Shown: positions 1 to 64,000 of the stretch, one piece after another
Layout of the letters: the number at the start of each line of letters is the position of its first letter
How positions within the stretch are numbered: position 1 is the first letter of the stretch
Assembly: GCF_016026235.1 (NCBI RefSeq)
Contig: NZ_CP065613.1
Length of the DNA stretch: 64,000 nt
Source: Escherichia coli
Lineage (GTDB): Bacteria; Pseudomonadota; Gammaproteobacteria; Enterobacterales; Enterobacteriaceae
Direction: 5' to 3' (one strand)
Made by a program: the position numbers and the translations under genes
Notes under the pieces: model-generated
Told to the model about the DNA's origin: nothing
The model's input: the letters and a program-made list of their open reading frames with translations, nothing else
Databases searched by the model: none

Positions 1-38
1 CTGCTAACGTGTCTGTCTCAAGAGTAAGGAGCATTACT

Positions 39-308
39 ATGAAATGTAAACGTCTGAATGAAGTTATTGAACTCCTCCAGCCAGCCTGGCAAAAAGAGCC
101 AGACCTTAACCTGTTGCAATTTTTGCAGAAACTGGCGAAAGAGTCAGGTTTTGACGGCGAACTGGCGGATTTGACGGATGACATTCTGATCTATCACCTG
201 AAAATGCGTGATTCCGCGAAAGATGCGGTGATCCCGGGTTTGCAGAAAGATTATGAAGAAGACTTCAAAACGGCGCTGTTACGCGCTCGCGGCGTAATTA
301 AAGAGTAA
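39..308 (+). CDS. yihD: YihD, small conserved protein (DUF1040-like)
   Basis: ORF 9..308; product matches remembered E. coli YihD beginning [15 protein letters not shown] at 39 preceded by AGGAG-like RBS. Confidence 0.85.
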
Positions 309-384
309 AAGCTTGTAAGCGGTGCCACCAAAATCATCGTGAAATGATATCCTTCATCATTCGTAATGTTTTCCGGATGATGGG

Positions 385-1371
385 ATGAACAACAGCGCTT
401 TTACTTTCCAGACACTACACCCGGATACCATCATGGATGCTCTATTTGAGCAAGGGATCCGGGTGGATTCCGGTCTTACCCCGCTTAACAGCTATGAAAA
501 CCGTGTCTATCAATTTCAGGACGAAGATCGTCGACGTTTTGTCGTCAAATTTTATCGCCCTGAACGTTGGACAGCCGATCAAATCCTCGAAGAACATCAA
601 TTTGCGTTGCAGTTGGTAAATGATGAAGTTCCGGTCGCAGCACCTGTGGCCTTTAACGGTCAGACTTTATTGAATCATCAGGGATTTTATTTCGCTGTTT
701 TTCCAAGCGTCGGTGGTCGCCAGTTCGAAGCTGATAATATTGATCAGATGGAAGCGGTTGGGCGTTATTTAGGGCGTATGCACCAGACGGGGCGCAAACA
801 GCTTTTTATCCATCGCCCGACCATCGGTCTGAATGAATATCTCATTGAGCCACGCAAGCTGTTTGAGGACGCTACACTGATACCTTCCGGGTTGAAAGCG
901 GCATTCCTGAAAGCGACAGATGAGCTGATCGCCGCCGTTACAGCGCACTGGCGGGAAGATTTCACCGTTCTGCGGCTACATGGAGACTGCCACGCCGGGA
1001 ATATTCTCTGGCGCGATGGTCCAATGTTTGTTGATCTGGATGATGCACGTAATGGTCCAGCTATTCAGGATTTGTGGATGTTGCTCAATGGCGATAAAGC
1101 CGAGCAGCGGATGCAACTGGAAACTATTATTGAAGCTTATGAAGAATTTAGCGAGTTCGACACCGCTGAAATCGGACTGATTGAACCTTTACGCGCCATG
1201 CGTTTGGTTTATTATCTTGCCTGGCTAATGCGGCGTTGGGCTGATCCCGCGTTCCCGAAAAATTTCCCGTGGTTAACCGGGGAAGATTACTGGCTGCGAC
1301 AAACGGCGACTTTTATAGAACAGGCAAAAGTTCTACAAGAACCCCCTTTACAATTAACACCTATGTATTAA
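385..1371 (+). CDS. srkA: Ser/Thr protein kinase SrkA (RdoA/YihE)
   Basis: 328-aa ORF, kinase-like motifs (HGDCHAGNILW, DLDD); conserved position upstream of dsbA. Confidence 0.9.
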   Translation: MNNSAFTFQTLHPDTIMDALFEQGIRVDSGLTPLNSYENRVYQFQDEDRRRFVVKFYRPERWTADQILEEHQFALQLVNDEVPVAAPVAFNGQTLLNHQGFYFAVFPSVGGRQFEADNIDQMEAVGRYLGRMHQTGRKQLFIHRPTIGLNEYLIEPRKLFEDATLIPSGLKAAFLKATDELIAAVTAHWREDFTVLRLHGDCHAGNILWRDGPMFVDLDDARNGPAIQDLWMLLNGDKAEQRMQLETIIEAYEEFSEFDTAEIGLIEPLRAMRLVYYLAWLMRRWADPAFPKNFPWLTGEDYWLRQTATFIEQAKVLQEPPLQLTPMY

Positions 1372-1387
1372 TCGGAGAGAGTAGATC

Positions 1388-2014
1388 ATGAAAAAGATTT
1401 GGCTGGCGCTGGCTGGTTTAGTTTTAGCGTTTAGCGCATCGGCGGCGCAGTATGAAGATGGTAAACAGTACACTACCCTGGAAAAACCGGTAGCTGGCGC
1501 GCCGCAAGTGCTGGAGTTTTTCTCTTTCTTCTGTCCGCACTGCTATCAGTTTGAAGAAGTTCTGCATATTTCTGATAATGTGAAGAAAAAACTGCCGGAA
1601 GGCGTGAAGATGACTAAATACCACGTCAACTTCATGGGTGGTGACCTGGGCAAAGATCTGACTCAGGCATGGGCTGTGGCGATGGCGCTGGGCGTGGAAG
1701 ACAAAGTCACTGTTCCGCTGTTTGAAGGCGTACAGAAAACCCAGACCATTCGTTCAGCATCTGATATCCGCGATGTATTTATCAACGCAGGTATTAAAGG
1801 TGAAGAGTACGACGCGGCGTGGAACAGCTTCGTGGTCAAATCTCTGGTCGCTCAGCAGGAAAAAGCTGCAGCTGACGTGCAATTGCGTGGCGTTCCGGCG
1901 ATGTTTGTTAACGGTAAATATCAGCTGAATCCGCAGGGTATGGATACCAGCAATATGGATGTTTTTGTTCAGCAGTATGCTGATACAGTGAAATATCTGT
2001 CCGAGAAAAAATAA
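1388..2014 (+). CDS. dsbA: periplasmic thiol:disulfide oxidoreductase DsbA
   Basis: 208-aa ORF with signal peptide and CPHC active site ([13 protein letters not shown]). Confidence 0.97.
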
Positions 2015-2034
2015 TTCAATGTAAATTACATAAG

Positions 2035-2061
2035 GCCCGTGAATATTCACGGGTTTTTTTT
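2035..2061 (+). terminator. rho-independent terminator downstream of dsbA
   Basis: GC hairpin cccgtgaatattcacggg followed by T-run. Confidence 0.7.
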
Positions 2062-2168
2062 ATTATTTAATAAATATAAATACATTCTGATAATGTGTCC
2101 TGCCGCTGGACATTATTTCAGCATAAGCGGATATTTAAAGTTTTGCTGTTTTATCAGGGAATATTTAT

Positions 2169-3599
2169 ATGATACATAAGTCAGCTACAGGTGTTATTGT
2201 TGCGTTAGCCGTAATCTGGGGTGGTGGCACATGGTACACAGGTACGCAAATTCAGCCTGGTGTCGAAAAGTTTATTAAAGATTTTAACGATGCTAAAAAG
2301 AAAGGTGAACATGCCTACGATATGACGTTAAGTTATAAAAATTTTGACAAAGGTTTTTTTAATTCTCGTTTTCAAATGCAAATGACATTCGATAACGGTG
2401 CACCCGATCTCAATATCAAGCCAGGCCAGAAAGTTGTATTTGATGTGGATGTTGAGCACGGTCCGTTGCCCATCACAATGTTAATGCATGGTAATGTCAT
2501 CCCAGCACTGGCAGCGGCAAAAGTGAACTTAGTGAATAATGAACTGACACAACCGCTATTTATCGCCGCGAAAAATAAATCGCCCGTGGAAGCGACATTG
2601 CGATTCGCGTTTGGTGGCTCATTCTCTACGACATTAGATGTTGCCCCTGCAGAGTATGGAAAGTTTTCTTTTGGTGAGGGCCAGTTTACTTTTAATGGTG
2701 ATGGTAGTTCATTGTCTAACCTGGATATTGAAGGCAAAGTCGAAGATATTGTTCTGCAATTATCACCAATGAACAAAGTAACGGCAAAAAGTTTTACCAT
2801 TGATTCTCTGGCGCGATTAGAAGAAAAGAAATTTCCGGTTGGTGAAAGCGAGTCGAAATTTAATCAGATTAACATTATCAATCACGGGGAAGACGTTGCC
2901 CAAATCGATGCTTTCGTTGCAAAAACCATGCTGGATCGCGTTAAAGACAAAGATTATATCAATGTCAATCTGACCTACGAACTTGATAAGTTAACAAAAG
3001 GGAATCAGCAACTCGGTAGTGGTGAGTGGTCATTGATTGCTGAATCTATTGATCCCTCAGCGGTGCGCCAATTTATCATCCAGTATAACATTGCAATGCA
3101 GAAGCAGCTTGCTGCACACCCTGAGTTAGCAAACGATGAAGTTGCTCTGCAAGAAGTGAATGCTGCATTGTTCAAAGAGTATTTACCGTTATTACAAAAA
3201 AGTGAGCCGACCATTAAACAACCGGTAAAATGGAAGAACGCACTCGGCGAACTAAATGCCAATCTGGATATCAGTATTGCCGACCCAGCCAAATCTTCAT
3301 CATCCACAAACAAAGATATTAAATCGCTCAATTTTGATGTGAAGTTACCGCTTAATGTCGTCACAGAAACCGCAAAACAGCTTAATTTATCTGAAGGAAT
3401 GGATGCGGAAAAAGCGCAAAAGCGGGCTGATAAACAAATCAGCGGGATGATGACCTTAGGTCAGATGTTTCAGTTAATCACGATTGACAACAATACCGCC
3501 TCGCTGCAACTGCGTTATACACCGGGTAAAGTTGTTTTTAACGGACAGGAGATGAGCGAAGAAGAATTTATGTCTCGTGCCGGACGTTTTGTTCATTAA
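2169..3599 (+). CDS. yihF: YihF, DUF945 family protein
   Basis: 476-aa ORF, N-terminal hydrophobic segment, synteny with K-12 yihF. Confidence 0.85.
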   Translation: MIHKSATGVIVALAVIWGGGTWYTGTQIQPGVEKFIKDFNDAKKKGEHAYDMTLSYKNFDKGFFNSRFQMQMTFDNGAPDLNIKPGQKVVFDVDVEHGPLPITMLMHGNVIPALAAAKVNLVNNELTQPLFIAAKNKSPVEATLRFAFGGSFSTTLDVAPAEYGKFSFGEGQFTFNGDGSSLSNLDIEGKVEDIVLQLSPMNKVTAKSFTIDSLARLEEKKFPVGESESKFNQINIINHGEDVAQIDAFVAKTMLDRVKDKDYINVNLTYELDKLTKGNQQLGSGEWSLIAESIDPSAVRQFIIQYNIAMQKQLAAHPELANDEVALQEVNAALFKEYLPLLQKSEPTIKQPVKWKNALGELNANLDISIADPAKSSSSTNKDIKSLNFDVKLPLNVVTETAKQLNLSEGMDAEKAQKRADKQISGMMTLGQMFQLITIDNNTASLQLRYTPGKVVFNGQEMSEEEFMSRAGRFVH

Positions 3600-3608
3600 A
3601 ATACTCAC

Positions 3609-3634
3609 TCGCCTCTGCTCATTCAGAGGCGAGC
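3609..3634. terminator. bidirectional hairpin terminator between convergent yihF and yihG
   Basis: perfect inverted repeat ctcgcctctg...cagaggcgag between convergent stops. Confidence 0.6.
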
Positions 3635-3639
3635 AAAAT

Positions 3640-4572
3640 TTACTTGTCCTGCCGCTGTGATGACATCAACGACGTCAGAAGTCGGTCTTTTTCCTGCCAC
3701 AGTGAGTTCAGCCATTGCTGAAAATGGCGCTTAAAGCTTTTGTCATTGATGTAGTCGCCATGTAACTCATCGGCAATAGGCTGTAAATCCACATGAACGA
3801 CAATTCGCGTCAGTTTACCGCTTAACATATCGAAGAACGGCTGACGGTTATTGTCCGGATAACACAGCGTAACATTAAGCAGTTTATCGAATTGTTTACC
3901 CAGTACATTTAGCGCCATCGCAATGCCTGCCGCCTTTGGTGGCAACAAGTTTTGAAAAGTGGAGTGGGTTTGCTGATGTTTTTCTTGCGTGAAACGGGAG
4001 CCTTCAACGAAATTGACAATGGTGGTGGGATGCAGGCGAAACTTTTCACAAGAACGCCGAGTGGTTTCAACATCTTTACCACGTCGCTCCGGATGACGTA
4101 ATAAATAAGCGCGGGAATAACGCTTCATAAACGGCATATCCAGCGCCCAGCACTCCAGGCCAAGAAATGGCACCCAGGCCAGCTGTTGCTTGAGGAAATA
4201 TTTATTCATCGGAATGTGCTTACGAAACAGCACGCACAGTACGACAATATCTGCCCAACTACGGTGGTTACAAATAAGCAGATACCAGTTCTTCTTACTT
4301 AACCCTTCCAGCCCGTGAACTTCCCATTGCAGGTGTGGGTTCAGATGCAGTAATACCGCCAGACCTTCACACCAGCAATACATCATAAAATCACAAAAAC
4401 GCGAAACCTTTCGCCAAATGACTGGCACAGGTAGCAATAGTTTTACAATCCCGGCAATGATGATCGGGACGGAACAAAAAATAGTGACCAAAATGGTCAA
4501 TACGATACTCAGCAAAAGGGTTATCGCAGCGAGTATTCTCGTCATAATGAATTTATTCAAAAGGTTAGCCAT
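3640..4572 (-). CDS. yihG: putative acyltransferase YihG (PlsC family)
   Basis: ORF 3640..4596; H(X4)D acyltransferase motif ([10 protein letters not shown]); start taken at ATG 4572 to match remembered 310-aa protein. Confidence 0.85.
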
Positions 4573-4935
4573 AGACAGTGCACTAAAGAAGCGCAAGGCG
4601 CAGATTTTAGCAGAAAACGACCCAAATAACGGATGATCCTTAAGGAGAAAAATAATTCATATCTATCCACATTAGAAAAAATCCCATTATCTCAATTATT
4701 AGGGATGGCTTTATTTTTAACTACATGAAAAACAAAGACAAACATCATACTGTAAAAAGCATGATAATAAATTAAAAGCGATGTAAATCATTTATGCACA
4801 AAGTTATCCACATGACGATTTGCGAGCGATCCAGAAGATCTACAAAAGATTTTCACGAAAAGCGGTGAAAAACTCATGTTTTTATCCTGTCTGTGGCATC
4901 CTTTACCCATAATCTGATAAACAGGCACGGACATT

Positions 4936-7722
4936 ATGGTTCAGATCCCCCAAAATCCACTTATCCTTGTAGATGGTTCATCTTATCTTTATCGCGCATA
5001 TCACGCGTTTCCCCCGCTGACTAACAGCGCAGGCGAGCCGACCGGTGCGATGTATGGTGTCCTCAACATGCTGCGCAGTCTGATCATGCAATATAAACCG
5101 ACGCATGCAGCGGTGGTCTTTGACGCCAAGGGAAAAACCTTTCGTGATGAACTGTTTGAACATTACAAATCACATCGCCCGCCAATGCCGGACGATCTGC
5201 GAGCACAAATCGAACCCCTGCACGCGATGGTTAAAGCGATGGGACTGCCGCTGCTGGCGGTTTCTGGCGTAGAAGCGGACGACGTTATCGGTACTCTGGC
5301 GCGCGAAGCCGAAAAAGCCGGGCGTCCGGTGCTGATCAGCACTGGCGATAAAGATATGGCGCAGCTGGTGACGCCAAATATTACGCTTATCAACACCATG
5401 ACGAATACCATCCTCGGACCGGAAGAGGTGGTGAATAAGTACGGCGTGCCGCCAGAACTGATCATCGATTTCCTGGCGCTGATGGGTGACTCCTCCGATA
5501 ACATTCCTGGCGTACCGGGCGTCGGTGAAAAAACCGCGCAGGCATTGCTGCAAGGTCTTGGCGGGCTGGATACGCTGTATGCCGAGCCAGAAAAAATTGC
5601 TGGGTTGAGCTTCCGTGGCGCGAAAACAATGGCAGCGAAGCTCGAGCAAAACAAAGAAGTTGCTTATCTCTCATACCAGCTGGCGACGATTAAAACCGAC
5701 GTTGAACTGGAGCTAACCTGTGAACAACTGGAAGTGCAGCAACCGGCGGCGGAAGAGTTGTTGGGGCTGTTCAAAAAGTATGAGTTCAAACGCTGGACTG
5801 CTGATGTCGAAGCGGGCAAATGGTTACAGGCTAAAGGGGCGAAACCCGCCGCCAGGCCGCAGGAAACTAGTGTTGCAGACGAAGCGCCAGAAGTGACGGC
5901 AACGGTGATTTCTTATGACAACTACGTCACCATCCTTGATGAAGAAACACTGAAAGCGTGGATTGCGAAGCTGGAAAAAGCGCCGGTATTTGCATTTGAT
6001 ACTGAAACCGACAGCCTCGATAACATCTCTGCCAACCTGGTCGGGCTTTCTTTTGCTATCGAGCCAGGCGTAGCGGCATATATTCCGGTTGCTCATGATT
6101 ATCTTGATGCGCCCGATCAAATCTCTCGCGAGCGTGCACTCGAGTTGCTAAAACCGCTGCTGGAAGATGAAAAGGCGCTGAAGGTCGGGCAAAACCTGAA
6201 ATACGATCGCGGTATTCTGGCGAATTACGGCATTGAGCTGCGTGGGATTGCGTTTGATACCATGCTTGAGTCCTACATTCTTAATAGCGTTGCCGGGCGT
6301 CACGATATGGACAGCCTCGCGGAACGTTGGTTGAAGCACAAAACCATCACTTTTGAAGAGATTGCGGGTAAAGGCAAAAATCAACTGACCTTTAACCAGA
6401 TTGCCCTCGAAGAGGCCGGACGTTACGCCGCCGAAGATGCTGATGTCACCTTGCAGTTGCATCTGAAAATGTGGCCGGACCTGCAAAAACACAAAGGGCC
6501 GTTGAACGTCTTCGAGAATATCGAAATGCCGCTGGTGCCGGTGCTTTCACGCATTGAACGTAACGGTGTGAAGATCGATCCGAAAGTGCTGCACAATCAT
6601 TCTGAAGAGCTTACCTTGCGTCTGGCTGAGCTGGAAAAGAAAGCGCATGAAATTGCAGGTGAGGAATTTAACCTTTCTTCCACCAAGCAGTTACAAACCA
6701 TTCTGTTTGAAAAACAGGGCATTAAACCACTGAAGAAAACGCCGGGTGGCGCGCCGTCAACGTCGGAAGAGGTACTGGAAGAACTGGCGCTGGACTATCC
6801 GTTGCCAAAAGTGATTCTGGAGTATCGTGGTCTGGCGAAGCTGAAGTCGACTTACACCGACAAGCTGCCGCTGATGATCAACCCGAAAACCGGGCGTGTG
6901 CATACCTCTTATCACCAGGCAGTAACTGCAACGGGACGTTTATCGTCAACCGATCCTAACCTGCAAAACATTCCGGTGCGTAACGAAGAAGGTCGTCGTA
7001 TCCGCCAGGCGTTTATTGCGCCAGAGGATTATGTGATTGTCTCAGCGGACTACTCGCAGATTGAACTGCGCATTATGGCGCATCTTTCGCGTGACAAAGG
7101 CTTGCTGACCGCATTCGCGGAAGGAAAAGATATCCACCGGGCAACGGCGGCAGAAGTGTTTGGTTTGCCACTGGAAACCGTCACCAGCGAGCAACGCCGT
7201 AGCGCGAAAGCGATCAACTTTGGTCTGATTTATGGCATGAGTGCTTTCGGTCTGGCGCGGCAATTGAACATTCCACGTAAAGAAGCGCAGAAGTACATGG
7301 ACCTTTACTTCGAACGCTACCCTGGCGTGCTGGAGTATATGGAACGCACCCGTGCTCAGGCGAAAGAGCAGGGCTACGTTGAAACGCTGGACGGACGCCG
7401 TCTGTATCTGCCGGATATCAAATCCAGCAATGGTGCTCGTCGTGCAGCGGCTGAACGTGCAGCCATTAACGCGCCAATGCAGGGAACCGCCGCCGACATT
7501 ATCAAACGGGCGATGATTGCCGTTGATGCGTGGTTACAGGCTGAGCAACCGCGTGTACGTATGATCATGCAGGTACACGATGAACTGGTATTTGAAGTTC
7601 ATAAAGATGATGTTGATGCCGTCGCGAAGCAGATTCATCAACTGATGGAAAACTGTACCCGTCTGGATGTGCCGTTGCTGGTGGAAGTGGGGAGTGGCGA
7701 AAACTGGGATCAGGCGCACTAA
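4936..7722 (+). CDS. polA: DNA polymerase I
   Basis: 928-aa ORF; 5'-3' exonuclease, 3'-5' exonuclease and polymerase motifs (e.g. [21 protein letters not shown]). Confidence 0.98.
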
Positions 7723-7869
7723 GATTCGCCTGAACATGCCCTTTTTTCGTAAGTAAGCAACATAAGCTGTCACGTTTTGTGATGGCTATTAGAAATTCCT
7801 ATGCAACAACTGAAAAAAAATTACAAAAAGTGCTTTCTGAACTGAACAAAAAAGAGTAAAGTTAGTCGC

Positions 7870-7978
7870 GTAGGGTACAGAGGTAAGATGTTCTATCTTT
7901 CAGACCTTTTACTTCACGTAATCGGATTTGGCTGAATATTTTAGCCGCCCCAGTCAGTAATGACTGGGGCGTTTTTTA
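7870..7978 (+). ncRNA. spf: Spot 42 small RNA
   Basis: sequence GTAGGGTACAGAGGTAAGATGTTCTATCTTTCAGACC...CCCCAGTCAGTAATGACTGGGGCGTTTTTTATT matches remembered Spot 42 including intrinsic terminator; conserved position between polA and engB. Confidence 0.9.
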
Positions 7979-8002
7979 TTGGGCGAAAGAAAAGATCCGT
8001 AA

Positions 8003-8093
8003 TGCCTGATGCGCTATGTTTATCAGGCCAACGGTAGAATTGTAATCTATTGAATTTACGGGCCGGATACGCCACATCCGGCACAAGCATTAA
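8003..8093. repeat. REP palindromic units (BIME-like) between spf and engB
   Basis: gcctgatgcg...tatcaggcc and gccggatacgccacatccggc palindromes. Confidence 0.7.
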
Positions 8094-8103
8094 GGCAAGA
8101 AAA

Positions 8104-8736
8104 TTATTCGCCGTCCTGCGTTTCTTCTACAGGCTGCATCTCGCTAAACCAGGTATCCAGTTTCTGCCGCAGCTTGTCCACGCCTTGTTTCTTCAACGAA
8201 GAAAACGTTTCAACCTGCACATCACCGTTAAACGCCAGTACAGCTTCACGCACCATATTCAATTGCGCTTTACGTGCGCCGCTTGCCAGTTTGTCCGCTT
8301 TGGTCAGCAACACCAGCACGGCGATATTGCTGTCTACCGCCCACTCAATCATCTGCTGATCCAAATCTTTCAGCGGATGGCGAATATCCATTAGCACCAC
8401 CAGACCTTGCAGGCTCTGACGTTTTTCGAGGTACTCGCCGAGCGCGCGCTGCCATTTGCGCTTCATCTCTTCCGGGACTTCCGCATAACCGTACCCAGGC
8501 AAGTCAACCAGACGCTTGCCGTCAGCCACTTCAAACAGGTTGATAAGCTGGGTGCGCCCTGGGGTTTTTGAGGTACGAGCCAGGCTTTTCTGGTTAGTCA
8601 GCGTGTTCAGCGCGCTGGATTTACCTGCGTTGGAACGGCCTGCAAAAGCCACTTCAATTCCGGTATCGGAAGGTAGGTGGCGAATATCAGGCGCACTCAT
8701 CACAAAATGCGTCTGTTGATAATTCAAATTAGTCAA
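8104..8736 (-). CDS. engB: ribosome biogenesis GTPase EngB (YihA)
   Basis: 210-aa ORF with G1 motif GRSNAGKSS and other GTPase motifs. Confidence 0.95.
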
Positions 8737-9006
8737 AGCGGTCGTCTCCGTCAGTCAAAGCTTTGTGGCGATTATACCTGAACCATAATAAAAGGCGGAT
8801 TTTTCGGCGTGAGCGTTGTAAGTAAAAGCCATACGCTTTGTGAGACATTGCCGATAGTCTTTATGCGAAATAGCAGAGAAAATTCTGCGATGCATGTCAA
8901 ATAAGCTATATAAATCAGTGAATTGCTTTTATATAAAACTCTGAAAATGTGCAAATACTGATGGCGGTTGATTGTTTGTTTAAAGCAAAGGCGTAAAGTA
9001 GCACCC

Positions 9007-9248
9007 ATAGAGCGAGGACGCTAACAGGAACAATGACTCAGGATGAGGGTCAGGAGCGCCAGGAGGCGAAGACAGAGGATTGTCAGGAAGACAAACGTCC
9101 GGAGACGTAATTAAACGGAAATGGAATCAACACGGATTGTTCCGGCTAAAGGAAAAACAGGGTGTGTTGGCGGCCTGCAAGGATTGTAAGACCCGTTAAG
9201 GGTTATGAGTCAGGAAAAAAGGCGACAGAGTAATCTGTCGCCTTTTTT
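9007..9248 (+). ncRNA. csrC: CsrC small RNA (CsrA-sequestering)
   Basis: about 240 nt between engB and yihI with about 13 GGA motifs (CAGGA/AGGA in predicted loops) and terminal hairpin ggcgacagagtaatctgtcgcc plus T-run; matches known csrC location. Confidence 0.85.
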
Positions 9249-9317
9249 CTTTGCTTGCTTTCTGTTAGATTCCGCCGCAAATCTATACTGAATAAAACGG
9301 CTAAAAGACGAACCATT

Positions 9318-9827
9318 ATGAAACCATCATCTTCAAACTCACGCAGCAAAGGTCATGCAAAAGCGCGTCGAAAAACACGCGAGGAGCTGGATCAGGAAGC
9401 TCGTGATCGCAAGCGTCAGAAAAAACGTCGTGGTCATGCGCCGGGCAGCCGCGCAGCGGGCGGAAACACCACGTCAGGCAGCAAAGGCCAGAACGCACCA
9501 AAAGATCCACGTATTGGCAGTAAAACCCCTATTCCATTGGGCGTGACTGAAAAAGTCACCAAACAGCACAAACCGAAGAGTGAGAAACCTATGCTTTCAC
9601 CGCAGGCGGAGTTGGAATTACTGGAAACGGATGAGCGTCTGGATGCGCTGCTGGAACGTCTGGAAGCAGGCGAAACCCTGAGTGCCGAAGAGCAATCCTG
9701 GGTGGATGCTAAACTGGATCGTATTGATGAGTTGATGCAGAAACTCGGCCTCTCTTATGACGATGACGAAGAAGAGGAAGAAGACGAGAAGCAAGAAGAC
9801 ATGATGCGTCTGCTGCGGGGCAACTAA
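9318..9827 (+). CDS. yihI: Der GTPase-activating protein YihI
   Basis: ORF 9255..9827; start taken at [13 protein letters not shown]; highly basic N-terminus and acidic C-terminus. Confidence 0.9.
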
Positions 9828-10015
9828 CGGATTGCCGCCGTGGGCCTTCCCGTTCTGCTGATAACCCTTCCGGTTATATGTTATCTGGTGTGGTTATTCG
9901 TTAAACTACAGCGGTTGTCGCGGCGACAAAAGTGGCTGCGCAACCGGCTGATGACCCGAAACGGGCATCCGCCGGTACGCCGTAGCCGCCAGAGACGCCA
10001 TCGGAAGGAGTGAGC

Positions 10016-11389
10016 ATGTCTGTACAGCAAATCGACTGGGATCTGGCCCTGATCCAGAAATATAACTATTCCGGGCCACGATACACCTCGTACCCGACCG
10101 CGCTGGAGTTTTCAGAAGACTTCGGCGAACAGGCGTTTTTACAAGCCGTGGCGCGCTATCCTGAGCGTCCATTATCTCTCTACGTACATATCCCGTTCTG
10201 CCATAAGCTTTGTTACTTCTGCGGTTGCAATAAGATTGTTACTCGCCAGCAGCACAAGGCCGATCAGTATCTGGACGCGCTGGAGCAAGAAATCGTCCAT
10301 CGTGCACCGCTGTTCGCCGGGCGTCACGTCAGCCAGCTGCACTGGGGCGGCGGAACGCCGACGTATCTGAATAAAGCGCAAGTCAGCCGCCTGATGAAGC
10401 TGCTGCGCGAAAACTTCCAGTTCAATGCCGATGCGGAGATTTCGATCGAAGTCGATCCGCGGGAAATCGAACTGGATGTACTCGATCATTTACGCGCCGA
10501 AGGCTTTAATCGCCTGAGCATGGGCGTGCAGGACTTCAACAAAGAAGTGCAACGTCTGGTTAACCGCGAGCAGGATGAAGAGTTTATCTTTGCACTGCTT
10601 AACCATGCGCGTGAGATTGGTTTTACCTCCACCAACATCGACCTGATTTACGGCCTGCCGAAACAGACGCCGGAGAGTTTCGCCTTTACCCTGAAACGTG
10701 TGGCGGAGCTGAACCCCGATCGTCTGAGTGTCTTTAACTACGCGCATCTGCCGACCATTTTTGCTGCTCAGCGCAAAATCAAAGATGCTGACCTGCCGAG
10801 TCCGCAGCAAAAACTCGATATCCTGCAGGAAACCATCGCCTTCCTGACGCAATCGGGCTATCAGTTTATCGGTATGGATCACTTTGCCCGTCCTGATGAC
10901 GAGCTGGCGGTGGCCCAGCGTGAAGGCGTGCTGCATCGTAACTTCCAGGGCTACACCACTCAGGGCGATACCGATCTGCTGGGGATGGGCGTTTCCGCCA
11001 TCAGCATGATTGGCGACTGCTACGCGCAGAACCAGAAAGAGTTGAAGCAGTACTATCAGCAAGTGGATGAACAAGGCAATGCGCTGTGGCGTGGTATTGC
11101 GCTAACGCGTGATGACTGTATTCGCCGCGATGTGATTAAGTCGCTCATCTGCAACTTCCGTCTGGATTACGCCCCTATTGAGAAACAGTGGGATTTGCAC
11201 TTCGCTGATTACTTTTCGGAAGATCTCAAGCTGCTCGCCCCGTTAGCAAAAGATGGGCTGGTGGATGTGGATGAGAAGGGAATACAGGTGACGGCGAAAG
11301 GTCGCTTGCTGATCCGCAACATTTGCATGTGCTTTGATACCTATCTGCGCCAGAAAGCGCGGATGCAGCAGTTCTCACGGGTGATTTAA
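10016..11389 (+). CDS. hemN: oxygen-independent coproporphyrinogen III oxidase (radical SAM)
   Basis: ORF 10010..11389; radical-SAM CxxxCxxC motif (CHKLCYFCGC); ATG at 10016 with GGAAGGAG RBS. Confidence 0.95.
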   Translation: MSVQQIDWDLALIQKYNYSGPRYTSYPTALEFSEDFGEQAFLQAVARYPERPLSLYVHIPFCHKLCYFCGCNKIVTRQQHKADQYLDALEQEIVHRAPLFAGRHVSQLHWGGGTPTYLNKAQVSRLMKLLRENFQFNADAEISIEVDPREIELDVLDHLRAEGFNRLSMGVQDFNKEVQRLVNREQDEEFIFALLNHAREIGFTSTNIDLIYGLPKQTPESFAFTLKRVAELNPDRLSVFNYAHLPTIFAAQRKIKDADLPSPQQKLDILQETIAFLTQSGYQFIGMDHFARPDDELAVAQREGVLHRNFQGYTTQGDTDLLGMGVSAISMIGDCYAQNQKELKQYYQQVDEQGNALWRGIALTRDDCIRRDVIKSLICNFRLDYAPIEKQWDLHFADYFSEDLKLLAPLAKDGLVDVDEKGIQVTAKGRLLIRNICMCFDTYLRQKARMQQFSRVI

Positions 11390-11455
11390 ATAGTGAATGG
11401 CGCTTCGTTTACAAAGTAGAAAACGAAAGCGCCATCAATGTGCTGAGAACAAGAT

Positions 11456-11548
11456 TGCCTGATGCGCTACGCTTATCAGGCCTACAAAACCTGTTGAAAA
11501 TATTGCTTTTGTAGACCGGATAAGGCGTTCACGCCGCATCCGGCATGA
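11456..11548. repeat. REP/BIME palindromic units downstream of hemN
   Basis: gcctgatgcgctacgcttatcaggcctac ... gtagaccggataaggcgttcacgccgcatccggca. Confidence 0.75.
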
Positions 11549-11578
11549 ACAAAGAGCACTTCATCAGCAATTTGAAAC

Positions 11579-11689
11579 TCAACTAAACAGCCCAATCATC
11601 GCGGCACACAGCACGGCAGCAACGGCAGTTTGCGGTGTGTGGCTGTCAACTGCGCCACTCGATACCAGATTAATTATTGATTCCAGCAT
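11579..11689 (-). CDS. yshB: small hydrophobic protein YshB (36 aa)
   Basis: hand-translated 36-codon ORF MLESIINLVSSGAVDSHTPQTAVAAVLCAAMIGLFS, not in supplied track (below length cutoff); position between hemN and glnG matches remembered yshB. Confidence 0.6.
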   Translation of the reverse strand: MLESIINLVSSGAVDSHTPQTAVAAVLCAAMIGLFS

Positions 11690-11800
11690 AATGACTCTCC
11701 CCGTTTTCCGGGCAAGATCATACTGAACTTATCGGAACAGTAAAGCGCAAAATACCAGCAATTTGCGCTCAATAATCAATCTTTACACACAAGCCGTGAA

Positions 11801-13210
11801 TCACTCCATCCCTAACTCTTTTAACTTACGCGTCAGAGTGTTGCGGCCCCAGCCGAGTAGCCGCGCCGCTTCCTGTTTATGCCCCTGCGTATGTCGCAAC
11901 GCGGTCGTCAGTAACGTCCGCTCCAGCTCTGGCTGCGCTTCGGAAAGCAGATTTTGATGACCGGAACGTAGCGCCCGATCTGCCCACTGTGCTAACAGCG
12001 TTGCCCAACTGTCCGGTTGCATTTGCGAAGTACTCTCCGCAACCGTTGATTCAAACAGTTCACCGGGCAAATCCTGAATCAACACTTCCTGCCCGGCGGC
12101 CATCACTGTTAGCCAGCGACAGGTGTTTTCCAGCTGGCGTACGTTACCCGGCCACGCCAGACGCGTCAGAGCAGCTTCGGTTTCCGGATGCAGCAACTTC
12201 GCTTCTACGCCCAGTTCGCGCGCAGCAACCTGTAAAAAATGGCGTGCCAGGCGGGGAATATCTTCCCGACGCTCACGCAGTGGCGGCAGATGAACGCGGA
12301 TAACGTTCAGGCGGTGGAACAGATCCTCACGGAACTTACCTTCCTGCACCCGCTGTTCGAGATTCTGGTGAGTGGCAGCGATAATCCGCACATCCACTTT
12401 CACCGGCGCATAGCCGCCAACGCGGTAAAACTGACCGTCTGCCAGCACGCGCAGCAAACGCGTCTGCACATCCAGCGGCATATCGCCAATTTCATCGAGA
12501 AATAATGTACCGCCATCAGCCTGTTCAAAACGCCCCTGACGAATGGTATTCGCGCCGGTAAACGCGCCTTTCTCGTGACCAAACAGTTCTGATTCGATCA
12601 AATCTTTTGGGATAGCTGCCATATTCAGCGCGATAAACGGCGCTTTGGCTCGCGGACTGTGGCGATGCAGGGCATGAGCGACCAGTTCTTTACCGGTACC
12701 GGATTCGCCGTTAATCAGCACGCTAATAGAAGAACGCGAAAGCCGACCGATAATACGGAACACGTCCTGCATGGCTGGCGCTTCGCCGATGATATCGGTC
12801 GTTGGGCCGTTAAGCTGAACATTACGCGGCTGCTGCTGTTCCTGGTAATGACTGATGGCGCGCTCAACCAGCGCCACGGCTTCGTCGATATCAAACGGTT
12901 TGGGCAGATAATCGAACGCCCCTTGTTGATAGGCGCTGACGGCAGCATCCAGATCGGAATGTGCAGTCATAATGATGACCGGAAGCATCGGATGGCGCTG
13001 TTTAATCTGCTTGAGCAGCGCCAGCCCGTCCATTCCCGGCATACGGATATCTGAAAGCAGCACATCCGGCGTTTTGCTCGCCAGCGCCTCCAGTACCTCC
13101 GCGCCGTTCTCAAATGTCGTACAGGTTAAACCCGCTCCAGCGAGCGCACGTTCAAGCACCCAACGGATGGAACTATCGTCATCGACTACCCAGACTATCC
13201 CTCGTTGCAT
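11801..13210 (-). CDS. glnG: nitrogen regulation response regulator NtrC (sigma54 activator)
   Basis: ORF 11801..13270; start taken at [12 protein letters not shown]; receiver domain, AAA+ sigma54-interaction motifs ([14 protein letters not shown]), C-terminal HTH. Confidence 0.95.
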
Positions 13211-13221
13211 AAACGTCACCT

Positions 13222-14271
13222 TTATTTCCTGATAGGCAGGTAAACCGAGAACTCGGTATGCCCTGGCCAACTGGTAAATTCAATTTTGCCTGAATGCTGA
13301 TCAATCAAATTACGAGCGATGGATAAGCCAAGCCCGGTGCCACCTTCGCGGCCGCTGACCATCGGGTAAAACAGCGTATCCTGCAAATGAGGCGGAATGC
13401 CTGGCCCGTTATCTTCCACATCAATCCGCGCCGCCAGCCGGTAGCGCTCGCCGTGTAAGGTCAGTTGAAACGCGGTGCGGGTACGCAGAATGATTTCACC
13501 ACCCTCCGGCCCCAGCGCCTGTAGCGCATTGCGCACAATATTCAGCAAGACCTGTTCAATTTGATCCGGGTCGTGCGCCAGTTCCGGCAGGCTGGGATCG
13601 TAATCACGAATCAACCGCACGTTGTCCGGCAGTTCCATCGACACCAGCGTTACCACGCGTTCAGCTACTTTGTGAATACTTTCGGTCACGCGCGTACCGG
13701 GCAGCTGCGGCCCCAACAGACGGTCGACCAGATTTCGCAGCCGGTCCGCCTGTTCGATAATCACTTTGGTATATTCCAGTAGTGACGGGTCAGGTAATGC
13801 TTTGCTGAGTAGCTGCGCCGCGCCACGTAAACCGCCAAGCGGATTTTTAATCTCATGTGCCAGGCCGCGCACTAAATCACGGGCAGCAACTTGTTGAGCA
13901 TGTTGTAGCTGTTCCTGGCTTAAGCGGCGCTGGTTATCCATCGGCGCCATCTCCAGCAGGATCATGCCGTCCGGCATACGCTGGGCCGTCACAGAAAGGA
14001 TATGCGAGCGCCCGTCGATGACCAGCGTCACTTCGTTATCGGTAAAACCTTGCCCCGCCTCCAGACTTTCTTGCATCAGCTCGATATTTAATGAGAAGTA
14101 GCTCAACAGTTCCGGTAACGGTGTACCAAACAATTTGCGGGAGCTTTGGGCTAACAGTTGTTGCGCGGCGGGGTTGGCGTAATGGATCGCCAGGTTGTCA
14201 TCGATTAACAAAATACTGTTAATCAGCGAGTTGAGGATCTGCCCAGCATCGGGCTGCGTGCCTGTTGCCAT
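13222..14271 (-). CDS. glnL: nitrogen regulation sensor histidine kinase NtrB
   Basis: 349-aa ORF, H-box (LAHEIKNPL) and ATPase G-boxes. Confidence 0.95.
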
Positions 14272-14444
14272 AAAGCAGTCTCCTGAACAGGTTGCACCAT
14301 TTTAGTGCATTATAGCTTTTTACGGATAAAAAGCGCGAAGCATCAGAGAATTGACGGAGAAAAAAGCCCATGCAGAGATGGGCTGAAAGTTTCCACGGCA
14401 ACTAAATCCCGGCGTTGTTGCGCCGGGTAGTACAACTTCAACTA

Positions 14445-15854
14445 TTAGACGCTGTAGTACAGCTCAAACTCTACCGGATGCGGAGTCATACGCACGCGGT
14501 CATCTTCTTCGCGACGCAGAGCGATGTACGCATCGATCGCTTCATCCGTGAACACGCCACCGGCTTTCAGGAACTCGCGGTCCAGATCCAGCTCGTTCAG
14601 TGCTTCTTCCAGAGAGCCTGCAACTTGTGGGATCTCTTTCGCTTCTTCTGGCGGCAGGTCATACAGGTTTTTGTCCATGGCTTCGCCCGGATGGATCTTG
14701 TTCTTGATACCATCAAGACCGGCCATCAGCAGGGCAGCAAAGCACAGGTACGGGTTCGCCGCCGGATCCGGGAAACGTACTTCGATACGACGTGCTTTCG
14801 GAGAAGAAACCACCGGAATACGGATAGACGCAGAACGGTTGCGTGCAGAGTAAGCCAGCATTACCGGTGCTTCGTAGCCCGGGACCAGACGCTTATAAGA
14901 GTTGGTGGTCGGGTTTGCCAGGGCGTTAATCGCTTTAGCGTGTTTGATTACGCCGCCAATGTAGTACAGCGCCTGCTCAGACAGACCTGCGTATTTGTCG
15001 CCCGCGAACAGGTTAACGCCGTTTTTAGACAGCGACATGTGGCAGTGCATACCGGAGCCGTTATCACCGAACATCGGTTTTGGCATAAAGGTCGCAGTTT
15101 TACCGAAGCGGTGCGCTACGTTGTGCACAACATATTTGTAGATCTGAATTTCGTCAGCTTTTTTGGTCATGGTATTGAAGCGGGTAGCCACTTCGTTCTG
15201 ACCAGCAGTCGCTACTTCGTGGTGATGGGCTTCAACCACCAGACCCATCTGTTCCATCACCAGACACATTTCAGAACGAATATCCTGAGCCGAGTCTACC
15301 GGTGGAACCGGGAAGTAACCGCCTTTCACTGCCGGACGGTGACCTTTGTTACCACCTTCATATTGGGTGGAGGAGTTCCATGCGCCTTCGATATCGTCGA
15401 TAGCAACGTGGGAACCGGAGATAGATGATCCGAAACGGATGTCATCGAACAGGAAGAATTCAGGTTCTGGCCCGAACAGTACGGTGTCGGCAATGCCAGT
15501 GGAACGCAGGTAATCTTCGGCGCGCTTCGCAATAGAGCGCGGGTCACGGTCATAGCCTTGCAGGGTGCCAGGTTCAAGGATGTCGCAACGGATAATCAGG
15601 GTGGAGTCGGCGAAGAACGGGTCAATCACTGCGGTGGATGCGTCTGGCATCAGCACCATGTCGGATTCGTTAATGCCTTTCCAGCCGCCAATCGAGGAGC
15701 CGTCAAACATTTTGCCTTCTTCGAAGAATTCAGCATTCACCTGATGAGCAGGGATAGTGACGTGCTGTTCTTTACCTTTGGTATCGGTGAAGCGCAAATC
15801 AACAAACTTCACTTCGTGCTCGTTCAGCATCGTCAGTACGTGTTCAGCGGACAT
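14445..15854 (-). CDS. glnA: glutamine synthetase
   Basis: 469-aa ORF beginning [24 protein letters not shown]; adenylylation-site region; conserved operon glnALG. Confidence 0.98.
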
Positions 15855-15936
15855 ACTTTAACTCTCCTGGATTGGTCATGGTCGTCGTGGTAACGAAATC
15901 TGCAATTATTTTGGCCGTGTCGCCGTAAAAAAGATA

Positions 15937-15954
15937 AAGCGAAATCTGTGCCAA
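15937..15954 (-). promoter_or_regulatory. sigma54-dependent promoter glnAp2 (-24/-12 element)
   Basis: reverse complement reads TTGGCACAGATTTCGCTT (GG-N10-GC spacing) about 85 bp upstream of glnA start. Confidence 0.8.
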
Positions 15955-16006
15955 CTTTTAAATTGCCCCTAAAAGGCGTTATCATGCTTAACATCGTGCA
16001 AAAGGG

Positions 16007-16076
16007 CTGCACCATGATGTGAATGTTGCACCAATATAGTGCTTCAATGGAAACATTAAGCACCATATTGGTGCAA
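16007..16076. promoter_or_regulatory. NtrC enhancer binding sites upstream of glnA
   Basis: dyad motifs TGCACCA-N-TGGTGCA family: gctgcaccatgatgtg, tgcaccaatatagtgc, gcaccatattggtgca. Confidence 0.7.
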
Positions 16077-16226
16077 TGACCTTTGGATAACCCTTTTTAT
16101 GCTCCGTGAAAGCGATCACAAAGGGACTCTGCAATACTTGTTTGCGGAGGATGTTTGTGATCCTGTTTTGTAGTGCGATTAATCCGTGTACAATAACGCG
16201 CTATTTCTAATGCCTGAGGCAAAGTT

Positions 16227-18050
16227 GTGATCGAAAAATTGCGTAATATCGCCATCATCGCGCACGTAGACCATGGTAAAACCACCCTGGTAGACAAGCT
16301 GCTCCAACAATCCGGTACGTTCGACTCTCGTGCCGAAACCCAAGAGCGCGTGATGGACTCCAACGATTTGGAGAAAGAGCGTGGGATTACCATCCTCGCG
16401 AAAAACACCGCTATCAAATGGAATGATTACCGTATCAACATCGTTGATACCCCGGGGCACGCCGACTTCGGTGGTGAAGTTGAACGTGTAATGTCCATGG
16501 TAGACTCAGTGCTGCTGGTGGTTGACGCATTTGACGGCCCGATGCCGCAAACGCGCTTCGTAACCAAAAAAGCGTTTGCTTACGGCCTGAAGCCGATTGT
16601 TGTTATCAACAAAGTTGACCGCCCTGGCGCGCGTCCTGATTGGGTTGTGGATCAGGTATTCGACCTGTTCGTTAACCTCGACGCGACCGACGAGCAGCTG
16701 GACTTCCCGATCGTTTACGCTTCTGCGCTGAACGGTATCGCGGGTCTGGACCACGAAGATATGGCGGAAGACATGACCCCGCTGTATCAGGCGATTGTTG
16801 ACCACGTTCCTGCGCCGGACGTTGACCTTGACGGTCCGTTCCAGATGCAGATTTCTCAGCTCGATTACAACAGCTATGTTGGCGTTATCGGCATTGGCCG
16901 CATCAAGCGCGGTAAAGTGAAGCCGAACCAGCAGGTTACTATCATCGATAGCGAAGGCAAAACCCGCAACGCGAAAGTCGGTAAAGTGCTGGGCCACCTC
17001 GGTCTGGAACGTATCGAAACCGATCTGGCGGAAGCTGGCGATATCGTGGCGATCACGGGTCTTGGCGAACTGAACATTTCTGACACCGTTTGCGACACGC
17101 AAAACGTTGAAGCGCTGCCGGCACTCTCCGTTGATGAGCCGACCGTTTCTATGTTCTTCTGCGTTAACACCTCGCCGTTCTGCGGTAAAGAAGGTAAGTT
17201 CGTAACGTCTCGTCAGATCCTGGATCGTCTGAACAAAGAACTGGTACACAACGTTGCGCTGCGCGTAGAAGAAACCGAAGACGCCGATGCGTTCCGCGTT
17301 TCTGGTCGTGGCGAACTGCACCTGTCTGTTCTGATCGAAAACATGCGTCGTGAAGGTTTCGAACTGGCGGTATCCCGTCCGAAAGTTATCTTCCGTGAAA
17401 TCGACGGTCGTAAACAAGAGCCGTATGAAAACGTGACTCTGGACGTTGAAGAACAGCATCAGGGTTCTGTAATGCAGGCGCTGGGCGAACGTAAAGGCGA
17501 CCTGAAAAACATGAATCCAGACGGTAAAGGCCGCGTACGTCTCGACTACGTGATCCCAAGCCGTGGTCTGATTGGCTTCCGTTCTGAGTTCATGACCATG
17601 ACTTCCGGTACTGGTCTGCTGTACTCCACCTTCAGCCACTACGACGACGTACGTCCGGGCGAAGTGGGTCAGCGTCAGAACGGTGTACTGATCTCTAACG
17701 GTCAGGGTAAAGCGGTCGCGTTCGCGCTGTTCGGTCTGCAGGATCGCGGTAAGCTGTTCCTCGGTCACGGTGCAGAAGTTTACGAAGGTCAGATTATCGG
17801 TATTCACAGCCGCTCTAACGACCTGACTGTAAACTGTCTGACCGGTAAGAAACTGACCAACATGCGTGCTTCCGGTACTGACGAAGCCGTTGTTCTGGTT
17901 CCGCCTATCCGCATGACTCTGGAACAAGCTCTGGAGTTCATCGATGATGACGAACTGGTAGAAGTAACTCCGACCTCTATCCGTATTCGTAAACGTCACC
18001 TGACGGAAAACGATCGTCGTCGCGCCAACCGCGCACCGAAAGACGATTAA
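16227..18050 (+). CDS. typA: translational GTPase TypA/BipA
   Basis: 607-aa ORF, GTG start; G-domain motifs ([21 protein letters not shown]) and EF-G-like domains. Confidence 0.97.
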
Positions 18051-18076
18051 TTTCGTTTTTTAGTCATAAAAAACCT

Positions 18077-18088
18077 GCCAGCGATGGC
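18077..18088. repeat. left copy of 12-bp target-site duplication GCCAGCGATGGC flanking IS4
   Basis: identical 12-mer at 19515..19526 immediately outside the other IS4 end. Confidence 0.85.
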
Positions 18089-19514
18089 TAATGCCGATCA
18101 GTTAAGGATCAGTTGACCGATCCAGTGGCTGTGTAAGAATCCGGAAACGCTCACTTGTTTCCGGATTTTTTTATGCACATTGGACAGGCTCTTGATCTGG
18201 TATCCCGTTACGATTCTCTGCGTAACCCACTGACTTCTCTGGGGGATTACCTCGACCCCGAACTCATCTCTCGTTGCCTTGCCGAATCAGGTACTGTAAC
18301 GCTACGCAAGCGCCGTCTTCCCCTCGAAATGATGGTCTGGTGTATTGTTGGCATGGCGCTTGAGCGTAAAGAACCTCTTCACCAGATTGTGAATCGCCTG
18401 GACATCATGCTGCCGGGCAATCGCCCCTTCGTTGCCCCCAGTGCCGTTATTCAGGCCCGCCAGCGCCTGGGAAGTGAGGCTGTCCGCCGCGTGTTCACGA
18501 AAACAGTGCAGCTCTGGCATAACGCCACGCCGCATCCGCACTGGTGCGGCCTGACCCTGCTGGCCATCGATGGTGTGTTCTGGCGCACACCGGATACACC
18601 AGAGAACGATGCAGCCTTCCCCCGCCAGACACATGCCGGGAACCCGGCGCTCTACCCGCAGGTCAAAATGGTCTGCCAGATGGAACTGACCAGCCATCTG
18701 CTGACGGCTGCAGCCTTCGGCACGATGAAGAACAGCGAAAATGAGCTTGCTGAGCAACTTATAGAACAAACCGGCGATAACACTCTGACGTTAATGGATA
18801 AAGGTTATTACTCACTGGGACTGTTAAATGCCTGGAGCCTGGCGGGAGAACACCGCCACTGGATGATACCTCTCAGAAAGGGAGCGCAATATGAAGAGCT
18901 CAGAAAACTGGGTAAAGGCGATCATCTGGTGAAGCTGAAAACCAGCCCGCAGGCACGAAAAAAGTGGCCGGGACTGGGAAATGAAGTGACAGCCCGCCTG
19001 CTGACCGTGACGCGCAAAGGAAAAGTCTGCCATCTGCTGACGTCGATGACGGACGCCATGCGCTTCCCCGGAGGAGAAATGGCGGATCTGTACAGTCATC
19101 GCTGGGAAATCGAACTGGGATACAGGGAGATAAAACAGACGATGCAACTGAGCAGGCTGACGCTGAGAAGTAAAAAGCCGGAGCTTGTGGAGCAAGAGCT
19201 GTGGGGTGTCTTACTGGCTTATAATCTGGTGAGATATCAGATGATTAAAATGGCGGAACATCTGAAAGGTTACTGGCCGAATCAACTGAGTTTCTCAGAA
19301 TCATGCGGAATGGTGATGAGAATGCTGATGACATTGCAGGGCGCTTCACCGGGACGTATACCGGAGCTGATGCGCGATTTTGCAAGTATGGGACAACTTG
19401 TGAAATTACCGACGAGAAGGGGAAGGGCCTTCCCGAGAGTGGTAAAGGAGAGGCCCTGGAAATACCCCACAGCCCCGAAAAAGAGCCAGTCAGTTGCTTA
19501 ACTGACTGGCATTA
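18089..19514 (+). mobile_element. insertion sequence IS4 (1426 bp) with 18-bp imperfect terminal inverted repeats
   Basis: terminal IRs TAATGCCGATCAGTTAAG (18089..18106) and CTTAACTGACTGGCATTA (19497..19514); single DDE transposase ORF; 12-bp direct repeats; length equals canonical IS4. Confidence 0.9.
18173..19501 (+). CDS. insG: IS4 transposase InsG
   Basis: ORF 18155..19501; start taken at [12 protein letters not shown]4-family DDE transposase. Confidence 0.85.
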
Positions 19515-19526
19515 GCCAGCGATGGC
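19515..19526. repeat. right copy of 12-bp target-site duplication GCCAGCGATGGC flanking IS4
   Basis: identical to 18077..18088; followed by GG and a T9 run that is the 3' half of the disrupted typA terminator. Confidence 0.85.
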
Positions 19527-19704
19527 AGGTTTTTTTTTGCCTGTCGTGAGCGCACACCAATGCGAGTATCTCCCTTATAAGTCTGTGGTTACGTCAATAG
19601 AGAGCTTTGTCACAATTATCTGCAAAGTCATACGCCGTTAATTGCTTTCTTTTTTGGCGTAAGCGTAAGATGCTTCATCTGGTTTAAACCAAAAGGATTA
19701 AACA

Positions 19705-20415
19705 ATGGCGGAGAATCAATCCACCGTAGAAAATGCAAAAGAGAAACTGGATCGGTGGTTGAAAGATGGCATCACCACACCGGGTGGAAAACTCCCTTCA
19801 GAAAGAGAGCTGGGAGAACTGCTGGGCATTAAACGTATGACGCTGCGCCAGGCGTTGTTGAACCTCGAGGCAGAATCCAAAATCTTCCGTAAGGATCGTA
19901 AAGGGTGGTTCGTGACCCAGCCGCGATTTAATTACAGTCCAGAGCTGTCGGCGAGCTTTCAGCGGGCTGCAATTGAGCAAGGGCGGGAACCTTCCTGGGG
20001 GTTTACCGAGAAAAGCCGTACCAGCGATATTCCCGAGACGCTCGCGCCACTGATTGCAGTGACACCATCAACTGAACTCTATCGCATCACCGGCTGGGGG
20101 GCGCTGGAAGGACATAAAGTTTTCTATCACGAAACATATATTAATCCTGAAGTTGCTCCGGGTTTTATTGAACAACTTGAAAACCACTCATTTTCTGCAG
20201 TCTGGGAAAAGTGCTACCAAAAAGAGACGGTAGTAAAAAAATTGATTTTCAAACCCGTCAGAATGCCGGGCGATATCAGCAAGTATCTTGGCGGTTCTGC
20301 GGGTATGCCAGCGATCTTAATTGAAAAGCATCGCGCCGACCAGCAAGGCAATATTGTCCAGATAGATATTGAATATTGGCGATTTGAGGCCGTAGACCTC
20401 ATCATTAATCTGTAG
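19705..20415 (+). CDS. yihL: GntR-family transcriptional regulator YihL (HTH plus UTRA domain)
   Basis: 236-aa ORF; synteny downstream of typA. Confidence 0.85.
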   Translation: MAENQSTVENAKEKLDRWLKDGITTPGGKLPSERELGELLGIKRMTLRQALLNLEAESKIFRKDRKGWFVTQPRFNYSPELSASFQRAAIEQGREPSWGFTEKSRTSDIPETLAPLIAVTPSTELYRITGWGALEGHKVFYHETYINPEVAPGFIEQLENHSFSAVWEKCYQKETVVKKLIFKPVRMPGDISKYLGGSAGMPAILIEKHRADQQGNIVQIDIEYWRFEAVDLIINL

Positions 20416-20422
20416 GTGTTTT

Positions 20423-21403
20423 ATGGTGACAATAAATAACGCAAGAAAGATTCTACAACGTGTCGACACTCTTCCTCTTTATTTACATGCTTATGCCTTT
20501 CATTTAAATATGCGGCTGGAAAGAGTGTTGCCTGCTGATTTACTTGATATCGCAAGTGAAAATAATCTACGTGGCGTCAAAATCCATGTTCTGGATGGCG
20601 AGCGTTTTTCTCTTGGTAATATGGACGATAAAGAACTCTCTGCCTTTGGAGATAAAGCCCGCCGTCTGAACCTTGATATTCATATTGAAACCAGCGCCTC
20701 AGATAAGGCATCTATTGACGAAGCCGTCGCCATCGCGTTGAAAACTGGGGCATCGTCCGTACGTTTTTATCCACGTTATGAAGGTAATTTGCGCGACGTA
20801 TTAACGATTATCGCTAACGACATTGCCTATGTACGGGAAACGTATCAGGACTGCGGCCTGACTTTTACGATTGAGCAGCATGAAGATTTAAAAAGTCATG
20901 AGCTGGTGTCGCTGGTCAAAGAAAGTGAGATGGAGTCTCTTTCCTTACTGTTTGATTTTGCGAACATGATCAATGCAAATGAGCATCCCATCGATGCCTT
21001 AAAAACGATGGCACCGCATATTACCCAGGTCCATATTAAAGATGCCTTGATCGTTAAAGAACAGGGTGGCCTGGGTCATAAAGCCTGTATTTCAGGTCAG
21101 GGTGATATGCCGTTCAAAGCGTTATTAACGCACCTTATCTGCCTTGGTGATGATGAGCCGCAGGTGACGGCATATGGCCTGGAAGAAGAGGTTGATTACT
21201 ATGCGCCGGCGTTCCGCTTTGAAGACGAAGATGATAATCCGTGGATCCCTTATCGCCAGATGAGTGAAACACCCCTACCAGAAAATCATTTACTGGATGC
21301 GCGGTTACGTAAAGAAAAAGAAGATGCAATTAATCAGATAAATCATGTGCGTAACGTACTACAACAAATCAAACAAGAGGCAAACCATCTTCTGAACCAC
21401 TAA
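20423..21403 (+). CDS. yihM: putative sugar-phosphate isomerase/epimerase YihM (TIM-barrel, xylose-isomerase-like)
   Basis: 326-aa ORF; synteny. Confidence 0.8.
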   Translation: MVTINNARKILQRVDTLPLYLHAYAFHLNMRLERVLPADLLDIASENNLRGVKIHVLDGERFSLGNMDDKELSAFGDKARRLNLDIHIETSASDKASIDEAVAIALKTGASSVRFYPRYEGNLRDVLTIIANDIAYVRETYQDCGLTFTIEQHEDLKSHELVSLVKESEMESLSLLFDFANMINANEHPIDALKTMAPHITQVHIKDALIVKEQGGLGHKACISGQGDMPFKALLTHLICLGDDEPQVTAYGLEEEVDYYAPAFRFEDEDDNPWIPYRQMSETPLPENHLLDARLRKEKEDAINQINHVRNVLQQIKQEANHLLNH

Positions 21404-21504
21404 TAAGTTTTAACTCATACGCAGTTAATAAAACCATTCCATATGAATGGTCGGTATCTTATTGCCTTTAAAACAGTGATTTTAAAAATCGCTTAGGGGA
21501 TGTT

Positions 21505-22770
21505 ATGCTCACGAAAAAGAAATGGGCGTTATTTAGTCTATTAACACTGTGTGGCGGTACAATTTATAAATTACCGTCGCTGAAAGATGCGTTTTATATC
21601 CCGATGCAGGAATATTTCCATTTGACCAATGGTCAAATTGGTAATGCCATGTCGGTAAACTCATTTGTCACCACAGTGGGCTTTTTTCTGTCTATTTATT
21701 TTGCCGATAAACTACCGCGCAGATACACCATGTCATTCTCACTCATTGCGACAGGATTACTGGGTGTTTATTTGACGACAATGCCGGGGTATTGGGGCAT
21801 CCTCTTTGTCTGGGCGCTATTTGGCGTTACTTGCGACATGATGAACTGGCCGGTCTTGCTCAAGTCGGTAAGTCGATTGGGCAATAGCGAACAACAAGGT
21901 CGGTTGTTTGGCTTCTTCGAAACAGGGCGTGGCATTGTCGATACCGTGGTGGCATTTTCTGCGTTGGCAGTATTTACCTGGTTTGGCAGTGGCTTATTGG
22001 GTTTTAAAGCAGGCATCTGGTTCTATTCCCTTATTGTGATTGCCGTAGGCATTATTATTTTCTTTGTCCTGAATGACAAAGAAGAGGCACCGTCCGTTGA
22101 GGTGAAAAAAGAAGACGGAGCATCGCAAAACACCAGTATGACCTCGGTGCTGAGAGACAAAACCATCTGGCTTATCGCTTTCAACGTCTTCTTCGTTTAC
22201 GCGGTTTACTGTGGCCTGACATTCTTCATTCCATTCCTGAAAAACATCTATCTATTGCCCGTTGCGCTGGTGGGGGCTTACGGCATCATTAACCAATACT
22301 GTCTGAAAATGATTGGTGGACCGATTGGTGGCATGATTTCAGATAATATCCTGAAATCGCCGAGTAAATATCTATGCTACACCTTTATCATCAGTACCGC
22401 TGCACTCGTACTGTTGATTATGCTGCCGCACGAAAGTATGCCGGTCTATTTAGGGATGGCATGTACGCTGGGCTTTGGCGCGATAGTCTTTACACAGCGA
22501 GCCGTATTTTTTGCACCTATCGGCGAAGCAAAAATTGCTGAAAATAAAACAGGCGCGGCGATGGCGTTGGGTAGCTTTATTGGTTACGCCCCGGCGATGT
22601 TCTGCTTCAGTCTGTATGGCTACATTCTGGATTTAAATCCGGGGATTATTGGCTACAAAATCGTGTTTGGCATTATGGCCTGCTTCGCATTCTGTGGTGC
22701 GGTGGTTTCCGTAATGCTGGTTAAGCGTATTAGCCAACGTAAGAAAGAGATGCTGGCGGCTGAAGCTTAA
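21505..22770 (+). CDS. yihN: MFS transporter YihN
   Basis: 421-aa polytopic membrane ORF; synteny. Confidence 0.85.
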   Translation: MLTKKKWALFSLLTLCGGTIYKLPSLKDAFYIPMQEYFHLTNGQIGNAMSVNSFVTTVGFFLSIYFADKLPRRYTMSFSLIATGLLGVYLTTMPGYWGILFVWALFGVTCDMMNWPVLLKSVSRLGNSEQQGRLFGFFETGRGIVDTVVAFSALAVFTWFGSGLLGFKAGIWFYSLIVIAVGIIIFFVLNDKEEAPSVEVKKEDGASQNTSMTSVLRDKTIWLIAFNVFFVYAVYCGLTFFIPFLKNIYLLPVALVGAYGIINQYCLKMIGGPIGGMISDNILKSPSKYLCYTFIISTAALVLLIMLPHESMPVYLGMACTLGFGAIVFTQRAVFFAPIGEAKIAENKTGAAMALGSFIGYAPAMFCFSLYGYILDLNPGIIGYKIVFGIMACFAFCGAVVSVMLVKRISQRKKEMLAAEA

Positions 22771-22775
22771 TTAAT

Positions 22776-22852
<77 letters not shown>

Positions 22853-22860
22853 GTTTCACA

Positions 22861-23553
22861 TCAGAAGAAATACTTCGTCCCGATACGAATCTGGTTTTGC
22901 TCGCGGTGGTACGGTTCCACGTTGCGATCTAACCAGCGCAATTCAATATAGGGCAGCCAGTGCTCGTTAATGCGGTAACGGAAGGTGTTAGTGATTTCCC
23001 AGTGATGCTTCGTGCCATTGCCGCTATTGAAATCATTAATGTTATAAAAATAATGCGGCTCAAAGGTATATGAGAACTTATCGGTAATAATAAAGTTCCA
23101 GTAGTTGCCAATCTCGTAGCTGTCATTATTATCCAGATCACCGTTTAAATCGGTTGAGCTGTAGTTATTATGGTTAAAACGGTTGCGTACTGTCAGGTTA
23201 AACCACGGAGTAAATTTGTAGTTAACATCCAGATAAACAGCACCACCCGAACCGATACTCTTATCATTAATTAAGCCACCGGGCTGGATGGTTAATTTAT
23301 CGGTTGGTTTAAATAACGGATACCAGCCTTCAATTTCGTTATATCCATGTTTAAGTTCATCTTCTCGCTGAAAGGTGTAGGTATTGGTTAACATAATACC
23401 CGCGCCCATATCGAAGTTATAACCCACACGTAGCATAACCTCGCCCTGATCGGAGGCGAGATTATATGCCTCCCTGTTTTCGACGTATGCGCCAGCGAAT
23501 ACTGAGGCAGAGGTCAGAGAAGATAATAAAATTATTGCATTAATATTTTTCAT
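22861..23553 (-). CDS. ompL: outer membrane porin OmpL
   Basis: ORF 22861..23619; start taken at MKNINAIILLSS signal peptide; beta-barrel with C-terminal KYFF. Confidence 0.85.
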   Translation of the reverse strand: MKNINAIILLSSLTSASVFAGAYVENREAYNLASDQGEVMLRVGYNFDMGAGIMLTNTYTFQREDELKHGYNEIEGWYPLFKPTDKLTIQPGGLINDKSIGSGGAVYLDVNYKFTPWFNLTVRNRFNHNNYSSTDLNGDLDNNDSYEIGNYWNFIITDKFSYTFEPHYFYNINDFNSGNGTKHHWEITNTFRYRINEHWLPYIELRWLDRNVEPYHREQNQIRIGTKYFF

Positions 23554-23619
23554 AATAAGTCCATTTTTAAACGTAGGGAGGCCGCCACCCACCAGGATGG
23601 AAATAGCGGCTATTGACAT

Positions 23620-25023
23620 TTATAACGTTACGGAAGCCGTTTTTTCTTCTGTCGCCATCTCTTTATTTTTGCGTTGGTTGATTTCCTCAATAATCAACGC
23701 AAACCGTTTTTCATTGAGTGTGTAAAAGAATCCCATCGTCAATGCAGCAATAATTGCCAGTGCACAAGGCCAGATAAAAATGAGCTGACGCAAACCCTGT
23801 AATGTCGCATCACTTTGCGCGATGTTGGGAACATAACCGATTTGCGTCAGCATAATGCCTGGCAAGAAGCCAGCAAGTGCGGCAGAAATTTTACGAAAGA
23901 AGGTATAACCGGTATAAACAGAACCTTCGGCACGAATACCGGTTTTCCATTCACCGTAATCTACGGTATCTGGCACCAGTGCCCAGTTCAGGCTGTTTAC
24001 AAAGGCCGTGCCAAAAAAGGCGATACAAGAGAACATGACGAAAGTGAAAGAGTTACTTCCCCAGAAATAATTCAGGATATCACCCACTGCCCATAGCACC
24101 ATGCCAGCTAAATAAACCTGTTTTTTACCAAAACATTTTACAGTTAATGGCACCAGTAATACGCCGATGAGGATGCATCCCATACTGAAGAATCCCATCC
24201 ACGACAATAAATTAATATCATTCAGCACATACTGGGTGTAATAGACCTGAATCGCCAGTTTGATATTAAATGCCGCCAGGGTACACAAGTTAGCAATGCA
24301 TAAAACCAGCAATGGCGGATTCCGAAATATCGCGCAAAATGATTTGAGAATACTGGCTTTATGTCCGGTTGGTGCTGTGTCCACATAATGCTCTTTGACG
24401 CCTCTGTAGCACAGCATCATAAAAATAAAGCCACCAATGGAGAACATCAGTGCCGCACAGGCATAACCGACGGTTGAGTCAGAAAAAAGCGACTGCAACG
24501 GAATAAACGCCACGGTACAAATCAATAGCCCTATGGTTGCACCACCCTGGCGGTAAGCCGCGAGCTGCGCGCGCTCATTCGGGTTTTTAGTAATGGCTGG
24601 GATCATCGCACCATACGAGCAGTTCATCAGACTGTATGAAAGTCCAAACATCATAAACAGCGCGGTGGCAATCGTCGTTTTAACCGGCAAACTAAAAGTG
24701 GTGGCGATAAACTGGAGCGTTGCAATTAACGCCGCCGGAACCGCTGCGTATAAAATAAAGGGACGAAATTTGCCTTTAGGCCCAATATTTTTCCGCGAAT
24801 CGAGTAAAAATCCGGTGAGCATATCGGTAAACGCGGTAAAAAACTTCGCCACCAGAAAGATAATCCCGCCATAGTAAGCTGGCATCCCTAATTCATCGGT
24901 ATAAAATTTGAGGAGATACAGAGTACCGATGCTAAGCATTAAATTCGAACCAACGTCGCCCATACCATAGGCGATTTTTTCCCGCAGATTCAGTTTTAAT
25001 GTCAGTGGATTATGGTCAGACAT
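23620..25023 (-). CDS. yihO: GPH-family sugar (sulfoquinovose) transporter YihO
   Basis: ORF 23620..25029; 12-TM Na+/melibiose-type permease; paralogous to adjacent yihP. Confidence 0.88.
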   Translation of the reverse strand: MSDHNPLTLKLNLREKIAYGMGDVGSNLMLSIGTLYLLKFYTDELGMPAYYGGIIFLVAKFFTAFTDMLTGFLLDSRKNIGPKGKFRPFILYAAVPAALIATLQFIATTFSLPVKTTIATALFMMFGLSYSLMNCSYGAMIPAITKNPNERAQLAAYRQGGATIGLLICTVAFIPLQSLFSDSTVGYACAALMFSIGGFIFMMLCYRGVKEHYVDTAPTGHKASILKSFCAIFRNPPLLVLCIANLCTLAAFNIKLAIQVYYTQYVLNDINLLSWMGFFSMGCILIGVLLVPLTVKCFGKKQVYLAGMVLWAVGDILNYFWGSNSFTFVMFSCIAFFGTAFVNSLNWALVPDTVDYGEWKTGIRAEGSVYTGYTFFRKISAALAGFLPGIMLTQIGYVPNIAQSDATLQGLRQLIFIWPCALAIIAALTMGFFYTLNEKRFALIIEEINQRKNKEMATEEKTASVTL

Positions 25024-25065
25024 AATCACTCCTTATAACGCCCCGCAGGGCATTGTTTATTATTA

Positions 25066-26451
25066 TTACGCCGTGCGTTTACGGGCTTCTATTTCTTCAA
25101 CAATGCGGACATACATCTTCTCGTTCAGGCTGTAGAAGCAGCCCATCGCCACAATGGTGACTACCGCCAGTGCGCTTGGGTAGATGAAGATCAGCTGGCG
25201 CAACCCTTCAATGGTGTGGTCAGCCTGCGCCACGTTCGGCACATAACCGATTTGCGTCAGCATCCAGCCGGGGAAGAAACCAGCCAGCGCCTGAGACACT
25301 TTGCGAAAGAAGGTGAAGCCGGTGTAGACCGTTCCTTCCGAACGAACGCCGGTACGCCACTCGCCGTACTCGACGGTGTCGGAAACCAGCGCCCAGTTCA
25401 GGCTGTTAACAAACGCTGAGCCGAAGAATGCCAGGCAGGAGAACGCCACGAAGCTGACCGAACCGCCGCCGAAGAAATAGTTGAGCAGATCGCCCAGCAC
25501 CCAAATCAGTAGGCCGCCGATATAGACCTTCTTCTTACCAAAACGCCTGACTGCGCCAGGCATCAGGAACACACCGATGAAAATACAGCCCATGCTGAAA
25601 AATCCCATATATGACAACAGGATGGGATCGTTAAGCACGTACTGGGTGTAATAGACCTGAATGGCGAGCTTGACGTTAAACGCCCCTAAAGTGCAGAGGT
25701 TGGCAATGCACAAAATGAACAGTGGGCGGTTACCGGCAATTGCGCGGAAAGATTGCAACAGGCCTGGCTTTTGCGCCGGATTGGTAGGTTGGGTTTCGAC
25801 ATAACGCTCTTTCACGCCCGAATAGCAGATCCACATAAACAGCAGGCCAAACAGTGAAAACAGCGTGGCGGCGAAGATATAGCCAAGTTGTTGATTACCC
25901 TCGATAAGATTCATAACCGGCACGAATCCCACCGTGCACAGCAGCAGGCCCAGCGTAGCGCCGCCCTGACGCCATGCTGCCAGCGAGGCGCGTTCGTTGG
26001 GGTTTTTGGTAATGGCGGGAACCATTGCGCCGTAGGAGCAGTTCATCATGCTGAAAAACAGCCCGTAGAGCATAAACAGAATAGTGGCCATCACCGTTTT
26101 ACCAGTGACATCGAACGGTGTGCCGATAAAGTTAGCGATTGCCAATAAGGTGACCGGGAATGACGCGTACAAAATGAAAGGGCGGAACTTACCTTTCGGG
26201 CCAATCTTACGCCGGGAATCCAGCATGATGCCGGTTCCCATATCGGTAAAGGCGGTAAAGAATTTCGAGATCAAAAAGATAATGCCGCCATAGGTGCCAG
26301 GTAGCCCCAGAACGTCGGTATAAAACTTCAAAAGATAAAGCGTACCAATATCCAGCAGGATGTTAGAGGCCAGATCGCCGATACCGTAAGAGAGTTTCTC
26401 TTTAAAGGGCAGGCGCAAAGTTGCCGGATCTTCCGTTGTGATGTGACTCAT
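25066..26451 (-). CDS. yihP: GPH-family transporter YihP
   Basis: ORF 25066..26484; strongly similar to YihO (e.g. IGTLYLLKFYTD, IGPKGKFRPFILYA); exact start uncertain. Confidence 0.85.
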   Translation of the reverse strand: MSHITTEDPATLRLPFKEKLSYGIGDLASNILLDIGTLYLLKFYTDVLGLPGTYGGIIFLISKFFTAFTDMGTGIMLDSRRKIGPKGKFRPFILYASFPVTLLAIANFIGTPFDVTGKTVMATILFMLYGLFFSMMNCSYGAMVPAITKNPNERASLAAWRQGGATLGLLLCTVGFVPVMNLIEGNQQLGYIFAATLFSLFGLLFMWICYSGVKERYVETQPTNPAQKPGLLQSFRAIAGNRPLFILCIANLCTLGAFNVKLAIQVYYTQYVLNDPILLSYMGFFSMGCIFIGVFLMPGAVRRFGKKKVYIGGLLIWVLGDLLNYFFGGGSVSFVAFSCLAFFGSAFVNSLNWALVSDTVEYGEWRTGVRSEGTVYTGFTFFRKVSQALAGFFPGWMLTQIGYVPNVAQADHTIEGLRQLIFIYPSALAVVTIVAMGCFYSLNEKMYVRIVEEIEARKRTA

Positions 26452-26496
26452 CGTTATTCTCCATTTGCCCGTGAGTTTCCCCACGGGCGGGCATGA

Positions 26497-28533
26497 TTAG
26501 ATGTTTTTTAACGAGGCGAACAGTGCAGCCCATTCGCTGTCGGCGCGATAAAAGACCGGCGGCTTGCCGATGGGCGCTTCAACAGTTATTTCTCCACCGT
26601 GGAAGGTTTCTCCGGTCCAGGCGTGGACCCAGTTATCCTCTGGCAGATAGAGCGTCCAGTCGCTACGACCTTCTTCGTGTACCGGAGCAACCAGAATGTC
26701 GCGACCTAACAGGTACTGATATTTCAGGGAATAGGTCTGCGCGTCGTCTTCGTAATGCAGGAACAGCGGGCGCATAACCGGCAGGCCGGACTTCGCATTC
26801 AGCGCGACGGCCTCTTTCAGGTAAGGTTTCAGGGTGGTGAAGACGGTGGTCATACGGGCGAAATGGGCGATGGTTTCCGCGTCGCCGTCAAACTGCCAGT
26901 TGTCGCTAGGACGGTTACCTTCGTGGGTGCGCATCATCGGCGTGAAGGCGCTGAAATCGCACCAGCGCAGCAGCAGCTCTTTGCTGCGCTTCATCTCAAA
27001 CAGGGTGGTATAACCGCCAATGTCGCTGTGATGCAGGCCATGTCCGGTCATTGCCAGAGATAGCGCCGCCGGGACAACCGACGCCAGGCCATCGTCCAGA
27101 CTCCAGTCCACGTTCTGGTCACCCGCCCACATCATGGTGGAGTATTTCTGGCTACCGGTAGAACCGGCGCGCATAAAGAAGAGGATCTCGCCGAGCTTGC
27201 CCGTTTCTTCAAGGGCTTCGTAGTTACATTTCGCCCACAGCGCGGGCCAGGCGTTATGCATAATTTCCGCGCTGATGCCGTTATGCAGGTACGTGTCGGT
27301 GGGCAGATACTCGCCGAAGTCAGCCATCCAGCCGCCGCAGCCGAGTTCAATCATGTTCTTTTTGATAACTTCCTTGAACTAGGCGTAGGCTTCCGGATTG
27401 GTGAGATCGACAACGCCGCCGTAGAACTCGCCAAACTCCACCAGATAGTCGCCACCGGCGACATCTTTTGCCAGATAACCGCGCTTTGCCGCCTCTTCGC
27501 AGAGATCTTTATCACTGGCAACATACGGGTTGATATAGGCAAGGAACTGCACGCCCTCTTTGTTCCACTGCTTGATACGCGAATCCAGTTGCGGGTAGTT
27601 TTCGCTGTTCCACTTCCAGTTCCACATCACGCGTTTGCCAAAAGAGGTCATACGAATACCGGACCAGTCCTGCGCCCAGATGCCGTTGACCTTCACGCCC
27701 GCGTTACGCATGGTGTCCAGTTTCTTCTGGCACACTTCCGTCCCGCCCTGAATGCCGAGCGTTACTCCGTCATAAATCCAGTCGGGCAGTTCTGGCTGGC
27801 GTCCCAGCAGGGCGGTTAATTTTTCCAGCAGGGAGATGTATGTGTCAGCACATTCAAAACGCAGCGTTGCTTTGTCTTCCCACAGCGCCAGTTCATGGTA
27901 TTCTGGGGCACTAAAGTCGAAGTTCATATAGCAACTGTTATCAACATGGCAGTAATACTTCTGCGTGCTGACAAACGTAGGCTGTGGGAAGAAAGTCCAG
28001 TAATAGTCGCCGCCCGCATTTTCTTTGCAGTCGGCCTGCCAGGTGACATAGGTTTGTTTGTTGCGACCAACGCCTTGTTCACTGGTCCATAGCGGGAACG
28101 GTTTGCCACGCAGATCGAAGTAGGAAAACTGTTCGCCGCAGCCGTAGATATGGTCCTCTGGTTGAGCGGCAAGGCGCAGCCAGATACGGTTGTGGTTAAG
28201 GTTGTCGTTTTGTAGTTCCAGCAATAAACGGCCCTGATCGTCGGCAGAGATATTCAGCGTGGCGCTAATGTCAGAACCACGGCTGAAATGGATTAACCAA
28301 CCATCCGGCGACTGGCTGACGATGGCGTCGGTAAGCGCAATTTTCTCCTGTAGTTTATCTTTAATGCTGAAATTGCCGCGGAACATATCGATATCCGCAA
28401 TACCTGAACCAATCCATAAACAAGGATTATCTTTGCTATGGGTTAAAATAAGACGCTGTTGAAAATGTAGGGTAAAACTGTCGTTATTCTGATGAAACTG
28501 AAAATCTGGTAATTGTGGGCGTGGCGTATCCAT
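26497..28533 (-). pseudogene. yihQ: sulfoquinovosidase yihQ (GH31 alpha-glucosidase family) interrupted by in-frame amber codon at 27379..27381
   Basis: two ORFs (27379..28533 and 26497..27354) lie in the same frame separated only by TAG; flanking translation ...LTNPEAYA*FKEVIKKNMIELG...; total length 678 codons equals intact YihQ. Confidence 0.8.
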
Positions 28534-28641
28534 AAATAATCTCCATAGAGTATAAAGCTAATATTTCATGCCATCCTGTTGTTACAGGTTTCATTAATTA
28601 AAGAATGTGGTGCTGGTATAAATTAAAACCCGCATAAGTGA

Positions 28642-29517
28642 TTATTTACTTTCTTCAGCCCGGCGGATTGCCGCCACTTTTTTACCAAATGCCAGTTGCA
28701 GTATAACTAACAAGGTAAAAGGAGGCAGAAGCGCGGCAGCAGCGGGAATTCCCAGCGCGCCTTTTATCAACATAGAACCGGAGGCAATCAGCAACAAAAA
28801 GACCATCACACGGAACACTTTGACTGAAATGCGTTTATGCACATATTGTCCAACCAGTGAACCGAGGATCATGGTGGGAATACAAAACAGCACCAGTTTA
28901 AAGATAGAAACAGTCAAAATTCCGCTGGTCGCCAGCCCGCCGATCACCGCGATGTTGTTTGCGGTGAAGAAAGCGTTCAGAGTGCCACGAAATGCCGCCG
29001 GGCCTAAGTTACGCAGCATACCGTAGATAACCATCGGCGGTCCGTTGGTTGAAAACGCTGCCCCTAACGCTCCTGCCACAGCGCCGATAGGTGCGGCGAT
29101 CCAGTTGCGGTCATAAATCGGCAGGCGTGGAATAAACATACTGTAAAAGGAGTACAGGATAAGGAATCCGCCTAAGCCCACTTTCATAAAATGGTCGGGT
29201 AAATATGACAGCGCATATAAACCGACGGGTATTCCCAGAAACGAGAAAATAATCAGTACCATTGCCGATCGCCAATCCGTTTCTTTACGTGACAGCCAGG
29301 TGGCGTACAAGGCGGTCGCGGTGCCGACAATCACCGAGAGCGGAGTTGCCATTTTTACGGGGAGCATTAACGTGACGAGCGGCATGGTGGTTAAACCACC
29401 GCCAAATCCCGCGCATATCCCCACAAAGGTATAAAGAAACATTAACGCGATAACGATACATACCACGTTTGTTTCCAGCATGACCCCATCCGGTGAAAAT
29501 AACGTAAAAAAGTCCAT
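28642..29517 (-). CDS. TauE/SafE-family (DUF81) membrane permease, putative sulfonate/sulfite-type anion exporter
   Basis: 291-aa polytopic ORF with glycine-rich motifs typical of TauE family (GFGGGLTT, GAVAGALGAAF); lies between yihQ and yihR. Confidence 0.7.
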   Translation of the reverse strand: MDFFTLFSPDGVMLETNVVCIVIALMFLYTFVGICAGFGGGLTTMPLVTLMLPVKMATPLSVIVGTATALYATWLSRKETDWRSAMVLIIFSFLGIPVGLYALSYLPDHFMKVGLGGFLILYSFYSMFIPRLPIYDRNWIAAPIGAVAGALGAAFSTNGPPMVIYGMLRNLGPAAFRGTLNAFFTANNIAVIGGLATSGILTVSIFKLVLFCIPTMILGSLVGQYVHKRISVKVFRVMVFLLLIASGSMLIKGALGIPAAAALLPPFTLLVILQLAFGKKVAAIRRAEESK

Positions 29518-29577
29518 GATATTCCCTGTTGTGTAAATACAACCCTAAACAATGATCTCGTTCTTTTCTTAATAAAA

Positions 29578-30480
29578 TTAATTGTGCTGCCCGTAAATAT
29601 TAAAAAACAGGCGGTGCGTTTTCCCTGGTTCCAGTAATAATAAGTCGAGACCTGAATTAAAGGCGTTAGGTGGGCAACTCATAGGTTCAACTGCCAGTCC
29701 CTGACGCTGTAATTTTTCGCCGCTATAAATCTGCACCCAGGGTTGATCGGAACAAAGGCTTACCGAAAGCGCCTGTTGTGGATGGGTAATGGTTATTTCC
29801 CACAGATCATTAGCGGTTTTAAAGGTGTGGTCGATTTTTGTCGCGGCTATTTTTTTCGCCTGCGTGAAATTTAAATCCAGCTCATCAACGTGGTGAAGCG
29901 TTGTCGGATTAGCGTGCTCATCGACGGCATAAACCTGGTTTGCCGGAAGCTGGAACAGATATTCATCAACAGATGTTAAGTTGCAGGTTAAATAAGGATG
30001 AATACCCACACCATAGGGTGCGGTCACAGTACCAATATTCTGACTTGCGATCTCAACGGAAAGACCCGTGCGTGCATTGAGCGAATAAACAACCTGCGAA
30101 GCCAGCATAAACGGATAGCCGTAACTGGGCGGCAGAAAAGCTGTCAGGGTAACGCTGGTGGCGGTTAATTCGCTGATTTGCCAGTCACGCCAGGCGAGCA
30201 GCCCATGAATAGCGGCTTTTGAACCATGTTCATTAATGGGTAACTGATATTCCTGCCCCTGATAGCGATAACAGCCGTTGGCGATCCGGTTCGGCCACGG
30301 AATAAGGACTTTGCCCAGATGTGCCAGCGGCATCTCTTCGGGTTTATGCGGAATAACTAAATGACAGCCCTGAAAGGTTAATTCAGCCAGACCTGCACCG
30401 ACGGTCACAATGGTCGCGTGATAATCCCCCGCGGCAAGTGAAACGGTCTGTCCACTGCAATGCATGTTGGTGATTTGCAT
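29578..30480 (-). CDS. yihR: aldose-1-epimerase family protein YihR (sulfoquinovose mutarotase)
   Basis: 300-aa ORF, galactose-mutarotase-like; synteny. Confidence 0.85.
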   Translation of the reverse strand: MQITNMHCSGQTVSLAAGDYHATIVTVGAGLAELTFQGCHLVIPHKPEEMPLAHLGKVLIPWPNRIANGCYRYQGQEYQLPINEHGSKAAIHGLLAWRDWQISELTATSVTLTAFLPPSYGYPFMLASQVVYSLNARTGLSVEIASQNIGTVTAPYGVGIHPYLTCNLTSVDEYLFQLPANQVYAVDEHANPTTLHHVDELDLNFTQAKKIAATKIDHTFKTANDLWEITITHPQQALSVSLCSDQPWVQIYSGEKLQRQGLAVEPMSCPPNAFNSGLDLLLLEPGKTHRLFFNIYGQHN

Positions 30481-30548
30481 ACGAGGTACCTTTATTGAAT
30501 AACGACATACCCGGCGTGCAGCCTGATATGTCGTTTTTTGTTAGTCAG

Positions 30549-31790
30549 TTATTTCGCGTTAATATCCAGCAGACCCGCCGCAACTGCCGGAGCCAAGCCT
30601 GGCGCTAACGGGATACGCGGGATCACCAGGCAATGCAGCAGGTGATAAATATCCTGTTTGCCGTCCCAGACTTTGGTGGTGACCTTATTGTCCGCATCCA
30701 GCTCCTGCCACCAGGAACCATTTTCATAGTCCATCAGGTACTTAATGCAGTACTCCCACCATGTTTGATACCAGGTTTCATACTGGCGATCGCCAGTGAC
30801 GGTGTAGAGCGCGTAGGCCGTACCCATTGCTTCGACGATAGGCCAACGTACACGTTCGCGGACCACCGGTTTTCCTTCCCAGTCAACGGTATAAACAATC
30901 CCGTCCGCGCCATCGGGTGCCCAGGCATCGCGCACGGTGGCGTTAAACAGACCTTTGGCATCTTCTAGCAGCCATGCTGGTGGTTGTTCGCAACGGGCTT
31001 CCAGGGCAGCATGGATGTGCAGCATTAAACGGCCCCATTCGATCCAGTGGCCTGGTGTACCTCCGAACGCGCGGAAGCGATGCGCCGGGTTATCTTTGTT
31101 GTAATCCGGCAGCGGATTCCACTGGGTATCGAAGTGTTCGTTAACGCGATAATGATTATTTCTGGCGACGTCGTGGATAATCACGGAAGCCACGCGAATC
31201 GCGCGATCCAGCCATTTTTTGTCGTGAGTGACGTCATAAACAATCAAGAAAGCTTCCACCGCGTGCATATTGGCATTGCCGCCGCGGTACTCTTCGGTTT
31301 TGCTGAAGGCTTCGTCCCAGGATTCCAGGCACATCTGCTCTTCTTCGCTCCAGAAATATTTCTCGATAATTTCAATGGTGTAATCGAGCAGCTTGCGCGC
31401 TTCCGGGTGACCCGTTGTGACGGCGCTGGCGGCACCCAGCAGAGCAAAGAAGTGTTGATAGCCCTGTTTGGAGGCATCCACCACGCCCTCGTCATTCACG
31501 CAGGCATACCAGCCGCCATATTTTTTATCACGCAGTGCGCCGTTCATGGCTTTGATACCGTGATCAACCAACGAGTAAGCGCCAGGTCGACCCATCGCCG
31601 CAGCAACGGAATAAACGTGCAACATACGAGCGGTGATCCACAGATGGGTGCCCATCTCTTCTTTGATTTGCCCTTTATTGCCTAACCAGCCAAAACCAGT
31701 CGGCACTACGGAATTTTTACCAAAATCAAAGATGCGGTCGGTTTCCTGTTCCAGCCAACGGTTGTGGCTTAGGGTGTTAAACCATTTCAT
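30549..31790 (-). CDS. yihS: sulfoquinovose isomerase YihS (N-acyl-glucosamine 2-epimerase fold)
   Basis: ORF 30549..31805; start approximate. Confidence 0.88.
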
Positions 31791-31806
31791 TCCTTTTATC
31801 CTCATC

Positions 31807-32685
31807 TTAGCGGCGTTTAGCCATCATTTCGTCGACGATATCGCCAAGTTGTTGTAATTTCGGTGCGCAAACGTCACGCAGCATCAGCTCGTTGTCTGGT
31901 AAACCGACGACCGATGCCCAGACTGCACGGCCTGCCAGGAATCCCGATGCGCCCGCCGTCATTGCCACGCGTACGGCACGCGGGAACAGTTTTTCGTCGA
32001 CACCGGAAGAGAGGATCACCCATGGCATATTGATATGGTCATTCAGACGTTGTGAAGCACAGAGAAGCTCTTGTTGCGAACCTTTGCCATAAAGCGGCAT
32101 TTCAACTTTGTAGAGGTCAGCGCCACTGTCGCCCAGCTCTTTGGCGGCATCGATGATCGCTTGTTCGCGATCGAATTTATCGCCACGACGCGGTGGGCGG
32201 ACGACTGGCTCAATGATGCTTACCAGACCGTGTGAGTGGCACAGTTCGTTGAACTCTCTCACCATATCCAGACGTTGCTGCGCATCTTCATCACTACGCC
32301 ACAGCACCAGCAGTTTTAAGGCTTTGCCACCGTCTTGTTTGATCTGTAGCGGATTGATTTTGCGGTCAATAACCACGCTATCGACCGGAATACCGTTGCC
32401 AGGAATGAACTCATCGGCGGCGACAATCATGGCGCAACTTTTGGCAATCGCGTTTTGCTCAACCACCTGGCGGTAGCAGAATTGTTGATCTACCAGAATC
32501 GCCGAGGCATAAGGCGAGAGGGCCTTTGCAGCGTTAACTTTGAAATCAGTTAAAACGCTATCGGCTACCGGAGCGGGTGCCCCAGCCGCGGCAAACATCA
32601 TGCGCATGGCTTCGCGCTGATCGACCGCCAGCATGGCAAAACCGCCCGATGCGCGCGTAATGTCGTTGATGGTGTACTTACTCAT
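31807..32685 (-). CDS. yihT: 6-deoxy-6-sulfofructose-1-phosphate aldolase YihT
   Basis: 292-aa ORF, class I aldolase (tagatose-bisphosphate aldolase-like). Confidence 0.88.
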
Positions 32686-32708
32686 TCATTTATTCCTTTA
32701 TCCAGTCG

Positions 32709-33605
32709 TTACATTTTTACTTTGGCAGTCATCCCGGCACTGACACGGACCTGTTCCAGAATGGCGGACCAGTCCTGGCGACCGCGACCCGCTGCGCGCG
32801 CCTGGCTATAAACCTCCCGTGAGGCGGCCCCCAGCGGCATTGGCACATGCAGCTGGTTGGCGACATCAAGGGCGATGCCAAGATCCTTATGGGCAAGATC
32901 GATCATGAAGGCGGGAGAAAGATCTCCGCTGAGGACTTTGTTTGGCCAGGAAGTGGTGAAGTGACCTTTACCGGCGGCGGTACCGCTCATCACTTTGACG
33001 GCAACATCGAAGGGAAGATTCAGGGCTTCGCACAAAACGGCGGCTTCTGCCGAAAGCGCATTGAGCGCGATGCTCATGTAGTTGTTGATGAGCTTAACGC
33101 GGATCCCCATGCCCGGACCGCCAGCGTTGATCAACTCACTGCCCATCGCCATCAGGATCGGTGTGGCACGTTCAACTTGTTCAGCGGTGCCGCCAGCCAG
33201 CAGTAACAGAGTACCGGTAATGGCATTTGCAGAAGTACGGCCTACCGGAACATCCATCATGCTGAAGCCTTTGGCTTGCATATCGGCAATCAATTTATCG
33301 GTTTGCAGCGGATGGATGGTGGACATATCAATGACCAGCGCATCGGTAGATAAGCCTTCGCAAACGCCGTTTTCACCGAACAACACGTTGCGCACCAGAT
33401 CGCCATTCGGCAACATGGTAATGATAAATTCGGCATCTTTAGCGGCCTGCGCCGGGTTGGCGGCGGGAGTCGCACCTTTGTCTACCAGATGCCGCACAGC
33501 TTCGGCGTTCACATCAAAGACGCGAAGTTGATGCCCTTGCTGCAATAAATTGCTCGCCATTGGCGAACCCATTTGTCCTAAACCGATAAACGCGATTGCT
33601 GCCAT
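32709..33605 (-). CDS. yihU: 3-sulfolactaldehyde reductase YihU (3-hydroxyisobutyrate dehydrogenase family)
   Basis: 298-aa ORF with N-terminal Rossmann motif [10 protein letters not shown]. Confidence 0.9.
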
Positions 33606-33772
33606 AACCCTCTCCTGAATACAGTGATGTCACTTTTTGTCATTTATGACATGCTTTTCTTGTCTGTTTTTGATCGTATTTGTAATTTATCGTCAAAAAA
33701 TTGACAGCCGTCACTTTTTAAACAATTGGTGAAATTAAAATGAACGCATCCCAAAATGTTTAAGGAATGACC

Positions 33773-34669
33773 ATGATTCGTGTTGCTTGTGTAGGTATAA
33801 CCGTGATGGATCGCATCTATTACGTGGAAGGGTTACCGACGGAGAGCGGTAAATACGTGGCGAGAAATTATACGGAAGTTGGTGGCGGGCCAGCGGCGAC
33901 GGCAGCGGTTGCGGCGGCAAGGCTGGGGGCGCAGGTCGATTTTATTGGTCGCGTAGGTGATGACGACACGGGCAACAGCCTGCTGGCAGAGCTGGAATCC
34001 TGGGGCGTTAACACCCGTTACACCAAACGGTATAACCAGGCGAAATCTTCGCAATCCGCCATCATGGTGGATACCAAAGGCGAGCGGATAATCATTAACT
34101 ACCCCAGCCCGGATCTGCTGCCTGACGCAGAGTGGTTGGAGGAAATTGATTTCTCTCAGTGGGATGTTGTGCTGGCAGATGTACGCTGGCACGACGGCGC
34201 TAAAAAAGCCTTCACCCTGGCCCGTCAGGCGGGTGTGATGACCGTTCTGGACGGGGACATTACGCCGCAGGATATCAGTGAGCTGGTGGCATTAAGCGAT
34301 CACGCGGCCTTTTCAGAACCGGGTCTGGCGCGCTTAACGGGCGTGAAAGAGATGGCCAGTGCGCTAAAACAGGCACAAACGCTCACAAATGGTCATGTCT
34401 ATGTGACCCAGGGTAGCGCAGGCTGCGACTGGCTGGAAAATGGTGGGCGTCAGCATCAACCGGCCTTCAAAGTTGATGTGGTAGATACCACAGGTGCGGG
34501 TGATGTTTTTCACGGCGCTTTGGCGGTGGCGCTGGCAACAAGTGGGGATTTAGCGGAGTCAGTCCGCTTCGCCAGCGGTGTAGCGGCGTTAAAATGCACA
34601 CGCCCCGGTGGACGAGCCGGGATCCCTGACTGTGATCAAACCCGATCTTTTTTGTCACTTTTTGTATAA
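33773..34669 (+). CDS. yihV: 6-deoxy-6-sulfofructose kinase YihV (PfkB/ribokinase family)
   Basis: ORF 33767..34669; PfkB signatures (DTTGAGDVFHGA). Confidence 0.9.
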   Translation: MIRVACVGITVMDRIYYVEGLPTESGKYVARNYTEVGGGPAATAAVAAARLGAQVDFIGRVGDDDTGNSLLAELESWGVNTRYTKRYNQAKSSQSAIMVDTKGERIIINYPSPDLLPDAEWLEEIDFSQWDVVLADVRWHDGAKKAFTLARQAGVMTVLDGDITPQDISELVALSDHAAFSEPGLARLTGVKEMASALKQAQTLTNGHVYVTQGSAGCDWLENGGRQHQPAFKVDVVDTTGAGDVFHGALAVALATSGDLAESVRFASGVAALKCTRPGGRAGIPDCDQTRSFLSLFV

Positions 34670-34702
34670 AATGCCAGGGTGATGGTATTTCGAGGAATTT
34701 TC

Positions 34703-46270: not shown

Positions 46271-49200
46271 TTACACCTTTTCCACATTCACAAGGAAGGA
46301 CTTAAACTCCGGCGTCTGCGTGTTCGCATCACCAACGAATGGCGTTAACGTATTGGCAATAAAGCCTTTTTTAGCTACGCCTTCATAACCCCAGTGAATC
46401 GGAATACCGATGGTATCGATATCTTTGCCGTTCGCTTTCAGCGTGCGAATACGTTTGGTCACCACCGCTTTGGCCTTGATATAGCCACGGTTGGAGGAGA
46501 CTTTCACGGTATCGCCCTGGGCAATGCCAAGTTTATTCGCCAGCGACTCCCCGATTTCCACAAACTGCTCTGGCTGCAAAATCGCGTTCAACAGCGCGTG
46601 TTTGGTCCAGTAGTGGAAGTGCTCGGTCAGACGATAGGTGGTTCCGACATACGGGAACTTATCGGCTTTACCCAATGCTTCGGCGTCGTCTTTAAAGATA
46701 CGTGCAGCCGGGTTCGAGATAACGTTTGGATGCAGCGGGTTAGTTCCCAGCGGCGTTTCAAACGGCTCGTAGTGTTCCGGGAACGGACCTTCCGCCATCT
46801 TATCGAGGGCAAACAGACGCCCCATGCCTTCCTGCTGCATGATAAACGGCCCGACGCCGCTGCCCGGAGGCGCTGCGCTGTAGTCCGGAATATCCCAGCC
46901 GGTCCACTTAGTGCCGTCCCATTTCAGCAACTGACGCTTCGGATCCCACGGGTTACCCTGCGGATCTGCGGAGGCGCGGTTATACAGAATGCGGCGGTTA
47001 AGCGGCCATGCCCATGCCCAGCCCAGCGTGTTACCGAGGCCAGACGGATCGGCGTTATCACGACGCGCCATCTGGTTGCCTTCCGGCGTCCAGCTACCGG
47101 CGAAAATCCAGCAACCACAGGAAGTTGTACCGTCATCGCGCAGTTGGGCGAACGAGCTAAGTTGTTGGCCTTTCTTGACGATAACCGCACCGGTTGCCGG
47201 ATCGGTAATATCGGCCAGCGCCTTACCGTTACTCTCCATCGCCACTTCTTCTGAAGATGGCTCATGCGGAATGGCGTAGTTCCAGGTCATGTTCAGCACC
47301 TGGTCCGGGTTCGCGCCACCCTGTTCGGCATACATCTTGCGCAAGCGCAGGAAGATACCGGAGAGGATCTCGCCGTCAGTCAGCGCAATCCCCGGGGCGT
47401 CCGCACCTTTCCAGTGCCACTGTAACCAGCGACCTGAGTTAACGATAGAACCGTTCTCTTCCGCGAAGCAGGTCGATGGCAGACGGAACACTTCGGTCTG
47501 GATCTTCGACGAGTCAACTTCGTTCAGCTCACCGTGGTTCTGCCAGAAGTTAGAGGTTTCAGTGTTCAGCGGGTCGATGGTGACGAGGAACTTCAGTTTC
47601 GACAGACAACCGATCACTTTGTTTTTGTTCGGGAATGAGGCAACAGGGTTAAAGCCCTGGCAGATATAGCCATTGACCTTGCCCTCTTTCATCATCTCGA
47701 AGTATTGCAGGACGTCGTAGCCTTTATCCCACTTCGGCAACCAGTCAAAGCCCCAGCTATTTTCCGCCGTCGCTTTATCACCAAAGAAGGCCTTCATCAT
47801 AGAGACGAAGAATTTCGGGTAGTTGCCCCAGTAGTTTACCTGGCCTTCCAGCAGCGGTTTTGGCGTGTTGGCGGTAAGGTAGGTTTGCAGATCGGTCTGC
47901 TTCTCGCTTGGCAGCGTCATGTAACCTGGCAGGCTCTGCGACAGCAGCCCCAGGTCCGTCAGCCCCTGAATATTGGAGTGACCGCGCAGGGCGTTAACGC
48001 CGCCGCCAGCCATCCCCATGTTACCGAGCAGCAGCTGGATCATCGCCATCGTACGAATGTTTTGCGCACCAACGGAGTGTTGCGTCCAGCCGAGGGCATA
48101 CAGGAACGAGGCAGTTTTATCGTGAGCACTGGTTTCTGCGATGTATTCGCAGACTTTCAGGAACGCGTCTTTTGGCGTACCACAGATGTTTTCAACCACA
48201 TCTGGCGTGTAGCGGGAAACGTGCTGTTTCAGCAAGTTCCACACGCAGCGCGGATGTTGCAGCGTGGTATCGCGTTTGGCGAAGCCGTTTTCGTCCAGTT
48301 CATAAGTCCAGGAGGATTTATCGTACTTGCGTTTTTCCGCGTCGTAGCCGGTGAACAGGCCATCTTCAAAGCCGTAATCCTCACGCACGATCAGGCTGGC
48401 GTTGGTATAGGCTTCGGTGTATTCGCGGTTGAATTTTTCATTGTTCAGCAGGTACAGCAATACGCCTGACAGGAAAGCAATGTCAGTACCGGAACGAATA
48501 GGGGCATAGTAGTCAGCCACCGCCGCCGTACGCGTAAAGCGAGGATCGATCACAATCAGCTTCGCGCCATTGTGAATTTTGGCTTCCATCGCCCAGCGGA
48601 ACCCGACCGGGTGAGCTTCAGCGGCGTTACCGCCCATCACCACGACGAGGTTGGCGTTCTTGATGTCGACCCAGTGGTTGGTCATCGCACCGCGACCAAA
48701 TGTTGGAGCAAGACTTGCTACCGTTGGTCCGTGTCAGACACGCGCCTGGTTGTCGACCGCGAGCATACCCAGCGCGCGGGAGAATTTTTGCGTTAAATAG
48801 CCGGTTTCGTTACTCGACGCGGAAGCACACAGCATCCCGGTGGAGAGCCAGCGGTTAACAGTCACGCCTTCGGCGTTTTGCGCAATGTAGTTAGCATCGC
48901 GGTCTTCTTTCATCAGTTTGGCGATGCGATCAAACGCCTCTTCCCAACTGATTTGCTGCCATTTATCAGAACCTGGCGCACGGTATTCCGGAAACTTCAG
49001 ACGGCTTTCGGAGTGGATGAAATCCACCAGGCCAGCGCCTTTCGGACAAAGTGCACCGCGGTTGACCGGGTGATCCGGATCGCCTTCGATATGGAAGATA
49101 GATGCTTTGGCGTTTTTTGCTCCGTCACCGAGGCTGTACATCAACAGCCCACAGCCTACGGAACAATAGGTGCAGGTATTACGGGTTTCGCGGGTGCGCA

Positions 49201-49321
49201 GCAGTTTATACTGCCGGGTTTCCGCGAGTGCTACGCTGGGTGCAAAACCCAGTGCCGCTGCCGTGGTGCCTGCCATACCGCCAGCGCAGATCTTAAAGAA
49301 CTGCCTTCTGCTGACCTGCAT
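46271..49321 (-). CDS. fdoG: formate dehydrogenase-O catalytic subunit (selenocysteine-containing molybdoenzyme), Tat signal peptide
   Basis: ORFs 48734..49321 and 46271..48685 are co-linear in one frame, joined through a single in-frame TGA at 48734..48736 (Sec196); RRQFFK twin-arginine motif at N-terminus; total 1016 codons. Confidence 0.93.
48690..48733 (-). promoter_or_regulatory. SECIS stem-loop for selenocysteine insertion immediately 3' of the fdoG UGA
   Basis: mRNA-sense UGA-CACGGACCAACGGUAGCAAGUCUUGCUCCAACAUUUGGUCG forms a hairpin with GCAAGUCUUGC apical region, resembling the fdhF/fdnG SECIS. Confidence 0.7.
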
Positions 49322-49514
49322 GGATTGCTCCTTGTTTCGACATTGTCACGTCCCATTTACATTCGCTTGCTGCGTGTGCAGGGAGTGGGAGTTATTTTTC
49401 TTTGCGGAAGGGGCCGCAAAGGTCCAGAATTGGCTCAATTTCCCTCCATCCAGGAAGGGTTTGTAACAGAATACCATAATGTTGGTGTGTGTGTTCTTAT
49501 CTGGTTAAGAGAAA

Positions 49515-50348
49515 GTGAAAAAAACACAGCAAAAAGAAATCGAAAATGTGACAAATATCACAGGTGTTCGTCAAATTGAGTTATGGCGGCGTGATGATTT
49601 ACAACACCCACGGTTAGATGAGGTCGCGGAAGAAGTTCCCGTTGCGCTGGTCTACAACGGCATTTCGCATGTGGTGATGATGGCGTCGCCCAAAGACCTT
49701 GAGTACTTTGCGCTCGGTTTTTCGCTTTCCGAGGGGATAATAGAAAGTCCGCGCGATATCTTCGGCATGGATGTCGTTCCTTCCTGTAATGGTCTTGAAG
49801 TACAAATTGAGCTTTCCAGCCGCCGCTTTATGGGGTTGAAGGAGCGCCGCCGGGCGCTGGCGGGACGTACGGGCTGTGGCGTATGCGGCGTGGAGCAACT
49901 TAATGACATCGGAAAACCGGTGCAGCCGCTACCGTTCACCCAGACGTTTGATCTCAACAAACTGGATGATGCATTACGTCATCTCAACGATTTTCAGCCA
50001 GTGGGGCAACTGACTGGTTGTACTCACGCCGCTGCCTGGATGTTGCCATCTGGCGAACTGGTCGGCGGGCATGAAGACGTGGGTCGCCATGTGGCGCTGG
50101 ACAAACTGTTAGGCCGCCGGTCACAAGAAGGGGAAAGCTGGCAGCAAGGTGCGGTACTGGTTTCCAGTCGTGCCAGTTATGAAATGGTGCAAAAGTCGGC
50201 GATGTGCGGCGTAGAGATTTTGTTTGCGGTGTCTGCCGCGACCACGCTTGCTGTAGAAGTGGCTGAGCGCTGTAATTTGACACTGGTAGGTTTTTGTAAA
50301 CCGGGTCGGGCAACGGTTTATACCCATCCGCAGCGTTTGAGCAATTAA
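49515..50348 (+). CDS. fdhD: formate dehydrogenase sulfurtransferase/accessory protein FdhD
   Basis: 277-aa ORF; divergent from fdoGHI. Confidence 0.93.
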
Positions 50349-50500
50349 TTAAAATAAGTCCTGCGATATATATTAAATTGCAGGACTTATTCATTTCGTG
50401 AATTTTATTATTTTATTTATAAACAAAATGCGTGTAGTGGCGTTTTCTTTTTTCATTTATTATGTTCACTCTCTTATCTATATATTTATAAGGCAATTAA

Positions 50501-51556
50501 ATGAAAAGGAATTTATTATCTTCCGCTATTATAGTCGCCATCATGGCCCTCGGTCTGACGGGTTGTGATGATAAAAAAGCCGAAACAGAAACGCTCCCGC
50601 CTGCCAATAGTCAACCTGCCGCACCAGCTCCTGAAGCGAAACCTACTGAAGCTCCCGTTGCAAAAGCAGAAGCTAAACCTGAAACACCTGCGCAACCGGT
50701 GGTCGATGAACAAGCGGTTTTCGACGAAAAAATGGATGTCTATATCAAGTGCTACAACAAGTTACAGATCCCGGTACAGAGCAGTCTGGCGCGTTATGCT
50801 GACTGGCTGAAAGATTTTAAACAGGGGCCTACCGGTGAAGAGCGTACTGTTTATGGCATCTACGGCATTAGTGAATCCAGCCTCGCTGAGTGTGAAAAAG
50901 GCGTAAAAAGTGCTGTGGCGTTAACGCCTGCGCTGCAACCAATTGATGGCGTGGCGGTGAGTTATATCGATGCTGCCGTGGCGTTGGGTAATACCATTAA
51001 CGAAATGGATAAATATTACACCCAGGAAAATTATAAAGACGATGCGTTTGCGAAAGGGAAAACGCTGCACCAGACATTCTTAAAAAATCTGGAAGCCTTT
51101 GAACCTGTAGCAGAATCTTATCATGCGGCGATTCAGGAAATTAACGATAAGCGCCAGCTTGCGGAACTGAAAAATATTGAAGAAAGAGAAGGGAAAACAT
51201 TCCACTACTACTCTCTGGCAGTCATGATTTCAGCGAAACAAATTAATAACCTGATTTCGCAAGAGAAGTTTGATGTTGATGCGGCAATGAAGAAAGTCTC
51301 TGAACTGGAAACGCTGGTGGCGCAGGCCAAAGAAGCGGATAAAGGCGGTATGAATTTCTCGTTCATTAATTCGGCAGACCAGTATCAACTCGAGACTAAA
51401 AAATATGTTCGCCGCGTCAGAGATACAGTCCCGTACTCTGACTGGGATAAAGAGCATCTTCAGGATGCAAACACAAGCTGGATGGTCGAAGACTCATTTC
51501 CACGAGCGTTACGCGAGTACAACGAAATGGTTGATGACTATAATAGCCTGCGTTAA
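50501..51556 (+). CDS. yiiG: YiiG, DUF3829 family lipoprotein
   Basis: 351-aa ORF with lipobox LTGC after signal peptide. Confidence 0.85.
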   Translation: MKRNLLSSAIIVAIMALGLTGCDDKKAETETLPPANSQPAAPAPEAKPTEAPVAKAEAKPETPAQPVVDEQAVFDEKMDVYIKCYNKLQIPVQSSLARYADWLKDFKQGPTGEERTVYGIYGISESSLAECEKGVKSAVALTPALQPIDGVAVSYIDAAVALGNTINEMDKYYTQENYKDDAFAKGKTLHQTFLKNLEAFEPVAESYHAAIQEINDKRQLAELKNIEEREGKTFHYYSLAVMISAKQINNLISQEKFDVDAAMKKVSELETLVAQAKEADKGGMNFSFINSADQYQLETKKYVRRVRDTVPYSDWDKEHLQDANTSWMVEDSFPRALREYNEMVDDYNSLR

Positions 51557-51605
51557 ACGTTTTTGATGATAAATGCAGTGTCGGATGCGGCGCATCCGAC
51601 ACAGT

Positions 51606-53354
51606 TCACCCCTTGTGAAGTAACTCCATAAATGCCTCATATCCTGTTAACCCGGCAATAACCTCTGCCGGATGCTGACACAATATGCTTGCCAGATAGC
51701 TAAATATTTTTAGCTCATGACGCGCATCGGCGGCGGCGCAGGCGATCAAGACATGGTTAATGACTTCGTTATTCACCTCAACTGATTGGGCGAGGGTAAT
51801 AAAAAATCCACGAAAACGTCGCTCCTGTTCGCTCCAGCAATGTGGGATGGCGAGGCGATTAACAATCAGGTTTTCACCTTCTCCTTCGCGGGCGATGATC
51901 CGTTGCGCTTCATCGGCGGTAATATGGTGTTGTGCGACTAATTGCGCACAAATTTGCCGGGTAATATGTTGCCAGCTTTCACCGCGTACATTCGAATAAT
52001 GAAAACTTCCGGGGGCAGAGAAAAAACGCTCCGGTTGCTGGCGAATAAATGCCGTCGCCAGAAAATGTTTTATTTGTTCGATACCGGCAGCCGTAATGAT
52101 ATTTTTTACGGTGATGCAATTATTTACCGCGTCATCCAGTAAATAATGGCTGTTGTTAATGATCAATAACGGCTCAATCTCTTCGCGAATGGCAACAAGC
52201 TCGCTTAAGCTACGGGCAATAATCACCCGACAATGTAAAACATCGCGCTCAATGGCGAGCTGATTAATGGTGGCAATCGCGTTCTGGTCCGAGAGCAAAA
52301 TGATCGGCTGGCGTTCGTTTTGATGCCGTTCCAGCGCACAGGCAAAATACAAACCGATCAGATCGCTATCGAAAAGGGGAATATCGAGCTGTTCACGCAG
52401 TAGCGTAATAAAGTGCAGACTCATATCAAAGGCCGCAGGCCAGGCGGCTTTCAGGTTATTCATGCTGCTTTGGCGGTGCTCAGCAATCCACACTGGTGCG
52501 GCAAGGCAACGTAATAAATGCCCGGTAATATTCTCAACCAGCTGCGTATCAATAATATTCAATGACGCGATGCCCGGCACCCTTTGCAGCAACCCCTGCA
52601 CATTATCGGCAGAAATTACCTGTGCTTGCTGATGCTGTTTCTCTATCAAACCCGTCAGGGTTCTTACAGCATTATCACCAAGAAACAGGCCGCTCTGTTC
52701 AACGATTTGTTTTATCTCGTTACCGGGATATTGCGGCCATGTGTCAGTAAGCTGATTACGCAGGGCGTAAATCGCCAGAATCAGGCTGGAGAGATAATCA
52801 CCCTGCATCAGCGGCCAGCGGTGTTGGTTGTCGCAGACCGTGGATAATTGCTGAAGGTTGTCTCGTGTTACGCCCGCCAGCGGTATTAAAAACGGATCTT
52901 TGCGTAGCAAGTTCGCCAGCAAGATAACGCGCTTCTCTTCTGTCTCATCAATGAAATGGCCCAAACCGGGGCGACTGGCCAGGCAGCAAGTACGTTCATA
53001 ACGCTGTTTCAGGCGGGGCAGACGCTCTGCTACCCACGTTTCTGGCAAATTAAGCGCCGAGGCGAGTTGCGCACGGGGAGTGAAAGTATTCAGTAATAAC
53101 AGCGCCAGCAGCCGATCGTCGTTATCGTGCTTTTGCAGCAACTGAAAAAAACTGCGGCGCTCGAAGATTTCCAGCTGATAGCCCGCACTGCCACTGGCAG
53201 AGATACGAGCTTTGCCGTTAAGGGTAAAGTTGAGATAGTCAATATCACGCAGGATGGTCCTGCCTGAAACGCCAGTCTGTTGCGCCAGCTCGCCAGGCGT
53301 GCGCGGCTGTTGCTCCAGCAGATCGACAATCTTTAACTGGCGTTCGTTTAGCAT
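51606..53354 (-). CDS. frvR: putative frv operon transcriptional regulator FrvR (HTH plus PTS regulation domains)
   Basis: 582-aa ORF; synteny with frvABX. Confidence 0.88.
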   Translation of the reverse strand: MLNERQLKIVDLLEQQPRTPGELAQQTGVSGRTILRDIDYLNFTLNGKARISASGSAGYQLEIFERRSFFQLLQKHDNDDRLLALLLLNTFTPRAQLASALNLPETWVAERLPRLKQRYERTCCLASRPGLGHFIDETEEKRVILLANLLRKDPFLIPLAGVTRDNLQQLSTVCDNQHRWPLMQGDYLSSLILAIYALRNQLTDTWPQYPGNEIKQIVEQSGLFLGDNAVRTLTGLIEKQHQQAQVISADNVQGLLQRVPGIASLNIIDTQLVENITGHLLRCLAAPVWIAEHRQSSMNNLKAAWPAAFDMSLHFITLLREQLDIPLFDSDLIGLYFACALERHQNERQPIILLSDQNAIATINQLAIERDVLHCRVIIARSLSELVAIREEIEPLLIINNSHYLLDDAVNNCITVKNIITAAGIEQIKHFLATAFIRQQPERFFSAPGSFHYSNVRGESWQHITRQICAQLVAQHHITADEAQRIIAREGEGENLIVNRLAIPHCWSEQERRFRGFFITLAQSVEVNNEVINHVLIACAAADARHELKIFSYLASILCQHPAEVIAGLTGYEAFMELLHKG

Positions 53355-54424
53355 TAATCCACCTGACGGAACTGGCTAAACGCGTTGACTTTCTCCGCAG
53401 TTAAGGTCGTCAGAAAATCCCGTATCAGCGTGAGCAGAGCATCATAATCGGCTTTTGAAATCATGCCGCTGTTGGCGTGCAGATAACGAGTTGGCAGACA
53501 CAGCGCGACAACCGGACGCCCGCCGCCCATCACGTTGTAGCGCCCGCCATCCGTCGCACCGGTTTTCATGGTGGAAAATTGCAGCGGTAAATCGTTATGT
53601 GCGGCACAGCTTTTTAACGCCGCCACCAGTTTCTGGTTGGGGAAGTAGCGCTTGTCAAACAGCATCAGCCCCGGCCCGTTGCCCAGTTTCAGCGGGTATT
53701 TAATGTTATCAATGCCCGGAACATCGCCCGCTACGGCGGTATCCAACACGATCACGACGTCCGGTTTAATGTGTTCCGCCGAGGTTTGCGCCCCGCGTAG
53801 CCCAACTTCTTCTTCCACGCTGCCGACGCCGTACAGCGTAATTTTTGGGTTATTTACTGTCTGTAGTAGCTCCGCCATCATCGCGCAGCCGATGCGGTTA
53901 TCCAACGCCTTGCCGACTACTTTATCTTCGCCCCAGCAGGCAAAATTGGCTTCCGGGCTAATAAAATTACCAATTTCCACGCCGCGTTTTTCCGCTTCTT
54001 CGCGACTTTTCGCGCCAATATCAATGAACATCTCATCAAATGACAGCGGTTGTTGCTTTTGCTTTTCCGTTAACGCATGAGGCGCGACGGAACCAATCAC
54101 ACCAGGGATTTTATATCCCTTGTGTGTGCGTATGGTTACCCGGTGGTTGAGCATCGACTGATTCCACCAGCCGCCAATGGTGGTAAAGCGCAGAAAACCG
54201 CTCTCGTCGATGTGGGTGACCATAAAGCCGACTTCATCCATATGCCCGACAACGGCAACTTTTGGACCTTTATTTCCCTTACGGGCAACAAAGCTGCCCA
54301 GACCATCAAAGGTGATCTCATTAACGCAAGGTTCCAGCGTGTTTATCAGAATGTCGCGAACTTCCTGTTCATCGCCGCTGACGGCGCTGGCTTCGCACAA
54401 CTGTTGCAGTAACTCAATGTTCAT
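53354..54424 (-). CDS. frvX: M42-family peptidase/endoglucanase-like protein FrvX
   Basis: ORF 53354..54430; start approximate. Confidence 0.88.
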   Translation of the reverse strand: MNIELLQQLCEASAVSGDEQEVRDILINTLEPCVNEITFDGLGSFVARKGNKGPKVAVVGHMDEVGFMVTHIDESGFLRFTTIGGWWNQSMLNHRVTIRTHKGYKIPGVIGSVAPHALTEKQKQQPLSFDEMFIDIGAKSREEAEKRGVEIGNFISPEANFACWGEDKVVGKALDNRIGCAMMAELLQTVNNPKITLYGVGSVEEEVGLRGAQTSAEHIKPDVVIVLDTAVAGDVPGIDNIKYPLKLGNGPGLMLFDKRYFPNQKLVAALKSCAAHNDLPLQFSTMKTGATDGGRYNVMGGGRPVVALCLPTRYLHANSGMISKADYDALLTLIRDFLTTLTAEKVNAFSQFRQVD

Positions 54425-55865
54425 GGACAAGCTCCTGTTGCGCGGCTTTCGCTTTGCGGCGTAACCACAATCCTTTCAGGACGATAATGAATGAAATGTT
54501 CAGCGCGAGGCCAATCGCCAGCACCAGATAAAACGAACCCACCGGCGACATCAGGCCGATCAGCGGGTCAAAGATACCCAAACCAGGTGCCAGACGTTTG
54601 ATTCCGAAAGCGATCACCAGCACGCCGGTAATACCGCCCGCCAGCGTATTGGCGGTAATCATCGGCAACGGAGCTGCCAGAGCGTAAGGAATAGCCGGTT
54701 CGGTTGCGACTGTGGCACCGACCACAATGGAACTACTGGCAGCCTCTTTTTCCTGTCGGGTAAACAGTTTGGGCGCAATGAACGTCGCAAGACCCGCCGC
54801 GACGGGCGGCATCAGCGCGACAACGCCGACGATGGCGTACCAGTCATAAATGTGTTTTTCCAGCAGTGAGAAGCAGAAGAACCAGGCGGTTTTATTGATG
54901 GGGCCGCCCATATCGAACGCCAGCATCGCACCGACCAGAAACGCTGCCGCAAACTTCATTGATGGAGGAATGGTATTCAGGAAGTGGAGCAGCCCGCCCA
55001 TGAGGTCGGACATCACCGGCCCGATAACGTAGTAAGTGAGCACGCCGAAAACCAGCAGAGTAACGAACGGGATCAGCATTGAACCGAGCAGCGGTTGTAA
55101 TGCTTTGCCAAGGCGCACTTTGCGGAACCAGAAGACGAAATAGCCAATCGCCAGCCCCAGCACCACCGCGCCGAGGAATCCCGCACCCGACTGGGTGCCG
55201 AGCAGCGCTTTGTCGTTCGCCAGATAGCAAACCAGAAACGCCGGAGCGAAAGCCGGTTTATCGGCAATCGACGAGGCAATATAAGCGCCCATGATGGGGA
55301 TCATAAAGGTGAAGCCAAGGTAACCGATGGATTCAACTACCCAGGTAAACGACGGCGCGCCTTTCGACATATCGGTATACGGCAAACCGAACTGCACCAG
55401 CATGTTGGCAAGCGCCACCAGGATACCACCGCCGATGACAAACGGCAGCGCCGCAGAGACGCCCGCCATCAGGTGGCTCATCACGCTGCCGCTTTGCACT
55501 TCCTGTTTGCCAAGCTTCACGCCGCTATCTGCGGCAAAAAGCTGCGAGTTTGTCGGTAATTCGCTGAAAATCTGGTCGATATTTTTCAACGCCTGGGAGA
55601 TGGCAATCTCATAAACTTTCTTCCCGGCAAACCGCGCGCGATCATCACCGCTCAGGCCACGCCCGGTAGCGAGAATGACGTAATCGGCAGCGGCAATCTC
55701 TTCGCTGGATAAGCGGTTTTCAACGCCACTGGACCCTTGAGTTTCCACTTTTATGGTATGACCGAGAGAACGGGCTTTCTGTTCCAGGGCTTCCGCCACC
55801 ATGTAGGTGTGAGCGATCCCGGCGGGGCAGTTGGTGATCGCGACAATACGTAAGGATGACTCCAT
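54414..55865 (-). CDS. frvB: fructose-like PTS enzyme IIBC component FrvB
   Basis: ORF 54414..55871; N-terminal IIB domain with cysteine (AITNCPAGIAHT) then polytopic IIC. Confidence 0.9.
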   Translation of the reverse strand: MESSLRIVAITNCPAGIAHTYMVAEALEQKARSLGHTIKVETQGSSGVENRLSSEEIAAADYVILATGRGLSGDDRARFAGKKVYEIAISQALKNIDQIFSELPTNSQLFAADSGVKLGKQEVQSGSVMSHLMAGVSAALPFVIGGGILVALANMLVQFGLPYTDMSKGAPSFTWVVESIGYLGFTFMIPIMGAYIASSIADKPAFAPAFLVCYLANDKALLGTQSGAGFLGAVVLGLAIGYFVFWFRKVRLGKALQPLLGSMLIPFVTLLVFGVLTYYVIGPVMSDLMGGLLHFLNTIPPSMKFAAAFLVGAMLAFDMGGPINKTAWFFCFSLLEKHIYDWYAIVGVVALMPPVAAGLATFIAPKLFTRQEKEAASSSIVVGATVATEPAIPYALAAPLPMITANTLAGGITGVLVIAFGIKRLAPGLGIFDPLIGLMSPVGSFYLVLAIGLALNISFIIVLKGLWLRRKAKAAQQELVHEH

Positions 55866-55875
55866 CGCCACTTCC

Positions 55876-56322
55876 TTATGAGCTGAGGGTTTGATTTAAC
55901 AAGGCAAGCACCTGGTCGGTATCGCCCTGTTGCAGTTGATGAATAAATTCCTTGTGAATAATTTTGCGACACAGTGTGCCGATGATTTTGACCTGATCCT
56001 CTTCGCCGCTTTGCGGCACGCCGAGGCAGATCCAGCAATTGACGTCTTCGCCATCGCTGGCTTTCCAGTCAATAGCCTGCGCTTTGCGGGCGAATAATAC
56101 GAACGGTTGTTTAACGCAGGCGCTTTTACCGTGCGGCACGGCGACACCGGAACCAAATCCAGTAGAGTGCATTTTTTCGCGCAGCAGCAGGGTTTGCAGG
56201 AACTGGTGTGAGTCGGTGATAAAACCGTTTTGTAACGCTATTGTCGCCAACTGCTTCAGAACGGAATAAGCGCCATTGCCCTGAATATTCAGGTCAATAC
56301 AGCTTGCAGTAAGTGCTGCCAT
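55876..56322 (-). CDS. frvA: fructose-like PTS enzyme IIA component FrvA
   Basis: ORF 55876..56451; start taken at MAALTASCIDLN to give 148 aa; IIA(Fru/Mtl) domain with conserved His (AVPHGKS). Confidence 0.88.
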   Translation of the reverse strand: MAALTASCIDLNIQGNGAYSVLKQLATIALQNGFITDSHQFLQTLLLREKMHSTGFGSGVAVPHGKSACVKQPFVLFARKAQAIDWKASDGEDVNCWICLGVPQSGEEDQVKIIGTLCRKIIHKEFIHQLQQGDTDQVLALLNQTLSS

Positions 56323-56798
56323 TATTGGACTCCATGAAAAAATATTATTGTTAATTGTAACGGCGGGGCGGTTTTGTGATGAGCGCGGATATGTCGTGAA
56401 GTCGTGACAATATAAGGCAGAGTGAAGGATAAATTTTGCGGTGTAAGGCACATATTGATGGGTTAAATAAATGTTGTGAATAAAAAATCATTATTTAATG
56501 ATTTTGTGAATGTTTAACTGTTGCGGATATTTTTCTGCCACGTTATTTATATTTGTGGCTTATGAGTCAGTTTGAATCATATCTAATATTTTTTACGATA
56601 TTTAGTTAAAAACGGCACTATTGTTATATTCCTCACGTTCCAGGAAATCAGCGGATTTACTCATATTATACGGCGGGATACTATCCATCGGCCTGCTGAA
56701 GTTGGATTAAAAATTCGAAAGTGCACACTTTATATTTCTCTATATACGTATTCCTTTTGGAAAGCGTAGGGCCTCCTTTATTTCAGGGAACGTAAATA

Positions 56799-64000: not shown

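Follow-up and report, generated by a model that had tools for sequence, protein, structure and literature searches.

The segment 9007..9252 (+) of the window, that is, of the whole 64-kb stretch of Escherichia coli DNA that was analyzed, is, with hardly any doubt, the csrC gene, which encodes a CsrA-sequestering small RNA (sRNA) of E. coli. The locus is already known and ordinary, and nothing new was found in it. The identification is carried by a full-length match to the CsrC family of Rfam and by complete identity with the csrC gene of E. coli K-12, and a first-pass annotation, made from the letters alone, had named the segment correctly.

Identity and boundaries of the csrC locus

In the Rfam scan of the whole window, the CsrC model (RF00084) covers 9007..9260 (+) over its entire length (model positions 1-255 of 255), with a score of 278.7 bits compared to a gathering score of 61 (E = 6.4e-88), which places the segment within this family. 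The covariance model and an alignment with K-12 csrC had been proposed in the first-pass annotation as the two checks of the identification; the former yielded the match far above the gathering score described here, and in the latter the yihA–yihI intergenic region (8737..9317) proved identical to that of K-12 MG1655 at 581 of 581 positions, including all 246 positions of csrC itself. The ncRNA gene csrC of K-12 (b4457, 4051036..4051281) maps exactly onto 9007..9252 of the window and shares with the present copy not only the sequence but also the strand, the neighbors, the terminator, the 14 GGA motifs and the UvrY site, without any difference within the locus. The rest of the window belongs to a non-K-12 E. 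coli, with 95-99% identity to MG1655 and several insertions. The 246-nt sequence was found, at an identity of at least 95%, in 5424 of the 5426 complete E. coli genomes.

The lack of a Rfam match and a terminator in the other orientation had been named beforehand as observations that would speak against CsrC; the match is present, and the terminator and the GGA array share a strand. The boundaries originally proposed, 9007-9248, are exact at the start, whereas the annotated 3' end of the K-12 gene equals 9252. The description of the segment as a 240-nt intergenic region has to be corrected, given that the gap between yihA and yihI actually measures 581 nt, with the sRNA gene occupying 246 nt of it. 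The placement between engB and yihI was right: yihA is engB, and the arrangement observed here, in which yihA is divergent from csrC whereas yihI follows on the same strand (Table 1), agrees with the published orientation rule for csrC, namely yihA leftward, csrC rightward and yihI rightward (PMC1488887).

Table 1. Features of the csrC locus and its neighborhood (window coordinates)
Feature	Position	Strand	Basis or remark
yihA (engB), divergent upstream neighbor	8104..8736	-	210-aa ORF; K-12 annotation, same position
Upstream half-site TGTAAG	8817..8822	+	16 bp before the inverted repeat; read from sequence
UvrY-P binding site, 18-nt imperfect inverted repeat TGTGAGACATTGCCGATA	8839..8856	+	-168 to -151 from +1
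Probable csrC -10 hexamer TAAAGT	8994..8999	+	Ends 7 nt before the annotated +1 at 9007; read from sequence
csrC gene (CsrC sRNA, 246 nt)	9007..9252	+	Rfam RF00084 and identity to K-12 b4457
Array of 14 GGA (10 AGGA), candidate CsrA-binding sites	9016..9215	+	Motif count
Five short GGA-presenting hairpins	9011..9022, 9034..9052, 9057..9068, 9071..9084, 9095..9108	+	Rfam consensus structure, reproduced by MFE fold
Long interrupted hairpin	9128..9169	+	Rfam consensus structure
Small GGA hairpin	9177..9187	+	Rfam consensus structure
3'-half hairpin	9191..9203	+	Rfam consensus structure
csrC intrinsic (Rho-independent) terminator	9214..9249	+	Rfam helix: 16-bp stem, GUAA loop, U-rich tail
yihI (Der GTPase-activating protein), downstream neighbor	9318..9827	+	K-12 annotation mapped

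The GGA array

The dense array of GGA triplets that had first drawn attention to the segment was borne out, whereas its size, initially given as about 13, is exactly 14 on the plus strand of 9007..9248, compared to only two GGA on the opposite strand. The remark that many of these triplets occur in CAGGA or AGGA contexts also holds, with 10 AGGA and, among the 14 triplets, six CAGGA. The plus strand of the 64-kb window contains on average 3.15 GGA per 242 nt; the 14 per 242 nt in csrC are the maximum for either strand and are attained nowhere else in the window. AGGA occurs 10 times in csrC, while 242 nt of the window contain 0.62 on average and the next-best stretch has four. When the segment was shuffled with preservation of its dinucleotides, the mean was 8.9 GGA and 59 of 5000 shuffles reached 14 (p ~0.012), a value that is only moderate because such shuffles retain the GG and GA dinucleotides of the segment itself. 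Given this shuffle mean, much of the GGA excess is carried by the purine-rich composition of 9007..9248 (A 80, G 77, T 44, C 41). The non-random part of the signal consists in the placement of the triplets in loops and in their conservation across genera, and the window-wide comparison and the cross-genus conservation are stronger tests of the array than shuffling of the segment.

According to the Rfam consensus structure, six of the GGA triplets are located in hairpin loops (starting at 9016, 9041, 9062, 9077, 9101, and 9181), five in single-stranded linkers (9027, 9053, 9086, 9117, and 9123) and the other three (9134, 9151, and 9213) take part in base pairs, either partly or completely; thus, 11 of the 14 are unpaired in the structure of the family, and the minimum free energy (MFE) fold concurs for the 5' hairpins. 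CsrA recognizes a GGA that is presented by a short hairpin in its loop, and SELEX has yielded the consensus RUACARGGAUGU (PMC7652899), and one paper attributes 14 CsrA-binding sites to CsrC (PMC8151843). Judging from the sequence, the GGA layout of csrC would be the arrangement that is recognized by CsrA.

RNA fold and terminator

The csrC RNA is predicted to fold with an MFE of -86 kcal/mol (z = -6.9), and none of 200 shuffled sequences was as stable. The strong intrinsic terminator noticed at the end of the segment in the first-pass annotation is real and lies on the plus strand, the strand of the GGA array; a terminator scan delineated it as 9212..9251 (+), with 18 pairs (7 of them G-C), a 4-nt loop and a T-rich tail, in addition to the helix of the Rfam model (Table 1). 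The locus displays several of the features that Kulkarni et al. 2006 (PMC1488887) used to recognize RNAs of this type: it is intergenic with a high AGGA/ARGGA density (10 AGGA in 246 nt), its GGA triplets occur repeatedly in loops or otherwise unpaired (6 loops and 5 linkers), and a Rho-independent terminator is present on the same strand.

Promoter and UvrY site

The inverted repeat TGTGAGACATTGCCGATA has a single match in the window, with 0 mismatches. This sequence is the DNase-I-footprinted site of phosphorylated UvrY at E. coli csrC, and a TGTAAG half-site upstream of the csrC repeat has been described as well (PMC4682653). A conserved UvrY/GacA site upstream of the gene is a further one of the marks of sequestering sRNAs in Kulkarni et al. 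2006 (PMC1488887), and the locus contains it in the form of the exact repeat together with the TGTAAG half-site. Among the 48 homologous loci in which the upstream region was examined, the core TGTGAGA is found at -153 to -168 in 29 and TGTAAG is found at -175 to -190 in most; one or the other of these cores is present near -155 to -190 in most of the 48.

A consensus promoter scan found no sigma-70-like promoter in 8700..9400. Given this result, the -10/-35 assignment for csrC is an inferred one, and the promoter was assigned solely from the conserved TAAAGT and the annotated +1; the motif (G)TAAAGT occurs at a constant distance from the start of the RNA in nearly all of the 48 homologous loci. 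The lack of a match to the sigma-70 consensus fits an activator-dependent csrC promoter.

Homologous loci and conservation of structure and context

Homologs were sought in one genome per bacterial or archaeal species with a pattern of 23 specified bases taken from the conserved core, resulting in 51 loci. All of these belong to Enterobacteriaceae and are distributed over at least 13 genera, namely Escherichia, Salmonella, Citrobacter, Enterobacter, Klebsiella, Raoultella, Leclercia, Lelliottia, Pseudescherichia, Pseudocitrobacter, Superficieibacter, Silvania, and Huaxiibacter. In every locus with a sufficiently long flank, yihA is located upstream and is divergent, and yihI is found downstream on the same strand in 50 of the 51 loci, the remaining one being truncated; the start codon of yihI lies ~60-100 nt past the csrC terminator.

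Each of the 51 homologs has 13-16 GGA in the RNA itself, compared to 0-2 on the complementary strand. The sites at 9016, 9027, 9041, 9101, 9151, and 9181, which the search pattern left free, are retained in 47-51 of the 51 homologs, whereas helices 3 and 4 and three of the GGA sites are invariant because the pattern fixed them. When the Rfam structure was imposed on a MAFFT alignment of the 51 sequences, 85.7% of the positions expected to pair did so, compared to 39-50% when the partners were slid by 1-3 columns. Compensatory changes are seen in helix 1 (G-C in 30 sequences and A-U in 21), in helix 5 (U-A in 30 and C-G in 20) and at one pair of helix 6 (A-U in 21 and C-G in 19); helix 9 is 98% paired, and the terminator helix is 98.8% paired and nearly invariant. 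Given that the MAFFT alignment is not structure-aware and that registers shift in Enterobacter-like sequences, helices 2 and 6 appear just 61-64% paired.

These observations bear on whether the segment is an independent gene at all. Only 65 nt separate it from yihI, which follows on the same strand, and its dinucleotide composition already predicts about nine GGA, so that it could in principle belong to yihI as a purine-rich 5' leader or regulatory region, or be a spacer that is rich in GGA by chance. We consider this highly improbable and rule it out on three grounds: a strong, nearly invariant terminator stands between the segment and yihI; the segment is preceded by a conserved -10 element and a UvrY site of its own; and the CsrC covariance model aligns with it over the entire model length. 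Further evidence against a leader or chance spacer comes from the retention of the GGA positions outside the search pattern in nearly all homologs and from the literature, in which CsrC has been shown to be a discrete RNA (PMC4682653, PMC7652899).

Relationship to other CsrA-sequestering RNAs

CsrB and CsrC belong to the same Rfam clan (CL00106) and follow the same design of GGA hairpins (PMC7652899), which raises the question of whether the segment could be another member of the Csr/Rsm clan, such as CsrB or a paralog resembling RsmB, RsmY or RsmZ. The odds of this are vanishingly small. In each region, cmscan retains the best member of the clan, and here it retained CsrC at full length; the flanking genes are yihA and yihI rather than yqcC and syd (PMC1488887); the segment comprises 246 nt with 14 GGA compared to the 22 GGA of CsrB (PMC7652899); and it is identical to csrC (b4457) of K-12. 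The location beside syd/yqcC and the ~22 GGA that characterize CsrB (RF00018) are not found at this locus, and CsrB was rejected on context, length and identity to csrC.

The CsrC identified here resembles CsrB (RF00018, clan CL00106) in that multiple hairpins with GGA in their loops sequester CsrA, in activation by BarA-UvrY and in decay that involves CsrD and RNase E (PMC7652899, PMC4682653). CsrB differs from CsrC in its greater length, its 22 GGA and its position adjoining syd/yqcC; furthermore, the UvrY inverted repeat of csrB is near-perfect (TGTGAGAGATCTCTTACA) whereas that of csrC is imperfect, and csrB but not csrC needs IHF for full activation (PMC4682653). Further analogs are RsmX, RsmY, and RsmZ of Pseudomonas and RsmB of Pectobacterium, which likewise sequester the protein through looped GGA motifs; their regulator is GacA, the ortholog of UvrY (PMC1488887, PMC7652899). 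These RNAs are found in other genomic contexts and cannot be aligned with CsrC in sequence. To our knowledge, the species that carry them have no CsrD-dependent turnover.

Annotation of the locus in public records

In many E. coli genomes, RefSeq/PGAP places a CDS annotated as 'hypothetical protein' inside csrC, at the equivalent of 9033..9199 (+) of the window, which would imply that the segment encodes a small protein. Such a reading has next to no chance of being correct. PGAP flags its own CDS as a pseudogene (frameshifted; internal stop), the translation contains two internal stops, which led us to reject the coding interpretation, and the ORF list includes no plus strand ORF of at least 40 aa within csrC. 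Furthermore, the conservation of csrC tracks RNA pairing and not codons.

The spurious pseudogene (9033..9199 (+) in the window; 2797..2963 and 3034..3200 in the homologous loci L001 and L055, respectively) recurs in every RefSeq/PGAP record listed. The expectation that protein-centric annotation would miss the gene was confirmed, given that RefSeq/PGAP records of other E. coli genomes show no csrC ncRNA at this position. CsrC has been characterized since 2003 and has a Rfam family of its own, and the present copy equals that of K-12 base for base, so that the locus is of little value for discovery. Its practical import is limited to annotation, in that RefSeq/PGAP omits csrC and carries a spurious pseudogene instead. 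Because automated records mislabel the locus, RNA-aware annotation, such as a Rfam scan, is needed for csrC.

Other features of the window

Several other RNA elements were detected. Spot 42 sRNA (spf) is located at 7860..7978 (+) (RF00021, 122.8 bits), between polA and yihA as in K-12; a UvrY/SirA ChIP-exo signal near spf has been reported (PMC4682653). ES222 sRNA was found at full length at 16038..16145 (+), between glnA and bipA/typA (Rfam, 133 bits), and two tandem copies of naRNA4 (CssrE; nucleoid-associated, REP-derived) are present at 59429..59499 and 59521..59591 (+), with Rfam scores of ~77 bits each. A SECIS_3 element (RF01989, 84.3 bits) at 48681..48739 (-) falls inside fdoG according to the offset of the K-12 map. 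The fdoG gene encodes the alpha-subunit of formate dehydrogenase O, in which a SECIS is expected for the selenocysteine codon. Downstream of glnA, the stretch 14384..14433, which corresponds to the K-12 locus 14423-14584, is ~110 nt shorter than in MG1655. In K-12, the GlnZ sRNA is located in this stretch 3' of glnA, and the glnZ region is strain-variable.

The insertions relative to K-12, both the IS elements and the one with the 614-aa ORF, are not related to csrC. An IS4-family element forms an insertion of ~1.4 kb (18088..19515) between bipA/typA and yihL; its ORF (18155..19501 (+)) contains the Pfam domains Nterm_IS4 and DDE_Tnp_1, and this insertion includes the second-densest GGA stretch of the plus strand, with 12 per 242 nt, in coding sequence. 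In the sulfoquinovose cluster, an insertion of ~1 kb (28551..29587) separates yihQ from yihR; at this position, the close relative FDAARGOS_943 has a gene for a TauE/SafE sulfite exporter. Between fabY and yiiE, an insertion of ~2 kb contains an ORF of 614 aa (38853..40697 (+)) that is absent from K-12 and had no match in Pfam, NCBIfam, PADLOC or PDB sequences. FDAARGOS_943 has between the same two genes 'hypothetical protein' fragments flanking IS1, which may correspond to the 614-aa ORF. Finally, an IS3-family insertion sequence at 42117..43550 (-), between yiiF and fdhE, is absent from this site in K-12 and includes two ORFs, 42977..43507 (HTH) and 42150..42872 (rve integrase core).

Function of CsrC and its predicted mode of action

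What is observed at the locus is a discrete, terminated, structured RNA gene with conserved unpaired GGA triplets, promoter elements and genomic context. In K-12, transcription of csrC is activated by BarA-UvrY, and the RNA captures numerous CsrA dimers, which are thereby kept away from mRNAs; the decay of CsrC depends on CsrD, RNase E, and PNPase and is sensitive to the carbon source via EIIA-Glc, and CsrB levels increase to compensate when CsrC is lost (PMC7652899, PMC4682653).

An additional role of the locus can be envisaged, in which read-through of the csrC terminator supplies part of the transcription of yihI and thereby links the BarA-UvrY/Csr system with the Der GTPase-activating protein and, through it, with ribosome assembly. 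This idea is prompted by the invariant linkage of the divergent yihA with csrC and the co-directional yihI, and by the short distance between the terminator and yihI (~60-100 nt). We regard it as unlikely; the terminator, which is strong and nearly invariant, speaks against substantial read-through into yihI.

We infer that the mechanism known from K-12 probably holds in the present strain as well. Transcription of csrC would start at its own promoter, activated by phosphorylated UvrY bound ~160 bp upstream, and would stop at its own intrinsic terminator, yielding a non-coding RNA of 246 nt. The predicted transcript would present 14 GGA, most of them in short hairpin loops or unpaired linkers, to which CsrA dimers are likely to bind with high affinity, as expected from the literature. 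Together with CsrB, CsrC would then titrate CsrA off its mRNA targets and so relieve the control that CsrA exerts over genes for carbon storage, biofilm formation and motility.

Follow-up and report, generated by a model that had tools for sequence, protein, structure and literature searches.

Does the 36-codon hydrophobic open reading frame (ORF) that lies on the minus strand between glnG and hemN in a 64,000-nucleotide stretch of Escherichia coli DNA (the whole of which is termed the window here) constitute a genuine gene, and, if so, what might its product do? An ORF of this size is by itself no evidence of a gene, since 84 ORFs of at least 20 amino acids overlap the surrounding 5.5 kb. It had first been picked out by hand translation of the sequence; the ORF listing of the window contains exactly this frame with the same translation, MLESIINLVSSGAVDSHTPQTAVAAVLCAAMIGLFS (36 amino acids), which an ORF lister run at its default cutoff of 60 amino acids would omit. 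The frame cannot be longer, as no other start codon lies between its ATG and the preceding in-frame stop. Its start, which had been placed about 110 bp from the glnG stop, lies 111 nt from it. The gene context in the window is that of the E. coli glnALG region, i.e., Spot 42, CsrC, yihA, yihI, hemN, yshB, glnG, glnL, and glnA; the features of the immediate locus are collected in Table 1. Elsewhere in the window, Rfam places the CsrC sRNA at positions 9007-9260; the RefSeq annotation of a near-identical strain has a frameshifted “hypothetical protein” pseudogene corresponding to about 9036-9202, a call that probably sits on the csrC gene. Further Rfam matches are Spot 42 (7860-7978), the ES222 sRNA (16038-16145), a SECIS_3 selenocysteine insertion element on the minus strand (48681-48739), and two tandem copies of the REP-derived naRNA4 (59429-59591).

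Table 1. Features of the glnG-yshB-hemN locus in the window
Feature	Coordinates	Strand	Description
glnG (ntrC)	11801..13210	-	Same-strand neighbor upstream of yshB; stop codon at 11801-11803
Hairpin GAGCGCAAA / UUUGCGCUU	11743..11770	-	After glnG; present in the MFE fold
Sigma-70-type promoter	11717..11744	-	-35 TTTACT (11744-11739), 16-nt spacer, -10 TATGAT (11722-11717); consensus scan
Shine-Dalgarno GGGGAGAG	11695..11702	-	Core GGAG 7 nt before the yshB ATG; read from the sequence
yshB CDS	11579..11689	-	36 codons plus TGA stop; ATG start at 11689
REP/BIME-type repeats	11440..11560		In the yshB-hemN spacer
Long GC-rich hairpin	11396..11436		Between the convergent yshB and hemN; fold of 11385-11585
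hemN	about 10016..11389	+	Downstream neighbor, convergent with yshB

The first part of the question has a direct answer: the ORF is the already annotated E. coli gene yshB, and the finding is correct, not new. Scored against the NCBIfam equivalog NF033841 (small_YshB), whose cutoff is 34, the peptide reaches 72.1 bits (E = 2.4e-20), with residues 1-36 aligned to profile positions 1-40. It is identical to E. coli K-12 YshB, WP_000893994.1 (the comparison being with the C600 translation), which both strain 14EC033 and the K-12 derivative C600 have as their yshB product. The original prediction had called the ORF yshB-like on account of its position, and indeed C600 encodes the identical protein between glnG and hemN; the K-12 YshB sequence given in Table S1 of a published screen is likewise identical to the ORF in the window (PMC10470546). 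Between the window strain and C600, the coding sequences show two synonymous base differences. The K-12 gene (b4686) further shares with the window copy its glnG-hemN position, promoter, and Shine-Dalgarno sequence, and, besides the two synonymous bases, the loci differ only in the noncoding spacer after the stop. Among 5,426 complete E. coli genomes, the 111-nt coding sequence is found as a single copy in 5,425, at 90-100% identity, with a yshB annotation on every match listed. The 451-bp intergenic region is recovered by megablast at a coverage of at least 80% in 5,249 of the 5,426, and is annotated “yshB: YshB family small membrane protein” in E. coli genomes, with glnG and hemN flanking it. 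Two of the 5,425 matches lie on plasmid-labeled records, and these, together with the single genome with no match, could represent mislabeled replicons or a deletion. The local copy of Pfam-A gave zero matches for the peptide, and the precomputed annotations of a homolog name a Pfam entry, PF28018:YshB. PADLOC returned zero matches, and a search of PDB sequences with the family profile found no homolog with a solved structure.

The natural history of this gene beyond E. coli was traced by scanning one genome per species (GTDB representatives) with a degenerate DNA motif, H-T-P-Q-T-A-x-x-A-[VI]-[LM]-C-A. This recovered 64 species, all labeled Enterobacterales except for two MAGs labeled only “Proteobacteria bacterium.” The genera include Escherichia, Salmonella, Citrobacter, Enterobacter, Klebsiella, Kosakonia, Pluralibacter, Siccibacter, Leclercia, Trabulsiella, Phytobacter, Pseudenterobacter, Izhakiella, Brenneria, and Affinibrenneria, along with an Erwinia sp. 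The count of 64 is a lower bound, since the YshB of a more distant lineage (see below) fits the motif yet falls outside these matches. The motif fixes 11 codons, and hence the invariance of several core residues across the 64 loci is partly by construction; the 28 codons that it leaves unconditioned are given a separate dN/dS below. In all 64 species, the frame ends exactly 20 codons past the conserved His, with the stop at this one fixed position being TGA in 22, TAG in 22, and TAA in 20. The start is at ATG-(L/F)-(E/D)-(S/T) in 63 loci, the remaining one being cut by a contig end. The encoded protein has 36 amino acids in 49 species, 40 in 14 (through a 4-codon in-frame insertion), and 35 in 1, and the 64 distinct coding sequences yield only 41 distinct proteins. 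Upstream of the ATG, the apparent translation shifts frame between genera, indicating that the frame is conserved only from the ATG onward.

Over the 28 codons free of the motif, column entropy at codon positions 1, 2, and 3 is 0.63, 0.30, and 1.14, respectively. The pooled Nei-Gojobori dN/dS of the yshB frame, at 0.27 for these codons (0.15 for all codons), is the lowest of the six frames; the control values are 0.75 and 3.1 for the shifted sense frames and 1.0, 0.34, and 3.4 for the antisense frames. The fixed start and stop, the in-frame indels, the third-position variation, and the low dN/dS in the yshB frame constitute a protein-coding signature; judged by this pattern of substitution, yshB is a protein-coding gene under purifying selection, and the comparative data raise the ORF far above chance. 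The original prediction had proposed conservation across the Enterobacteriaceae as a check, and, as a refutation, the absence of either codon-level conservation or a translation signal. What we find is coding-type conservation in 64 species, codon conservation together with a Shine-Dalgarno sequence, and a published account of detection by mass spectrometry. The evidence for translation comes from this mass-spectrometry paper (PMC12529367) and from conservation.

The YshB family is narrow, as a phmmer search yielded only 15 matches at E <= 1e-3 among 1.84 billion cluster representatives. Of these, 14 are either short YshB variants of enterobacterial type or frameshifted calls; the other is a 1,691-amino-acid protein with no aligned stretch. 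These matches, which are independent of the search motif, have the same YshB core with few exceptions. In several of them, a YshB N terminus is joined to an unrelated C-terminal tail or the N terminus is extended; such entries look like frameshifted or mis-started calls in public assemblies. One of these entries runs on into sequence equal to a window ORF at 11482-11595.

YshB is a hydrophobic peptide of unusual composition. The protein from the window has a GRAVY of 1.12, with two acidic residues and one His, and Lys and Arg are absent from all 41 variants, which makes it net acidic throughout. Bitopic membrane proteins are normally oriented by positive charges, and a peptide free of Lys and Arg is unusual among them. 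Its hydrophobic core is limited to residues 21-36, about 15 residues; over 19 residues, the Kyte-Doolittle score peaks at 1.53, and on the Hessa scale, the position-independent sum is favorable only at a 15-residue window, turning positive at 17 residues or more. AlphaFold2, run on a 42-sequence alignment, predicts a helix at residues 2-13, a break at 14-16, and a second helix at 17-35, with a mean pLDDT of 74. The best-conserved block is (S/G)HTPQTA...A(V/I)(L/M)CA, much of which is fixed by the search motif; strongly conserved positions outside the motif are L2, E3, S4, G12, A24, A30, G33, and S36. One face of the helix carries a small-xxx-small ladder made up of T21, A25, A29, and G33, which we infer to be a surface for helix-helix packing.

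The peptide also figures in a published screen for substrates of the intramembrane protease RseP. In its Table S1, a TM segment is predicted at residues 15-35 in an N-out/C-in orientation, with no experimental topology entered for YshB; the method named is TOPCONS, with TMHMM named for most other rows shown (PMC10470546). Tagged YshB was reported as a “class I” substrate of RseP in all four assays, with cleavage both in vivo and in vitro, for N-terminally tagged constructs only, and it was also clipped by further proteases (PMC10470546). RseP substrates are described as usually having an N-in/C-out orientation. The idea of a single-TM protein, as it had been put forward for this ORF, is plausible but marginal in view of the short core, the best window score, and the lack of Lys and Arg. 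Besides the short core and the absence of positive charges, a predicted topology at odds with the usual orientation of RseP substrates also weakens the membrane model.

The signals that precede the gene are conserved along with it. The -35 and -10 hexamers of its promoter are almost invariant in an alignment of 62 species, with variation in the sequence of the 16- or 17-nt spacer between them, and every locus in the species alignment with upstream sequence has a G-rich run 5-9 nt before the ATG. The literature credits yshB with its own promoter. Taken together, an independent, efficiently translated, monocistronic gene with a sigma-70-type promoter is strongly supported. A candidate leader hairpin (CCCG-loop-CGGG) over the Shine-Dalgarno sequence, conserved by eye, was rejected, as RNAalifold gave -0.15 kcal/mol with zero compensatory pairs. 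Two noncoding elements upstream of the promoter are conserved in most of the 62 species. One is a TGTAAAG box on the minus strand soon after the glnG stop (11781-11787), which may represent an UP-like element or the site of a regulator. The other is the block AAAnTGCnGnTATTTTG (11751-11769) just upstream of the yshB -35, which is part of the putative glnG hairpin.

The accumulation of the peptide in cells is supported by the literature. Native YshB is among the small proteins identified by mass-spectrometry workflows, a result that the discussion of the paper credits to top-down proteomics (PMC12529367), and it has been predicted to reach more than 11,000 copies per stationary-phase cell (PMC7549839). 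In one study, His-tagged YshB was undetectable. For the Salmonella ortholog, a role in promoting virulence and replication inside host cells has been reported (Bomjan et al. 2019, J Bacteriol 201:e00314-19, as cited).

Downstream of the gene, the spacer toward hemN is of a different character. Divergence from C600, in the form of REP-type indels, starts directly after the yshB stop codon: about 49 nt of REP-type sequence present in K-12 are missing from the window strain, which in turn carries 10 nt absent in K-12. An inverted repeat spans 11472-11489 and 11507-11524, and a subthreshold match to the REP-derived naRNA4 at 11514-11550 is the only Rfam match at the locus. Per E. coli genome, the median number of places matched by the 451-nt query that includes this spacer is 39, against one for the coding sequence alone. 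The fold of 11385-11585 has an energy of -82.7 kcal/mol (z = -8.5), and its long GC-rich hairpin is a candidate for a terminator shared by yshB and hemN; a simple terminator scan found no canonical intrinsic terminator in the yshB-hemN spacer.

On the other side, the neighborhood is notably fixed. In every related locus with enough flank, glnG lies upstream on the same strand, and the distance from its end to the motif is 153-175 nt in all but five loci, which corresponds to an intergenic spacer near 100-112 nt. Among the 64 species, hemN is convergent in all loci with flank, at a distance that varies from 58 to 636 nt. In the more distant lineage mentioned above, whose GlnG is 92% identical, glnL, glnG, a 100-nt spacer, and a 37-amino-acid yshB are kept, along with a TTTACA-17-TATCAT promoter and GGGAGG, and a gene for an SBP_bac_5 solute-binding protein takes the place of hemN. 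As glnG is kept where hemN is replaced, the conserved linkage of yshB is with glnG rather than with hemN. The hairpin after glnG, which may be the glnALG terminator, overlaps the yshB -35 with its 3' arm and U-rich tail; over 51 species, 89% of its cells are paired, with only 3 compensatory cells, a number reached by 21 of 500 shuffles.

This arrangement raises the question of whether yshB has some bond with nitrogen control. One possibility is that its placement next to glnG reflects a real tie of YshB to NtrBC and glutamine synthetase, exerted via the T21-A25-A29-G33 face on a partner; we regard this as unlikely. Such a tie might take the form of transcriptional interference, of coupling by read-through, or of YshB modulating a membrane component for nutrient uptake. 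If true, modulation of nitrogen or nutrient uptake by YshB would explain the intracellular-growth defect in Salmonella.

A second version, to which we assign a still smaller chance, is that yshB is a dual-function gene that specifies a protein and in addition has a regulatory role linked to nitrogen control, through its mRNA or through read-through from glnALG. The tight conservation of the glnG-yshB spacer in nearly all species, even where hemN is replaced, the overlap of the glnG hairpin with the yshB -35, and the conserved noncoding boxes between glnG and the promoter would fit such a role. However, the leader has no structure showing covariation, the covariation of the glnG hairpin is weak, and yshB was reported not to be induced under nitrogen limitation (PMC9731577); the constant spacing, for its part, can reflect merely a compact arrangement of terminator and promoter.

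That the conserved element might be a noncoding RNA downstream of ntrBC comparable to NrsZ, or a product of the glnALG 3' UTR, with the ORF being incidental, has very little probability indeed. It draws on the conserved promoter and short transcript directly downstream of glnG, on the positional parallel to NrsZ pointed out in the literature (PMC9731577), and on the lowish dN/dS of antisense frame 1, which is, however, expected of a mirror frame. Against it stand the three-base periodicity, the in-frame indels, the fixed stop position occupied by three different stop codons, the conserved start codon and Shine-Dalgarno sequence, the lack of a significant Rfam match on the locus, the reported detection of the protein (PMC12529367), and the absence of induction under nitrogen limitation (PMC9731577). 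With strong codon periodicity, a sigma-70-type promoter, and no Rfam match, the locus departs from regulatory sRNAs of the NrsZ/GlnZ type, and its frame-specific conservation excludes an NrsZ-like noncoding RNA.

Finally, YshB is a small hydrophobic peptide, and the screen that showed its cleavage by RseP showed the same for the Hok toxins (PMC10470546), but that it is a type I toxin-like peptide of the Hok/Ibs/Ldr class acting by membrane damage is highly improbable, given that yshB is single copy and core in E. coli with synteny fixed across genera, that no antisense RNA family (Rfam) or strong antisense promoter (consensus scan) is found at the locus, that the peptide lacks positive charges, that high abundance in stationary phase is reported for it (PMC7549839), and that the literature cited on the protein reports no toxicity.

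We therefore return to yshB as a known, monocistronic gene, a reading that we hold to be almost certain; its peptide would be anchored in the membrane and might pack against a partner. In the proposed sequence of events, the conserved TTTACT-16-TATGAT promoter directly after the glnG hairpin would drive yshB, giving a transcript with a short leader of roughly 20 nt and a strong Shine-Dalgarno sequence. The product is a 36-residue, acidic, Lys/Arg-free hydrophobic peptide, predicted to comprise two helices, a short one at the N terminus (residues 2-13) and, after a break, one at the C terminus (residues 17-35). The Ala-rich hydrophobic part of the latter (residues 21-36) might serve as an inner-membrane anchor. 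By analogy with other enterobacterial small membrane proteins, this helix could pack on a transmembrane helix that belongs to a larger partner or to a second copy of YshB, with the T21-A25-A29-G33 ladder, the conserved HTPQTA cap, and Cys28 possibly making up the contact face. YshB would in this way modulate a larger membrane protein, following the pattern of MgrB, AcrZ, MgtS, and CydX, and its level might be limited by intramembrane proteolysis through RseP.

Found by comparative genomics and models of ribosome-binding sites (Hemm et al. 2008, as cited), yshB was described in 2008 and is annotated in essentially every E. coli genome, so that the present case is a rediscovery. It is useful as a positive control: a hand-translated ORF of 36 codons, described as missing from an ORF track, proves to be a real gene under strong constraint, and scanning with a degenerate motif combined with codon-level analysis recovers this verdict without any annotation. 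The literature cited on YshB gives no mechanism for it, despite its high reported abundance and the reported Salmonella virulence phenotype. The absence of Lys and Arg, the HTPQTA cap and Cys, the small-xxx-small ladder, and the invariant linkage to glnG provide experimental handles on it.

Several parallels with known systems help place the gene. One is Salmonella YshB, an ortholog at the same locus, of which the copies in S. enterica subsp. arizonae and diarizonae have 36 amino acids and the same core; what is reported on virulence and intracellular replication applies to Salmonella alone, with nothing comparable known in E. coli. Among characterized small proteins, MgrB, AcrZ, MgtS, and CydX resemble YshB in size class and in having a single predicted hydrophobic helix, and two of them, MgrB and CydX, were also among the candidates of the RseP screen (PMC10470546). 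YshB differs from these four in having no sequence similarity to them, no Lys or Arg, no known partner, and a shorter core that lies at the extreme C terminus. In position, the counterpart is the NrsZ sRNA of Pseudomonas aeruginosa, which is located immediately downstream of ntrC, as is yshB (PMC9731577). NrsZ is an RpoN-dependent noncoding RNA (PMC9731577), whereas yshB, which is not nitrogen induced, is a protein-coding gene with a sigma-70-type promoter.

Follow-up and report, generated by a model that had tools for sequence, protein, structure and literature searches.

An IS4 insertion in the typA terminator of Escherichia coli and the target sites of IS4

Structure of the typA-yihL locus

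The window analysed here is a stretch of 64,000 nucleotides from E. coli (contig NZ_CP065613.1). It contains typA (bipA) on the + strand at 16227-18050, with its TAA stop codon at 18048-18050. The next gene downstream is yihL, which encodes a GntR-family regulator (19705-20415, + strand). Both genes were placed using the list of open reading frames and the annotation of matching E. coli records. Between them lies a complete IS4 of 1426 bp (18089-19514), identified by comparison with the K-12 IS4. Its transposase gene is on the same strand as typA (+), and yihL begins 190 bp past the element. No second IS4 copy was found in the window.

IS4 is bordered by a 12-bp target-site duplication, GCCAGCGATGGC, present as direct repeats at 18077-18088 and 19515-19526; the two copies are identical at 12 of 12 positions (100%). 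Each duplicate forms part of what remains of a transcription terminator. The left remnant (18068-18088, + strand) consists of A6 (18068-18073), the outer stem CCT (18074-18076) and the left duplicate. The right remnant (19515-19538, + strand) consists of the inner 4-bp stem and the loop, followed by AGG (19527-19529) and T9 (19530-19538). Removal of IS4 and one duplicate gives AAAAAACCTGCC-AGCGAT-GGCAGGTTTTTTTTT, which starts 24 nt after the typA stop codon; the full rejoined site is AAAAAACCTGCCAGCGATGGCAGGTTTTTTTTT. This empty site folds at -18.6 kcal/mol (z = -5.0), and none of 200 shuffled sequences folds as well. RNAfold gives a G+C-rich stem of 7 bp with a 4-nt loop, CCUGCCA-GCGA-UGGCAGG, and A-U pairs extend the stem. 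The site has the sequence features of an intrinsic terminator: a G+C-rich hairpin and then U9, just past the stop codon. An alignment covering this sequence up to and including the T-run is obtained for nearly all E. coli genomes. An Rfam search of the typA-yihL interval gave no match.

Neither junction retains a competent terminator. The left junction alone folds at only -6.5 kcal/mol (z = -0.55), no better than shuffled sequences, and the right junction has only a 4-bp stem (GCCA/UGGC) 3 nt ahead of the U-run. As the initial annotation had described, the insertion is simple and precise: it lies in the terminator dyad and has duplicated 12 bp, and this holds to the base. Its account of a split terminator also stands, except that the stem and loop measure 7 bp and 4 nt rather than 6 and 6.

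The empty site also exists in nature. E. coli FDAARGOS_943 lacks IS4 at this position; there the 12 bp is present once and the left flank continues straight into the right one. These flanks match the window at 100.000%, the left one along 1900 bp and the right one along 1912 bp, and a longer comparison of about 48 kb gives 99.93-99.96% identity. Apart from base substitutions, the two sequences differ in this region only by the IS4 in the typA terminator and by two IS1 insertions. The claim that a hairpin reappears when the flanks are rejoined is thus supported both by the fold and by a natural empty site. The perfect duplication and the absence of the element from a near-identical strain also show that the insertion is recent, as had been proposed.

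Identity of the element

The terminal inverted repeats of the element are 18 bp long, imperfect, and start with TAATGCC. The left repeat, TAATGCCGATCAGTTAAG (18089-18106, + strand), matches the reverse complement of the right repeat, TAATGCCAGTCAGTTAAG (19497-19514, + strand), at 16 of 18 positions. Both ends of the element are identical to those of K-12 IS4. The transposase ORF (18173-19501, + strand), assigned from its translation and from Pfam and NCBIfam matches, encodes 442 amino acids and is closed by a stop codon, with no internal stop. The 12-bp duplication falls within the 11-13 bp reported for IS4, which is about one helical turn. All of the IS4 hallmarks listed in the initial annotation (inverted repeats, open transposase frame and duplication) are therefore present.

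Compared with IS4 of K-12 (insG, NC_000913 4502090-4503515), 8 of 1426 nucleotides differ (0.56%; 99.4% identity). The transposase differs from K-12 InsG at 6 of 442 residues (1.36%; 436 identical); isoforms are defined by an amino-acid divergence of less than 2% (PMC2266710). The protein contains the Pfam domains Nterm_IS4 (E = 7.6e-33) and DDE_Tnp_1 (E = 1e-31), and it scores 303.7 bits against NCBIfam NF033592, which has a cut-off of 115. The Y-2-R-3-E-6-K motif, which defines the IS4 family (PMC2266710), is intact and can be read in the translation. Judged by the small number of nucleotide and amino-acid differences, the two sets of family matches and the motif, the element is an isoform of IS4. 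The original identification thus agrees with both the reference alignment and the family model.

Two of the transposase substitutions, A112V and L403F, are private to the window copy; they are absent from all 38 other copies examined. The nearest IS4 copies are found in the enteroinvasive strain CFSAN029787. They show two differences, both nonsynonymous in the window copy, and these are A112V and L403F. No identical element was found among 5,426 complete E. coli genomes, and an exact-protein look-up in a large protein collection, with the 442-aa form and with a 448-aa form starting at TTG, gave no match. The ends, the reading frame and the motif are intact, yet the two private substitutions are present; this copy may be active, but the 'likely active' of the initial annotation is too strong.

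Hairpins within IS4 and transcription of the locus

Since the insertion splits the terminator hairpin, transcription of typA must enter IS4. On the strand entered in this way there is a terminator-like hairpin 47-84 nt inside the element (18135-18172, + strand). It has 14-bp arms (18135-18148 and 18157-18170) and a T7 tract (18166-18172), and it ends at the ATG of the transposase gene. In sequence it shows all the features expected of an intrinsic terminator. It folds at -23.5 kcal/mol (z = -6.5), and none of 200 shuffles is as good. A pattern scan for terminators misses this hairpin because the extension of its stem absorbs the T-run; folding was used instead. The stretch is conserved in seven other copies (the K-12 copy and L001-L006, which are copies read at typA terminators of other genomes), the sole change being one loop base in L005.

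A second terminator-like hairpin faces inward from the right end (19475-19510, - strand). It has an 11-bp stem (19510-19485) and the tail TCTTTTTCGG, and it overlaps the right inverted repeat. This hairpin was listed by the terminator scan; it folds at -19.1 kcal/mol (z = -4.2). According to these folds, whichever way the element is oriented, transcription coming in from outside encounters a terminator-like structure in its first 90 nt or so. On the + strand, the hairpin at 19485-19510 has no U-run and only the 4-bp remnant precedes T9; there is no good terminator before yihL on this strand.

A candidate transposase promoter is found at 18113-18140 (+ strand): TTGACC, a 16-nt spacer and TG-n-AAGAAT. 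It comes from a consensus scan only, and its match is at chance level, as the scan of the region returned 2 sites where 1.4 were expected by chance. It is the only promoter-like site before the transposase gene. Transcription from it is predicted to start near 18147, within the left arm of the hairpin; speculatively, a transposase mRNA made from it would for this reason escape the hairpin. At the right end of IS4, the consensus scan detected no promoter-like site that faces outward.

The left hairpin and its T7 tract are predicted to serve as a surrogate typA terminator, located about 85-95 nt past the old stop point. The 3' untranslated region of typA, about 45-50 nt long with the native terminator, would then reach about 120 nt, and little transcription would be expected to extend into the transposase gene. 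The initial annotation had proposed that typA transcripts read into the element. The left terminator is indeed lost, but read-in would cover only the first 47-84 nt, before the hairpin and T7 at which transcription is expected to stop. An effect of the insertion on yihL is possible but unsupported; the functional consequences were probably overstated.

A different outcome would be regulatory disruption, in which read-through reaches the transposase gene and yihL-yihM, the stability of typA mRNA or the expression of yihL is altered, and transposition is activated. The crippled folds of both terminator halves fit this outcome, as does the lack of a good + strand terminator between the transposase gene and yihL. 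However, a strong hairpin with T7 stands 47-84 nt inside the element on the typA strand, and the consensus scan gave no outward-facing promoter-like site at the right end. Dozens of natural isolates also maintain IS4 at this site, some in one orientation and some in the other, and this speaks against a large cost. Disruption on this scale is unlikely. Termination at the hairpin carried by IS4 fits these observations better.

Target sites of IS4

IS4 sites were collected by exact-protein look-ups with the K-12 transposase sequence and two other variants, and the K-12 copy was included. These queries were used because the window transposase is unique. The result is 24 distinct sites from a handful of IS4-rich genomes; it is a sample and not a census. 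The sites share a frame (n = 24) which consists of an A-run, 3 nt, a duplication of 11-14 bp, 3 nt and a T-run, and this usually lies in an intrinsic terminator hairpin. Counted outward from the duplication, positions 4-8 are occupied by A (by T on the right arm), and positions 5 and 6 have it in 44-46 of the 48 arms. Eleven of the 24 sites have exactly 3 nt separating each tract from the duplication, and 17 have 3-4 nt. The strict-gap pattern has a background of 0.3% per position, which gives P ~7e-22. Seven sites deviate from gaps of 3-4 nt; several are not palindromic. The duplication begins with C in 38 of 48 arms, and with G at the typA site in the window.

The length of the duplication varies with the distance between the tracts. 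In sites with a 3-nt gap on each side, the duplication measures 12, 13 or 14 bp when the tracts are 18, 19 or 20 nt apart, respectively. Because duplication length follows tract spacing in this way, the data suggest that each tract sets the position of the cut next to it.

Approximately two thirds of the sites are textbook G+C-rich hairpin terminators, and in these the loop lies at the middle of the duplication. Sites adjoin the 3' ends of eno, adhE, rpoD, gapA, crr, ssb, raiA and other genes. Several of the 24 are occupied in unrelated genomes; the terminators of typA, rpoD, eno, adhE and raiA recur.

The typA terminator, A6-CCT-(12 bp)-AGG-T9, is a perfect match to the frame. When the IS-free window was scanned, it was the only sequence to fit the frame with a duplication of 11-14 bp. 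Only two perfect palindromes within such a frame are present in the IS-free window, the typA and CsrC terminators. The CsrC terminator (9217-9246) has its tracts 22 nt apart, outside the observed 18-21 nt, and it was dropped for that reason as a test case for a predicted hotspot. The initial annotation had treated the position of the element in the typA terminator as a notable accident. As IS4 selects exactly such sites, the placement is ordinary: it represents normal target choice at a recurrent hotspot.

It could be argued that IS4 reads structure rather than the A and T tracts, and that the target is an extruded cruciform or a single-stranded terminator hairpin. The large share of G+C-rich palindromes agrees with this, and symmetric complementarity at the inner positions is 0.6-0.75. 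However, the most invariant positions are 5 and 6 of the tracts, which exceed those of the stem, and it is tract spacing that duplication length follows. The non-palindromic sites (the native K-12 site and sites L010, L015, L025 and L035) each retain at least one tract, and most retain both. Targeting driven by structure is therefore improbable. Since the non-palindromic sites keep one or both tracts, the A and T tracts, and not the hairpin, appear to be the common denominator of IS4 sites; they represent a strong preference and not an absolute requirement.

Recurrent insertion at the typA terminator

The junction between typA and IS4 in the orientation of the window is found in 54 of 5,426 complete E. 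coli genomes. IS4 in the opposite orientation at the same base, detected with a chimeric query in which IS4 was reversed, is found in 16 of the 5,426. The IS-free typA-yihL sequence is matched over at least 80% of its length in 4,351 genomes. At least 70 public genomes already list the element beside typA as 'IS4-like element IS4 family transposase'.

Eight occupied copies were read: the window copy, L001-L006 and L028. All eight have a 12-bp duplication at the identical position, and their flank haplotypes differ. Three versions of the duplication are present, GCCAGCGATGGC, GCCATCGCTGGC and GCCATTGCTGGC, and the loop alleles are AGCGAT, ATCGCT and ATTGCT. The two main loop alleles are also common in genomes without the insertion; ATCGCT is the commonest empty allele, with many 100% matches. 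In L003 and L004 the AGCGAT allele holds IS4 in the opposite orientation. The allele of L006 is ATTGCT. The flanks of occupied genomes diverge from those of the window by 0.7-3.7%. As the occupied sites fall on three loop alleles, several independent insertions are indicated, and the sequences point to at least five hits on the same 12 bp. The window copy is a further independent and recent event, since the occupied genomes differ from it in their flanks and its nearest relative is empty.

Alternatively, a single ancient insertion could have spread by descent and recombination, with the opposite copies arising by inversion across inverted arms of 39 nt. Such arms exist: 18068-18106 and 19497-19535, which comprise stem, duplication and IS ends, are 90% complementary. 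In the frame of the element, moreover, L001, L005 and L028 have the same duplication as the window. Inversion of the whole duplication-IS4-duplication unit was nevertheless rejected, because many unoccupied sites carry ATCGCT and because a given allele is not tied to one orientation. As both main alleles occur empty, the opposite-orientation copies represent separate insertions. The empty nearest relative of the window and the divergence of the other occupied flanks also stand against a single origin, and the flank haplotypes partly show that occupied genomes are scattered among empty ones. A single ancient event is very unlikely, and repeated independent insertion is the better account. A last alternative is chance placement, the implicit view of the initial annotation: IS4 would have little or no site preference, and the hairpin regained on its removal would be fortuitous. 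The typA locus viewed in isolation would allow this. It is refuted by at least 70 other genomes that carry IS4 at this 12-bp target, with both orientations and three loop alleles represented, and by a frame common to 24 distinct sites, and it retains practically no probability.

Proposed mechanism and significance

The locus is probably best explained by a recent, simple transposition of IS4 into a preferred target, with a hairpin of the element restoring termination and with a near-neutral effect on typA and yihL; we hold this with good confidence. IS4 selects targets of 11-14 bp that are set off by 3 nt from an A-run on one side and a T-run on the other, and it would make staggered cuts about 3 nt inside each tract. 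The duplication would then be centred on the dyad, and its length would be set by the spacing of the tracts, because the cuts lie at that distance. Intrinsic terminators with an upstream A-run are the commonest natural sequences of this form. At typA, the split terminator lets transcription into IS4, where it would stop at the hairpin and T7 at 18135-18172. The same hairpin would shield the transposase gene from outside transcription. Near-neutrality for typA and yihL would be expected as a consequence, since typA transcripts would be stopped by the hairpin that the element brings with it.

A broader reading is that IS4 is a dedicated 'terminator-swapping' element, which homes to terminators framed by A and T tracts, cuts 3 nt inside each tract so that the target sets the length of the duplication, carries inward-facing replacement terminators at both tips and keeps its transposase gene insulated. 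Whichever way it was inserted, the upstream gene would regain termination. This is possible, though we lean slightly against it. If it were correct, it would explain how IS4 can build up behind highly expressed essential genes (typA, rpoD, eno, gapA, ssb and adhE) without apparent cost.

IS4 and its target preference are already published, and the finding is of a known kind. Three modest points may go a little beyond the literature: the spacing rule (a duplication 6 bp shorter than the distance between the tracts); the catalogue of terminators behind highly expressed genes that are hit repeatedly; and the predicted replacement terminators at both ends of IS4. For genome annotation, the window copy is a routine IS4 copy that needs no special flag. 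An IS4 behind a gene should be taken neither for an accident nor for a sign of selection for altered expression, because the choice of site is built into the element. Shared occupancy is also a poor phylogenetic marker, since the typA, rpoD, eno, adhE and raiA terminators are recurrent hotspots. If the hairpins carried by the element do terminate transcription, IS4 would be a natural case of a mobile element that makes good the regulatory damage of its own insertion. This modest idea would bear on the low-cost expansion of IS elements in Shigella and EIEC-like lineages.

Comparison with known systems

IS4 has reportedly been found in the pheST attenuator, with AAA-N20-TTT as the consensus of its target. 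Conserved left and right arms of the IS4 target have been described (De Palmenaer, Siguier & Mahillon 2008, PMC2266710). The present sites share with the published specificity the A and T arms that flank a duplication of about one helical turn, and also the terminator or attenuator hairpin as a target; the window locus is a different one. The survey adds that the length of the duplication, 11-14 bp, tracks tract spacing, and it lists the recurrent terminators.

The IS4 of K-12 has the same length (1426 bp), the same ends and a 12-bp duplication. Its location is different, and its transposase differs from the window copy by six amino acids. At its native site, AAA and TTT tracts 20 nt apart flank the duplication; unlike the typA site, it has no hairpin.

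Bacterial class C group II introns are said to insert just after intrinsic terminators. They share with IS4 the use of a terminator stem-loop as a safe harbour. In contrast to IS4, they are retroelements which recognise a hairpin in single-stranded DNA, insert downstream of it and make no duplication.

The transposase genes of IS10 and IS50 are reportedly protected from outside transcription. As may hold for IS4, a hairpin forms only in transcripts that come from outside, just before the start codon of the transposase gene. The hairpin of IS10 and IS50 blocks translation, whereas that of IS4, together with its T7 tract, resembles a full intrinsic terminator and may act as one.

Several elements home to extragenic palindromes known as REP: IS1397, ISKpn1, ISPpu9/10 and ISRm22 (Tobes & Pareja 2006, PMC1525189). 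Their target is a repeated sequence and not a unique terminator framed by A and T tracts, and most belong to other families. ISRm22, however, is a member of the IS4 family, and in these elements, as in IS4, homing to a palindrome spares genes.

Terminators as IS4 targets

E. coli strains vary in the loop sequence of the typA terminator. Three alleles (AGCGAT, ATCGCT and ATTGCT) are found among the window, four other IS4-occupied typA terminators (L001, L005, L006 and L028) and the empty typA-yihL sites, and the stems are conserved across all three. The window carries two copies of the loop, at 18080-18085 and 19518-19523. ATCGCT, the commonest allele, is the exact reverse complement of AGCGAT; this suggests that a minute hairpin-mediated inversion, by template switching, gave rise to the reversed loop, rather than two independent point changes. 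An origin by IS4 insertion, followed by inversion and then excision, is conceivable but unsupported.

One and the same terminator holds IS4 in different genomes at each of adhE-tdk (L019 and L033), eno (L022 and L030), opgH-yceK (L020 and L037), raiA (L021 and L031) and rpoD-mug (L023 and L041). These five terminators are thus candidates for further IS4 hotspots. At the raiA copy in L031, the IS4 flanks do not share a duplication, a sign that IS4 copies may have recombined with one another. Within the window, the only perfect A-run/palindrome/T-run besides the typA terminator is the CsrC terminator at the 3' end of that RNA (9217-9246, AAAAGGCGACAGAGTAATCTGTCGCCTTTT; Rfam match to CsrC at 9007-9260). 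Its tract spacing is 22 nt, which exceeds the 18-21 nt of the clear IS4 sites seen.

The IS4 element itself has inward-facing, terminator-like hairpins at both tips, which are putative terminators. The left hairpin (18135-18172, plus strand) ends exactly at the transposase ATG; the right one lies at 19510-19475 on the minus strand. Besides CsrC, Rfam matches in the window include the sRNA ES222 (16038-16145, plus strand, 133 bits), which lies between glnA and typA, shortly before the start of typA. The others are Spot 42 (7860-7978), a SECIS element on the minus strand (48681-48739) and two copies of naRNA4 (59429-59591).

IS4 variants and strain comparison

The nearest variant to the IS4 copy in the window differs by 2 nt and is found on pCFSAN029787_01, a 294 kb plasmid of enteroinvasive E. 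coli (EIEC; L040, NZ_CP011417.1, 148569-149994). There it interrupts an IS66 tnpA gene, at a target site again framed by A and T tracts; the same variant is also present on the chromosome of the host strain. This hints at a Shigella/EIEC-like lineage as the origin of the window. The window strain and the near-identical strain FDAARGOS_943 (L039) differ mainly in IS content. In FDAARGOS_943, an IS1 takes the place of 390 bp (window 22941-23330) of a KdgM-family porin gene; the window has this gene whole (ORF 22861-23619, minus strand). FDAARGOS_943 also carries an IS1A insertion at the site corresponding to window 39368-39377. Such a difference is typical of an IS-expanding lineage.

Follow-up and report, generated by a model that had tools for sequence, protein, structure and literature searches.

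The yihP–yihO pair of the Escherichia coli sulfoquinovose cassette: two GPH-family permeases from an old tandem duplication

The window, a stretch of 64,000 nucleotides from Escherichia coli, carries a sulfoquinovose (SQ) cassette on its minus strand; the features discussed here are listed in Table 1. With RefSeq-type starts, positions 23620-26451 run exactly from the stop codon of yihO to the ATG of yihP. The products of both genes match the GPH profile TIGR00792 over their full length, with scores of 529.8 bits for YihO and 536.5 bits for YihP against a curated cut-off of 231.35, and score 267 and 263 bits, respectively, with the MFS_2 profile PF13347: the preliminary description, where two adjacent GPH permeases were named yihO and yihP, was correct. 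YihO belongs to the O clade of the tree described below, adjoins ompL and has 99% identity with P0001, the YihO cluster of E. coli; YihP belongs to the P clade, adjoins yihQ and has 97% identity with P0121, the YihP cluster of E. coli; for both, the position is syntenic with K-12. Both genes have been annotated and published as paralogues within this cassette, and the main finding is in this sense already known.

Table 1. Position and assignment of the features at the yihP–yihO locus; the last column indicates the basis of each assignment.
Feature	Position	Strand	Description	Basis
ompL	22861-23553	-	KdgM-family outer-membrane porin, last gene of the transport module	NF007434 (471 bits), PF06178
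yihO	23620-25023	-	467 aa GPH-family (TC 2.A.2) MFS permease, O clade	ORF, TIGR00792, PF13347
yihP–yihO spacer	25024-25065	-	42 nt; small GC hairpin (GCCCTGCGGGGC) and AAGGAG ribosome-binding site	sequence
yihP	25066-26451	-	461 aa GPH-family MFS permease, P clade	ORF, TIGR00792
yihQ	26497-28533	-	sulfoquinovosidase (GH31); in-frame TAG at 27379-27381 (codon 385, TGG->TAG)	sequence
TauE/SafE (TSUP) permease	28642-29517	-	291 aa, between yihQ and yihR; candidate C3-sulfonate (DHPS) exporter	PF01925
yihR	29578-30480	-	sulfoquinovose mutarotase (aldose-1-epimerase)	NF011719 (618 bits)

The spacer between the two genes was scanned on the minus strand for promoters and terminators, and nothing convincing was found; since neither was called there, yihP and yihO are probably co-transcribed. 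A scan of the whole span from yihO to yihP for RNA families, promoters and terminators similarly returned nothing of note. When compared to K-12, dN/dS is about 0.06 for yihO and about 0.02 for yihP: both genes are under strong purifying selection. Inside yihO and yihP, where the host coding sequence is strongly constrained, there are antisense ORFs of 86-93 aa.

Upon BLASTP alignment, YihO and YihP share 297 of 456 residues (65% identities, 81% positives, 3 gaps). This is far above the background of the GPH family: when relatives of YihO were sought among 1.84 billion cluster representatives (50% identity), the next full-length ones had identities of 51%, 40% and 39%; most GPH proteins fell between 28 and 37%, and most relatives beyond the nearest between 28 and 40%. 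The three long peptides previously indicated as shared, IGTLYLLKFYTD, GGIIFL(V/I)(A/S)KFFTAFTDM and IGPKGKFRPFILYA, are indeed found in both translations. The nucleotide sequences of yihO and yihP are likewise 65% identical; a repeat search reports a direct repeat of 300 nt, with 71% identity and a spacing of 1410 nt. Synonymous sites are saturated (pS 0.76, with dN 0.26), third-position identity is 40%, and GC3 is 0.49 in yihO vs 0.67 in yihP. Recent gene conversion within the window was considered and rejected: third-position identity, in a sliding window along the pair, stays at or below 0.57, and two identical runs of 23 nt, the longest present, deviate only slightly from a codon-shuffled expectation (P about 0.04), leaving no convincing tract.

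Upstream of yihP, the amber codon reported for yihQ is real and rare. The two halves of the gene, on either side of the TAG, both match NF007746, and the stop lies inside the match to the GH31 TIM barrel, interrupting the frame expected of a functional YihQ. The catalytic Asp residues of YihQ, reported as D405 and D472 by Speciale et al. (2016), are located downstream of it. Of 620 matching genomes, only 1 carries the exact 61-mer of the stop site; the same stop is present in E. coli ERL04-3476, where yihQ is annotated as a pseudogene. Such an interruption should prevent the use of SQ glycosides.

The TauE-like permease was initially regarded as an extra gene of this strain. The gene is real, its product matching PF01925 over residues 23-248 with 121.8 bits (gathering score 32.6), but it is no strain oddity: 1287 of 5426 complete E. 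coli genomes carry it, and orthologues are found in the cassettes of Cronobacter (76% identical), C. rodentium (88%) and a further locus, L006 (98%). TauE is thus a common variant, K-12 being the form without it, and appears to be an ancestral cassette gene. In other sulfoglycolytic clusters, permeases of this type are predicted SL/DHPS exporters; a 2025 survey of yih cassette variants does not mention "TauE".

The relationships of the two permeases were reconstructed in a tree, where gene copies group by type, O or P, and not by species. The two clades are sisters (bootstrap 100), separated by a long stem from other GPH proteins; bootstrap support is 100 for the O clade, 100 for the core P clade and 91 for the wide P clade, and each of the two includes both Enterobacteriaceae and Yersiniaceae. 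Orthologues from other genera are 72-93% identical to their own copy, vs 65% between YihO and YihP. Gene order tells the same story: the P-then-O tandem downstream (3') of yihQ is conserved across seven genera, being found also in Salmonella, C. rodentium, Cronobacter, Enterobacter, Serratia and Yersinia. Wherever the downstream gene is readable, the O slot is followed by a KdgM-family porin; such a gene follows the GPH pair, or a hybrid of the two, in Cronobacter, Enterobacter, Yersinia and S. bongori. As in E. coli, the cassette adjoins typA-glnA in Cronobacter, C. rodentium, S. bongori and Enterobacter, which argues for vertical inheritance.

The yihP–yihO pair is therefore one old tandem duplication, inherited as a module: the two genes represent closest paralogue lineages, lie on the same strand and are 42 nt apart. 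It is shared with many related bacteria and is an ordinary feature of the cassette. A single ancient duplication event, preceding the diversification of the Enterobacterales cassette, would have produced both genes. As an overall explanation, a co-transcribed GPH pair of the sulfo-EMP cassette, derived from an ancient tandem duplication and with both copies under purifying selection, appears highly probable. If Yersiniaceae acquired the whole cassette horizontally, a dating of the duplication as older than the family split could be blurred.

The preliminary description spoke of a local duplication followed by divergence. Descent of both genes from one ancestral gene is confirmed by the joint O and P clade, but the event is not local to the lineage. 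A recent origin in E. coli, or in this very strain, with subsequent fast divergence, might be suggested by the tight, co-oriented arrangement and by the two 23-nt runs, slightly above expectation; it is refuted by the tree and by synteny, and is also at odds with the saturated synonymous sites, the GC3 gap, the closer orthologues of each copy elsewhere and the tandem shared by seven genera, so that its probability is minimal. The same GC3 gap could be read as the sign of a horizontal arrival, beside a distant homologue, of yihO and ompL, which would then not derive from a local duplication. Both are low in GC (0.42-0.45, with GC3 about 0.49, vs 0.53 and 0.64-0.67 in yihP and yihQ), and a GC contrast is likewise seen in Salmonella. 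Yet the O and P clades are mutual closest relatives among all the representatives searched, the O gene occupies the same slot across genera, with the porin next to it where readable, and the slot is unchanged also in genera where the GC contrast is missing, such as Cronobacter (0.74 vs 0.77). Such an arrival is thus very unlikely. Allelic replacement of yihO and ompL within Escherichia and Salmonella may have occurred; the origin of the pair is unaffected either way.

Possible substrates were approached by comparison with MelB, the Salmonella melibiose permease (PDB 4M64, 7L16/7L17), structural prototype of the GPH family. Homology to 4M64 (E 1e-40) extends from residue 11 to 439 of the query and from 3 to 438 of MelB, covering the whole 12-helix core; a hydropathy count, crude and imprecise, gives 10-11 peaks. 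Pocket residues were mapped by alignment at about 30% identity; R149 of MelB aligns to a Gln, with an Arg one residue earlier, and the register is uncertain at that point. The equivalents of D59, G117, R141, D351, R363, T373 and K377 are kept in YihO and YihP; the first, a helix-II Asp that in MelB is the protonation site and is used for cation coupling, is D67 in YihO and D70 in YihP, and is invariant in both clades. In contrast, the Na+ ligands D55 and N58 are replaced by Thr, the sugar ligands K18/D19 by Ser/Asn and D124 by Asn, while W128 is replaced by Gly, W342 by Asn and V376 by Arg. In both permeases, accordingly, the acidic sugar ligands D19 and D124 are both Asn, and an extra Arg adjoins the conserved helix-XI Lys (FFRK). 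Judging from these residues, the pocket would fit an anionic sulfonate or sulfosugar rather than a neutral galactoside, and coupling is probably to H+ rather than to Na+.

Consistent differences between the O and P clades are limited to 14 positions. Two of them are in the pocket, at the equivalents of MelB Y120 and Q372, where O has Tyr and P has Phe; beside the pocket, a third position has Ser in O and Phe in P. In YihO the three residues are Y130, Y373 and S376. These few positions are direct mutagenesis targets for the assignment of substrates.

In the literature, a ΔyihO mutant does not grow on SQ and YihP is "most likely" responsible for DHPS export (PMC6278857); yihO, yihP and ompL are induced on SQ, with a log2FC of at least 5 (PMC12608037). 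With this genetic support, YihO would mediate the uptake of free sulfoquinovose, and YihP would handle a second sulfonate, either DHPS outward, as guessed in the literature, or an SQ glycoside inward. As to substrates and direction, an SQ importer (YihO) and a carrier of another sulfonate (YihP) are the most likely assignments, and the ancient, conserved pair implies that the two carriers have probably long been in distinct jobs. In this strain the TauE permease would be an additional, more conventional candidate for DHPS export. It is possible, though not the favored option, that both permeases are importers, one for instance taking up SQ and the other SQ-glycerol or further SQ glycosides, with DHPS leaving through TauE, where the gene is present, or through an unrelated exporter; the exporter label for YihP would then be wrong. 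The nearly identical pocket and cation-site residues of O and P suggest a shared mechanism and similar substrates, the cytoplasmic location of YihQ requires that glycosides be imported (PMC8006165), and TauE, ancestral-looking in the cassette, is of the type usually predicted to export C3-sulfonates. On the other hand, K-12 still excretes DHPS without TauE (PMC6278857), and the change from Tyr to Phe in P is equally compatible with DHPS, a smaller substrate.

A different view of the division of labor is offered by other lineages, where the pair has more than once been reduced to a single yihP::yihO hybrid gene, namely S. bongori, a genome labelled E. albertii, Symbiopectobacterium and rare E. 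coli. The hybrid junctions fall at one spot, around aa 140-155; a junction probe found no hybrid in complete E. coli genomes, the best match being 88%, and the S. bongori hybrid cassette has no TauE gene in the stretch examined. Judging from these natural hybrids, a second carrier may not be strictly necessary. It may be speculated, although this appears doubtful, that the two-copy array is unstable and prone to recombine into one functional hybrid, that DHPS export is not the dedicated role of YihP and that a single GPH carrier suffices; as to YihP, the suggestion stems from the repeated collapse and from the ancestral look of TauE. LacS exchanges lactose for galactose; by analogy, a lone GPH carrier might perhaps work as an SQ/DHPS exchanger. 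Were the single-carrier reading true, the textbook transport scheme of E. coli sulfoglycolysis would need revision; single-hybrid cassettes are a ready-made natural test of the need for two carriers.

Two other unusual arrangements were discarded. A three-gene array (P, O/P hybrid, O) at locus L010 was taken as a metagenome assembly chimera: its left part is Enterobacter-like, with GC3 0.80 and gene lengths as in L016, while the right part, with GC3 0.50, matches E. coli at 99-100% identity. A Salmonella with two O-type copies, as indicated by clusters P0022 and P0033, was likewise dismissed: in the Salmonella locus (L007) a P-type gene, sharing about 90% identity with E. coli YihP, comes first and an O-type gene second, P0022 being a recombinant or partial allele.

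In the account of Denger et al. 2014, as cited in PMC6278857 and PMC12608037, the sulfo-EMP cassette of K-12 is ompL-yihOPQRSTUVW. The cassette of the window features the same genes in the same order, at the same chromosomal site adjoining typA/yihLMN, with YihO and YihP each differing by 4 residues from the K-12 counterpart. It differs from K-12 in the amber codon of yihQ, in a yihP allele unusually divergent at silent sites (dS 0.24, vs 0.07 for yihO) and in the TauE/SafE gene between yihQ and yihR, where K-12 has an unrelated, AT-rich stretch of 189 bp. The K-12-based pathway scheme overlooks a cassette TauE that is present in about a quarter of complete E. coli genomes. Proteins of the same family (PF01925) are likewise located inside SQ-degradation clusters in other bacteria, as is the case for SftE in Bacillus/Enterococcus and TauE in Cupriavidus necator.

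The segment at 23620-26451 is occupied by two neighbouring minus-strand ORFs, yihO and yihP, separated by a 42-nt spacer which features a small GC hairpin and an AAGGAG ribosome-binding site. The locus is the E. coli sulfoquinovose (SQ; sulfo-EMP) cassette, reported in the table along with the related loci discussed below; its best match among complete E. coli genomes shares 98.9% identity over 22800-30500. Neither K-12 nor the best-matching genome has the IS4-family ORF between typA and yihL; the identical typA–IS4 junction is present in 54 complete E. coli genomes. Elsewhere in the window, Rfam matches at gathering score (7860-7978, 9007-9260, 16038-16145, 48681-48739 and 59429-59591) correspond to Spot 42, CsrC, ES222, a SECIS element in the fdoG region and naRNA4 (two copies), all usual for this part of an E. 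coli genome.

Location of the cassette genes in the window, and of yihP::yihO hybrid genes in other genomes or contigs (L handles)
Feature	Location	Strand	Length	Remarks
ompL	22861-23553	minus		
yihO	23620-25023	minus	467 aa	ORF, RefSeq-type start codon
yihP	25066-26451	minus	461 aa	ORF, RefSeq-type start codon
yihQ	26497-28533	minus		
TauE/SafE gene	28642-29517	minus	291 aa	
yihR, yihS, yihT, yihU		minus		same cluster as yihO and yihP
yihV, csqR		plus		
yihLMN, typA				other side of the cassette
IS4-family transposase ORF	18155-19501			between typA and yihL
hybrid	L003:8001-9413			E. coli contig, K-12-like flanks
hybrid	L004:3282-4694			E. coli contig, K-12-like flanks
hybrid	L005:2347-3759			E. 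coli contig, K-12-like flanks
hybrid	L006:8001-9413			E. albertii-labelled complete genome
hybrid	L013:7001-8428			Salmonella bongori, complete genome
hybrid	L014:7001-8431			Symbiopectobacterium PLON1

Both products belong to the GPH family: they score 530 (YihO) and 537 bits (YihP) against TIGR00792, where the cut-off is 231, and both also match PF13347. The three peptide strings quoted in the preliminary description as shared are found in both translations, and BLASTP aligns the two proteins with 297 identities out of 456 (65%; 81% positives). To measure the family background, 1.84 billion representatives at 50% identity were scanned in full with HMMER: beyond the YihO/YihP group, the nearest full-length proteins reach 51%, 40% and 39% identity, most GPH proteins 28–37%, so that the pair stands clearly above background. 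The observation of adjacent paralogous permeases is correct, and is already known biology.

The same description had proposed a local duplication followed by divergence. Duplication and divergence are both borne out, but the event is ancient rather than local in scale. The two genes are 65% identical as DNA and only 40% at third codon positions; pS is saturated (0.76) and dN is 0.26 (Nei-Gojobori), while GC3 is 0.49 in yihO and 0.67 in yihP. In searches with each protein, Enterobacterales orthologues share 72–93% identity with one copy but only about 65–69% with the other. In a neighbour-joining tree (55 sequences, 453 columns, 100 bootstraps; obvious chimeras left out, 28–51%-identical proteins as outgroups), the YihO-like (O) clade is supported at 100, the YihP-like (P) clade at 91, with a P core at 100, and their union at 100 on a long stem; Enterobacteriaceae and Yersiniaceae are present in both clades. 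The order yihQ, P-type, O-type is found in Salmonella enterica, Citrobacter rodentium, Cronobacter, Enterobacter ludwigii, Serratia microhaemolytica and Yersinia. In Cronobacter, Enterobacter and Yersinia the pair is followed by a gene for a KdgM-family porin; no such gene is called at this position in the C. rodentium and Serratia loci, and in Salmonella enterica a contig end cuts the downstream gene. As in E. coli, the cassette adjoins typA-glnA in Cronobacter, C. rodentium, S. bongori and Enterobacter. Tree and conserved tandem order together place the duplication before the diversification of the enterobacterial cassette: yihO and yihP derive from one tandem duplication, which tells nothing particular about the source strain. 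In composition, ompL and yihO (22861-25023) lie clearly below yihP and yihQ (GC3 about 0.49 versus 0.64–0.67); Salmonella shows the same contrast between yihO and yihP, whereas Cronobacter does not.

The yihP–yihO pair is carried by 3872 of the 5426 complete E. coli genomes, which match the "long cassette" of PMC12608037. Both genes are under strong purifying selection, with dN/dS relative to K-12 of about 0.06 (yihO) and 0.02 (yihP) and four amino-acid differences in each protein. Divergence from K-12 is unequal, dS being 0.24 for yihP and only 0.07 for yihO, with identities of about 92% in the 5' part of yihP and about 98.5% in yihO: along the cassette, alleles of different lineages are thus combined as a mosaic.

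Several database proteins are P-type over their first ~140–150 residues and O-type afterwards, being encoded by in-frame hybrids of a yihP 5' part (~430–460 nt) and a yihO 3' part. At these loci a single GPH gene is found downstream of yihQ, at the usual position of the pair, followed by ompL; the exception is the degraded cassette of Symbiopectobacterium PLON1, where neither yihQ nor a porin gene is called beside the hybrid. This polarity is the one expected if unequal recombination between direct repeats had deleted the intervening DNA. The junctions all fall at one place, away from the longest identical runs. The three E. coli hybrids have distinct crossover points, which span about 45 nt and lie inside the segment encoding MNCSYGAM-PAITKNPNERA, and hence arose independently; none of the 5426 complete E. 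coli genomes carries a hybrid. A three-gene array (P, O/P hybrid, O) on a metagenome contig (L010:7575-11610) is most readily accounted for by chimeric assembly, apparently of Enterobacter and E. coli sequence, with the join in a stretch conserved between the paralogues.

The amber codon previously noticed in yihQ is indeed present: the minus strand reads GCC TAC GCC TAG TTC AAG, with the in-frame TAG (27379-27381) falling within the GH31 catalytic domain; the corresponding codon of other E. coli is TGG (Trp385). A 61-mer spanning the site matches 620 genomes, of which ERL04-3476 alone, a complete genome from a pork isolate, has the same TAG; its yihQ is a RefSeq pseudogene with an internal stop. 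Apart from the stop, this region of ERL04-3476 matches the window at only 98.8% identity, so the same change may have arisen twice. Should the amber be genuine, SQ glycosides would not be hydrolysed by the source strain, while free SQ could remain usable.

YihO and YihP align across the entire core (E 1e-40) with MelB, the melibiose permease and solved structural prototype of the family, where D59 serves as protonation site, Na+ is bound by D55 and N58, and D19 and D124 are acidic sugar ligands. When MelB is added to an alignment of 41 O-clade and 13 P-clade sequences, the following residue states are invariant in both clades: D59 is kept; D55 and N58 are both Thr, with loss of the Na+ ligands; K18/D19 become Ser/Asn and D124 becomes Asn, neutralising both acidic sugar ligands; W128 becomes Gly and W342 Asn; K377 is kept and V376 is Arg (motif FFRK). 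These residues suggest adaptation of the pocket to a substrate that is an anionic sulfonate; transport is probably proton-coupled. Only 14 positions are clade-diagnostic (conserved to 90% or more inside each clade, different between clades). In the pocket, MelB Y120 corresponds to Tyr130 in O and Phe133 in P, and Q372 to Tyr373 and Phe379; beside the Arg-Lys pair, Ser376 in O is Phe382 in P. The P pocket thus has fewer hydrogen-bonding groups, a contrast compatible with different but related substrates.

YihO is considered the SQ importer, growth on SQ being lost in a ΔyihO mutant, and YihP "most likely" exports the C3 sulfonate DHPS (PMC6278857); growth on SQ strongly induces all three transport genes (PMC12608037). 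The substrates and the direction of transport are putative assignments. The O/P residue contrast, the natural hybrids and the TauE variant offer small but usable leads on what each carrier transports.

The TauE-like permease had been regarded as an extra gene of this strain. The gene is present (PF01925, 121.8 bits), but as a common allele: it occurs in 1287 of the 5426 complete E. coli genomes, about one third of long-cassette carriers. Homology with K-12 stops at 28551 and restarts at 29587, 189 bp of unrelated AT-rich DNA replacing the segment 28552-29586 in K-12; the segment is an indel polymorphism of the long cassette. Orthologues lie inside the cassettes of the E. albertii-labelled genome (98% aa identity), C. 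rodentium (88%) and Cronobacter (76%), in the last between yihQ and the P gene, and TauE therefore looks like an old cassette member missing from K-12. It is nowhere mentioned in the 2025 survey of yih cassette variants (PMC12608037). In other sulfoglycolytic clusters, TauE-type permeases are the usual predicted C3-sulfonate exporters: by analogy, TauE is a reasonable candidate for DHPS export in this cassette, which makes the assignment of that role to YihP less secure.

Follow-up and report, generated by a model that had tools for sequence, protein, structure and literature searches.

The yihQ gene in the window, the whole 64-kb stretch of Escherichia coli DNA that was analysed, is very probably a true pseudogene in which a plus-strand C-to-T change at position 27380, originating at a Dcm site, converted codon 385 from TGG (Trp) to TAG and abolished function. 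It is an ordinary lineage-specific nonsense pseudogene of a kind already known, and RefSeq has already flagged the same lesion in strain ERL04-3476. The gene, which encodes a GH31 sulfoquinovosidase, lies on the minus strand at 26497..28533 and comprises 678 codons plus TAA, with one internal amber codon.

The Amber Codon in yihQ

Minus-strand translation of 28533-26497 shows codon 385 as the sole internal stop among 679 codons, in the context '...LTNPEAYA*FKEVIKKNMIELGCGGWMADFGEY...'. The codon occupies 27379..27381 on the minus strand and reads CTA on the plus strand, where the surrounding sequence is TGAACTAGGCGT. In the six-frame ORF list, two minus-strand ORFs share one frame. The first, of 384 aa (27379-28533), yields the N-terminal product of residues 1-384 (27382..28533), and the second begins at M394 and encodes 285 aa followed by the stop (26497-27354). 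Translation and ORF list reproduce the context quoted in the initial annotation, which had described a single in-frame TAG splitting a 678-aa yihQ. Its assignment of the gene as yihQ, a GH31 sulfoquinovosidase, also holds: PGAP-annotated yihQ genes match, and the nearest solved structures are those of E. coli YihQ, 5AED/5AEE, whose chains are matched over residues 1-678 by the intact allele of strain 203740, nearly identical to the window yihQ.

The split gene aligns to annotated yihQ genes over 2037 nt with no gaps and with 99.4-99.8% identity. A chance pattern of open reading frames was rejected because this identity to intact yihQ extends over the full length. The intact yihQ of O157:H7 strain PV15-279 is equal in length to the window gene, aligns to it with zero gaps, and has TGG at codon 385, as do all of the intact E. 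coli yihQ alleles compared; the wild-type coding-strand context, GCCTGGTTC, was read in loci L002, L003, and L013-L015. Alignment to these alleles confirms the earlier proposal that the ancestral codon is TGG for Trp and that a single transition separates it from TAG, namely a coding-strand G-to-A substitution at 27380 (plus-strand C to T). A 784-nt query spanning the lesion matched 3892 complete E. coli genomes, with 100% identity in one and 99.9% (one mismatch) in the others listed, and a 61-mer centred on the TAG had an exact match in 1 of the 620 genomes where seeding was possible. As in a nonsense pseudogene, the stop stands where orthologues carry a sense codon, and the frame is otherwise kept.

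A second in-frame stop within a conserved enzyme gene occurs in the same window, the selenocysteine TGA at codon 196 of fdoG. The two differ in that the fdoG TGA is also present in the reference orthologue, which is annotated as one coding sequence, whereas none of the intact yihQ alleles compared has the TAG. Because it is missing from those alleles and replaces a conserved Trp, the TAG is best read as a mutation rather than as recoding. The TGG of the orthologues excludes selenocysteine- or pyrrolysine-type recoding.

Recurrence of W385* on Four Haplotypes

The W385* TAG was found on four yihQ haplotypes, designated A-D. Haplotype A comprises the window and three loci from public assemblies (L006, L007, and L012) and is nearly identical over 13 kb to strain FDAARGOS_943, which has TGG. 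Haplotype B (L005 and L008-L011) is nearly identical over 14 kb to strain 203740, which likewise has TGG; its yihQ differs from that of strain 203740 by the TAG alone. Haplotype C is represented by the O157:H7 strain ERL04-3476, and haplotype D by a single locus (L016) that is 99 nt divergent, with differences on either side of the TAG, at 20 nt upstream and 13 nt downstream. Because these differences flank the TAG so closely, recombinational import is practically excluded, and judged from its flanks the haplotype D stop certainly arose independently. Haplotypes A, B, and C differ very little in the 0.5-1 kb that flanks the TAG, so short-tract recombination may have spread it among them. The comparison of A and B for shared descent is made uninformative by a conserved 4-kb stretch that is also common to intact alleles.

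The gene is present in 3909 of the 5426 complete RefSeq genomes, and ERL04-3476 is the sole case of W385* among them. Its locus, D8Z68_RS27645 on NZ_CP032808.1, is marked by PGAP as a pseudogene on account of an 'internal stop', and it shares with the window the affected codon, the TGG-to-TAG change, and intact yih neighbours. Its allele is of the O157:H7 type and differs from the window yihQ by 15 nt. A further change distinguishes the window lineage, in which codon 543 is AGC and not the GGC of all other alleles (G543S, nonsynonymous and downstream of the stop).

The initial annotation had mentioned neither the Dcm context of the mutated base, nor the recurrence of the lesion on other backgrounds, nor the RefSeq pseudogene flag in another strain.

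Probable Origin of the Lesion at a Dcm Site

The lesion replaces the inner C of a CCWGG site with T. On the plus strand, positions 27379..27383 read CTAGG in the window and CCAGG in the ancestral sequence, and the altered base, 27380, is the inner methylated C. Sites of this type are recognised hot spots in E. coli for G:C to A:T changes through deamination of 5-methylcytosine, and most E. coli carry dcm and vsr. In the probable course of events, Dcm-methylated C27380 would have deaminated directly to thymine, converting TGG to TAG at codon 385. A deamination hot spot would also explain why the same TAG appears on several unrelated yihQ backgrounds.

A precedent exists in lacI, where Coulondre, Miller, Farabaugh and Gilbert reportedly described amber hot spots at CCAGG Dcm sites in 1978. 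In both genes, conversion of the inner methylated C of CCWGG to T makes a TAG and recurs at one site across lineages. The geometry differs, however: the lacI change converts CAG to TAG on the coding strand itself, whereas in yihQ it is the antisense strand that bears the methylated C, and TGG becomes TAG. The evidence also differs in kind, as that for lacI comes from a mutation screen and that for yihQ from natural isolates.

The yihQ gene contains five Dcm sites, four of which lie in the xCC-TGG frame, such that the corresponding transition would give W165*, W385*, W429*, or W639*. For the commonest allele, the exact proteins truncated at these four Trp codons and at 17 of the 22 Trp codons outside Dcm sites were looked up in public contigs. 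The Dcm-site truncations were found on 11, 21, 7, and 11 contigs, respectively, as compared to 41, 2, 2, 8, 5, 0, 0, 0, 1, 2, 5, 0, 0, 2, 11, 1, and 2 contigs for the others (median 2). The difference between the two sets of counts, which are confounded by clonal sampling and contig ends, has a one-sided Mann-Whitney p value of 0.008. Inspection of the DNA in public assemblies shows that all true stops at W165, W385, W429, and W639 are TAG, as predicted. Most of the 41 'W149*' contigs merely end at that residue, and the true W149 stops are TGA; contigs that end at the site in question and carry no true stop include, besides most W149 matches, L017-L019, L024, L026, L038-L040, L044, L049, and L053-L056. 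True stops also recur at two other Trp codons outside Dcm sites: W252* and W626* are each found as TAG on two haplotypes, and W626* additionally once as TGA.

These observations bear on the main alternative, which we regard as possible but clearly less probable: that this is the same pseudogene produced by an ordinary replication or damage error, with the Dcm context coincidental and the recurrence a product of huge sequencing effort combined with weak selection on yihQ. The repeated nonsense alleles at W252, W626, and W149 are consistent with such an origin, as are truncations of other kinds, including Q315* on 23 contigs and an IS1 insertion in the yihQ of strain 1506. Mutation-accumulation data, in which only a minor part of the G:C to A:T transitions falls at CCWGG sites, point the same way. 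Against it, each of the four Dcm Trp codons is truncated on at least 7 contigs and always by TAG, as compared to the control median of 2, and W385* occurs on four backgrounds. Taken together, the contig counts and codon identities give modest support to a Dcm hot-spot effect at yihQ. Because Trp codons outside Dcm sites also recur and the counts reflect clonal sampling, we take Dcm causation as probable and the Dcm context as shown. The gene offers a small natural example of how, in Dcm-positive bacteria, a CC-TGG codon stands ready to become amber; this is textbook chemistry and raises no new question.

Loss of yihQ across E. coli

Other disrupted forms of yihQ exist in public data, among them frameshifted forms of 466 aa. 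A short cassette, yihTUVW, that lacks yihQ occurs widely, for example in E. coli Nissle 1917, and is associated with pathogenic strains (PMC12608037). Nissle 1917 thus resembles the window lineage as a natural E. coli without a sulfoquinovosidase. The routes are different: in Nissle 1917, ompL-yihOPQRS is deleted or replaced, whereas in the window a point mutation hits YihQ alone and the transporters, mutarotase, and isomerase are intact. On the evidence of these genomes, yihQ is dispensable in nature. A literature search for a described yihQ pseudogene returned nothing relevant.

Such varied losses could also mean that yihQ knock-outs are selected in some niches, for example where free sulfoquinovose is released by others or where the cost of the pathway is avoided. 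The many independent routes to loss, which span nonsense alleles, frameshifts, IS1, and the short cassette of pathogenic strains, would be expected in that case. However, the alleles are each rare (W385* in 1 of the 3909 complete genomes with yihQ), none was seen to be dominant, and neutral decay of a dispensable gene fits the pattern equally well. We consider adaptive loss improbable. A more specific proposal, which we rate as slightly less probable still, is that recurrent W385* and the other knock-outs mark positive selection for a 'scavenger', in which sulfoquinovose import and the sulfo-EMP pathway are kept and Dcm sites act as off switches, or that partial read-through gives a low, tunable level of enzyme. 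If the scavenger proposal were true, it would imply reliance on sulfoquinovose freed by other gut bacteria.

Consequence for the YihQ Protein

In E. coli YihQ, D405 is the catalytic nucleophile, D472 is the general acid/base, and Q288, R301, W304, and Y508 are sulfonate-binding residues. Counting positions in the translation places Q288, R301, and W304 upstream of the stop and D405, D472, Y508, and H537 downstream. The nucleophile is encoded by GAC at codon 405 (27319..27321, minus strand), 20 codons past the stop, and the acid/base by codon 472 (27118..27120, minus strand), within the motif MMW469-A-G-D472. The earlier statement that the stop precedes the catalytic residues is therefore correct for both. 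The 384-residue product comprises the N-terminal beta-sandwich and the beginning of the barrel, with neither catalytic Asp; Pfam assigns Gal_mutarotas_2 and Glyco_hydro_31_2nd to the identical 384-aa product in public contigs. Downstream of the stop, 293 codons remain, and a product starting at M394 would be without Q288, R301, and W304. Because the stop precedes D405 and D472 and the M394 start follows Q288, R301, and W304, neither fragment has a complete active site, and the sulfonate-binding residues R301/W304 and the catalytic pair D405/D472 are no longer on one polypeptide.

Read-through of the TAG would restore a full-length enzyme with Gln, Tyr, or another residue at position 385, either by an amber-suppressor tRNA (supE, supF, or similar) or by high natural read-through. 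The downstream frame is fully preserved, as this would require, though the same is expected for any recent nonsense mutation. A tRNA scan of the 64-kb window found no tRNA gene. Natural isolates seldom carry suppressor alleles, and RF1 terminates efficiently at a UAG with U as the next base. All four distinct sulfoquinovosidase sequences with solved structures conserve W385, and the enzyme may not tolerate another residue there; in addition, the G543S change downstream of the stop hints at relaxed constraint. Since several unrelated lineages carry the allele, each of which would need its own suppressor, and since W385 is invariant, amber suppression is quite unlikely.

A two-piece enzyme, in which translation restarts at M394 and fragments 1-384 and 394-678 come together non-covalently as an active (beta/alpha)8 barrel, is less likely again and hardly credible. 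The M394 ATG is in frame 9 codons past the stop, and gene callers predict its ORF separately, alongside that of the N-terminal half, in public contigs. The sole Shine-Dalgarno-like motif, AAGGAAG, lies 14 nt upstream of the ATG, however, which is poor spacing, and as judged from this context the M394 ORF probably receives little or no translation. The assembled barrel would lack residues 385-393 and with them the conserved W385. Other nonsense alleles split YihQ at quite different places, suggesting plain decay, and no precedent for a split GH31 enzyme was found.

Returning to the loss-of-function pseudogene, the arrangement of active-site residues predicts that release of sulfoquinovose from sulfoquinovosyl glycerol or lipid would be lost in this lineage, and use of free sulfoquinovose could persist via YihO and the sulfo-EMP enzymes. 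In addition, about 880 nt of untranslated mRNA may cause Rho-dependent polarity on yihP-yihO-ompL; a promoter and terminator scan around yihQ-yihP gave no signal relevant to polarity that exceeded the shuffle background. The predicted phenotype is that the lineage, including the NCTC isolate of assembly GCA_900449985.1, would fail to grow on sulfoquinovosyl glycerol or sulfolipid and may grow on free sulfoquinovose. This prediction is relevant to those who use such strains for sulfoglycolysis or gut-diet work.

The Sulfoquinovose Cassette and Its Neighbourhood

The 52 annotated genes of one close complete genome were mapped onto the window. One of them, mobA, falls outside the window, and rhaR runs off its end; the remaining mapped genes are full length, ungapped, and without internal stops, with the exceptions of yihQ and fdoG. 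The ompL-yihOPQRSTUVW cassette is complete and syntenic, and every cassette gene but yihQ is intact. Downstream of yihQ on the minus strand, yihP (25066-26451), yihO (23620-25023), and ompL (22861-23553) each give a gapless, stop-free match. On the other side, within 28642..35488, the mapped annotation places an intact TauE-like gene, yihR, yihS, yihT, and yihU on the minus strand and intact yihV and csqR on the plus strand. The initial annotation had described the other sulfoquinovose genes as intact, and this is upheld for yihR, S, T, U, and V, csqR, yihO, yihP, ompL, and the TauE-like gene.

Two insertion sequences, IS4 (18089-19514) and IS1397 (42118-43549), are intergenic. Together with whole-genome matches of at most 98.7%, they raised the idea of a decaying Shigella genome, which was rejected on the grounds that the window has about 50 other, intact genes and that a protein of a near-identical assembly is named E. 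coli. There is, on the mapped gene set, no general genome decay in this region. A neighbouring 614-aa ORF gave no matches in Pfam, NCBIfam, or PADLOC.

Occurrence of the Allele in Public Assemblies

The best match of a 24-kb portion of the window among the 5426 complete RefSeq genomes is 98.7%, and by this measure the window lineage is absent from that set. The exact 384-aa product is nevertheless indexed in 35 blocks of a public assembly collection. At least 24 contigs with this product, from independent NCBI and Logan assemblies, were read, and the protein look-up gives 21 contigs. All eight loci shown carry the identical split into 384 and 285 aa. One of these loci, L006, is the 4.56-Mb contig of the PacBio NCTC assembly GCA_900449985.1, which has 0 mismatches and one 1-nt gap relative to the window over 21,155 nt. 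Two further loci show 0 differences across 10,890 nt (L012) and 3 differences across 15,708 nt (L007). The window haplotype is thus represented by the PacBio NCTC assembly and by several independent Illumina-based Logan assemblies.

The initial annotation had allowed for a sequencing or assembly error, with a true base of G, and this is refuted by the identical truncated product in many independent assemblies: recovery of the same allele across several technologies and laboratories, and of the same stop on other haplotypes, leaves an artefact with practically no probability.

GenBank lists the two halves of the gene from the NCTC isolate as two proteins, STM03236.1 and STM03240.1, under the name 'putative glycosyl hydrolase'; the former is the 384-aa protein of L006 and is named as E. 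coli. Annotators should be aware that split yihQ halves have been deposited in this form as separate proteins.

In-frame stop codons in fdoG and yihQ

Two genes in the window are divided by an in-frame stop codon, and they are contrasting cases. In fdoG, which encodes the formate dehydrogenase-O alpha subunit (46271-49321, minus strand), a TGA at 48734-48736, corresponding to codon 196, divides the gene into mechanically called ORFs of 195 and 804 aa. The reference genome has a TGA at the same codon, within a single annotated CDS. The fdoG TGA is the selenocysteine codon, a truly recoded stop, in contrast to the TAG of the sulfoquinovosidase gene yihQ.

Some short-read or metagenome contigs terminate at, or 1-2 bases short of, the base that is mutated in yihQ nonsense alleles. 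Within yihQ, these ends lie at nt 1154 (locus L019), nt 494 (loci L024 and L026), and nt 755 (locus L053). Such termini could arise from assembly-graph branching caused by TGG/TAG mixtures inside the samples.

Other features of the sulfoquinovose cassette

The repressor gene csqR (yihW) was compared between the window, where its counterpart occupies 34703-35488, and the NCTC E. coli assembly GCA_900449985.1 (locus L006, 3045-3831), in which it is called as two ORFs of 172 and 95 aa. The sole difference between this assembly and the window across 21 kb is one 1-nt gap, which probably falls in csqR. The split may stem from a homopolymer miscall in long reads, or the repressor gene may be truly frameshifted in that assembly's strain.

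An intact gene encoding a TauE/SafE-family, sulfite-exporter-like protein lies between yihR and yihQ (28642-29517, minus strand), within the cassette. It was found in every related locus examined, and the published ten-gene cassette list omits it (PMC12608037).

Damage to the cassette other than the yihQ TAG was also observed elsewhere. In strain 1506 (NZ_CP059288.1, hit H99), yihQ is interrupted by IS1A, and in strain FDAARGOS_943 (NZ_CP065615.1, locus L013, 12981-14051), the window's closest TGG relative at the yihQ locus, ompL is split by IS1.

Insertion sequences and the fabY-yiiE interval

A 1426-bp IS4 element, encoding a 448-aa IS4-family transposase (NF033592), lies between typA and yihL (18089-19514). 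Its flanks overlap by 12 bp, a sequence feature that suggests target duplication. The insertion is common to the window and the NCTC assembly and is missing from the haplotype-B loci, which carry the same yihQ TAG on another background, and from the closest complete genomes. A second element, of the IS3 family (1432 bp, 42118-43549), lies between yiiF and fdhE and is 99.9% identical to annotated IS1397 copies; the yiiF-fdhE interval of the closest complete genome is without an insertion.

Between fabY and yiiE, where gene content varies, lies a 614-aa ORF (38853-40697, plus strand) with zero matches in Pfam, NCBIfam, and PADLOC. Its counterpart in strain AHM8C212RI, shortened by a transposase, is annotated as a hypothetical protein.

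Follow-up and report, generated by a model that had tools for sequence, protein, structure and literature searches.

In gene clusters for sulfosugar degradation, TauE-type membrane proteins are routinely assigned the export of the sulfonate product. SftE, encoded in the sulfo-transaldolase clusters, is a 'predicted SL/DHPS exporter' (PMC7491151), the TauE permease of Arthrobacter was assigned to sulfolactate export (PMC8873060), SqwE to isethionate export (PMC12890257) and TauE to 3-sulfopropionate export (PMC11489063), and TauE was assigned to sulfite where the desulfonating enzyme SuyAB is present (bioRxiv 2023.08.01.551581). Escherichia coli K-12 excretes 2,3-dihydroxypropanesulfonate (DHPS), an export ascribed 'most likely' to YihP (PMC6278857; repeated in the 2026 review PMC12890257). 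In K-12, yihU/T/S/R, yihP/O and ompL are strongly induced by sulfoquinovose (SQ), and CsqR binds at yihU/V and yihV/W; the expression data cover K-12 and Nissle 1917, the latter carrying a short yihTUVW cassette that lacks the yihQ-yihR region (PMC12608037). The DHPS formed during SQ breakdown by gut Enterobacteriaceae feeds sulfite-respiring, H2S-producing bacteria, making its exit from the cell a real step in a food chain.

The locus described here lies in a 64,000-nt stretch of an E. coli genome (RefSeq assembly GCF_016026235.1, contig NZ_CP065613.1), referred to below as the window, in which the yih sulfo-EMP cluster includes a gene for a TauE-like permease. The literature searched was silent on the gene, for E. 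coli as for Salmonella, a notice in the extended data of Denger et al. 2014 being possible, and the words TauE, exporter and permease are all absent from the 2025 paper on yih cassette diversity (PMC12608037). The gene has been overlooked in K-12-centred work, and its junction constitutes a third structural yih variant, passed over by comparative work such as this survey of long and short cassettes.

A TauE-family gene between yihR and yihQ

The interval 28534-29577 is the exact gap between the start codon of yihQ (28533) and the stop codon of yihR (29578), and contains a single open reading frame, oriented as both of its neighbours (Table 1). The earlier note had described a polytopic protein of this length in this position and orientation, a description borne out by the ORF list and the AF2 model. 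A Shine-Dalgarno-like AGGG (29524-29527) lies 6 nt 5' of the tauE ATG, and a palindrome, CCTGTAACAACAGG (28575-28588), lies inside the K-12-homologous part of the tauE-yihQ spacer. A scan found no sense-strand promoter-like or terminator-like sites between yihR, tauE and yihQ, a result that fits co-transcription and is only suggestive of it. No repeats or mobile-element remnants were found flanking tauE. The GC content of the gene (49.4%, GC3 54.8%) lies between the extremes of its yih neighbours (42-55%) and matches that of the window (50%), so that the native composition noted earlier holds. The encoded protein is identical to RefSeq WP_000345434.1 of strain NCTC9699, which PGAP names 'sulfite exporter TauE/SafE family protein'. 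In the same cluster, an in-frame TAG (27379-27381) interrupts yihQ of the window at codon 385.

Table 1. Positions of the tauE-like gene, its spacers and its neighbours in the window
Feature	Coordinates	Strand	Description and basis
tauE-like gene	28642..29517	-	291-aa TSUP/TauE-family permease; 876-nt ORF, ATG start, Pfam, AF2, dN/dS
yihR-tauE spacer	29518..29577	-	60 nt, 30% GC; sequence and promoter/terminator scan
tauE-yihQ spacer	28534..28641	-	108 nt; proximal ~64 nt (28534-28597) homologous to the K-12 yihQ upstream region
Segment specific to the window versus K-12-type genomes	28598..29577	-	~980 nt; blastn breakpoints
yihR	29578..30480	-	sulfoquinovose mutarotase; upstream neighbour of tauE
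yihQ	26497..28533	-	sulfoquinovosidase; downstream neighbour of tauE
Whole yih sulfo-EMP cluster	22861..35488	both	ompL-yihO-yihP-yihQ-tauE-yihR-yihS-yihT-yihU (-), yihV-csqR (+)

The protein is a member of the TSUP family (TauE/SafE, PF01925, UPF0721), as the earlier note had proposed from its glycine-rich motifs. A Pfam search matched the TauE model with an E-value of 4.7e-35, residues 23-248 aligning to model positions 2-235 of 237, and a library of 1.84 billion sequences representative at 50% identity contained 5632 relatives at E<=0.001. The conserved Gly/Pro-rich motifs that mark the start of each repeat in this family are present, with the glycine-rich stretches GICAGFGGGL at residues 33-42 and GAVAGALGAAFSTNGPP at 145-161. 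In an alignment of 135 family members G37 is invariant, and conservation reaches at least 90% at F38, G39, P46, G145, G149, G152, G159, P160 and P161. The orthologs of twelve genera can be aligned gap-free from residue 1, with a mean column identity of 85% and the N-terminus MDFFTLF kept. E. coli alleles differ from one another with a dN/dS of 0.05 (dS 0.10-0.12), and comparison with Escherichia whittamii gives 0.014. Chance can be dismissed as the origin of this ORF: tauE is a real gene.

The AF2 model, built on the 135-sequence alignment, has a pLDDT of 94.1 and a pTM of 0.90 (an alignment of the 12 close orthologs alone gave a pLDDT of 41.6 and was discarded). Its helices comprise a first set (16-36, 40-48, 54-75, 82-105, 108-128), a second set (138-155, 159-168, 173-198, 203-227, 232-255) and an extra helix (259-290), and the predicted architecture is one of eight core helices arranged as two equivalent four-helix repeats (16-128, 138-255), followed by a ninth, clade-specific C-terminal helix (259-290). 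At the sequence level the repeat escaped a simple pairwise comparison of the two halves (z = -0.2). A fold search of AFDB50 with the model gave 2304 matches at E<=0.001; all 50 of the matches listed are named 'Probable membrane transporter protein', with target-normalised TM-scores of 0.60-0.98. Neither a sequence search nor a fold search of the PDB found a solved structure of the TauE fold; the best hits, BacA/UppP (TM 0.43-0.50, E>0.001), were taken as not significant.

The orthologs of the protein fall into a single cluster of the 50%-identity library, and the next full-length relatives are 29-38% identical, ~240 aa long and without the C-terminal helix. Function transfer from two of these (P0127 and P0131, 36-38% identity) was considered and rejected, both genes lying in unrelated neighbourhoods. 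Because the nearest non-orthologs are at most 38% identical and the contexts of the two inspected are unrelated, no function is transferable by homology. Since the protein has no NCBIfam match and no equivalog model, its RefSeq name is a mere Pfam label. Within the TSUP family the orthogroup stands apart as a clade dedicated to SQ.

Orthologs, the K-12 junction and ancestry

A scan of species representatives (100,044 genomes) gave 27 loci and 26 full orthologs (65-99% identity), the loci being mapped by tblastn with the Yih proteins of the window and the sulfo-ED proteins of Hafnia. The order yihR-tauE-yihQ recurs in E. whittamii (99%), Salmonella enterica (87%), S. diarizonae, Citrobacter sp. 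wls619 (87%), Mangrovibacter (85%), Superficieibacter (86%) and an Enterobacteriaceae MAG, and the ortholog is recorded on very many Salmonella contigs; other Escherichia species representatives gave no match in the species scan. Where tauE occupies the same slot, the flanking Yih proteins are at an identity similar to that of TauE. For example, the Salmonella and window proteins are 87% identical for TauE, YihQ and YihT, and 88% identical for YihU. More distant orthologs are found in the alphaproteobacterium Azospirillum thermophilum (76%, AFDB) and in Craterilacuibacter (65%).

In a K-12-derived chromosome the yihQ-yihR gap is an AT-rich, unrelated spacer of 198 bp without tauE, in agreement with the earlier note, by which K-12 carries no gene at this junction. 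Homology between the window and K-12 ends at the yihR stop codon and restarts ~64 nt upstream of the yihQ ATG, and between these breakpoints the ~980 nt of the window (47% GC) stand against a filler of ~135-145 nt in K-12 (27% GC). A search of the K-12 spacer for a tauE remnant by blastn (word size 7), Smith-Waterman and tblastn gave chance-level similarity only, the Smith-Waterman score of the spacer against the window insert being reached by 90 of 200 shuffles. The K-12 allele is therefore a replacement without a recognisable scar. The YihR C-termini of the outgroups fail to polarise the event at this junction.

Within E. coli the two junctions form a widespread polymorphism. The tauE gene is present in 1282 of 5426 complete genomes, including O157:H7, and the K-12-type junction in 2516; the remaining genomes mostly fit the 'short' yihTUVW cassette of PMC12608037. 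Of the E. coli that have the long yih cassette, about a third carry the gene, as do the Salmonella enterica loci examined. Identity between the yih genes of the window and K-12 is strongly mosaic, ranging from 86% to 100% per 250 nt: yihS-yihT of the window are identical to K-12, and its yihR and yihQ go with the O157 allele. Recombination, and not descent alone, has therefore probably spread the deletion haplotype.

The simplest history, supported by these comparisons, is that tauE was ancestral to the Escherichia/Salmonella yih cluster and was lost in the K-12-type haplotype, as the earlier note had suggested. The gene appears both ancestral and maintained, because outgroups have it in the same slot, it has diverged as far (85-87% protein identity) as the flanking yih proteins, and dN/dS is ~0.05. 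The K-12-type allele would have arisen by a deletion or replacement that removed tauE and left the unrelated AT-rich spacer. The converse, in which the K-12 arrangement is ancestral and tauE was recently inserted by horizontal transfer in some E. coli lineages, could draw on the mosaicism of the yih region between strains, on the movement of the orthogroup between cluster types and even between classes (to judge by the Azospirillum and Craterilacuibacter orthologs), and on the unmatched representatives of other Escherichia species. It is nevertheless improbable, given the identical slot in Salmonella, Citrobacter, Mangrovibacter, Superficieibacter and E. whittamii, the equal identity of TauE and the flanking genes, the native GC and GC3, and the clean flanks of the gene; moreover, a dS of 0.10-0.12 among E. 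coli alleles implies long residence in the species.

Sulfoquinovose cluster contexts and proposed function

All 26 orthologs lie inside SQ clusters of the sulfo-EMP (yih) or sulfo-ED type, and every one of these clusters contains a sulfolactaldehyde-reductase homolog and an importer of another family. Genes for desulfonation (Xsc, SuyAB, glycyl-radical sulfolyase or monooxygenase) were found neither in the window cluster nor at the ortholog loci. Three arrangements occur. The order yihR-tauE-yihQ is that of Escherichia/Salmonella and relatives; yihQ-tauE-yihP is found in Kluyvera, Citrobacter freundii, Pantoea ananatis, Atlantibacter and others; and tauE is the last gene of a sulfo-ED cluster in Hafnia, Mixta, Leminorella, Edwardsiella, Buttiauxella, Enterobacter, C. 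amalonaticus, Vibrio owensii, Aeromonas cavernicola and Craterilacuibacter. The sulfo-ED clusters encode a LacI regulator, an SSF symporter, a dehydratase (PF00920), an aldolase (PF03328), a mutarotase, a lactonase, an NAD_binding_2 (beta-hydroxyacid-dehydrogenase-type) reductase, an SDR dehydrogenase and TauE. This Pfam make-up agrees with the published sulfo-ED enzymes (PMC9594981), and Hafnia, Leminorella and Vibrio are among the known carriers of sulfo-ED genes (PMC7491151). An aldehyde dehydrogenase gene adjoins the ED cluster of Hafnia; it is not conserved at the other ED loci, and a conserved sulfolactate-forming aldehyde dehydrogenase was discarded as a feature of these clusters.

Between EMP and ED clusters, TauE is 76-82% identical, compared with 30% for the reductases and 24% for the mutarotases, and the candidate importers belong to different families (GPH/MFS_2 YihO/YihP with the porin OmpL in EMP clusters, SSF in ED clusters). 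TauE, exchanged as a module between the two cluster types and kept while the enzymes diverge, therefore serves something common to both pathways. The shared reductase suggests that this common element is a C3-sulfonate product, which for the enterobacterial sulfo-ED clusters may be DHPS or sulfolactate, as judged solely from a reductase of 30% identity. The Enterobacterales and Vibrio sulfo-ED clusters encode the SSF symporter and TauE as their only transporters and lack a YihP homolog; two YihP homologs are encoded at the Aeromonas locus. Lelliottia nimipressuralis and an Enterobacter MAG have the order yihQ-tauE-yihO without yihP, and since yih clusters with tauE but without yihP exist, YihP is not the universal exporter. 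In Enterobacter kobei and Enterobacter sp. ENT03, an ED cluster with mutarotase and TauE adjoins a yih cluster that lacks both, as if a single mutarotase and a single TauE served both routes.

From this context we infer co-transcription, transport direction and substrate: the TauE-like protein probably exports DHPS, the C3 sulfonate in which the pathway ends. The protein would be an inner-membrane secondary transporter and an ancestral part of the yih operon, its gene probably being co-transcribed in the SQ-inducible, CsqR-controlled block from yihU to ompL. DHPS made by the sulfolactaldehyde reductase YihU would be released from the cell by TauE, the driving force presumably being an anion gradient or the membrane potential, and sulfolactate might also be exported in relatives that additionally oxidise sulfolactaldehyde. 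In K-12-type strains DHPS would leave by another carrier, for which YihP is the usual candidate. Since K-12 excretes DHPS without tauE, the gene is not required for DHPS export (PMC6278857), and TauE would act as an accessory that improves or specialises export, not as an essential step; purifying selection implies, however, that tauE matters where it is kept.

Three other roles were weighed against DHPS export. The PGAP name, and the TauE of Cupriavidus necator, described as a sulfite exporter in a reference cited in bioRxiv 2023.08.01.551581, would favor a strict TauE-type sulfite exporter that clears sulfite freed by desulfonation. Such a role is highly improbable, because the yih cluster and the ortholog-bearing sulfo-ED clusters encode no desulfonating enzyme; in addition, sulfo-EMP ends in DHPS without desulfonation (PMC12608037, PMC6278857), and the name is not backed by an NCBIfam equivalog. 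Of the two substrates put forward in the earlier note, DHPS or sulfite, a C3 sulfonate is thus the one best supported by context, as an inference, and its description of DHPS export in E. coli as unassigned has to be corrected, a provisional assignment to YihP being already in print (PMC6278857, PMC12890257). Uptake is the role after which the TSUP family was named (PMC8873060), and in two of the three arrangements tauE has the gene for sulfoquinovosidase as a neighbour, as might be expected of a TsaS-like permease for SQ, SQ-glycerol or another sulfonate. This is unlikely, as every cluster already has importers of other families (YihO/YihP with OmpL, or SSF), these importers change between EMP and ED while TauE stays 76-82% identical, and SQ import in K-12 works without TauE. 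The direction of transport is not readable from family membership, since the name-giver TsaS is an uptake permease.

The poorly defined substrates of TSUP proteins (PMC8873060) also leave room for a relief valve or carrier for another pathway anion (sulfolactaldehyde, sulfofructose or sulfolactate), or for a role unrelated to sulfonates, and the aldehyde dehydrogenase beside the Hafnia ED cluster hints at sulfolactate as an alternative product. These options are quite unlikely: the dehydrogenase is not conserved at the ED loci other than that of Hafnia, and a role unrelated to sulfonates conflicts with the strict association of the orthologs with SQ clusters. DHPS export by TauE may be taken one step further, in a reading that we advance tentatively. 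The TSUP clade could be the original dedicated DHPS exporter of gammaproteobacterial SQ pathways, a module shared by sulfo-EMP and sulfo-ED; the K-12 operon would then be degenerate, YihO and YihP would both be importers (of SQ and SQ-glycosides), and DHPS would leave K-12 by a non-dedicated route.

The assignment of YihP was a guess made in K-12, whose operon proves reduced, and a strongly conserved TSUP transporter is a better a priori candidate for the exporter. The presence of tauE in the window and its relatives challenges the YihP assumption in a testable way: the exporter hypothesis is directly testable, and the presence or absence of tauE in E. coli is a natural polymorphism that can be exploited.

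Comparison with known transporters

The name-givers of PF01925 are TauE of Cupriavidus necator H16, a DUF81 sulfite exporter, and SafE, a sulfoacetate exporter. The protein described here resembles them in family, glycine-rich motifs and 4+4 helix architecture, and differs in context, since they act with desulfonating or C2-sulfonate pathways and the yih cluster has no desulfonation enzyme. The TSUP family takes its name from TsaS of Comamonas testosteroni, proposed to take up 4-toluenesulfonate in an aromatic sulfonate pathway; compared by description, TsaS shares the family and a sulfonate-related substrate with the present protein but differs in its uptake role. E. coli YfcA is another TSUP member.

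YihP is encoded in the same operon as TauE and has been given the same proposed role in DHPS export, but it belongs to an unrelated fold and family (MFS_2, GPH, glycoside symporter type), and its own assignment is only 'most likely'. A close parallel is SftE of the Firmicutes Bacillus aryabhattai, Enterococcus gilvus and Clostridium symbiosum (PMC7491151), which belongs to the same Pfam family, is encoded in an SQ cluster ending in a C3 sulfonate and, as here, is a product exporter assigned from context. The two differ, as compared by description and not by sequence, in that SftE serves the sulfo-TAL pathway in another phylum, and the present protein is found with sulfo-EMP and sulfo-ED. Product exporters of the TauE type are a known kind in sulfosugar clusters, and the present candidate introduces no new principle, its gene having carried a generic database annotation only; within that kind, the enterobacterial TauE clade is distinguished by its predicted extra C-terminal helix (259-290) and by having no non-orthologous relative above 38% identity.

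Recombination mosaic and the interrupted yihQ

On sequence comparison, the yih cluster of the window is a strong recombination mosaic, in which identity to K-12, scored in 250-nt steps, ranges from 86% to 100%. The yihS-yihT segment is 100% K-12-like, while yihP, yihQ and yihR are 99-100% O157-like, and tauE is identical to that of E. coli strain NCTC9699, yet only about 96% identical to the O157 allele. Divergence in the yih region runs as high as 10%, a depth unusual for E. coli.

The sulfoquinovosidase gene yihQ carries an in-frame TAG at codon 385, a Trp codon in the K-12 sequence, and is thereby broken into two ORFs of 384 aa and 285 aa. It is uninterrupted (678 codons) in NCTC9699 and in K-12-derived genomes. 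The exact 61-mer around the TAG was found in only one of 5426 complete genomes, that of ERL04-3476 (pork, New Zealand), where PGAP annotates yihQ as a pseudogene containing an internal stop, and where tauE is a different allele from that of the window (4 aa differences).

Features of the yih region and comparison loci (window coordinates, or own numbering for loci from other genomes)
Feature	Location	Strand	Detail
Mosaic interval	window 25400-32700		
yihQ	window 26497-28533		
yihQ internal stop	window 27379-27381	-	TAG
Palindrome	window 28575-28588		CCTGTAACAACAGG, perfect arms; about 40 nt upstream of yihQ start
TauE C-terminal extension	window 28642-28755		residues 255-291
yihR-yihS spacer, window type	window 30481-30548		68 nt
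yihR-yihS spacer, K-12 type	L002 4236-4372		137 nt
IS1A	L043 (E. coli PK8277) 3728-4425		in yihR-tauE spacer
yihQ-tauE-yihO segment	L030 7900-12500		
yihQ-tauE-yihO segment	L020 7900-12400		
Adjoining sulfo-ED and sulfo-EMP clusters	L007, L019 1000-20800		

Spacers and junction variants

The palindrome upstream of yihQ is retained in K-12 as CCTGTAATAACAGG, and could serve as an operator or RNA hairpin for yihQ-yihP-yihO expression. The yihR-yihS spacer is about half as long in the window type as in the K-12 type, and BL21 presents a further variant of the yihQ-yihR junction, in which just 74% of the junction query from K-12 is matched. In E. coli PK8277, where tauE is identical to that of the window, the inserted IS1A may uncouple the upstream promoter from tauE, yihQ, yihP and yihO.

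The SQ-linked TauE orthogroup and its distribution

The C-terminal extension of TauE, characteristic of the SQ-linked orthogroup and lying outside the Pfam model, forms an extra long helix (residues 259-290) with a basic tail, and is absent from relatives of roughly 240 aa. The 90% protein cluster containing the O157 TauE allele, whose representative is 300 aa, also includes YihR-sized members (299-300 aa) named 'aldose-1-epimerase', probably a clustering or naming artefact of the collection.

Orthologs occur in the alphaproteobacterium Azospirillum thermophilum (76% identity; AFDB entry A0A2S2CK91) and in the betaproteobacterium Craterilacuibacter (L031; 65% identity), and these identities indicate transfer of the SQ-linked TauE-type transporter across classes. 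In an Enterobacter MAG and in Lelliottia nimipressuralis, the yih cluster runs yihQ-tauE-yihO and the locus lacks a yihP homolog. In Enterobacter kobei-like L007 and Enterobacter sp. ENT03 (L019), a sulfo-ED cluster containing a mutarotase and TauE adjoins a sulfo-EMP yih cluster lacking yihR and tauE, giving a single locus with two alternative SQ pathways, to both of which the mutarotase and transporter are apparently common.

Follow-up and report, generated by a model that had tools for sequence, protein, structure and literature searches.

The in-frame UGA at codon 196 of the fdoG gene of E. coli is almost certainly a programmed selenocysteine recoding site. The apparent stop that splits fdoG would thus be the codon for Sec196 with its SECIS, and the gene is intact. 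The finding is correct and ordinary, and it was known already. The evidence comes from the reading frame and the locus, from a match to a known RNA family, and from covariation among homologues. All coordinates refer to the window, by which we mean the whole stretch of 64 kb that was analysed.

Reading frame, codon 196 and gene identity

In the program-made list of open reading frames, fdoG appears as two pieces, one of 195 aa (48734..49321, minus strand) and one of 804 aa (46271..48685, minus strand). The latter is counted from its first ATG only; the true segment after the UGA has 820 codons and is free of stops. Translation of 49321..46271 on the minus strand gives 1017 codons, in which the only internal stop is at codon 196 (48736..48734), in addition to the terminal stop. 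The NCBIfam profile TIGR01553 is matched at positions 1-194 by the N-terminal piece and at 196-1009 by the C-terminal piece, so that the two are colinear and leave out a single profile column. These results agree with the initial annotation, which had described colinear pieces joined by an in-frame TGA at 48734..48736. A discontinuity of frame across the TGA was looked for, and the frame was found to be continuous over 49321..46271. The annotation had also taken the stop to be Sec196 of formate dehydrogenase-O, as is supported by an alignment in which codon 196 falls on residue 196, a non-standard residue, of the solved FDH-N alpha subunit (1KQF chain A). In other homologues, the equivalent of codon 196 is Cys (TGY). 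In loci from other species, TGA was present at the same motif position in 120 of 120, from many genera, a set for which the search pattern itself demanded the TGA.

Judged by its sequence and its neighbours, the gene is fdoG, the orthologue of b3894, as had been proposed. It encodes the alpha subunit of formate dehydrogenase-O in 1016 codons plus a stop (46271..49321, minus strand), an assignment based on identity to K-12 FdoG and on TIGR01553. The predicted protein is identical to the b3894 product, and the 18 nt differences found in 3051 nt are all synonymous. To K-12 fdnG (b1474) the identity is only 74.9% at the nucleotide and 77% at the amino acid level. The gene order is fdoG-fdoH-fdoI-fdhE with fdhD divergent upstream, the order by which an fdoG locus is recognized. 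Directly downstream in the operon is fdoH, the gene for the beta subunit (45356..46258, minus strand; TIGR01582, 478.7 bits), whose protein is identical to K-12 FdoH and whose presence marks the locus as fdo, not fdn. Of 5426 complete E. coli genomes, 5424 carry the locus, and in 5424 records the best match to the 111-nt stretch that surrounds the UGA has an identity of 99% or more. At the N-terminus of the FdoG translation, a twin-arginine motif, SRRQFFK, could be read by eye, followed by a hydrophobic stretch ending in A-L-A.

The SECIS element and its folding

The hairpin downstream of the UGA is identified here as a bona fide bacterial SECIS. The Rfam model SECIS_3 (RF01989) matches 48739..48681 (59 nt, minus strand) over its full length (model positions 1-59 of 59, with no truncation) and scores 84.3 bits, above the gathering score of 63. 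Searched in 4 kb, the match has an E value of 8.9e-20; in the whole window the value is 1.4e-18, and there is no other SECIS hit. Subtracting a model position from 48740 gives its window coordinate. On the minus strand, the UGA is followed by an 11-nt spacer, CACGGACCAAC (48733..48723), which is also the 5' arm of the lower stem. The upper stem-loop, GG-U-AGCAA-GUC-UUGCU-CC (48722..48705), supported by the fold and by covariation, is the putative SelB-binding element, and at the tip of the hairpin lies GCAAGUCUUGC (48718..48708). At 48704..48691, RNAfold places AACAU in the internal loop and UUGGUC-G-CG in the 3' arm of the lower stem. Counted from the U of UGA, the bulged U is U17 (48720) and the apical-loop G and U are G23 and U24 (48714 and 48713); U17 and G23/U24 are the SelB contacts expected of a bacterial SECIS. 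Their distances from the UGA match those in K-12 fdhF. The geometry follows that described for the E. coli SECIS, in which the upper stem-loop lies 11 nt after the UGA and the determinants include the bulged U17 and G23/U24 (PMC8659212).

The initial annotation had likened the hairpin, with its GCAAGUCUUGC apical region, to the elements of fdhF and fdnG. The SECIS_3 match and the fdhF-like spacing, bulged U and loop GU bear this out, as does the alignment with the two Sec sites that it had proposed as a check: the fdnG sequence is identical and the fdhF distances are equal. The absence of a SECIS-like hairpin was looked for as well, and the hairpin is present, scoring above the gathering score. 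Another proposed check, the folding of the 45 nt past the UGA, also gave a hairpin, which RNAfold predicts as ..((((((((.((.(((((...))))))).....)))))).)).. at -13.8 kcal/mol. In a 66-nt fold, the minimum free energy was -18.2 kcal/mol versus a mean of -19.4 kcal/mol for dinucleotide shuffles (z = +0.38), and 130 of 200 shuffles folded at least as well as the real sequence. Because the 66-nt fold is no better than shuffles, stability was dropped as evidence. What defines the SECIS is its shape, its position and its covariation rather than its stability.

The lower stem is less regular. In the Rfam register, two of its pairs do not form in E. coli, which has A-C at 8-48 and A-G at 12-44. An alternative register, 11-46 to 16-41, is fully paired in E. 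coli, giving a lower stem of eight pairs with one bulge. As a register for the whole family it was rejected, pair 12-45 being formed in only 25 of 66 homologues; the register varies among homologues, and none fits all the sequences. Across homologues, the lower helix is 85.5% paired, and most of this pairing follows from the encoded protein through first and second codon positions. The lower stem looks similar in homologues with Sec and with Cys at the equivalent of codon 196, and it is given little evidential weight because it is much alike in the latter.

Covariation and alternative explanations

Covariation was studied in two sets of homologues. The Sec set, drawn from genomes, has 66 distinct UGA-containing sequences of other Proteobacteria, and the Cys set, a negative control drawn from metagenomes, has 51 distinct TGY sequences with the same peptide motif. 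Since both sets were picked by a peptide-motif pattern and are phylogenetically non-independent, p-values are indicative only. In the Sec set, the upper helix is paired in all 66 homologues (100%). Pair 21-33 is GC in 42, AU in 16, GU in 5 and CG in 3 (66/66 paired), and pair 24-30 is AU in 43, CG in 19 and GC in 4 (66/66 paired). Both partners of these two pairs are third-codon positions, which the search pattern and the protein leave free. The covariation score of the real alignment was reached by none of 500 shuffles, the real register is 91.9% paired versus 27-49% for slid registers, and RNAalifold independently recovers the upper helix. The compensatory changes in these sequences thus argue that the helix is maintained beyond what the protein code would impose. 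All 66 Sec-type homologues, without exception, have the bulged U, the loop G and U (two positions unconstrained by the search pattern) and the wobble G18 of the Thr/Ser codon. In the Cys set, pairs 18-35, 21-33 and 24-30 are formed in only 19, 32 and 29 of 51, respectively, and the loop G26 and U27 are not conserved. The contrasts between the two sets give Fisher p values from 1e-8 to 3e-23, to be read as indicative only, the sequences being related and from different collections. Within these sets, the hairpin is specific to the UGA-containing homologues.

These data bear on whether the TGA could be a plain nonsense codon that has turned fdoG into a pseudogene, with the hairpin incidental. 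A plain ORF finder does split the gene in two, and the window does hold a genuine internal-stop pseudogene, yihQ. Decay of the gene is, however, hard to reconcile with a locus present in nearly every complete E. coli genome and a UGA region at least 99% identical in 5424 records, with a TGA at the equal motif position in 120 loci of many genera, with 820 stop-free codons downstream and only synonymous differences from K-12 (18 of 18), or with a SECIS_3 score above the gathering score together with covariation; the pseudogene is effectively refuted. The two genes also differ in their annotation. In yihQ the in-frame stop is a TAG (27381..27379) that has no SECIS match in a search of the 64-kb window, and PGAP flags the gene 'internal stop' in a strain that was found by similarity search and is identical over 121 nt around the TAG, while it calls an intact CDS for fdoG. 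The contrast with yihQ drawn in the initial annotation is therefore upheld. Its remark that automated annotation often miscalls sites of the fdoG kind is not, the one RefSeq record examined having a single intact 3051-nt CDS. Indels between strains, it may be added, defeat the use of a K-12 coordinate offset for yihQ.

The intact CDS in that RefSeq record is named 'fdnG', and it may be asked whether the gene is that of the nitrate-inducible FDH-N, which would leave the recoding site unchanged but make it part of a different enzyme with different regulation. The PGAP name 'fdnG: formate dehydrogenase-N subunit alpha' is carried by every RefSeq row among the matches listed, the best NCBIfam model, TIGR01553, bears the name of FDH-N alpha, and K-12 fdnG and fdoG share the UGA plus 60 nt without a difference. 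The label is nonetheless very improbable as an identification, given a protein identical to that of b3894, a much lower identity to b1474, and neighbours that are fdoH, fdoI, fdhE and the divergent fdhD rather than yddG and fdnH; the curated K-12 record also names the locus fdoG. Synteny with yddG, fdnH and fdnI and a higher identity to b1474 than to b3894 were both tested at the locus, and neither was found. There is as little to be said for near-cognate readthrough (by Trp or Cys) of the UGA, or for a sequencing artefact, with the hairpin a by-product of the peptide HGPTVASLAPTFGRG and codon bias. A by-product would account for a hairpin, the lower stem above all, that is largely set by first and second codon positions, for a lower stem that pairs similarly in Cys-type homologues, and for a folding energy no better than that of shuffles. 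It would not account for third-codon positions that are free of the peptide and yet constrained only in UGA-type genes (G18, 21-33 and 24-30), for pairs 18-35, 21-33 and 24-30 being formed in only 19 to 32 of 51 TGY genes with the same motif, or for a loop G and U that never change in the Sec set but do so in the Cys set. An artefact, in turn, is at odds with a UGA region at least 99% identical across thousands of independent assemblies.

Mechanism, relatives and significance

In a recoding site of this kind, UGA codon 196 would not be read as a stop, and the mRNA hairpin downstream would act as the SECIS. From established knowledge, its upper stem-loop is expected to be bound by the elongation factor SelB with Sec-tRNA(Sec) (anticodon UCA, gene selC) and GTP. 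The complex so tethered would compete with release factor 2 for the UGA, bringing its tRNA into the A site of the ribosome as that codon arrives. The selenocysteine so inserted would be the protein ligand of molybdenum in the bis-MGD cofactor of FdoG, the catalytic subunit of formate dehydrogenase-O, which is predicted to be periplasmic and Tat-exported. We infer SelB binding, Sec insertion and Mo ligation in FdoG from what is established for such systems; all three E. coli FDHs ligate bis-MGD via selenocysteine (PMC6239281). No tRNA genes were found in the 64-kb window, and the presence of selC is therefore deduced from the species: of 5426 complete E. coli genomes, 5424 have selC, and the source genome very likely has it.

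Among the closest relatives of the site is that of the paralogue fdnG. In K-12, the UGA plus 60 nt of fdoG and fdnG are identical to each other, and the SECIS sequence is identical to that of the window. The longest identical run between the two genes is 71 nt and begins at codon 195, compared with 75% nucleotide identity overall, and all 19 synonymous-capable codons in 197-216 are identical versus 58% gene-wide. FdnG of FDH-N (PDB 1KQF/1KQG) and FdoG of the window share an identical ARV-U-HGPTVASLAPTFGRGAMTNHW motif around residue 196. The fdnG locus, however, has yddG and fdnH as its neighbours, and the enzymes differ in expression, FDH-N being nitrate-induced and anaerobic and FDH-O being found at low levels during aerobic growth, fermentation and nitrate respiration (PMC6239281). 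With Rfam SECIS_3, the family of the fdnG/fdoG type, the window element shares its position relative to the UGA, the upper stem-loop, the bulged U and the GUC loop, and there is no material difference apart from the two lower-stem pairs of the model register that are non-canonical in E. coli.

The SECIS of fdhF (SECIS_2, RF01988) is the experimentally dissected prototype, and its gene product, FDH-H, is cytoplasmic (Sec140) and not a Tat-exported respiratory FDH. It has in common with the window element the UGA-CAC-GG context, the 11-nt spacing, the bulged U17 and the loop G23/U24, but the stem sequences differ. The fdhF upper element has 17 nt with a GGUC loop, whereas that of the window has 18 nt with a loop A-GUC-U and a possible A-U closing pair. 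Assignment of the window element to the fdhF type was rejected, SECIS_2 giving 28.1 bits, well below its gathering score of 70; it is of the fdnG/fdoG type. The Cys-type FdnG/FdoG homologues, which need no recoding, share with the window the motif C/U-HGP-x-VA-x-LAP-x-FG and with it much of the complementarity in the lower stem, which the motif itself imposes, but lack the wobble-position pairing constraint and the conserved loop GU. Because wobble pairing and loop GU are unconstrained in them, these homologues are taken to be without a SECIS.

No open question is advanced by the fdoG site. Its practical meaning is limited to annotation hygiene: the split ORF should be joined, codon 196 translated as Sec, and no pseudogene called. 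It can also serve as a clean teaching example, in which Sec-type and Cys-type homologues share one peptide motif and are told apart by selection on the RNA at wobble positions, visible as covariation and an invariant loop GU. It is conceivable but doubtful, taking the two ideas jointly, that UGA196 and its SECIS are also a selenium-dependent gate of the operon and that the 71-nt identity of fdoG and fdnG comes from ongoing gene conversion. When selenium or Sec-tRNA(Sec) is limiting, ribosomes that stop at codon 196 would leave some 2.4 kb of the fdoG mRNA untranslated, which could trigger transcriptional polarity on fdoH-fdoI-fdhE. Polarity of such a kind is reported for fdhF in Treponema primitia (PMC3892789). 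On the second idea, the run of 71 nt would owe its identity not to purifying selection alone but to conversion between the two genes. Finally, some plus-strand ORFs overlap the site (e.g., 48878..49579), and these were treated as shadow ORFs of the highly conserved coding region.

The UGA codon and its reading frame

The internal UGA that splits fdoG is the gene's textbook Sec196 recoding site in E. coli, and its SECIS is typical of the family; the observation made in the initial annotation is confirmed and its interpretation supported. As described there, the mechanical ORF list splits the gene (minus strand, 49321..46271) into an N-terminal piece of 195 aa (48734..49321) and a C-terminal piece of 804 aa (46271..48685), the latter starting at the first ATG past the stop. 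Translated in one frame, 49321..46271 gives 1017 codons, whose only stops are the terminal one and codon 196, the TGA at 48736..48734 (minus strand, GCG CGT GTC TGA CAC GGA CCA ACG GTA GCA AGT CTT GCT CCA ACA TTT GGT CGC GGT GCG ATG ACC); a frame discontinuity at the TGA is therefore absent. The co-linearity claimed for the two pieces is borne out by TIGR01553 (NCBIfam formate dehydrogenase alpha), since the N-terminal piece matches positions 1-194 and the C-terminal piece positions 196-1009 (1278.8 bits), leaving exactly one column, the UGA. In an alignment with the FDH-N alpha subunit (structure 1KQF), residue 196 falls on that protein's non-standard residue 196, and both lie in an identical ARV-U-HGPTVASLAPTFGRGAMTNHW motif. 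Selenocysteine ligates the bis-MGD cofactor in all three E. coli formate dehydrogenases (PMC6239281).

Anatomy of the SECIS hairpin

A scan of all Rfam families gave a full-length match to SECIS_3 (RF01989) at 48739..48681 (minus strand), scoring 84.3 bits against a gathering score of 63 (E = 8.9e-20 for the 4 kb searched, 1.4e-18 for the whole window), and no other SECIS match in the 64-kb window. SECIS_2, the fdhF-type model, reached only 28.1 bits at this site against a gathering score of 70. In RNAfold, the 45 nt past the UGA form a lower stem, an internal loop and an upper stem-loop, GG-U-AGCAA-GUC-UUGCU-CC (-13.8 kcal/mol), which agrees with the proposed hairpin carrying GCAAGUCUUGC (48718..48708, minus strand, read from the sequence) just past the UGA. 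With the U of UGA taken as nucleotide 1, the upper element begins at nucleotide 15, leaving an 11-nt spacer, U17 is bulged, and G23 and U24 lie in the apical loop. In the K-12 fdhF SECIS the element starts at an equal distance from the UGA, and U17, G23 and U24 recur in place, so that the suggested resemblance to the fdhF and fdnG sites holds, the fdnG site being identical over 71 nt. PMC8659212 describes these features for the E. coli SECIS and names U17 and G23 among the contacts of SelB.

The anatomy fits the established SelB pathway, in which SelB with GTP and Sec-tRNA(Sec) would bind the upper stem-loop of the fdoG mRNA and, competing with RF2, would hand Sec-tRNA(Sec) to the A-site UGA. 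We infer that SelB binding and Sec insertion occur in this way at the fdoG UGA. For the fdhF element, PMC4513850 gives an in vivo recoding efficiency of 30-40%. No tRNA genes were found in the 64-kb window and the trans-acting genes lie outside it; selC is present in 5424 of 5426 E. coli genomes.

Selection on the hairpin beyond the protein code

Folding stability by itself is uninformative, the 66-nt fold being unexceptional against dinucleotide shuffles (z = +0.38). Comparison with the paralogue fdnG is more telling: at 75% overall identity, the longest perfect run is 71 nt, from codon 195, the next longest being 36 nt, and in codons 197 to 216 all 19 synonymous-capable codons are identical, versus 58% gene-wide. 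SECIS selection accounts for most of this run; gene conversion between the two genes may have contributed. The run (window 48669-48739, minus strand, against K-12 fdnG) reaches about 20 nt beyond the hairpin.

That the hairpin is incidental to the coding sequence is excluded by the contrast between Sec- and Cys-type genes at wobble and loop positions. A motif-pattern scan requiring TGA, with one genome per species, yielded 120 loci and 66 distinct 59-mers from Gamma-, Beta- and Alphaproteobacteria and others. All cells of their upper helix are paired (100%), and RNAalifold recovers the same helix. Pairs 21-33 (GC 42, AU 16, GU 5, CG 3) and 24-30 (AU 43, CG 19, GC 4) covary, and in each both partners are third-codon positions left free in the pattern; none of 500 shuffles attained the covariation score of the real alignment, and pairing falls from 91.9% in the real register to 27-49% when the 3' partners are slid. 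Wobble G18 and loop G26 and U27 (G23 and U24 from the UGA) are likewise free in the pattern, yet invariant. The same pattern with TGY for TGA, applied to metagenomes, gave 62 Cys loci, or 51 distinct sequences, that share the peptide motif and in which pairs 18-35, 21-33 and 24-30 form in only 19, 32 and 29 of the 51; position 26 is C in 37 and G in 14, and position 27 takes all four bases. Fisher p values for Sec versus Cys run from 1e-8 to 3e-23 and are indicative only, given the relatedness of the sequences and the separate collections behind the two sets. In its lower stem the Cys set resembles the Sec set, so that part is mostly imposed by the peptide.

A 2.5-kb metagenome contig (L165:1489-1529, plus strand) encodes Cys (TGC) in place of Sec, yet retains an upper hairpin like that of a SECIS (GTGGCCAGTCTGGCC, loop GTC). 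Its protein diverges immediately past FGR, and either a recent switch from Sec to Cys or the decay of a gene copy may account for it. An uncultured Enterobacterales contig (L034) carries two UGA+SECIS sites (2250-2290 and 8164-8204, plus strand); because they lie about 5.9 kb apart on the same strand, it appears to hold two Sec-type FDH alpha genes in tandem.

Gene identity, annotation and neighboring features

A nonsense pseudogene would also give a split ORF. This reading is excluded: the TGA is conserved species-wide and across genera, 820 stop-free codons follow it, differences from K-12 are synonymous only, and the SECIS evidence stands against it. The contrast drawn with yihQ (sulfoquinovosidase; 28533..26497, minus strand) also proved sound. 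Its in-frame TAG (27381..27379, codon 385, ...EAYA*FKEV...) has no SECIS match nearby in the Rfam scan of the whole window, and in strain ERL04-3476, identical over 121 nt around the TAG, PGAP flags yihQ as a pseudogene with an 'internal stop'. Only 3457 of the 5426 E. coli genomes carry that 121-nt stretch, and 607 do so at >=99% identity. The fdoG region belongs to E. coli: a 4.5-kb query from it finds a match spanning 80% or more of the query in 5424 of the 5426 complete genomes.

The claim that automated annotation often miscalls the site is not sustained by the one RefSeq/PGAP record inspected, which has a single intact 3051-nt CDS joined across the UGA; only the gene name is off. All RefSeq E. 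coli rows among the matches listed carry the PGAP label 'fdnG: formate dehydrogenase-N subunit alpha' for this gene. Taken at face value, the name would make this gene fdnG, which is excluded both by sequence, with 18 differences from K-12 fdoG in 3051 nt, all synonymous, against only 74.9% nt (77% aa) identity to fdnG, and by synteny, the order fdhE-fdoI-fdoH-fdoG with divergent fdhD being that of the curated K-12 record. At the protein level FdoH and FdoI likewise match K-12 exactly. The label is a naming quirk following the TIGR01553 name, not a miscalled pseudogene, and looks like a systematic error driven by that equivalog name; it stands although the adjoining gene is named fdoH. The fdoG site has been described before, Rfam curates it, and RefSeq joins it correctly; its sole practical value lies in averting a pseudogene call.

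A single record, NZ_CP065615.1 (3492232-3497509, strain FDAARGOS_943), is 100% identical to the 4.5-kb fdoG region; its match is split in two pieces with an IS1A-family transposase annotated under it, whereas the window has no insertion at that place. A sub-threshold match to FdoG1_thermometer (RF02778; 49292-49490, minus strand; 32 bits against a gathering score of 50, E = 2.6e-5) spans the fdoG 5' UTR and start codon, with only its 3' half (Shine-Dalgarno/ATG) aligning well. Above the gathering score, Rfam places Spot 42 (7860-7978), CsrC (9007-9260), ES222 sRNA (16038-16145) and two adjoining REP-derived naRNA4 copies (59429-59591) on the plus strand, which fit the expected E. coli chromosomal context.
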